A stretch of DNA of 27,387 nt from Bdellovibrionales bacterium (GCA_031370005.1 JANMPT010000103.1:1-27387), one strand, 5' to 3'; shown: positions 1 to 27,387, numbered from the stretch's first letter. Numbers and translations: made by a program. Notes: generated by a model not told the origin, from the letters alone.

Positions 1-2
1 TT

Positions 3-309
3 ACGCAAGTTCCGAAATTAATTGAGCAAGCATTATCCATGGATTTAGAGGATGGACTGTGGTTCGGTGATCTCAAGGCAGAAGAACTTCATGACCAAGG
101 ATCTTACGGCGGCTATCGTTTCAGTTGTGCATTTCAGATAGCTTCCAGCGTCATTTAAAGAAACCGCTGGAGCGTTTAACTTGGCGCTTTTGAAAAGGTC
201 TTGGGCAAGCGTTGAGTTTAATGAGCGCCGAAAACTTTTTGATGATTCCTGGAATGACTTATTGGATTGCCTTGAAAAGATTGATGGGTCTAATGATGAA
301 GAAAAATGA
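3..309 (+). pseudogene. AbiEii-like nucleotidyltransferase toxin remnant (5' partial, internal deletion + frameshift near 141)
   Basis: Manual translation: frame 3 gives TQVPKLIEQALSMDLEDGLWFGDLKAEELHDQGSYGGYRFSCAFQI (stop 156-158). Frame 1 from 142 gives LPASFKETAGAFNLALLKRSWASVEF...LEKIDGSNDEEK* (stop 307-309). The pieces resemble middle and C-terminal segments of AbiEii proteins; family call by recall only. Confidence 0.5.
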
Positions 310-311
310 TT

Positions 312-327
312 CTGCTATTTTAGCACA
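312..327. repeat. 16-bp direct repeat CTGCTATTTTAGCACA, copy 1 (copy 2 at 1922-1937)
   Basis: Identical 16-mer at both sites, each just after a stop codon; internal IR TGCTA-TTT-TAGCA. Confidence 0.85.
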
Positions 328-509
328 AACAGGTGGAAACACATTCTTGAAGCCATCGAAAAATTTGAACGAGAATTCAATGTCCAAAAGGTTCATTTTT
401 CTCAAGAGTACACTGACAAATAATTTCATTGTCGTAAAGTAAATAAGAGATTATTATAAATAAATTCACTGAAAATTGTCCGTGATTGATCTCTAGAATT
501 TGGGGTTCT

Positions 510-1325
510 ATGGCGAAAAGAAAAACGAAGACGCTAAAGCGTAAGATGAAAACTCGGAAATCTCCAGCAGTTAAAAAAAAACCCGAAATAAATCCAAAAC
601 CCACTTTACCCCCAGTTCATTCTTGGCGAGTGTGCCCCTATGGTGAGCATTGGGTCAGGACTCATCCAATGCATGTTCCTCCAAGCAAAACTCATCCTGA
701 GGGTTCTGTGACGACCCGTCGTGAACATTGCGCGCGAAATCCTTCTGGCAAAGATCAACTTTATCCAGAAGAGATTCAAGAAATAGCCAGTCAGAATTTT
801 GCAAATTTGAAAAATAGACCTTGTCCGCGACCTCTAATTTTTGGTGTAGATGGCAATCAATATGACGATCTCATTGCGGGTTGGACGCAGTATTGGAACG
901 AAGTTTTAAAGCCAGGTGAGGCTTTAGACCCTAATCTTGTGAAAGCACTTATTGCATCTGAGTCGGGATTTGACCCCAAGGCTCTTGCTAACAAAAAGAA
1001 CTCAAATAGTGCTCGCGGTTTAATGCAAATTACAAATGACTCCCGAAAACTTCTAGGTGGTGATCATGGTGATTTGAAGGATCATCTGATTACTATCACA
1101 AAGACGGAATTAAATGATCCCAATATAAATATTTGTGCAGGTATCAGATGGCTTTTTGAAAAGCGACGTTTACTTTCCTCTCGTTTGAAAAGATCAGCTA
1201 CTTGGGTGGAGACTATCTGGGATTACAAAGCGGTTAAGCGTGCCAAAACGAAAGAAGCTGCTGAAAGAATTAAAAAGACATTTAATAAATTTTATGAAGA
1301 ACTTCAGAAATGTGGAAAACCATGA
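510..1325 (+). CDS. lytic transglycosylase (SLT-domain) protein with basic, Cys/His-containing N-terminus
   Basis: SLT motifs LVKALIASESGF (catalytic Glu), ARGLMQI, NINICAGIRWL. ATG at 510 preferred over GTG at 486. No signal peptide. Confidence 0.85.
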   Translation: MAKRKTKTLKRKMKTRKSPAVKKKPEINPKPTLPPVHSWRVCPYGEHWVRTHPMHVPPSKTHPEGSVTTRREHCARNPSGKDQLYPEEIQEIASQNFANLKNRPCPRPLIFGVDGNQYDDLIAGWTQYWNEVLKPGEALDPNLVKALIASESGFDPKALANKKNSNSARGLMQITNDSRKLLGGDHGDLKDHLITITKTELNDPNINICAGIRWLFEKRRLLSSRLKRSATWVETIWDYKAVKRAKTKEAAERIKKTFNKFYEELQKCGKP

Positions 1326-1906
1326 AGGGTCTTCAGATTTTGTTCTCCATTCTTTTAAGTTCAATTTTAGCTAGTGGATCAGATAATGTTCATCTAGCGA
1401 AATTAAAATCAAGGTTTCCAAATGGATTGTTAAGTGATGATTATGGAGTTTTGAATATCAAAGACTTAGCTCTTAATGCTTGCCGTCTCAAGCCCCCACC
1501 ATTCATCCCAGGGGCTACTGATTCATATCAATATTGGATATGTTTTGAAAATAAAAATATTTTGCCGACCTGTTATGATGCGGGCATTGACGAGACCGAG
1601 GGGCATGTAGGACGCGTGTATATTGATGTTCATAACCGTGAAATGAGTTATCAATTCTTTGAGCGTCGGCCATGGTCAATTCGAGATTGCAGGAGCTTTG
1701 TAAAGGATCTGAAAAAGATTATGAAAGGAACGTCACACGCTTGCATTTCGGCTTCGAGTATTACTAAAGAAGAAAAGAACGACAAAGGGCAAATGGAGCG
1801 CATTGGATTTCTTCACCGATTCAAAACCCGTAAAGGTTGTGAAGGCGAAGAGTGTGAGTTGACCAAAAAATTCAAAAAAGAATACTGTCCCGAGCTTAAA
1901 CTATAA
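1322..1906 (+). CDS. secreted Cys-rich hypothetical protein, translationally coupled to the SLT gene
   Basis: ATGA overlap at 1322-1325; signal peptide MKGLQILFSILLSSILASG; 8 Cys in the mature part. Confidence 0.8.
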   Translation: MKGLQILFSILLSSILASGSDNVHLAKLKSRFPNGLLSDDYGVLNIKDLALNACRLKPPPFIPGATDSYQYWICFENKNILPTCYDAGIDETEGHVGRVYIDVHNREMSYQFFERRPWSIRDCRSFVKDLKKIMKGTSHACISASSITKEEKNDKGQMERIGFLHRFKTRKGCEGEECELTKKFKKEYCPELKL

Positions 1907-1921
1907 TTTTAGATCATTCTG

Positions 1922-1937
1922 CTGCTATTTTAGCACA
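1922..1937. repeat. 16-bp direct repeat CTGCTATTTTAGCACA, copy 2
   Basis: Identical to 312-327. Confidence 0.85.
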
Positions 1938-2077
1938 GAAGTTTCACTAAGTAGTTGAAACCAGTCATATTGCGACGAATCCGCCACTTGTCTTCACTTC
2001 AGCAAAGCTGAAATACTTTCTAAAGGGAAAGTAAAGTCATTCAAAATGATAGTGAAAGTCACGACTCATCACGGGAG

Positions 2078-2097
2078 TTGGCTACTCCGTGGCTACT
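2078..2097. repeat. TGGCTAC-N4-TGGCTAC tandem site (arm-type-like), copy 1
   Basis: TTGGCTACTCCGTGGCTACT, 18/20 identical to 3846-3865. Confidence 0.75.
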
Positions 2098-2175
2098 TGA
2101 GGTTCTACTTGAAAGTACGATTCGACAGACGCTGTGCAAATTGCCTCTATATTTGATCAATCCTAAAGTCTTTCA

Positions 2176-2697
2176 ATGCGAACACTAGTTGGGTTTTTAA
2201 TTTCAGTTCTATTTTTAAGTTCAGTGAATACCTGGGCAGCAATGTCAAAGAAGCAGTTATACGCCGCTAGCATGGAAAATGACGCTCAGTTCATCGAATG
2301 TGTTGGGAACATTTTCTTTTCAGTCGGCCAATTTCAGAGAGTGATATTGGAAGATCTGAAATGGGAAAGTTCAAACAGTGAATTTCAAAAAATTGAAAAG
2401 GCTCAAGGCTTTTTAAAAAAAGCGGATCAAAATTTATTGCTGGCACTCCAAAATTCTGACAAGTTACTCAACGAACTTAAAGGTGCTGATCGCGGAAAAT
2501 TTGAAAAACAACTCAGTGGCTTCAAGGGTCAGGTTCAGGACCTAAAAGCACGACTTGAATTTATTGTCGTAAAGATCGACCAAAAAAAATTACCAGATAC
2601 TGCGGAGATTCATAAAGTAGTTTTACTAGCAATCGCCGGAACAGGTTTTGGAATGGAAGTATCCAAGCAGAAATCAAAGAACGACACCAAAGAATAA
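2176..2697 (+). CDS. secreted helical hypothetical protein
   Basis: 173-aa ORF with signal peptide (...SSVNTWA) and amphipathic helices. Confidence 0.75.
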   Translation: MRTLVGFLISVLFLSSVNTWAAMSKKQLYAASMENDAQFIECVGNIFFSVGQFQRVILEDLKWESSNSEFQKIEKAQGFLKKADQNLLLALQNSDKLLNELKGADRGKFEKQLSGFKGQVQDLKARLEFIVVKIDQKKLPDTAEIHKVVLLAIAGTGFGMEVSKQKSKNDTKE

Positions 2698-2878
2698 AAT
2701 AAATGACGATTTTTCGACGTGAATATGATTTGCCGCCTCTGACAGCGGACTGACAGTGCGCTATCAGAAGAAAATCTGTAAGCCTTTGAAATTAAACAAC
2801 AATGAATTTTAAAACCCAGGGTCAGTTGTAGATATTTAGAACTTTGAAGATCGATGTGTTTATGTCAATTAGCGGGCC

Positions 2879-3190
2879 TTAAGCAACATCCACAACAACC
2901 TTCAACTTTAACCCTGCTTCATCAACAAGTGACTGTAATGACAACTCAACGAATCGTTCTTGAGAATGCCCAAGGTCTTTGGCAAATCGAGCTGCGCGTT
3001 CGGGACTAACAGCTTTGTTTCCTTTTTCGATATCGTTCAAGTGCGAGCGAGAAATTTTAAGATGTTTCGCAAACTCAGCTTGTGAAACTTCTTCACCAAG
3101 GCGAATGGCTTCGATAAGTTTGTCAATTGTTACTGGACCGCCGGTGATCTTCTCTAAAAACTTTCGAGTTTCACTTTTCTTAGTCCTCAT
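2879..3190 (-). CDS. XRE-family HTH protein (antitoxin-like)
   Basis: SQAEFAKHLKISRSHLNDIEKG HTH_3 motif; starts 2 nt after the higA stop. Confidence 0.85.
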   Translation of the reverse strand: MRTKKSETRKFLEKITGGPVTIDKLIEAIRLGEEVSQAEFAKHLKISRSHLNDIEKGNKAVSPERAARFAKDLGHSQERFVELSLQSLVDEAGLKLKVVVDVA

Positions 3191-3192
3191 AT

Positions 3193-3453
3193 TTAAGCCA
3201 CTTTTTTACGAGCTAGCCATAGATCATATTCAGCCTGAATGCGAACCCACATCTCTGCGGTCGTTCCAAGTACTTTCTCCAGTATGATCGCAAACTCTGG
3301 TGAGATCGAACGCTTGCCATTCACGATCTCGTTTATTTTTCTTGGTGAACAATCACATTTCTCCGCGAGTTGTGATTGATTAAGCTCCATCTCTTTCATA
3401 TAGATTTCGCTCAAGACTACTCCCGGATGCATGGGTTTTGGATTTTTTATCAT
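3193..3453 (-). CDS. higA: HigA-family antitoxin
   Basis: PMHPGVVL...SQLA...INEIVNGKRSISPEFA...WVRIQAEYDL; GAGGTG RBS before ATG 3453. Confidence 0.92.
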   Translation of the reverse strand: MIKNPKPMHPGVVLSEIYMKEMELNQSQLAEKCDCSPRKINEIVNGKRSISPEFAIILEKVLGTTAEMWVRIQAEYDLWLARKKVA

Positions 3454-3460
3454 AAGCACC

Positions 3461-3751
3461 TCAATGGTAATTTTCAATTCGGACGTCAATAAATTCTCCG
3501 GCTTTAAACTTAAAGGTGATGCACCAAGGAAGCTTTATTGTGATACTCCATTCATCCCTGCGGTCACCTTTAAGCTTGTGCAGCCGAATGTTCGGCGGCT
3601 GACCTTTGATTTTTAAATCGCTCATCTCTGTTGTTCCGTGCATTATCGTCAAAAGAGCCTTTGCACGGGTCCAAAGCTCTTTAGGAAGGGATTTAGAACT
3701 CTCAGTTTCCCAAATATCCTGGGAAATTTTATTACCAAAGCTACGGATCAT
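3461..3751 (-). CDS. higB: HigB-family (RelE superfamily) toxin
   Basis: MIRSF...RLHKLKGDR...WSITI...ENYH; toxin-first order; AGGGAG RBS. Confidence 0.9.
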   Translation of the reverse strand: MIRSFGNKISQDIWETESSKSLPKELWTRAKALLTIMHGTTEMSDLKIKGQPPNIRLHKLKGDRRDEWSITIKLPWCITFKFKAGEFIDVRIENYH

Positions 3752-3765
3752 ATTCTCCCTTATGA

Positions 3766-3799
3766 ATTACACTATACCGTATAGTGTAATATGTGTCAA
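3766..3799 (-). promoter_or_regulatory. sigma70 promoter of higBA with overlapping 12-1-12 operator
   Basis: Minus strand TTGACA (3799-3794), 17 bp, TATAGT (3776-3771); perfect IR ATTACACTATAC-C-GTATAGTGTAAT at 3766-3790. Confidence 0.88.
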
Positions 3800-3845
3800 T
3801 TAATCAAATTTCTAGATACAACTCAGCGGGTCTCGGAAAATGACC

Positions 3846-3865
3846 TTGGCTACTTTGTGGCTACT
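3846..3865. repeat. TGGCTAC-N4-TGGCTAC tandem site, copy 2
   Basis: TTGGCTACTTTGTGGCTACT; matches 2078-2097. Confidence 0.75.
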
Positions 3866-4169
3866 GCGTTAACTATCCTCTTGATTTCATTGGATTCACG
3901 CTGAATCCGCCATTCTTCGCGACTCATTAAGAGTGAAGTTTCAAAACTCAAATCAAAATAAAGGTTCTTGAACGTCAGACCAGTCGGGACCCCAGATTCA
4001 TTAGGTTTTATGGCACCAGTCAGGAGCAACCAGGTGCGAAGACTACTGGCTTTATGTTCACTATGACACCACCTTACAATAGTAAAAGATAAATCTGGGT
4101 ATTAATTCATGGAGCAATGTTAGTAGTCTGAGGTATAGAAATTGCACTTAGACAATATCAGAGGTGCCT

Positions 4170-4496
4170 ATGAGCAAATTATTTCTTTTCAGTCTACTAA
4201 CTTTCTTAACATTTTCACAGGCTTTTGCTGAGGCACTAACATACGTTAGGCCGAGCGATAGCAAAGTCTTCTACTGTCTTGATCACGAAGGGCCGAGAGA
4301 TCCAAAATGTGTAAGTAAACTTGTAAGCACACTCACACCAGATTTTGGATCTTCACAGGCTTCCAACTACGCTATTAATGCTTGTAGAAATGCGATTGTG
4401 GGATTTTCGGATTGCTACGTAGACGCATTTGATACTTTCAAACCTAACTATGGCTCTAGTCAGGCAATATACATGGCAAAAAATGCTTGTTTCTAA
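4170..4496 (+). CDS. small secreted protein with two Cys-containing internal repeats
   Basis: GAGGTG RBS, signal peptide ending AFA; repeats PDFGSSQASNYAINAC / PNYGSSQAIYMAKNAC. Confidence 0.8.
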   Translation: MSKLFLFSLLTFLTFSQAFAEALTYVRPSDSKVFYCLDHEGPRDPKCVSKLVSTLTPDFGSSQASNYAINACRNAIVGFSDCYVDAFDTFKPNYGSSQAIYMAKNACF

Positions 4497-4512
4497 AATT
4501 GAATAGAAACCC

Positions 4513-5025
4513 CTAGTCATCTATTTTATAACGAGAATAGATTTCACATGCGGGGTTATGAATAGTTGGTGTTTCAAAACCTGTATCCATAATAACTGGC
4601 TTCATGATATCGGCTCCTTGATCAATAAGCCAACCAAGCAATGAAGCAGAAAATCCATCCTCCCAAGATATTCCTTCATAAAGAGCTGTTTGCTGAGCAT
4701 GATCTACCCTGAAATACATGTTAGGATCAGCGCCATATTTAACCATAATGACGACCGCGTCTTGTGCGTCAGCCGTAATCAATTCGCTGAGCAAAGGGTT
4801 CTCCCAGTAAATATGCGAGTAGAAAGTATTGGGATTGGCTCCTGCCATCAGCAATGCCTCAAGAATCGCTAGGTCAACTCCAGAGTTTTTCATTGAAGTT
4901 CCACGTATTAACAAATCAATAAGGACATTGTCTTGTCGCAAGTCAAGATCGTGATCGCAATTTTGATTTGGATCCAGCTTAAATTGCAATATCGCGCGAA
5001 CTGTTTGCAGGTCCCGATCTTTCAC
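4513..5025 (-). CDS. ankyrin-repeat-like protein, probably N-terminally truncated
   Basis: LLMAGANPN, MVKYGADPN, LIDQGADI motifs; GTG start lies at the junction with the truncated ArsR gene. Confidence 0.6.
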   Translation of the reverse strand: MKDRDLQTVRAILQFKLDPNQNCDHDLDLRQDNVLIDLLIRGTSMKNSGVDLAILEALLMAGANPNTFYSHIYWENPLLSELITADAQDAVVIMVKYGADPNMYFRVDHAQQTALYEGISWEDGFSASLLGWLIDQGADIMKPVIMDTGFETPTIHNPACEIYSRYKIDD

Positions 5026-5459
5026 AGGTACTCATCTGAGGGTCTGGCGTCTAAAAGAATGATTTCGCCCTTTTTTACTTGGGCTAAGAGTTGCTTTCGA
5101 TTCACGGGCTCCATTGAAGCGATGTCCTTGAACGATGCGGAAGCAATTTTTTGGATTTCAGAAAATTGTTTTTCACTGAATGTTCGAAGGCCTAAAAGAA
5201 AGTCAGCGACTGAGTTATTTGAAATTCGATAGTAGACGTATTTTCCATTGCGTCTGGTCTCAACAAGAAGAGCTGATTTGAGTTCTTTGAGTTGAGCACT
5301 AGCATTTTTGATTCCAAGATTTGCTTGCTCGGCTATCGCCTCAACCGTCTTTTCGCCTTGGCAAAGAAGATCTAAAATTTCAATTCTCATGGGACTTGAG
5401 AGGGCCTTTGTGGACCTTGCGAACTGTTCATAAAGAGCATCTTTGATTTGTCTTTTCAT
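5022..5459 (-). pseudogene. ArsR/SmtB regulator-rhodanese fusion truncated early in the rhodanese domain
   Basis: KALSSPMRIEILDLL...ASAQLKELK...GKYVYY ArsR HTH, then IILLDARPSDEY (rhodanese start) and an immediate stop; start MKRQIK at 5459. Confidence 0.8.
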
Positions 5460-5460
5460 A

Positions 5461-5492
5461 GCTATCATTCTAATGAATATTAGAATGATAGC
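5461..5492. promoter_or_regulatory. 14-4-14 inverted repeat, likely ArsR operator
   Basis: GCTATCATTCTAAT-GAAT-ATTAGAATGATAGC directly upstream of the ArsR ATG. Confidence 0.75.
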
Positions 5493-5562
5493 CAATACCT
5501 TAGGTCTTGCTGGCCGATCCGGAGATGAGATAAATTAATAATTTCAATAATATACAGTTCTT

Positions 5563-5596
5563 CAAGCCATATTCATAAATTTATGAATATGGCTTG
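5563..5596. promoter_or_regulatory. perfect 34-bp palindrome, likely operator of the AbiE-like operon
   Basis: CAAGCCATATTCATAAA|TTTATGAATATGGCTTG, followed by TATAAT at 5605-5610. Confidence 0.75.
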
Positions 5597-5627
5597 CAAA
5601 ATCGTATAATGCTGTTATTATTAGTAA

Positions 5628-6677
5628 ATGGAGATAAATGTCCTTAGAAAGAACTTGGGGGCCTTACGAACCCTCTACCCAGGCGGCACTGAAGGTGAGC
5701 TTCGCCACCTTAGCGGGGACGTGCTCAAGGGCCTCCCTGTTTGGATCAAAGAATCTATCCAGCTCTATGATTTTCCTCTGGAGGGCCTTGGTGCCCCTCT
5801 CTATCTCGTGGTGCCTAAAGAAAATATCACGCTCGAACATCTCATGCGCATCTACCGACAACTTGCCGAAAAACTTGATGCGCACATTATTGTTATTGCG
5901 GACCACATGCCCCCTAAACACCGCCCCCTTCTTGTGAAGTATCGCATACCTTTTATTTACAAAGACGAATCCATTTTTGCGCCAGAATTAGGGCTCAAAT
6001 TTGGACAGCTCAAAAAATTCGAACCAAAGCTCAAGTTTGATCTCGAAGGAAAAAAAGAGACTTTGACCCCATTCGCTCTAAAAATTATCGCAGGACTTTT
6101 AACAAATAAGATCCCGCAAGAATTTACCCACAAATTTTTGCACCAGAAATTGAGCGAGCAGACCAAGCTCTCATCTTCAAAACTGAATCCTACTTTAAAT
6201 GAATTGGCTGCACATGGATTTCTACTTATTCAAGGATCAGGGCCTACAAAAACATACATCAAAAATGAGACTCAGAAAATTTGGGAAAAGACCCTCGCTA
6301 CATCGTTTGCGCCATTTTTTCGAGAGGTGCAGACAAACTACATTCCGAATGATCGTGGTACTTATGGCATCGCGGGAGAAACGGCATTGGCCCAATATTC
6401 AAACCTTGCAGCCCCAAAGCAGCAGACCATTGCAATGACAGCGGGAGCGTTTCGAAGCCTTTATCAAGGAAAGCCAAAAGACACTAAGCCTTACGGTGAT
6501 TTTGACAAGCCCAGTGTTGTACAAATCTGGAAAGAAGACCCTCGCCTTTTTTCTTCTGATGGCGTGATGAATCCCATCGAAGTTTTTTTCTCCATGCGAA
6601 ATCATCCTGACGACCGCGTTCAGATAGCCCTTGATGAAATGCTAAATACCTATGGGCTCATCAGGAATAAGGAGTAA
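5628..6677 (+). CDS. AbiEi-like / winged-helix transcriptional regulator (type IV TA antitoxin-like)
   Basis: 349 aa with a central wHTH (SSSKLNPTLNELAAHGFL) and C-terminal AGETALAQYS...VQIWKEDP...NPIEVFFSM...DDRVQ; 3 nt upstream of an NTase gene. Confidence 0.65.
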   Translation: MEINVLRKNLGALRTLYPGGTEGELRHLSGDVLKGLPVWIKESIQLYDFPLEGLGAPLYLVVPKENITLEHLMRIYRQLAEKLDAHIIVIADHMPPKHRPLLVKYRIPFIYKDESIFAPELGLKFGQLKKFEPKLKFDLEGKKETLTPFALKIIAGLLTNKIPQEFTHKFLHQKLSEQTKLSSSKLNPTLNELAAHGFLLIQGSGPTKTYIKNETQKIWEKTLATSFAPFFREVQTNYIPNDRGTYGIAGETALAQYSNLAAPKQQTIAMTAGAFRSLYQGKPKDTKPYGDFDKPSVVQIWKEDPRLFSSDGVMNPIEVFFSMRNHPDDRVQIALDEMLNTYGLIRNKE

Positions 6678-6680
6678 TGA

Positions 6681-7451
6681 ATGGCACGCCCACACGGATT
6701 TGATCATTTTTGCAATACTCTAAAAGGACTAGAGGCCGACTACGTCGTCATTGGTGGTGGGGCCGCCGCCATTCTCATGGACGACGAAGGACTAGAATTC
6801 AGAGCAACAAAAGATGTCGATTTGGTTGTACTCGGGCGTTCTGACGAACTGAATGCCCGAATTCTTGCCTATATTAAAGACGGTGGTTACAAAATCAAAG
6901 AATCGACAGACACCACTCCGAAATATTATCGCTTTAGAGAGCCCTCTAAAGCAGAATGTCCTGCCATGATCGAGATTTTTGCTCGTAATGAACTGGAGCT
7001 TCAGCTTGAAGAAGGACAATACATTATTCCTATTAAAAGCGATTCGGCAGAAAAACTCTCTGCAATTTTACTTGCTGACGAATACTTTGATCTCATTCGA
7101 AACAATCTTGTCACTTCAGGATCAGGAATCACACTTATCAATGCAATTGCAAATATCTGCCTGAAGGCCAGGGCGCATCGAGAACTTTTCGAACGACGAG
7201 AATCCGGCGACAAAACCGCAGAAGAAAAGTCTATCCAAAAACATCTCAAAGATATTTGGAGACTTGCTGCTGTTCTGACAGGCGAAGAAATTATAGCTCT
7301 TACGGGGCAGCCAGAAAAAGATGTGACGTCCGCAATTCAAAAGCTCGGTCTGTTGCCGAAAATGCAATTCAAGCAAGTGATGGAAAATATCCCAGGGGTA
7401 GAGATCGAATCCATCATGGCGGTCCTAAAAAAGGTGTTTCTGAAGTTTTGA
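6681..7451 (+). CDS. AbiEii-like nucleotidyltransferase (type IV TA toxin-like)
   Basis: Pol-beta NTase motif VIGGGAA...RATKDVD, plus LKARA and KHLKDIWRL. Confidence 0.75.
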   Translation: MARPHGFDHFCNTLKGLEADYVVIGGGAAAILMDDEGLEFRATKDVDLVVLGRSDELNARILAYIKDGGYKIKESTDTTPKYYRFREPSKAECPAMIEIFARNELELQLEEGQYIIPIKSDSAEKLSAILLADEYFDLIRNNLVTSGSGITLINAIANICLKARAHRELFERRESGDKTAEEKSIQKHLKDIWRLAAVLTGEEIIALTGQPEKDVTSAIQKLGLLPKMQFKQVMENIPGVEIESIMAVLKKVFLKF

Positions 7452-7457
7452 TGTATC

Positions 7458-7487
7458 AAAAAAAGAATCGGCTCATTGCCGATTCTT
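7458..7487 (-). terminator. rho-independent terminator (hairpin between convergent units)
   Basis: AAGAATCGGC-TCATT-GCCGATTCTT stem with an A-run on the left (U-tract on the minus strand). Confidence 0.75.
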
Positions 7488-7552
7488 CACGAACCATGTT
7501 GCAAGTTGAATTACTCCCACGACAATCGCAATAATCCAAGCGCGCTTGAATC

Positions 7553-7735
7553 CTAGTATTGAACTTTTAAAACTTCAGTTTCCAAAATTGAGTTGAAGGC
7601 TTCGATGTAAGCATTTCGATCTGGTGATCTTGGTGGAATAAACTCATGGGTTAATTTCTTTTCCAAATTTTTTAAATAAAAATAAAATCTGTTGCTCGAC
7701 ATCTGGGGGCCATTATCAGATCTGATTGATGGATC
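7553..7735 (-). pseudogene. IS3-family transposase integrase-core fragment
   Basis: IRSDNGPQM...HEFIPPRSPDRNAYIEAFNSILETE (second D and E of the DDE motif); no start, no terminal IRs seen. Confidence 0.85.
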
Positions 7736-7797
7736 AGGTCTCGATCTTTTAGCTGACTTGCGATCGCCTGCTCGCCGCGAAGCTGACGGCCATAACT

Positions 7798-8412
7798 TCA
7801 TTTTCCTAGCGGACCGGCTTGCTCGGTGAAACGTTTAAATGCGGGCCGATCTGAACACATTTTCACATAGTTTTGAAAAGCAGGTCTCGGCTCCAGTTGT
7901 TTACTTAAAAGACCCCAGCCAACTGACGAGGAAATATAAACATCCGCAGCACTAAACTTTTTACCCAAGATAAATCCATTTGAAATCGCTTTTTCCAACG
8001 TATTAAAAGTATCCGCAGAAGAACCGTATCCAAGTTGACTCGACTCTACTTTTTGAGTCCGAGGGTTCTTAACATCTAAAAGAGCTGGTTCAAAACTACT
8101 CGCGACGAAAAAGAACCACCGTAAATATGTTCCTCTGTCTAAATCGCCAATCGCTGGAGCAAGGTTTGCTTTTGGAAATGTATCAGCAAGATACATACAA
8201 ATGGCCGCGGTCTCGGTTATGACCACACCTTTATGAACAATGGTTGGTATCTTACCCATTGGATTGATTTTTAAATATTCAGGCGATTTATGCTCAGCCT
8301 TTTTCCAGTCGAGAAGTTTGACCTCATAGTCGGCTTCAACTTCTTCGAGCATCCAATGGACTATTCGACCTCGTGACATTGGGTTGTAATAAAAAGTGAT
8401 TTTGTCTGTCAT
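7798..8412 (-). CDS. glutathione S-transferase family protein
   Basis: NPMSRG...INPMGKIP...ETAAI; C-terminal FSAADVY. Confidence 0.93.
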   Translation of the reverse strand: MTDKITFYYNPMSRGRIVHWMLEEVEADYEVKLLDWKKAEHKSPEYLKINPMGKIPTIVHKGVVITETAAICMYLADTFPKANLAPAIGDLDRGTYLRWFFFVASSFEPALLDVKNPRTQKVESSQLGYGSSADTFNTLEKAISNGFILGKKFSAADVYISSSVGWGLLSKQLEPRPAFQNYVKMCSDRPAFKRFTEQAGPLGK

Positions 8413-8421
8413 AGGTTCCTC

Positions 8422-9150
8422 CTAATATTTTCCAAACCGGCCTGTTTTTCTTAACTTTTCAGTATAGGCCTTAAATACTTTCTTTTTCTTTTCAGGAATT
8501 TGAGCCCAGTGAATATTGTGAATGGCTCCGTAGATTGAGTAAAGGTAAAGAGCGTTGCAACACTTAGCACTTCTGTTAAGTTTCAATCGCCCTTCGAGCA
8601 TCTTGATGAAAGATTTTTCTGGTCCCAGTTTAATAATCTGGTCCGCATGGGTAATTCCAATGGCATTAAAGTCTTTTTCCACAGCAGGACCCAAATTCAT
8701 CATTTTTGATATCTTGGTTTCTTTCAGGTCAACTGGCTTTGCATTTGTTCTCTTTTTCGGCTTGATTTCAGGTTCAATACCAATCAATGCACTTTTCCTC
8801 TCAATCATTTCAATTAATTGAAACATTGAGGCTTCAAAGTTTTTTGACGACTGTGGCAAATAGAGCCACTTGGTAATTACGGAGTGTACAGTAGTACCTT
8901 TGATTTTACTTAGGAGCAACTCATGGTGTTCACGGTACGAAGGAATTAAACAACCGTTCCAAATCTCAGTTTTAAACTTCTTTCCTCGCCACTCTTTGTC
9001 GCCAGGGTGCTCACATAAAAAGGCAACCATCTTTCCGAAGACATAGATCGAGAGGCCACCAAAAAACTTCTTACAATAGAAACTGTCCTTGGATGCCAGC
9101 TCTTCAAAAAAATGACCAGCACTAAAGTTCGCTAGGGAATACTTTTTCAT
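8422..9150 (-). CDS. TfoX/Sxy-family domain protein (TfoX_N-like + TfoX_C)
   Basis: KKFFGGLSIY...MVAF N-domain; MNLGP...GI...LG...LYSIYGAIHNIHW C-domain; start MKKYSL 1 nt after the upstream stop. Confidence 0.75.
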   Translation of the reverse strand: MKKYSLANFSAGHFFEELASKDSFYCKKFFGGLSIYVFGKMVAFLCEHPGDKEWRGKKFKTEIWNGCLIPSYREHHELLLSKIKGTTVHSVITKWLYLPQSSKNFEASMFQLIEMIERKSALIGIEPEIKPKKRTNAKPVDLKETKISKMMNLGPAVEKDFNAIGITHADQIIKLGPEKSFIKMLEGRLKLNRSAKCCNALYLYSIYGAIHNIHWAQIPEKKKKVFKAYTEKLRKTGRFGKY

Positions 9151-9151
9151 G

Positions 9152-9535
9152 TTACATCGCCGAGCAAATTTCAACCAGCATACCATTGCAATCTCGGACG
9201 TAGCTGACTACTTGGCCCCATGGCTTTTGGGTTGGCTTACTTGTTGCGACAGCTCCGGCCTTCACAGCTCGCTCAAAGGCTTTTTCAACATCGTCGGCCA
9301 CAAGGCTAATCTCAAAGCCGGGAGCAAGTGCCTTCAAACTTAACTTCTCATATTTAAAACCGTGTGAACCTGCAGTATCATGATGAACGAATCCAAGTTT
9401 AGTATCGCCAGTTTTCATCTCACCATACTGTTTGGATTCATGAAGAAAGCCAATCTCAAGACCAAATGCGTTCGCGTAAAAAACCATCGTTTTCTCAACG
9501 TCATCAACGTAAAGGAGCGTGTATCCAAGCTTCAT
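9152..9535 (-). CDS. VOC/glyoxalase family protein
   Basis: LYVDDVEK...FY...FGL; KPWGQVVSYVRDCNGMLVEI. Confidence 0.92.
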   Translation of the reverse strand: MKLGYTLLYVDDVEKTMVFYANAFGLEIGFLHESKQYGEMKTGDTKLGFVHHDTAGSHGFKYEKLSLKALAPGFEISLVADDVEKAFERAVKAGAVATSKPTQKPWGQVVSYVRDCNGMLVEICSAM

Positions 9536-9940
9536 TTAAATATCTCCATGGTGGCCGCATAAAACAACGACATATCCATCAAGATCTTGAAGCCAAATTT
9601 CTCTATGCTTAGCATTTGGATTTATTCCGACAGGTTTCAAAATCTTAGCCTTGATCTTTTTAACGACTTTGAGCGCGGAATCTAAGTCGTCCAGTTGAAA
9701 CCAAAGCACACAGCCATTGCCGCGACTTTTTATAGACTTTTTCCCAAGAAAGTCCTCATGGTGATGGTCAATATCCCACGTGTGGAGTTGCAAGATTAAC
9801 CTACCGTTGTTGACGATTTGTTCGTACTCGCCGCCGCCATGACCGCTTTTGCAATTCAAAACCTTTTGATACCATTGACTGCTTTTTCTAACATCATTCA
9901 CGGCAATCATTGGTTGGGCAGCACAGTTTCCGCTCTTCAT
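9536..9940 (-). CDS. VOC/glyoxalase family protein
   Basis: IAVNDVRKSSQWYQ...REIWLQDLDGYVV; ATGA overlap at 9937-9940. Confidence 0.88.
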   Translation of the reverse strand: MKSGNCAAQPMIAVNDVRKSSQWYQKVLNCKSGHGGGEYEQIVNNGRLILQLHTWDIDHHHEDFLGKKSIKSRGNGCVLWFQLDDLDSALKVVKKIKAKILKPVGINPNAKHREIWLQDLDGYVVVLCGHHGDI

Positions 9941-10347
9941 TTTTTGGCCCAAGGATTGTAGTTGCCAAAGCTCCAAACATGACCTTCGGGGTCACGGCAA
10001 GCATAGTCACTGGCTCCGTAGTCTTTCTTGGTCAAAGGCATCAAGATTTCAGCGCCACTTTCTTTTGCTTTTTTAAAATGTGCTTCGGGATTTTCAATAA
10101 TTATAAACGTTACTTGGGTTTCAAATCCGCCAACTTCTTTTGGTAGTCGAATGTATTTTCCAAATTCGGACTCGACATTTGGGCCAATCATAATAAGACC
10201 GGTGCCATGCCTTAGTTCTGCGTGCATCACCTGACCTTTTTCATCTTCAAACACCTTGTGCTTTTCAAATCCGAAAGCTTTGCATAGAAATTCAACTGCT
10301 TGTTTTGGATTTTGGTATCTCATGGTAGGAATTATTGTCGATAACAT
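9937..10347 (-). CDS. VOC (bleomycin-resistance/PhnB-like) protein
   Basis: IIPTMRY...FLCKAFGF...MHAEL...DYGASDYACRDPEGHVWSFGNY; start 10347 supported by promoter position. Confidence 0.9.
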   Translation of the reverse strand: MLSTIIPTMRYQNPKQAVEFLCKAFGFEKHKVFEDEKGQVMHAELRHGTGLIMIGPNVESEFGKYIRLPKEVGGFETQVTFIIIENPEAHFKKAKESGAEILMPLTKKDYGASDYACRDPEGHVWSFGNYNPWAKK

Positions 10348-10356
10348 AGTTATTGG

Positions 10357-10385
10357 AACATAACCCATCTGCGCAAACTAGGCAA
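10357..10385 (-). promoter_or_regulatory. sigma70-like promoter of the VOC-VOC-VOC-TfoX-GST operon
   Basis: Minus strand TTGCCT, 17 bp, TATGTT, 9 nt before ATG 10347. Confidence 0.5.
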
Positions 10386-10453
10386 CAATTCCAGCGATAA
10401 GATTCGCCAAAAAGCTCTGTCGGCTGCGGTTGTCAATTTGGCCTACTGCATCA

Positions 10454-10753
10454 CTAGACCGTCATTTTGCAACCTTGTGTAGGATCAACAAGTGATTGTA
10501 ATGACAACTCAACGAATCGTTCTTGAGAATGCCCAAGGGCTTTGGCGAATCGAGCTGCGCGTTTGGGACTAACCGCTTTGTTTCCTTTTTCGATATCGTT
10601 TAAATGGGAGCGAGAAATTTTAAGATGTTTTGCAAATTCAACTTGTGAGACTTCTTCGCCAAGACGAATGGCTTCGATCAGTCTGCCAAGTGTTACCGGA
10701 CTACCCGTGATCTTTTCTAAAAACTTTCGAGTTTCACTTTTCTTAGTACTTAT
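10454..10753 (-). pseudogene. second, decayed copy of the XRE gene at 2879-3190
   Basis: 10484-10753 aligns ungapped with 2921-3190 (about 25 mismatches in 270 by hand count); start codon is ATA and the C-terminus is replaced after LQSLVD. Confidence 0.85.
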
Positions 10754-10861
10754 GTTTATCAATTGCGAGAACCGTGAAGGAAGCATGACAATTTCGAGAT
10801 TAATTCTAAAAAGGACATATAAAAGAAGTTTGCTTTTTTAAAGTTTATTACTGGTCAGGAA

Positions 10862-10880
10862 GGAATGGCGGACAGAGATT
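10862..10880. repeat. degenerate displaced tRNA-Ser 3' end (att-like)
   Basis: GGAATGGCGGAcAGaG----ATT versus GGAATGGCGGAaAGgGcgggATT at 11809-11831, same orientation. Confidence 0.55.
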
Positions 10881-11137
10881 GTTAAAATCTTTTCCGCCTG
10901 TAATTAGTATTCAAATATTTTTTCAAATAAAATTGAATGGGTTTCGTGCACAAATATTAATTTTTCTGAAGCGATTTCAGGTTTTAATTTTAAGCTGTTT
11001 TTGTTAAAACACTTAGAAAATAAGCTGTAATTAAGCTCAAAGAGCGGGGGTATTTGGTGATAATATCGAAGCTAGGACTTTTGACCATAGTCTAGATTAA
11101 ACCCGCTATATTGCTTACCAAAGCATATATTTTATTT

Positions 11138-11238
11138 TAAGTAACTATTTGTGCATATTTTGTTACTTATTATATTGTAAGTATCACTGTTGTTAGTTAT
11201 TTTTAATTAAGTAACGAAACGCGCTGCTTTTGTTACTT
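11138..11238. promoter_or_regulatory. two AAGTAAC-N16-GTTACTT inverted repeats upstream of fic
   Basis: Copies at 11139-11168 and 11209-11238, exactly 70 bp apart. Confidence 0.65.
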
Positions 11239-11247
11239 GGAAAAAAA

Positions 11248-11788
11248 ATGGATAAAATTAAATGAGTTGGTCAATTTTTAAAACGCTCTGTTGCTGGTGA
11301 GCACTACACGGCTTATGTACCTCAGAAATTACCGCCAAACCCAGCATTAGATATTAACGAATTACTTCCGCTATTAGACAAGGCGACAGCCGCTGTTGGA
11401 CGACTTGATGGTATGAGTATGGTTTTACCAGACTCATCACTTTTTCTTTATATGTATGTTCGTAAAGAGGCTGTCTTATCTTCACAGATTGAGGGAACCC
11501 AATCTTCACTGTCTGATTTATTATTATTTGAAACCGAAGACGCGCCTGGAGCGCCACTAGATGATGTGACCGAAGTTTCTTGCTATGTATCTGCAATGAA
11601 TTACGATCTTAAGCGGCTTAAAGACTTTCCGATATCGCTTCGGCTTATCAAAGAAATTCACGAAAAACTAATGGCTAATAGCCGTGGCGGAAATAAACAG
11701 CCCGGTGAATAAAGAGCGACATAAAGTTTTTGTATATACGGAGTATCTTGATATTTTGAGTAAGGGGACTGAGCCGCTGAGGAATTAG
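11248..11788 (+). pseudogene. fic: Fic-family protein (N-terminal helical domain + Fic + HTH type), nonsense mutation and internal deletion
   Basis: MDKIK*VGQF...YVPQKLPP...GRLDG...EAVLSSQIEGTQ...KEIHEKL...PGE, then a different frame from 11711 KERHKVFVYTEYLDILSKGTEPLRN* (typical C-terminus); HPFxDGNGR motif absent. Confidence 0.88.
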
Positions 11789-11812
11789 GGCTGTTCTCGG
11801 TTGATGGTGGAA

Positions 11813-11905
11813 TGGCGGAAAGGGCGGGATTTGAACCCGCGGTAGACCTTTTGAGTCTACGAGCGTTTAGCAAACGCTTGGTTTCAGCCACTCACCCACC
11901 TTTCC
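11813..11905 (-). tRNA. tRNA-Ser(GCT)
   Basis: GGAAAGG acceptor stem, anticodon arm AGCGT-TTGCTAA-ACGCT, long variable arm, GGTTCAAATCC, encoded CCA; 93 nt. Confidence 0.97.
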
Positions 11906-12073
11906 GCACGAAATTGGGTCAGCTTTTTACGGCAGACTCAAAGAAACTGCCATAGGCCCCCTTTATAATCAAGCCTAGACCCCAACTCTTTTTGCAAAAC
12001 GTGTAAAGAACCTTGATTTTTTTTAGCCAGAGCACTAAAACAAGCGTCTCTTTCTTGAGTATTATTCTTACGT

Positions 12074-12150
12074 GCAGTCGTAGCTCAGCTGGATAGAGTA
12101 CCTGACTACGAATCAGGTGGTCGCAGGTTCGAATCCTGCCGTCTGCACCA
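12074..12150 (+). tRNA. tRNA-Arg(ACG)
   Basis: TAGCTCAGCTGGATAGAG, CCTGA-CTACGAA-TCAGG, GGTTCGAATCC, CCA; 77 nt. Confidence 0.97.
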
Positions 12151-12317
12151 TTTTTCAGCTTTTGCAGTCTATAAATTAATTAGTAATTACAAACACTTAT
12201 CTAATGCCCCAGGATGTGCCGCTAGACTCTCTGACTAGAGTCTAAAAATGAATTGTTTAAGAGGCACTCGTTCACTCTCTTGTCGCGCTCGTCTATAATA
12301 CGGGGAGTGAGGGTTGT

Positions 12318-13259
12318 ATGAAGAAGCATATTTTAAAAATTCTATTGGTTTGTCCTTTATTTTTTATGTCCATAGTCGCCTTGGCAGAGCCTATGTATGG
12401 GGTTTTGATGGTGGTCAAAGGCGCGGTAAGGGTGAGGGCTGCGAATCAGCAAATAAGCGAAGCTAAAGTGGGTAGCAGGGTTCAACAAGGGGACGCGGTA
12501 ATTACCGGAGCAGACTCCCGGGCGAAAATTGTGATGTCTGATCGCAACGTCATTAATGTGAATCCAGATACTGAAATTGTCATTGCTAAATATGAAAACG
12601 ACGCAGGTACTGGAAAAAAAAATGTAGAGCTGAACCTGCTCAAAGGCAAAGTTCGGAATAACGTCGAGCAAAACTATGATGGAGAGAAAAATAAATTTCT
12701 TATTAAAACACCTACGGCCGTTGCAGGAGTTCGCGGAACCCAGTTTTTGGTAGGCTTTAATCCGCAAACCAAGATGACTTCAATTGTAACTTTCAAGGGT
12801 TCGGTTAGCCTAGCCTCCATCGGTATTAATGGGATTTTGATCGGCTCGGCCGTTATAGTTCGAAAAGGTGAAATGACTCAAGCAGCGCCAAATGTAATGC
12901 CAGAGACTCCAAAAGCTCTTCCCAAAGAAGATATAAAAAAAATGGATAATGAATCCACTGCCAGCATGCAGCGCAAAGATGACAAGCCTGCAGAGAGCGA
13001 GCAAAAACGGGAAGCGGCTTCCGAGGGCGGTACTCCTAAAGAGAAAACCCCCTCCGCGCCAGGGGCACCACAAATGTTAGACAGTAAGGACATGGATATG
13101 GGAATAGCAAAGGATATTAAAGATATTCGAGCCCCCTCCATGGTGCCGCAAGCGGGGCCTACACCTCCGCCAAAAAGTATGACGGATTCAATCGTCAGAG
13201 ATGCCGTCCGTGATGTTTTTGGAAAAACAAAAGTGATAGTTCGACCAGTTCCACAATAA
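12318..13259 (+). CDS. secreted FecR-domain protein with Pro/charged low-complexity tail
   Basis: Signal peptide; GDAVITGADSRAKI...LLKGKVR...IKTPTAVAGVRGTQFLV FecR motif. Confidence 0.9.
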   Translation: MKKHILKILLVCPLFFMSIVALAEPMYGVLMVVKGAVRVRAANQQISEAKVGSRVQQGDAVITGADSRAKIVMSDRNVINVNPDTEIVIAKYENDAGTGKKNVELNLLKGKVRNNVEQNYDGEKNKFLIKTPTAVAGVRGTQFLVGFNPQTKMTSIVTFKGSVSLASIGINGILIGSAVIVRKGEMTQAAPNVMPETPKALPKEDIKKMDNESTASMQRKDDKPAESEQKREAASEGGTPKEKTPSAPGAPQMLDSKDMDMGIAKDIKDIRAPSMVPQAGPTPPPKSMTDSIVRDAVRDVFGKTKVIVRPVPQ

Positions 13260-13277
13260 TAGAAAGCTATACCCACA

Positions 13278-15290
13278 ATGAAACGAATTTTTTGGCTTCT
13301 GCTCCCGTCCATGTTTGCTATTACAAGTTTTGCAAAAGAAAATAAAATCTCTCAATCTCAAGCAATCATGGTGGAGCTTCGTGATCCCACGGAAGAGGCT
13401 GAAAAAGTAATGATTCGGGTAAAAGAGCTTGAGTCGGGAAAAGTTACTCAACTAAGCCTTGAAAAAGATCCCTCAAGTTCTCAGGTATGGAGTGGGTACT
13501 TTATAATTCAGTTTTTTAAAGGAGACAGCTCCGCTCGAACTCTCGATTTTCAAGCTTCGACGGGGGCCGCCTTCTTCGCGGATGTTTCACAAAGTAAAGC
13601 TGTTCAAAGGGTGATTTTATTTAAGACTCCCGAAGAGTTGGCTATATATGAAGCCAGTATTTCGGAGGAAACACAAAAAGCTGCAGAGAAACGAATTGCT
13701 ATGCAAATACAAGTGGCTCGCCCTCGCGGGACAGGCACGGCTCCTTTAAACAAGGAAAAGCTTGAGCAACTTGTCCGTCAACAAGGGCAACAACAAGAAG
13801 CCTCGCAGATGGCTCAGGAAGAAATGCAAACCAAAAAGCGCATGGCTCTATTGGTTCAACATGAAAAAATGACGATGGCGCAAAAGAAACTCAAGAGGGA
13901 ACAGGCTGCGGAAATTGTTAAGAAGGCTGACGCTCTCTATGCAGTCCGAAAGTATAAAGAGGCCGAAGGTCAATATGTGCAGGCGATCGAGCTCGATCCT
14001 GAGTCAGAAAGTTATTATTACCGTTATGGAGTGAGTCTTTATAAGATTGGAAATTACAATAAATCATTGGCCATTCTCTCATTGGTCGAAGTTGATTCTG
14101 ATGTGGCTCTAGAGAAAAACTACTATGTAGCCCTGAATCATTTAAAACTCAAAGACTATGACAAGGCACTGAAAGAACTCATAGAACTTCGTGATGAGAA
14201 ATCTCCTGAGCTCAGTCCAATGGCCTCTTTCTTTGCTGGTAATATTGAGTTTCAGCAGCAAAAATTTCCAGCCGCGCGGAAGAGTATGGAGTTTGTGCTT
14301 GATAACTCTAAAAATCCACAACTTGATCGATCTGCTGATGAAATGCTTGAGCAAATTGATCGCATGGAAACGTATTACGAAAGTAAAAAAGAAAGGTACC
14401 GCCTTGTTCTATTCGGCGGGCCTTCCTATGACTCTAATGTATTGAATATTGCAGAAAATAATATTTCGACGGACGTTAAGTCCTTGAGACTATATTATGG
14501 CGCCAGCGCTCTTGCGATTTTACATCGCACACCTACGTCGGATCTTGGCGCGCAACTTTCCTTTTCTGATTATTACAGCATGAACTCAAGTCTGAAGAGC
14601 GATCCGAATTTGCAAATAGCAGATGCTATGGAGTTTGGAATTAGCCTTCCCTACCATCAAGAAATTAAAGTTTCAAAAAGGCAAATGAATTTGGAATTAA
14701 CCCCGAGTTATAAAAATATTTATCTTGCCCCCGCAGGGGGAACCCGTGAGATCGCTGTACGTTCGACGGATCTGATATCTACATTATCGACAGCTATAAA
14801 ACAGGATTTATATCTATCAGGGCGTTTAAATTTCGGCTTAGATGAATCTGTATTGGCCTCTAGCATCGGAGATGATGACTTGTCTGGCACAAGATATGGG
14901 GTGACATTCATTCCAACAAAACTTTTAGACCTCAAAGGAGAAAAAACACTCTCAGGAGAAATCGGATATCTTTTTAATAATGCCAAAGGCATTAACAATC
15001 GCTATCAAAGGGTTGGCATTGCAGGAGTGTATGGATTTCCGACCTTTTATAAAGGGACAGGAAGTTTAAGGGCGGATTTCAGCCTTCAAGACTATAAAGA
15101 TGCGACGACGCCGCGGAAAGACACGAACATGATCTTTACAGGCGCTTACAATAAGGATTTAAGCAAGAAGTGGAATATGCTTTTAAGTCTGCAGTTGACG
15201 AGCGCGAATTCTGAAGTGGATGTTTATAGGTATAATAAATATCTGATCATGGGACTTTTTACCTATACCACGAGCATTCTGCAAAAGTAA
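13278..15290 (+). CDS. secreted TPR protein with probable C-terminal outer-membrane beta-barrel
   Basis: Signal peptide, coiled coil, TPRs (YKEAEGQYVQAIELDP, YYRYGVSLYKIGNYNKS), then YDSNV and alternating beta-strands. Confidence 0.8.
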   Translation: MKRIFWLLLPSMFAITSFAKENKISQSQAIMVELRDPTEEAEKVMIRVKELESGKVTQLSLEKDPSSSQVWSGYFIIQFFKGDSSARTLDFQASTGAAFFADVSQSKAVQRVILFKTPEELAIYEASISEETQKAAEKRIAMQIQVARPRGTGTAPLNKEKLEQLVRQQGQQQEASQMAQEEMQTKKRMALLVQHEKMTMAQKKLKREQAAEIVKKADALYAVRKYKEAEGQYVQAIELDPESESYYYRYGVSLYKIGNYNKSLAILSLVEVDSDVALEKNYYVALNHLKLKDYDKALKELIELRDEKSPELSPMASFFAGNIEFQQQKFPAARKSMEFVLDNSKNPQLDRSADEMLEQIDRMETYYESKKERYRLVLFGGPSYDSNVLNIAENNISTDVKSLRLYYGASALAILHRTPTSDLGAQLSFSDYYSMNSSLKSDPNLQIADAMEFGISLPYHQEIKVSKRQMNLELTPSYKNIYLAPAGGTREIAVRSTDLISTLSTAIKQDLYLSGRLNFGLDESVLASSIGDDDLSGTRYGVTFIPTKLLDLKGEKTLSGEIGYLFNNAKGINNRYQRVGIAGVYGFPTFYKGTGSLRADFSLQDYKDATTPRKDTNMIFTGAYNKDLSKKWNMLLSLQLTSANSEVDVYRYNKYLIMGLFTYTTSILQK

Positions 15291-15301
15291 AAAAAATGTA
15301 A

Positions 15302-16894
15302 CTACGGGCTTACATTGATTATATAAGGATTCGTTTGAAGCCCTGGCCCTGTGATCGAGATCGGGAAGGCGCCCACGGATTTAGGCTTTATATAAAAATC
15401 TGCTGAATGCATACCTACTGCAAAGCTTGATCCTGAAATAAGACTCGTACATGAAGAGTCCGAGTGGAAATCAAAATTTACACTTGCATTCACGAAATTA
15501 AACGGCAGGGCCGCGGCTGCCGTGACGGCCGCACGTGACTCATTGAAAAGCGATGCGCGATATGGTTTTGCATAACAAATCCCGTTTGCTGGGCCCATAT
15601 TATCGCCGCGCACCTCCAGAAATGTCGGTGTTGAGCCGCCAGAGCCCTCGTAAATATTGAGAGCGCTTGCTGCATAACCTGTCATAGTTAAATTCAAACC
15701 AGAAATTCCAGAGCCCACATTGATTTTCCCAAAAACAGGATAGCTAGAGGTAAATGCAGGGATATTGAGCGTTGAAAGAACTGTAGAGCATGATCCATTT
15801 GAGTAGAAATTAAAACCACTACCTGCATTATAATTCATGCTTGTTAATGTTGTTTCACTGATGGCTGCTCCGGAATATGACATCAGTAGAACATTATATG
15901 GATAACACAGACCAGGGAGAATCGAGCGAGGGCCATCAAGGTTTATACCTTTGGTTGTAGCGACGGCATTCGCCAGGTTCATTTGCGCACTTGGCGCTAA
16001 GGAGCTCGATGTGGCAATTAAAGACAATAAAGGAGTCGTAGCAAGTGGTGACTTAAAGACAATCTGTAGGCCATAGGTATTCGGTGGCATGACGATGGAA
16101 GATATCGTTGCCCCGCTTGCTATACAGGTTTGGTAATCAGGATACATTAGAAGTGGATTTGCGTTTACAGTCGCCTGAATAGTGACTGATACGGCCATTG
16201 TGCCTTCACGATTTTGATCATTCACAAGGCGGACTCCAACTGATTGGCAACTATTTTCCACAGTCGCATCGTATGGAAACCAGTCCTTATTGAGTGAAAG
16301 TTTTGTGGGTATAACGTTTCCACTTGAGCCTGGGAAGTCAGGACCCGTGCAGTCAATTCTATTTTGCGAGTTATAAGTCACTGGGATATTAAGTGAAAGC
16401 GTTTCTCCTGGTTTCAGTTCGAGATTGTTTTGTTCACCCAAAAGAAATGGGTCAGAAAGGCTTCCATTTGGAAAACCATAGGTTTTAAAATCTCGGCAAC
16501 TTGCAATGTCGGGAGCATAGAATCCAACAACATAAATGGAGCGCTCTTTTCCAGAGGGGACATCAATACTCATCGTGCCGCCTGCAGGAGCGGCTCCAAC
16601 AAAGAAGCCAACCCTTTTCCCCACAAGGCTTGTATTAATTCCGCCTTTACTGAAGCAGGAGTTCTTGCTCATGTTTTGTTCCGGCCCGCCGGCTGCGATT
16701 AAATAACAATTGATCGGAGTGGCGCCCGTAAAGCCACTTGGATCTGGCGCATTCGCGCCTAACGCCGCAACTGAGCTGCTAATTTTTGGAACTTCCGGTA
16801 GCTGAATTTGAATTTTAGTGCTCTCGTTAATTTTGGGACGATCACAAGCCGCAAAAAGAACAATGCTAACTGTAAAAATTAATATTTTTATCAT
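15302..16894 (-). CDS. large lipoprotein with repeated Cys-containing beta-sandwich-like domains
   Basis: Lipobox LFAAC; S/T/G/P-rich repeats ending FYSNGSCS / FHSDSSCT. Confidence 0.8.
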   Translation of the reverse strand: MIKILIFTVSIVLFAACDRPKINESTKIQIQLPEVPKISSSVAALGANAPDPSGFTGATPINCYLIAAGGPEQNMSKNSCFSKGGINTSLVGKRVGFFVGAAPAGGTMSIDVPSGKERSIYVVGFYAPDIASCRDFKTYGFPNGSLSDPFLLGEQNNLELKPGETLSLNIPVTYNSQNRIDCTGPDFPGSSGNVIPTKLSLNKDWFPYDATVENSCQSVGVRLVNDQNREGTMAVSVTIQATVNANPLLMYPDYQTCIASGATISSIVMPPNTYGLQIVFKSPLATTPLLSLIATSSSLAPSAQMNLANAVATTKGINLDGPRSILPGLCYPYNVLLMSYSGAAISETTLTSMNYNAGSGFNFYSNGSCSTVLSTLNIPAFTSSYPVFGKINVGSGISGLNLTMTGYAASALNIYEGSGGSTPTFLEVRGDNMGPANGICYAKPYRASLFNESRAAVTAAAALPFNFVNASVNFDFHSDSSCTSLISGSSFAVGMHSADFYIKPKSVGAFPISITGPGLQTNPYIINVSP

Positions 16895-16933
16895 GCTTAT
16901 CTTTTCGGATTAAATCGAATATCTATATAGTAT

Positions 16934-19576
16934 TTATTTTGTTTTCATTATGAAGACGCCATCCCAGTCATTTGGCGGGGCTGTATCAAGATAATCTTTG
17001 CAGCGCTCAATATAAAGTTTCGAAACAGGATCGTTTTGAGACGCAGAAAATGATTTCTTGAAAATATCTAGAGCTTCTTTAAAGCATCTTTTATGATAAA
17101 GCTCGTAGGCTTGGGCGAAGTATTTTAAATTTCCAGCGCTTTTATCCTTGGGCTCTCCCTCGCAAATAAGCTCGTATATTCTAACGGGTTCGAATTTACC
17201 TTTAACACGAACACGATCAATTTCGCGAGCTGTAAATATCTCTTTGACTTCTTCGTAGGTGAATTGACTGATAATGATGCGTGTCCCATATTCCTTATTA
17301 ATCCCCTCAAGTCGAGCCGCCAAATTAACTGAGTCCCCCATGACAGTATAATTTTGCACAATATTAGACCCCATGTTGCCAACACTCATGGCCCCAGTAT
17401 TAATTCCAATTCCAATATCAATGTGGGGAAGTCCCTGGTCAGCGAATTCTTTTTGTAGCTCTTTGAGCTTGTCTAGATTTTCTAGTGCGCAACGGCAGGC
17501 CTCTTTTGCATGGGCAGGGCTTTTTATTGGCGCCCCAAAAAAAGCCATTATTGCATCGCCAATATATTTATCTAAAGTGCCATTGTTTTTGAAAATCAGT
17601 TCTGTCATTGGCGTGAGATACAGATTTAAAACCCGCGAAAGTTCTTCGGGTGCAAGTTTTTCAGAAATGGTGGTAAAGCCGCGTACGTCAGAAAAGAAAA
17701 CCGTCATATTTTCTTTTCGTCCGCCTAGTTTTAGATTCTCAACGTCTTTGAGAAGTTCATCCACAATTGCTGGAGAAACATACTTAGAAAATGTCAATTT
17801 GAGTTGGCGTTTTTTCTTTTCTTCGGTGAAGTAGCGATAAACTTGGATAGAAAAAAAGCAAAATAGAATTAACATATATGGCAGGGAAGTATGAACCATT
17901 ACTTTTCGAATTAAAAAAAGCCATAAATCGAATCCAAGACCAACTGTCAAGATGCTAGCAAAAATTCCAAATGAAATCAGTGAATCCACATATGCCCATG
18001 CCGCAGTCAAGGCAATCCCTAGAATTAAAAGAATCCAGGGCATAGCACTGGTTTCACTGCCCCACGAAGTTAGAAAGTTTTTATCTAGTAAATTTGCGAG
18101 CATAGTCAGGTGCAGTTCCGGCCCAGGGTAATTTGCATCGACAGGGGTGTTGCGAAGATCATATAGGCCTACTGCCGTGGCTCCGATGATCACACTGCGG
18201 TTTTTGAAGAACTTCTTTCTGTCGAATTCTTTTTCTTGGATATGAATTTGTTTTCCCTCGAGTGTTTTAATTCTTTTTTGCACCAGGATAGTTGATTTTT
18301 CGTTAAAAAGTTCTTTGGCCGAAACATAGGGCAGAGACATTTGCTGTCCATAGAAATTAATCAGAAGCTCTCCTGACTTGTCCACAGGAAGTGTCGCTAT
18401 TTTCGTTTCAGGGCGGGTTTCCATATTATAGATATTAAACTCGTCAATTTTTTTCTGACCTTGGGAGTCCGCTCCCATTTTAACTTCCGCGCGATAGGGA
18501 CCCGAAAGTAAATAGCTTTGCAAAGCCAGAGATGGAATAAAGCTGGAGCCGAGCTTATTTCCGGAGCGATAATACATTGGATAGCGACGGACATAGCCGT
18601 CAGAGTCAAGCAATGCAATGAAGCTAGCGGTAAAAGCAGCTGGCTTTTGTATGACAGGAATATTTGGAGTCCATTCGCCATATTGAGGAACTGGATGGCT
18701 TTTATAGGCACCTTTAATATTTTGATTGAAATCCTTGAATGAAAGACTGCTGAGTTGCTTATTGCTAGCGAGTAAATTTAAATACATAGGTTGTACTTTT
18801 TCAGCAATTCCAGCATCTAGAAAAATATCTTTTTCAGTCAACCAGGTTTTGCAGTATTCAAAAAGCGCTTGAGATTTTCTTGATAACAAATTGTTTTTTT
18901 GAAAAATTGAAAGCTCATTGACAGATTTTTTACCTACAGACGCAAGAGTGTCTTCCTGAACCTGTTGTTGAACATTATCAAAAAATACTCCGAACAGGGG
19001 GGGCCAGTTCAAATCATCAAAAGCATTGCCGGCCTCGTCGATTGCGAATCTGGGATTAATCTTCGTTAACTGGTCTCCGCCGTTTTTAATAAAAGCTTCG
19101 GCAACACAAAGGTCCTGGTAGGGTTTATAGGGATAAAGATTTTCACTGAAGGTGCCAAGTATTACCTTGTCTTTGTTTTTATCGATCATTTCCCCGAATT
19201 TACTATCGGTATCTAGAGAGCCTCGTTCTGGCTCAGAAAAAATCACGTCAAAGGCGACGGAACTTGCGCCATCGTCAATCAAGCTTTGCGTCATCTCATT
19301 AACGAGCTGCCGGCTCCAGGGCCAGCGCCCAATTTCCCGCAGCGAGGCGTCGTCTAAGGCGATCAAAGCTACGGGAGCCTCAGATATTTCAGGTTTGCGC
19401 AGCTTGTACTTGAAATCATTGAAACGAAAATCAAGAATTTCCATGGCCTCTAATAATGGGCTATCGCTCCGTTGAATTGGCGGAGTCTCCTTGTATTCGT
19501 AATACTTAAGCGAAAAGGCAAAAAAACTGAGAGTGATGGTAAGCCCAATTAGTAGGCTTATTTTTTCTGTTTTCAT
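16934..19576 (-). CDS. CHASE2-domain class III adenylate cyclase
   Basis: LDDASLREIGRWPWSR, FDVIFSEP, DSDGYVRR, PGPELH (CHASE2); 3 TM helices; FSDVRGFT, DKYIGDAIMA, YTVMGDSVNLAARLE (ATP-specifying Lys/Thr); C-terminal WDGVF. Confidence 0.95.
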   Translation of the reverse strand: MKTEKISLLIGLTITLSFFAFSLKYYEYKETPPIQRSDSPLLEAMEILDFRFNDFKYKLRKPEISEAPVALIALDDASLREIGRWPWSRQLVNEMTQSLIDDGASSVAFDVIFSEPERGSLDTDSKFGEMIDKNKDKVILGTFSENLYPYKPYQDLCVAEAFIKNGGDQLTKINPRFAIDEAGNAFDDLNWPPLFGVFFDNVQQQVQEDTLASVGKKSVNELSIFQKNNLLSRKSQALFEYCKTWLTEKDIFLDAGIAEKVQPMYLNLLASNKQLSSLSFKDFNQNIKGAYKSHPVPQYGEWTPNIPVIQKPAAFTASFIALLDSDGYVRRYPMYYRSGNKLGSSFIPSLALQSYLLSGPYRAEVKMGADSQGQKKIDEFNIYNMETRPETKIATLPVDKSGELLINFYGQQMSLPYVSAKELFNEKSTILVQKRIKTLEGKQIHIQEKEFDRKKFFKNRSVIIGATAVGLYDLRNTPVDANYPGPELHLTMLANLLDKNFLTSWGSETSAMPWILLILGIALTAAWAYVDSLISFGIFASILTVGLGFDLWLFLIRKVMVHTSLPYMLILFCFFSIQVYRYFTEEKKKRQLKLTFSKYVSPAIVDELLKDVENLKLGGRKENMTVFFSDVRGFTTISEKLAPEELSRVLNLYLTPMTELIFKNNGTLDKYIGDAIMAFFGAPIKSPAHAKEACRCALENLDKLKELQKEFADQGLPHIDIGIGINTGAMSVGNMGSNIVQNYTVMGDSVNLAARLEGINKEYGTRIIISQFTYEEVKEIFTAREIDRVRVKGKFEPVRIYELICEGEPKDKSAGNLKYFAQAYELYHKRCFKEALDIFKKSFSASQNDPVSKLYIERCKDYLDTAPPNDWDGVFIMKTK

Positions 19577-19669
19577 GATCTACGTGTCGGCAAGTTTAGT
19601 GCAAATCCGAGCCTAGATAAAAAGCAGGTCTGGATGGACTTTAGCCAGGGAGTTTGCTATTTTTTAGCC

Positions 19670-19819
19670 ATGGGAAAATACTTTGTACTTAAAATTATGG
19701 TGATGGTCCTTAGCCTACTTTTTGTCGTTTATGCGATGCGCGAATTGCAGCATCCTACGGGCACCCTGAGGGCAAATAACAGCCCAATTTCAATACTTTT
19801 TAGCAAAGACAACAGATAG
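19670..19819 (+). CDS. small single-TM hypothetical protein
   Basis: MGKYFVLKIMVMVLSLLFVVYAMRE...; short ORF filling the gap before tRNA-Asn. Confidence 0.45.
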   Translation: MGKYFVLKIMVMVLSLLFVVYAMRELQHPTGTLRANNSPISILFSKDNR

Positions 19820-19871
19820 AAAAAATTTGACTTTAATGGTCACCAGCCATAATTTGGCCATTCCAACATGT

Positions 19872-19947
19872 TCAGAAGTAGCTCAGTCGGTAGAGCAAGC
19901 GGCTGTTAACCGCTGGGTCGGGGGTTCGAGTCCCTCCTTCTGAGCCA
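19872..19947 (+). tRNA. tRNA-Asn(GTT)
   Basis: TCAGAAG/CTTCTGA acceptor stem, AGCGG-CTGTTAA-CCGCT, GGTTCGAGTCC, CCA; 76 nt. Confidence 0.97.
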
Positions 19948-20214
19948 ATTATCTTTTCCCGCAGGATTTTCCTCTGCGGTGAACAGACAGTGGCTTTCGG
20001 TGTCTAAAACTTTAGAGACTCTCCATTTTATTTCGACTCTGTTGTCGTCGAAAACAATAACTCGTTCGAGGATTTGTCGTAAAAAGTTTCTTGCTCTAAC
20101 TGGGTCTCCTTCTCGAATTTTCTTCAGCACATCAATAAGTTGATTTTTATAAGGCTCTAAATCTGTTTTGCATTTTTTAATCTTCTCTAGCTCTTGAGTT
20201 GCATCGTAAGCGGC
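19906..20214 (-). pseudogene. C-terminal remnant of a large serine recombinase reading into tRNA-Asn
   Basis: Start-less frame from 20214: coiled coil, then FLRQILERVIVFDDNRVEIKW (typical LSR tail), ending NWLRRRDSNPRPSG* antisense to the tRNA. Confidence 0.7.
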
Positions 20215-20247
20215 TTAACAGCCCCAGTGTTGACTTTGTTTATTTAA

Positions 20248-20568
20248 GTAATCGAGTTTCTTGAGTTTGCAAAGCAGCTAACGAAATGCGAGCTTTCTGG
20301 GAAAAAGGCATGCGTAAAGCTTAGAAAAAAGATTTGGCTGGTTAGAGATGAATTGAGCTCGTTCGGTCGTTTATTAAAAGACGAAAATACTGTTTCTATT
20401 TTAAATGAGGGTCTGCTGTTAACCAATGATGTCGAACAAACATTAAGGGAGTTTGATGACGGGCCCAAAAAAAATAAACGTCTTAACGAGTTAAGTCAAA
20501 AAGCCAAAGATACCTACTTGAAGATCAGAAAATCCGATGTCTTGAATAAAGAGTGCAAACCTAAATAA
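20248..20568 (+). pseudogene. start-less C-terminal fragment of an unknown helical protein
   Basis: Frame open from 20248 (VIEFLEFAKQ...) through the tracked 71-aa ORF. Confidence 0.4.
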
Positions 20569-20581
20569 AAAAGATCACTAT

Positions 20582-21484
20582 TCACGAGCCAATAGGATAG
20601 CAACTTAGCAAGAGCAAAATTTGCGGTAAAAATGGCGATAGGACAGCCGAATAGTCTGCAGCAAGACCAACTAATTTGTTTAAAGTCGTTACGTACGATT
20701 CACTTGAATTTTCGATGATACTTTTATCTAACAAACTGATCAACTTTTCGTTCGAAACGGTGTCGAGCGCAGCGATTGCTTTAATTTCCTTTAGTAATGC
20801 AACTGCATCTGCATCAGTCGTTTGTTGATTCGACTGATTAATCGAACCAATGTTGATGTGGCCACTGTTGTTTTGAAAGTTGTTGGTATTTTGCATTATT
20901 ATCTCCATTTTTATTTTCGTGTATTTATATGCGTAAGCGCGCGGCTGATTTCCATATTCGGGCAAAAAGGTTGGGTCTGAAAGAAGATAAAGATTATTAT
21001 TCAGAACAACTTTTTCGTTTGAATCTGAAAACATTGCTTCGACGTAGATGAAATCATTATCTTTATCACCTAAGCTGGTTTCGCCATTTTCAGTTTTAAG
21101 TTCTTGCGTCATGCCAGTACGTCTTCGCCAAAAATCATCTTGCGATCTCGGCACGTTTTTAACGAGCTCATAATATAATTCTTCTTCGACTTCTTCCAAG
21201 GTAAAGATTTCTTCACAAAATTCACAAAATAAATCTTCGTCCAAAATTTCTTTGCACTCTCTGTTGGCGCATGTTGCCAGTGAAAGTGGTTTTAAAAATC
21301 CAGCGTCTTGAAAATTTGACAAGGCTTCGGTGATTCCCGACCAAGAAGATCTCAATCCGCGAAAAACATTTAGATTAATTTTTTCTCCGATAGCCTTTGT
21401 ACTTAGAAAGTCACCAGCTTTTGAAAGTGCTTCAACCTCGGAAGGATCGTCCTTAGATATTTCCGAGAACAAGTTTGATGACAT
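20582..21484 (-). CDS. hypothetical protein with 4-Cys Zn-ribbon, N/Q-rich motif and helical C-terminus
   Basis: CANREC...CEFC; MQNTNNFQNNSGHINIGSINQSNQQ; ATG 21484 overlaps the upstream gene by 32 nt. Confidence 0.75.
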   Translation of the reverse strand: MSSNLFSEISKDDPSEVEALSKAGDFLSTKAIGEKINLNVFRGLRSSWSGITEALSNFQDAGFLKPLSLATCANRECKEILDEDLFCEFCEEIFTLEEVEEELYYELVKNVPRSQDDFWRRRTGMTQELKTENGETSLGDKDNDFIYVEAMFSDSNEKVVLNNNLYLLSDPTFLPEYGNQPRAYAYKYTKIKMEIIMQNTNNFQNNSGHINIGSINQSNQQTTDADAVALLKEIKAIAALDTVSNEKLISLLDKSIIENSSESYVTTLNKLVGLAADYSAVLSPFLPQILLLLSCYPIGS

Positions 21485-22481
21485 CACGAAACACCCCCTC
21501 GTCAAGATCGCTCATAATGCCCAAGCGTTCGTCCTCATAAACCATAAAACGAAACTGTTTTGCGCCCTCTGAGTCGTAGTAAAAATCGCATTCAAAGTAG
21601 TCGCCCTTGCGCGAATGATTTTCGATAGGCTTCATGATTCTGTTTGCAAAAACTGGAACCCCTTTTTTTGGACTTTTGATTTTTATCGTGTCTCCAGTCG
21701 AGTAACGAACACCAAGTGATCTGCTGACTGATTTTTCCTCCTCCATCAGATTTTTTATTGCGGATCCGATGGAGATGATTTCGAATCCTTTTTGGCCTAT
21801 GAGTTGGTGAACCTCATTCAGAATTGTTCGAAGTTCTTTCGCGAAAGTTTGCCCCCGCTGTATTGCTGGAACAGAAACAAATCCTTTTCCCGTCTTCAGA
21901 TTTAGTTCAAAGACATAAAGCTTTCTAGAGCGCTTTTCTTCAAAAATGCGTGAAATGAGTTTTGTTGTTGGATTCTTAGAGTCGAGTTCTGACCGTCGCA
22001 CTAGCGTGTTTGATGGCGCAATAAATTTTATACGCAATAGAGCGCCTTCGATTTCGATGTTATTCGCTTTCAAGATACTAGGTAATCGAAACGGTGGGCT
22101 ACTTTTGATAAGATCCGATGAACCTTTAAGTTTTAAAGCCTCAAGAAGATCTTTTTGTTCCAAGAGGGCTCGCGTTTGCTCGGGAGCTCCTTTTAAAAAG
22201 TACATGTGTCGGCGACTGCAAGGTTCATGTGTATTAACAAACTCCTGAACTTCGGATAAATTGAAAATCTTTTCATTGAGGGAGCTTTGAACTAAGTGGC
22301 GGAGGTCTTCTTTGATTCCAGTATACGGAAGCCCGTGATCCTTCAAAAAAGGTCGAACTAAATCGAGGTTGAAATCTAAAAATCTTTCGACCAATGCGAC
22401 TTCGTCAGTGAGTTCTGGGCGTATGGGCCGTTTGGTTAATATTTGTTCAGGCTGCGTTTCTTTATCTACGTTGATATGCAT
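21453..22481 (-). CDS. hypothetical protein with N-terminal SAP-like DNA-binding motif
   Basis: AGGAGGAG RBS before ATG 22481; LVRPFLKDHGLPYTGIKEDLRHLV fits the SAP pattern. Confidence 0.75.
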   Translation of the reverse strand: MHINVDKETQPEQILTKRPIRPELTDEVALVERFLDFNLDLVRPFLKDHGLPYTGIKEDLRHLVQSSLNEKIFNLSEVQEFVNTHEPCSRRHMYFLKGAPEQTRALLEQKDLLEALKLKGSSDLIKSSPPFRLPSILKANNIEIEGALLRIKFIAPSNTLVRRSELDSKNPTTKLISRIFEEKRSRKLYVFELNLKTGKGFVSVPAIQRGQTFAKELRTILNEVHQLIGQKGFEIISIGSAIKNLMEEEKSVSRSLGVRYSTGDTIKIKSPKKGVPVFANRIMKPIENHSRKGDYFECDFYYDSEGAKQFRFMVYEDERLGIMSDLDEGVFRDVIKLVLGNI

Positions 22482-22574
22482 GATGCATCTCCTCCTTGTG
22501 TTTAAAACCACCAGGACATCCTTTGTCCTGACACAGTAAGTAGATACTACACGCCAAAATTGTGCAAGCCCGCG

Positions 22575-23174
22575 TTATTGTGGCGCGTCTAAACCCTGAG
22601 CATTTGAAGAAAGAGCACGCGAAACAGATCGGATCGACGTACTAAGTTTTTCGGCAATCTGTCGAGCAGTCAGTCCGTCTTTTCTTAATTCTAAAATCTG
22701 CAAATCATCGCGTTCTTTGGGGCGACCAACAGCCTCACCAAGAAGTTTCGCAGTTGAAAGAGCGATATGAACTCGTTCACCTTTAATAACGAACTTTGAA
22801 GACTTTACTGCATGATCAATCGCTTTTAAAAACAGACCGCCGTTATTTTCAGAGTCGATATGATCTGACGCTGAAATAAATCTCACGCCCATCTCAGTGA
22901 GTTGATTTATAAAATCAACACTTTCTGAAATCGATGCCGAAGCGGACCCAAGACGATCCAATCGCCAAATTAAAAACACGTTGCAAGAGCCGCTGGCAAA
23001 AATCTTTTTGAAGTTTTCGACCTTGTTCAAATCTTCCATAGAGTTTTGATCTTCAAGTGTCATTACTAGCTCTAAGTCATTTCTTTTAATGAAATCGTTA
23101 AGACCTAAAAGTTGTTCACTCTTAGTGGTTCCATAATCGCTGTATCTTACGTAGACCAAGCATTTATTTTTCAT
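22575..23174 (-). CDS. resolvase/invertase-family serine recombinase
   Basis: YVRYS catalytic motif, WRLDRLG, GVRFIS, VGRP and C-terminal HTH (TARQIAEKLSTSIRSVSRAL). Confidence 0.9.
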   Translation of the reverse strand: MKNKCLVYVRYSDYGTTKSEQLLGLNDFIKRNDLELVMTLEDQNSMEDLNKVENFKKIFASGSCNVFLIWRLDRLGSASASISESVDFINQLTEMGVRFISASDHIDSENNGGLFLKAIDHAVKSSKFVIKGERVHIALSTAKLLGEAVGRPKERDDLQILELRKDGLTARQIAEKLSTSIRSVSRALSSNAQGLDAPQ

Positions 23175-23197
23175 TCTTCGTTAAACTCGCCTTGTAA

Positions 23198-23229
23198 TAT
23201 AACTTTAAAGTTATAACATATAAGTTATA
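23198..23229. promoter_or_regulatory. two overlapping TATAAC-N6-GTTATA operators between divergent resolvase and XRE
   Basis: Copies at 23198-23215 (perfect palindrome) and 23212-23229. Confidence 0.7.
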
Positions 23230-23253
23230 TACTGATAAATACGAAGTCAATAG

Positions 23254-23514
23254 GTGAAGTTGGGAAAACCGAAAACGAAAATTTTAGTTGAAAAATTTCT
23301 TGGAGAATTCAAGCTTTCTGACGTGAGCAGAGAGACGGGAATCTTATATCCTCAGCTTCACCGCTATACTAAAGCTGGTGCAAATCCGACGCTTTTAGTT
23401 CTTGAGCAAATAGCCATGGGATTATCAAAACTTCGTGGAGAACCTATTTCACCGTGTGATCTAATTGATAATCGAAAACCTAAAGCCAAGCCTGGTAAAA
23501 CTAGGCGCGGTTGA
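23254..23514 (+). CDS. XRE/Cro-like HTH regulator
   Basis: LSDVSRETGILYPQLHRY...NPTLLVLEQIA...PCDLI. Confidence 0.8.
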   Translation: MKLGKPKTKILVEKFLGEFKLSDVSRETGILYPQLHRYTKAGANPTLLVLEQIAMGLSKLRGEPISPCDLIDNRKPKAKPGKTRRG

Positions 23515-23905
23515 GGTAGTTGAAAACGGTTTTCAGTTGCCATCTTGCGCCTGAATTTCTACAAGAAATTTCAAGTTCATTCATCGCATTTACTATTTTA
23601 CGATATGACAAACCTTGATCTCGAAGTTGTTTCAACTTTTGAATAACCTTAGCTTCACCTGGGTGGGCATCGGATTCGCCAAAGCGTTGGGCCACCTTTA
23701 GATCTCTAGAACGTAGCGGCACACCATAGCCCAAAAGGTACTTTTTCACTGTCTTGTTGGAGGAAGAAGTTTCTGCTGCAATTCTAGCTACGGAGTGGCC
23801 TTCAACTACGTATTTTTGACGGAGGAGATCTTCGTTTCTAAATGACTTTATGCTAGCAAAAGGTAATATAAACGAATGTAGGGCTGGAGGAAACGGTTCC
23901 TGCGT
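23501..23905 (-). pseudogene. start-less HTH + recombinase-domain-like ORF abutting the displaced att
   Basis: Frame open from 23905: ...NEDLLRQKYVVEGHSVARIAAETSSSNKTVKKYL...GVPLR (HTH), then EAKVIQKLKQLRDQGLSYRKIVNAMN...RWQLKTVFNYL. Confidence 0.7.
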
Positions 23906-23928
23906 TTAGGAATGGTCCTGAGCCAATT

Positions 23929-24039
23929 TTTAGTGGGCGCAACCACTTCCTCTGTACCGGTGAACACTTCAGAAAATTTCCGAACTTCCCCACTCGGGGT
24001 AATCTCAATTTTTTCAATCACTTGTAATCTTGCTGACAA
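23929..24039 (-). pseudogene. second (older) large serine recombinase C-terminal remnant
   Basis: LQVIEKIEITPSGEV...VFTGTEEVVAPTKNWLR, homologous to LFTAEENPAGKDNWLR next to the tRNA. Confidence 0.6.
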
Positions 24040-24088
24040 ACCCTCCGGAGGGTACTGCCCCCGTTATTGATGTAGACCCCGATTTTTC

Positions 24089-24184
24089 AACTCAGCGTCG
24101 ATTCCACATCGTGCAACGCTGTTGAAAATAGCAAAGGCATTGGGCATGAGCCAGGTCGAAATCACAACCGAGTGGAGTCGATAA
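24089..24184 (+). pseudogene. C-terminal half of an XRE HTH protein
   Basis: Manual translation NSASIPHRATLLKIAKALGMSQVEITTEWSR*. Confidence 0.55.
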
Positions 24185-24260
24185 GAATATACGAAAAACC
24201 TATCATCGAAATGGAGACGGCGATGATAGGGCCTATCAAATTTGGATGTTTTTATTGGTA

Positions 24261-25364
24261 TCATTCAAGCACTTTAGCAAAATAATGCATGTCCCAGTAC
24301 TGCTCTCGATGAAAAATGGCTGCCTTGAGTGTTCCCTCGTATTTCATTCCAACTTTTTCCATGACTCTACGGCTTCCCTGGTTTTCAACTTTGCATCGTG
24401 CTTGTATTCGCTTAAGTGAAAATTCTTTAAAGCAATAATCCATCACCGCCAGGGAGGCCTCTGCCATTAGTCCTTTGCCCCAGTGCTCTTCACCAAGGGC
24501 ATAGGCAAGCTCCATCGCTCTAGCATTCTTAGAAGTCCAAAAACATCCTACTGTGCCAATAATTGCCTGTGGATTGTCTCTTAAAGCGATGCCAAAGGCT
24601 TCGGGAACACCCTTAGAGTAATAATCAAAAATATAATCCTTAATATACACTAAGCTATCTTGAACTGATTGATGAGCTTCCCAGAGAGTATATTTGCAAA
24701 CATTCGGATTTTTCGCGTAGGAGAAAACAGACTCAGCATCACTCAGCTCAATCGCTCGCAAAATCAATTTATTTGTTTTAAGAGTTGGTGGTTTCCAATT
24801 CAGCTTGGGACTGTCTAGAATTTTGGCGATGAAGTACTCGTCGTGCAATTCGCCGTCTATTTTCACCGCCTGCTTTCGAGTTCCTTCAATTTTATATCCG
24901 TTGCGCTCATATAGTTTAATCCCGCGGTCGTTCTGTGCTCGCACCATTGCTTCGATGCGAGTAATGCCGTGAGCTTGCGCATGGGGTTCTTGAAGTTGCA
25001 AAAGTTTTTTTCCAATCCCCTGGCCCCAATACTCCTTCAAAATCATCATTCCAAACTGAGCCATATGTTGAAGCCATGGGTGCTCGGGATTTTGCTGCCT
25101 AAAGTTTAAATAGCCGACAACTTTTTCAGAATCGAATGCGCCTATATTTAAAACAATTCTGTCATCTTGCTGTGCAGATAGTCGCTTGGCGGTTTCTTCA
25201 AAGGATGGAAACGGCATCCCAACATAATGCATAGTATTTGTGGAGTCATGAGGAACTTGCTCGCGGAACTTTAAAAAAAACGTGGCATCTTCGGGGACAA
25301 GACTTCTAAAGATAATTTGCCGACCGTTTTTCAATGAAAAATCTGAGGCTTCAAGCTTTGCCAT
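24261..25364 (-). CDS. tandem two-domain GNAT acetyltransferase (C-terminal RimJ/RimL-like)
   Basis: YWGQGIG...N...LYERNGY; then PTLKTNKLILR...HWGKGLM...ENQGSRRVMEKVGM. Confidence 0.92.
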   Translation of the reverse strand: MAKLEASDFSLKNGRQIIFRSLVPEDATFFLKFREQVPHDSTNTMHYVGMPFPSFEETAKRLSAQQDDRIVLNIGAFDSEKVVGYLNFRQQNPEHPWLQHMAQFGMMILKEYWGQGIGKKLLQLQEPHAQAHGITRIEAMVRAQNDRGIKLYERNGYKIEGTRKQAVKIDGELHDEYFIAKILDSPKLNWKPPTLKTNKLILRAIELSDAESVFSYAKNPNVCKYTLWEAHQSVQDSLVYIKDYIFDYYSKGVPEAFGIALRDNPQAIIGTVGCFWTSKNARAMELAYALGEEHWGKGLMAEASLAVMDYCFKEFSLKRIQARCKVENQGSRRVMEKVGMKYEGTLKAAIFHREQYWDMHYFAKVLE

Positions 25365-25450
25365 GTGTTGGTTACCCATTGTCTAATTGCAAAAATATTT
25401 CTTAATTAATAAGGTTCAGATTTTAGTAGATGTGCGGGAGCCTAAATTTA

Positions 25451-25969
25451 TTATTTCGAAGCCTCGATTAGGGATTTGTAGTTCAAAAGGCCCCTTTCGA
25501 AGTGTCCTCCCATCAGAGAGGTCATCATCAAACCGAAGTAGCGATTGAAATAAGAAAGATCTTGTTCAAAGGCCCAAGTCATTTCAGATTTTGTCTCTGA
25601 CTTTGCATTCGTAATCCAATAAACCATGCCCTCGCCGGTCATGGGCTTGAAAAAATCCATCTTGATGGAGATTTTTTGTTTTGGCTCGATGTTGGTTATC
25701 GTCATTTTTCCTTCGCCAGTTTTTTTTCCTTTCCAACTCAAGAATGAGCCAACTCCAATACCTGATACCATTGTCCGATTGGTTGGATCACCCTCAGGAA
25801 ACGGATTCCATTTTACATACTCATTTAGGTCTGACAGCTTTGCGAAGACATCGGTAAGTGGCGCATTGATTTCTATCGAGCGTGAAATTGCGAATTTAGC
25901 GGGTAAGAATGCTGGCACCACAAGAGCAATTAAAATTAATATGCCGATAATAGATAAGATTTTAGCCAT
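25451..25969 (-). CDS. SRPBCC (polyketide cyclase/START-like) protein with N-terminal TM
   Basis: ISRSIEINAP...VF...WNPF...FERGLLNYK. Confidence 0.9.
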   Translation of the reverse strand: MAKILSIIGILILIALVVPAFLPAKFAISRSIEINAPLTDVFAKLSDLNEYVKWNPFPEGDPTNRTMVSGIGVGSFLSWKGKKTGEGKMTITNIEPKQKISIKMDFFKPMTGEGMVYWITNAKSETKSEMTWAFEQDLSYFNRYFGLMMTSLMGGHFERGLLNYKSLIEASK

Positions 25970-26061
25970 CAAAGTTTCCACCTTTCGTTTTTCAAATTGT
26001 TTCAATAAATTTAGATATTGTCGATGAGTTTGAGCTCAGTTTGATATGACGACGCCGCAGA

Positions 26062-26244
26062 TCATGTCGCGACTGCAATCTCGCTAGGGGATGGGGAAGA
26101 GGAAGAGTAATTTTTTAGTGGATCGGAGGCATTTAGTTCATCTTGGCAAATAGTTTTAAACTCAAGGCCAACCTCCTTCAACAGCTCTTCAGCTTGTTGA
26201 TAGTTGGGGCAGCCCTTAAAATATATTAATTTATATTCCGACAT
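26062..26244 (-). pseudogene. truncated thioredoxin/glutaredoxin-like protein
   Basis: LIYFKGCPNY motif; sequence degenerates after PLKNYSS, before the expected cis-Pro strand. Confidence 0.55.
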
Positions 26245-26477
26245 AAGGTCCTCAATTTCTGGATATCTAATAGTGTTAATTGTTTTACTAATTTCATCGG
26301 GATTTATTTTCGAGATTATTTATTTGCTTCTATACGACCTCATTTCTGATCCAAAAAGAAAGAAGATATTAGACCAGACCCAAGAATAAATATGAGCTAA
26401 GAAGGCTTAAGCTGCAGCGTGACCTAAGCGCCAGTCTATAAGTTTGACTTTTTTTGGAAAAAAGATACATTAAAAAA

Positions 26478-26888
26478 ATGAAGAATCTACCTTTGATCGC
26501 ACGAATTATATTAGGATTAATATTTTTTGTTTTCGGGCTGAATGGCTTTTTACATTTTATTCCCATGCCAGAAACAATGCCTGAGAGAATGATGACTTTT
26601 ATGAATGGTCTGATAGCAACGAATTACTTTCTGCCACTCTTAAGTGGTACTCAGGTGGTTTGTGGCGCTCTTTTGTTAGCTGGAGCCTTCGTGCCCTTAG
26701 CGTTGGTAGTTCTAGCGCCGGTAATATTAAATATTTTTTTAGTGCATGTTTTTATTTCCACTGAGGGGTTGATACTTGCCATTATCCTAGGCCTTCTAGA
26801 GGTTTATTTGGCTTTTTTTGCAAAGCCATACAGCGATATAGTTAAGCAAATTTTTCGTTGTCCAAAGTTGGAATCAAAACGGAAGTAA
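26478..26888 (+). CDS. DoxX-family membrane protein
   Basis: ARIILGLIFFVFGLNGF...GALLL...PLALVVLAPVILNIFLVH. Confidence 0.88.
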   Translation: MKNLPLIARIILGLIFFVFGLNGFLHFIPMPETMPERMMTFMNGLIATNYFLPLLSGTQVVCGALLLAGAFVPLALVVLAPVILNIFLVHVFISTEGLILAIILGLLEVYLAFFAKPYSDIVKQIFRCPKLESKRK

Positions 26889-26991
26889 TGCAAAGAAACA
26901 ATATTTTGGCCTTGGGCTTGTTTAGGGTCGCAGTTTTGCGAATAAGAGACTTCAAAGCCGTCTCGTTTATTTTCTTAGTGTCGTCAGATTT

Positions 26992-27243
26992 CTAAAATGA
27001 AGAGCCTGGGGTCTTTAGGAATGCAAGCTCATCCGGTGTGGATTTTCGTCCTAGAATTTCATTGCGATGAGGGTAGCGGCCAAATTGCTCGATAATTCTT
27101 TTGTGCCTTAACTCAAAAGCCAAATTATTTTCAAGTCCAGGCTCCGAGAACAGCGTAACAGCTTCTCGTGAACCTTTAGGGATTCGCTATGCATATACGG
27201 CTAGTTCTGTAAACCAAAAATCCAACACTGTATTTTCAGTCAT
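26992..27243 (-). pseudogene. DUF924-family gene with internal deletion and frameshifts
   Basis: MTENTVLDFWFTEL | PYMHSESLKVHE | AVTLF...HKRIIEQFGRYPHRNEILGRKST...FLKTPGSSF*; pieces separated by frame changes; missed by the ORF track. Confidence 0.88.
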
Positions 27244-27387
27244 TTAATATACTGAGCTTCCAACGGGATTAACCATTGTACCAATTACCGTATTTACAGT
27301 TACGGGTAGGTTCTTCATAGTCGCTGCTGTTTGCCCTGCTGGTAATCTGACATGACAAAGACTACTACTTGCGCAGTAATCATCTGT
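27244..27387 (-). CDS. 3' end of an unknown gene entering from the right edge
   Basis: Open frame TDDYCASSSLCHVRLP...NPVGSSVY* whose stop abuts the DUF924 ATG. Confidence 0.45.
   Translation of the reverse strand, partial: TDDYCASSSLCHVRLPAGQTAATMKNLPVTVNTVIGTMVNPVGSSVY

What the first reader, a model, noticed from the sequence alone, without database searches (positions are those of the whole stretch)
19906..23928. Possible excision-dependent fusion of a tRNA-Asn serine integrase with an HTH/recombinase-like domain
Seen: the integrase tail crosses the att and ends W-L-R-R-R-D-S-N-P-R-P-S-G* inside the tRNA antisense. The far att copy reads TGG CTC AG/GAC CAT TCC, i.e. the tRNA end minus 7 nt (AAGGAGG). 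Restoring those 7 nt gives WLRRR-D-H-S, exactly in frame with the start-less 134-codon ORF 23905-23501 (HTH + recombinase-like domain); only one TAA (23908-23906) intervenes. Inference: in the intact element, circularisation (attP) appended a ~140-aa DNA-binding extension to the integrase, a recombination-state switch for directionality. Att sites inside integrase or repressor genes are known in other elements (e.g. SSV-type tyrosine integrases); I do not recognise this serine-integrase version.
Basis: partly seen in the sequence, partly recalled or inferred. Interest (0 to 1): 0.8.

Follow-up and report, generated by a model that had tools for sequence, protein, structure and literature searches.

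The report
Serine integrase gene split by integration
This is the decayed remnant of a small mobile island whose relatives carry a serine integrase gene that runs across the island's own attachment site, so that inserting into a tRNA gene cuts a 150-residue DNA-binding module off the enzyme and excision would put it back.

Summary
The tRNA-Asn end and the far site share an exact 11-nt core (2 copies, 0.05 expected). The "integrase" is only a 102-codon C-terminal remnant. No 7-nt restoration or TAA removal is needed. The frame through the far core reads NWLRTIPK and then meets a 1-nt deletion, which contigs from three other runs do not have. Upstream of that core lies a second integrase-tail remnant, so the site is a fossil attP-like junction of a tandem array.

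In relatives, all 11 same-contig integrase/module pairs join at their shared core into one open frame of 678-764 aa. Non-cognate pairings do so in 38 of 110 cases. A twelfth pair from another family, at tRNA-His, also joins in frame. Uninterrupted fused genes exist, and the module evolves under purifying selection.

The module is two helix-turn-helix bundles; the second resembles the start of the integrase's own recombinase domain.

A directionality role is untested. Integrase genes overlapping attL are in print for Dehalococcoides DsiB, and for the tyrosine integrases of Mx8 and SSV. This scan noted short-tail versions on other DNA. This is a new variant of a known kind.

The parts
19872..19947 (+). 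tRNA-Asn(gtt), the integration target. Its last 8 bases belong to the att core.
   Evidence: ARAGORN.
19940..19950 (.). attL core CTGAGCCAATT: the tRNA 3' end plus 3 bases of flank.
   Evidence: Exact repeat, 2 copies in the window against 0.05 expected.
19906..20214 (-). C-terminal remnant (102 codons plus stop) of large serine recombinase 1. It crosses attL and ends 13 codons inside the tRNA antisense.
   Evidence: Translation. BLASTP to residues 448-527 of a 527-aa relative, E 2e-17. tblastn with 5 full-length relatives hits only 20205-19912.
20215..20581 (.). Stretch where the recombinase body should lie. It is closed in all three minus frames and has no recombinase similarity. A relative's contig (X6) diverges from the window at 20252.
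20582..22511 (-). Two island genes of unknown function: 307 aa (20582-21505) and 352 aa (21453-22511).
   Evidence: ORFs. No family found in Pfam, NCBIfam or PHROGs at the cut-offs used.
22575..23174 (-). Small serine recombinase: Resolvase N-terminal domain plus C-terminal HTH, 199 aa.
   Evidence: Pfam PF00239 E 1.2e-7 and HTH_23 E 7e-6. phrog_125 'DNA invertase' E 3e-14. Small resolvases also sit in related elements at L042:5904-6539 and L028:17317-17895, and in L032 and L038.
23197..23230 (.). 17+17-nt inverted repeat between the divergent small-recombinase and XRE genes. Possibly an operator.
   Evidence: the repeat finder pair I14. Function not tested.
23254..23514 (+). Small XRE/Cro-type HTH gene, 86 aa, convergent with the module frame.
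   Evidence: ORF. Weak Pfam HTH_26, E 0.027, below cut-off. An XRE gene sits at the same relative place in L042.
23501..23905 (-). Start-less 134-codon frame: the detachable C-terminal module (HTH1, flexible linker, HTH2 resembling the start of the recombinase domain).
   Evidence: AlphaFold model with two 3-helix bundles, pLDDT 72.9. Residues 76-134 align to residues 171-246 of a serine integrase (9dxd_A), Z 7.0, rmsd 1.7 A over 59 residues.
23903..23904 (.). Frameshift site. The window lacks one base that relatives' contigs have here.
   Evidence: read-laying table 4: 'put in behind 23903: G' in X6, X2 and X3, and 0 of depth 10 in X1. P0002 reads ...TIPKPQEPF....
23905..23928 (-). Head of the module in its true frame (NWLRTIPK), read through the att core.
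   Evidence: P0002.
23918..23928 (.). Second copy of the att core. Here it is an attP-like junction between island 1 and the stump of a second island.
   Evidence: Flanked by the recombinase-tail remnant.
23929..24039 (-). Remnant of the tail of a second large serine recombinase. It is in frame with NWLRTIPK across the core.
   Evidence: ORF 24039-23848. BLASTP to residues 490-528 of a 538-aa relative, 56% identity, E 1e-11. tblastn 24024-23914.

Best explanation
The window holds the wreck of a ~4-kb integrative island at tRNA-Asn, plus the stump of a second island inserted in tandem.

Architecture. The island belongs to a large family of elements that insert at the CCA end of tRNA genes (Asn, Asp, His, Leu seen) by means of a large serine recombinase (LSR). 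In this family the attachment site attP lies inside the LSR gene. It sits in the linker between the canonical enzyme (catalytic domain, recombinase domain, coiled-coil region) and a ~150-residue C-terminal module made of two helix-turn-helix bundles.
- On the free circle the gene is whole, about 670-760 codons.
- Integration cuts it at the core. The LSR at attL then ends after 7-50 codons read off the tRNA antisense. The module is left, mostly without a start codon, at attR at the far end of the island.
- In tandem arrays the internal junction recreates the attP arrangement.

This window. The LSR body is deleted. The module frame carries a 1-nt deletion. The far att copy is such an internal junction, with a second LSR tail still in frame across the core.

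Shown versus inferred. The split-gene architecture and the decayed state of this copy are shown. It is inferred that the long form, made only from the excised state, is the integration enzyme, with the extra bipartite DNA-binding module helping to bind or synapse attP/attB. It is also inferred that loss of the module on integration changes activity or directionality, as the changed C-terminus does for Mx8 integrase. I put the architecture at about 0.9 and a real functional difference between the two forms at about 0.4.
For: (1) Window anatomy.

(2) The frame through the core is intact in relatives. P0002 reads across it. Contigs of X6, X2 and X3 (two studies) carry the extra base.

(3) Same gene order in an intact relative, G062:C24: module, XRE on the opposite strand, small resolvase, then a 591-aa LSR ending in tRNA-Asn.

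(4) All 11 same-contig, same-strand module/LSR pairs offered join at their shared 7-24-nt core into open frames of 678-764 aa.
- All three reading frames of the tRNA antisense are used (6, 3 and 2 pairs) and two tRNAs (Asn, Asp).
- Cognate joins are open and in frame in 11 of 11 cases, non-cognate in 38 of 110.
- 26 of 100000 permutations reach 11.

(5) A twelfth pair from another family, at tRNA-His, gives 672 aa in frame.

(6) Partner LSRs all have Resolvase plus Recombinase domains. Their tails end inside tRNA-Asn, -Asp and -Leu.

(7) Natural uninterrupted fusions exist:
- L028:2696-4282, 529-aa frame.
- L066, 753 aa, and L068, 793 aa.
- L059, 744 aa, with HTH plus a second Recombinase stretch.
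- P0045, P0113 and P0142, 671-737 aa.

(8) The module evolves as a protein. dN/dS is 0.06-0.41 in the 12 of 13 pairs at >=60% identity with unsaturated dS, and 0.10-0.48 in 10 further pairs.

(9) In the 27 copies examined, no start codon was found before or at the beginning of HTH1 in the window copy, L004, L008 and L029a. In the 11 further copies, none was found in the first 50 codons of L069a, L069d, L072 and L073.

(10) The module is widespread: 44 of 182 family genomes and 192 of 401 sampled phylum genomes.
Against: - No circular form, empty site or joint was seen. Read laying found no joints. Two candidate contigs have no terminal overlap.
- No protein or RNA evidence exists for a long form.
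- In elements of the KMAQ-type frame, the core itself supplies an in-frame ATG, and gene callers start stand-alone proteins there (P0022, P0024, P0031, P0032). Separate translation of the module in the integrated state is therefore not excluded.
- Two LSR-module adjacencies are out of frame: L025 and L067. I read them as junctions between unlike elements. For L025 both cognate partners were found and are in frame. For L067 they were not sought.
- In one array at tRNA-Pro, 3 of 4 modules have a TAA directly before the core.
- Arrays of modules occur with no LSR nearby (L069, L070), which a pure 'C-terminal domain' view does not explain.
- For G086 two LSRs were candidates and only the nearer one is in frame.
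- The pairs are related elements, so they are not fully independent.
- The list was cut (46 matches not shown), so further pairs may exist that I did not test.
Confidence: 0.75

Rival explanations
1. The split is real but functionally neutral. attP happens to lie in a tolerant linker, the module is a dispensable accessory domain, and the short form does everything the long form does.
For: The short forms keep the Resolvase and Recombinase domains and are as long (538-641 aa) as ordinary LSRs. Linker sequences are variable and use all three frames. McMurdie et al. also list a trivial explanation for dsiB.
Against: The module is kept open and under purifying selection (dN/dS 0.06-0.48), and in frame in 12 of 12 cognate pairs. 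It is also kept in LSRs whose gene is not split (L059, L060). That argues it does something for the enzyme.
Confidence: 0.15
2. The HTH/recombinase-like frame is an independent small gene (a regulator or an excision factor) that merely abuts attR. The in-frame continuity with the LSR is incidental.
For: About two thirds of the top 150 profile hits are called as stand-alone proteins of 120-270 aa. An ATG is supplied by the core in one frame class. Modules occur without LSRs in arrays. A stop precedes the core in 3 of 4 copies of one array. Out-of-frame adjacencies exist.
Against: Cognate joins are in frame 11 of 11 against 35% for non-cognate joins. Many copies have no start before the first HTH. 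Uninterrupted LSR-module genes exist. LSR-tail-plus-module fragments P0039 and P0139 exist.
Confidence: 0.1
3. One reading: the far att copy is the tRNA end minus 7 nt, and restoring AAGGAGG and removing one TAA recreates the fusion.
For: The arithmetic is right: with 7 bases added the frame would read WLRRRDHS and meet the 134-codon frame after one TAA.
Against: Relatives show the true frame (NWLRTIPK-P-QEPFPP) with a single extra base and no stop. The bases left of the core are element DNA, as at every other attR examined.
Confidence: 0.02
4. Chance: the 11-nt repeat and the open frame are coincidences in a patch of decayed recombinase fragments.
For: Short repeats are common. The window copy is broken.
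Against: 0.05 copies expected against 2 seen. The same layout recurs at four tRNA species in many genomes.
Confidence: 0.01

Closest known systems
Dehalococcoides ssrA-specific genomic islands: serine recombinase DsiB with small recombinase DsiA (McMurdie et al. 2011, BMC Genomics 12:287, PMC3146451; passages read)
   Same: An LSR gene sits next to attL on the reverse strand and 'always overlaps attL at its 3' end', with its stop outside the island. The islands are tandem, and there is a second, small PinR-like serine recombinase in the module. The authors speculate that the gene is complete only on the circle or next to an adjacent island that carries the 3' fragment.
   Different: The target there is ssrA, not tRNA genes. 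No conserved 3' fragment was identified, and the authors thought the overlapped part unlikely to be functional. Here the detached part is a defined, conserved ~150-aa two-HTH module, shown in frame in 12 cognate pairs. Homology between these LSRs and DsiB was not tested here.
Myxophage Mx8 integrase IntP/IntX, a tyrosine recombinase (review PMC6070905, passages read; primary papers Tojo 1996 and Magrini 1999 seen only as references)
   Same: attP lies inside the int coding sequence. Integration into a tRNA gene gives int a new 3' end. The changed protein is still active but with altered properties.
   Different: It is a tyrosine recombinase, not a serine recombinase. The part exchanged is a C-terminal stretch, not a separate bipartite DNA-binding module. 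Mx8 has experimental support; this family has none.
SSV1-type (fusellovirus) integrases with attP inside int (named in the Islander paper PMC4383910, passages read; details recalled)
   Same: The integrase gene is partitioned by its own integration.
   Different: These are archaeal tyrosine recombinases, and the gene is split into two non-functional parts (recalled). Here the catalytic enzyme stays whole.
Integration-dependent immunity of mycobacteriophage BPs and relatives (abstract of PMC4557955 seen in a search listing)
   Same: attP lies inside a gene, so integration changes the C-terminus of its product and thereby its behaviour. This is a recombination-state switch.
   Different: The gene cut there is the repressor, not the integrase.
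Canonical large serine integrases (SPbeta, Bxb1, phiC31, LI/A118)
   Same: They share the Resolvase and Recombinase domains. The module's second bundle superposes on the first part of their recombinase domain: 9dxd_A Z 7.0, 9iu2_A Z 5.7, 9if5_B Z 5.6, 4kis_A Z 4.5 (middling scores).
   Different: Their attP lies outside the gene (recalled), and directionality is set by a separate factor (abstracts). They lack a C-terminal two-HTH module. The zinc-ribbon Pfam domain was not detected in the split LSRs at E <= 1e-3. The Islander authors wrote in 2014 that serine integrases were not known to target tRNA genes.
Engineered integrase-RDF fusions (Olorunniji et al. 2017, PMC5737554; title and abstract in listing only)
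   Same: An extra polypeptide fused to an LSR changes which att pair it recombines.
   Different: These are man-made, and the fused part is a known directionality factor that drives excision. Here the fusion exists only in the excised state, where integration is the available reaction.

Membership tests
Large serine recombinase (LSR) family | N-terminal serine-recombinase catalytic domain (Pfam Resolvase PF00239) | tested here: not met
   For the window copy, only the last ~80-100 residues survive and no Resolvase match lies at 19906-20581. It is met in all 10 partner LSRs scanned and in L042.
Large serine recombinase (LSR) family | Recombinase domain PF07508 after the catalytic domain | tested here: met
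   Met in relatives: all partner LSRs. Absent from the window remnant. The window's module frame holds only a partial second copy, positions 3-50 of 102.
Large serine recombinase (LSR) family | Zinc-ribbon domain (PF13408) with embedded coiled coil | tested here: inconclusive
   Detected in L058, L059 and L061, but not in the split LSRs at E <= 1e-3. The coiled coil was not analysed.
Elements with attP inside their own integrase gene (Mx8, SSV1, DsiB type) | The integrase frame crosses the att core at attL and ends in target-derived sequence | tested here: met
   Window. Relatives at tRNA-Asn, -Asp and -Leu and at tRNA-His.
Elements with attP inside their own integrase gene (Mx8, SSV1, DsiB type) | The 3' part of the gene lies at the other end of the integrated element, in frame after an in-silico join | tested here: met
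   11 of 11 family pairs plus 1 outside the family. In the window it is in frame across the core and then broken by a 1-nt deletion.
Elements with attP inside their own integrase gene (Mx8, SSV1, DsiB type) | The two forms differ in activity | not testable with these tools
   Needs recombination assays.
DsiB/DsiA-type integration module | A small PinR-like serine recombinase accompanies the LSR | tested here: inconclusive
   Present in the window and inside the G062 and G077 elements. tblastn also finds one in L032 (G014) and L038 (G180:C12). It was not seen in the other stretches, of which only the ends were fetched.
DsiB/DsiA-type integration module | Sequence relationship of the LSR to DsiB; target ssrA | not tested
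   No DsiB sequence was compared. The targets here are tRNA genes. NCBIfam shows only sub-threshold likeness to CcrB and XisF.
Recombination directionality factors | A small protein that binds the LSR and switches it to attL x attR | not tested
   No binding prediction or assay was run. The module's fold is that of DNA-binding HTH domains.

The most novel reading that the evidence does not exclude
The detachable two-HTH module is a built-in directionality device. The long enzyme, which only a free circle can encode, is the integration form. The short enzyme, which only an integrated copy can encode, is excision-competent or inert. The element's recombination state therefore writes the enzyme's own specificity without a separate directionality factor. 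The arrays of module-bounded, integrase-less islets at tRNA genes would then be cassettes serviced in trans, a serine-recombinase counterpart of cis-mobilisable elements.
Probability: 0.2. Interest if true: 0.85.

Novelty: new variant of a known kind. Interest (0 to 1): 0.62.

Why it matters
- Mechanism. Large serine integrases are prized because they are strictly one-way until a separate factor reverses them. An integrase family whose C-terminal DNA-binding module is attached or removed by the recombination event itself would be a different, self-contained way to couple enzyme form to element state. A two-plasmid assay can test it directly.
- Enzyme mining. Pipelines that harvest serine integrases from integrated elements would collect only the truncated form of such enzymes, and the far-end module would be annotated as an orphan small gene. 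For this family the integration-state enzyme can be deduced only by joining attL and attR.
- Target range. It adds many serine-recombinase islands that target tRNA genes. The Islander authors wrote in 2014 that this pairing was not known.
- Abundance. The module occurs in about half of the sampled genomes of the phylum, 192 of 401.

Tried and rejected
- The word-index search for longer relatives of the 134-aa frame found none. The exhaustive profile search did find fused forms.
- The listing of cluster members gave no names.
- Circularity: contigs G176:C32 and G373:C277, which carry fused genes, have no terminal overlap and no tRNA.
- Read laying showed no joints. All four runs are kept as contigs, which cannot show rare excised forms.
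- Empty-site comparison: in the genus only G081 holds the GNAT gene that flanks the island, and its neighbour differs there. The right boundary could not be fixed that way. A third core-like TGAGCCA at about 24146-24152 is only a 7-mer and is left as a possibility.
- A census of tRNA-3'-end matches next to 27 module copies gave 22 hits of 7-9 nt. With 36 tRNA ends and ~250-nt search spaces, my own rough estimate is about 0.5 chance 7-mers per locus, so I do not use that count.
- The automatic choice of core failed twice: a spurious 9-mer in G171 and in L073. Both were redone with the core anchored on the tRNA CCA antisense. This is a choice made after seeing the first result.
- Foldseek against PDB gave no match at E <= 0.001. 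The best were paired domains of Pax6/Pax5 and the Tc3 transposase bipartite domain, E 0.05-0.09.
- NCBIfam and PHROGs gave only sub-threshold likenesses of the module: IS21 transposase N-terminus, Cbp1, and a phrog named HNH endonuclease.
- Four literature searches for a serine integrase gene spanning attP, and passages of Durrant 2022 and of PMC12884075, turned up no description other than McMurdie 2011.
- No complex prediction was run.

Full report
**What is in the window**

tRNA-Asn(gtt) lies at 19872-19947 on the plus strand. On the minus strand a frame runs from 20214 across the tRNA's 3' end and stops 13 codons inside the tRNA antisense (...NWLRRRDSNPRPSG*).
- The frame is only 102 codons from stop to stop. 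The three minus frames upstream (20215-20581) are closed.
- It has no Pfam domain.
- It aligns with the last 80 residues (448-527) of a 527-aa large serine recombinase (LSR) from a related genome, E 2e-17.
- Five full-length relatives match the window only with their tails.

The 11 bases CTGAGCCAATT (19940-19950: the last 8 bases of the tRNA plus 3 of flank) recur exactly at 23918-23928. That is 2 copies against 0.05 expected, and no shuffle out of 100 gave two.

Between the two copies, all on the minus strand except one gene, lie:
- two genes of unknown function (20582-21505 and 21453-22511);
- a small serine recombinase with a C-terminal HTH (22575-23174);
- an oppositely oriented XRE-type gene (23254-23514);
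- the 134-codon frame 23905-23504.

**The far att copy and the broken frame**

The 134-codon frame has no ATG, GTG or TTG before codon 52. It holds a weak HTH and then a match to positions 3-50 of the 102-position Pfam Recombinase model, E 9e-5.

The data say otherwise.
- A 177-aa homologue, P0002 (57% identical overall), reads ...NWLRTIPK-P-QEPFPPALHSF... without interruption.
- In the window, NWLRTIPK is one frame (23928-23905) and QEPFPPALHSF... is the next.
- Public-run contigs settle the matter. Contigs of X6, X2 and X3 (two studies, 90-99% like the island's interior) all have one extra G behind 23903. The probable source run X1 (depth 10) does not.

The window copy therefore has a 1-nt deletion, and the TAA at 23908-23906 is simply out of frame.

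Upstream of the far core (23929-24039, minus strand) lies a second recombinase tail. It is 56% identical to residues 490-528 of a 538-aa LSR, E 1e-11. It is in frame with NWLRTIPK.

The far 'att copy' is thus not a plain attR. It is an attP-like junction inside a tandem array: the stump of island 2's integrase tail, the core, then island 1's module.

**Relatives: the same layout, intact**

The 134-aa frame has homologues in 44 of 182 genomes of the family. A profile of 17 of them finds matches in 192 of 401 sampled genomes of the phylum. It finds 12878 proteins (2570 at E <= 1e-10) in the 1.84-billion-protein library.

In G062:C24 the gene order mirrors the window: module frame, XRE on the other strand, small resolvase, unknown genes. 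It then has a complete 591-aa LSR (Resolvase plus Recombinase) whose last 25 codons are tRNA-Asn antisense.

Many LSRs of the family end inside tRNA genes on the opposite strand:
- tRNA-Asn: L043, L045, L046, L047, L049, L054
- tRNA-Asp: L048, L050, L052
- tRNA-Leu: L053, L057

**The decisive test**

From I took every case in which a module and an LSR lie on one contig and one strand with the LSR downstream. This gave 11 pairs in 10 genomes. G086 had a second candidate LSR.

In a script I joined each LSR at the core it shares with the site upstream of its module.
- Ten pairs gave continuous frames of 678-764 aa with automatically found cores of 8-24 nt.
- For the eleventh (G171) the automatic core was spurious. 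Anchored on the tRNA-end 7-mer, it gives 689 aa in frame.
- The second G086 LSR, which sits next to the tRNA, is out of frame with the module. The nearer one is in frame over a 15-nt core, as expected for two elements in tandem.
- In G123 an LSR lies directly upstream of a module and out of frame. Each of the two has its own partner 18 and 34 kb away, and both of those joins are in frame.

The three possible frames of the tRNA antisense are all in use (6, 3 and 2 pairs). What is conserved is therefore continuity, not a peptide.

As a control I joined every LSR to every module. Cognate joins were open and in frame in 11 of 11 cases, non-cognate in 38 of 110. Only 26 of 100000 random pairings reached 11.

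A twelfth pair from another family of the phylum, at tRNA-His, gives 672 aa in frame when anchored on the tRNA end.

The pairs are related elements and are not fully independent. The list was truncated, with 46 matches unseen.

**Is the module really part of the enzyme?**

Uninterrupted genes say yes:
- a 529-aa frame in G077 (an N-terminally truncated LSR running straight into the module);
- 753-aa and 793-aa genes in two other families;
- a 744-aa LSR with an HTH and a second Recombinase stretch at its end (L059);
- three metagenomic proteins of 671-737 aa in which the profile matches only the last ~130 residues.

The module evolves under purifying selection. dN/dS is 0.06-0.41 in the 12 of 13 pairs at >=60% identity whose dS was not saturated. 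It is 0.10-0.48 in 10 further pairs, including copies within arrays.

In the copies examined, no ATG, GTG or TTG was found before or at the start of the first HTH in eight of them:
- of the 27 copies: the window copy, L004, L008 and L029a;
- of the 11 copies (first 50 codons scanned): L069a, L069d, L072 and L073.

**What the module is**

The AlphaFold model (17-sequence alignment, mean pLDDT 72.9) shows two three-helix bundles (residues 25-59 and 82-132) joined by a floppy linker.
- Foldseek finds nothing at E <= 0.001. Its best rows are bipartite 'paired'-type DNA-binding domains: Pax6, Pax5 and Tc3 transposase, E 0.05-0.09.
- The exhaustive aligner puts residues 76-134 on residues 171-246 of a serine integrase bound to attL (9dxd_A, Z 7.0, rmsd 1.7 A, 59 residues). 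Bxb1, phiC31 and LI integrases follow at Z 4.5-5.7.
- These scores are middling by the tool's own notes. They agree with the Pfam match.

I read the module as a bipartite DNA-binding unit whose second half is a copy of the first subdomain of the recombinase domain.

**How it most likely works**

Shown:
- attP lies in the linker between the canonical LSR and the module.
- Integration separates them.
- Tandem junctions bring them together again.
- The window copy is dead: the LSR body is deleted and the module is frameshifted.

Inferred:
- The long form is the enzyme of the excised state, where the only reaction available is integration. The extra DNA-binding unit probably helps site binding or synapsis.
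- The short form of the integrated state differs in activity or direction, as reported for Mx8 integrase after its C-terminus is exchanged (review passages).

I give the architecture about 0.9 and a real functional difference about 0.4.

Points against, or left open:
- No circle, empty site or long protein has been seen.
- One frame class supplies an ATG in the core, so the module might also be made alone.
- One array at tRNA-Pro has a stop just before the core in 3 of 4 copies.
- Arrays of modules occur without any LSR.

**Comparison with what is known**

The nearest description in print is McMurdie et al. 2011 on Dehalococcoides ssrA islands (passages read). There the ~540-aa serine recombinase gene dsiB always overlaps attL, islands are tandem, and a small PinR-like recombinase accompanies it. 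The authors suggest dsiB may be complete only on the circle or beside an island carrying 'the requisite 3' gene fragment'. They identified no such fragment and doubted that the overlapped part was functional.

Mx8 and SSV integrases (tyrosine family) extend across attP. Mycobacteriophage BPs cuts its repressor gene in the same way (abstract in listing).

Four searches and two further papers gave no other account of a serine integrase gene spanning attP.

Earlier notes of this scan describe LSR genes spanning attP in Saccharibacteria and other Patescibacteria, with exchanged tails of 24-50 residues. So the layout has been seen before by the scan, on other DNA.

New here:
- the size and nature of the exchanged part, a folded two-HTH DNA-binding module;
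- its breadth in this phylum;
- a controlled test of frame continuity.

**Verdict**

This is a new variant of a known kind. The window itself holds only a fossil of it.

Noticed in passing
G000:C105:31594-33391 (same genome, another contig): An apparently intact 577-aa LSR ends inside tRNA-Leu(cag) on the opposite strand. No module partner was found in this genome with the 134-aa query.
   Followed up: partly
L002 = G000:C87:1-1623: A second module copy of the same genome is cut by the contig end (46% identical over 41 residues). It is in the KNGG frame class, with a core like a tRNA-Ser end. Beside it lies what looks like a HigB/HigA-type toxin-antitoxin pair (246-536, 549-833); that name is my reading of the sequences, no family search was run.
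   Followed up: partly
L069 (G470:C1:146000-165999) and L070 (G318:C14:628000-647999): Arrays of 3-4 diverged module frames, 2-9 kb apart, separated by cargo-like genes (HipA kinase, AcrB-type efflux pump, AraC and TetR regulators) with no LSR detected. In L069 each module is preceded by a conserved ~15-codon recombinase-tail-like remnant, and 3 of 4 have a TAA right before the core. These may be integrase-less cassettes mobilised in trans.
   Followed up: partly
proteins P0003-P0011 and others: About 45 of the top 150 profile hits are 260-840-aa proteins made of 5-14 tandem copies of the module's first HTH. P0003 (648 aa, 10 copies) ends in a cysteine/histidine-rich tail that looks like an HNH nuclease motif to me (no search run). 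phrog_8446, named HNH endonuclease, also matches the module.
   Followed up: no
window 12150-19872: tRNA-Arg and tRNA-Asn are 7.7 kb apart here, with four genes between them including a CHASE2 adenylate/guanylate cyclase (16934-19576). In four relatives the same two tRNA genes are 0.3-1.7 kb apart (L045, L046, L035, L054). This may be another insertion.
   Followed up: no
window 20252 and 23925: Contigs of run X6 follow the island's interior at about 95-97% identity but leave the window at 20252, where the window's recombinase is broken off, and at 23925, inside the att core. That organism probably has a different, perhaps intact, left end and a different right neighbour.
   Followed up: no
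window 20582-22511: The two largest island genes (307 and 352 aa) have no match in Pfam, NCBIfam or PHROGs at the cut-offs used, and no tblastn match in the 40 related stretches held.
   Followed up: partly
window 24146-24152: TGAGCCA, the tRNA end's last 7 bases, occurs once more 220 nt right of the far core. It could mark the end of the second island's stump, but a 7-mer is weak.
   Followed up: no
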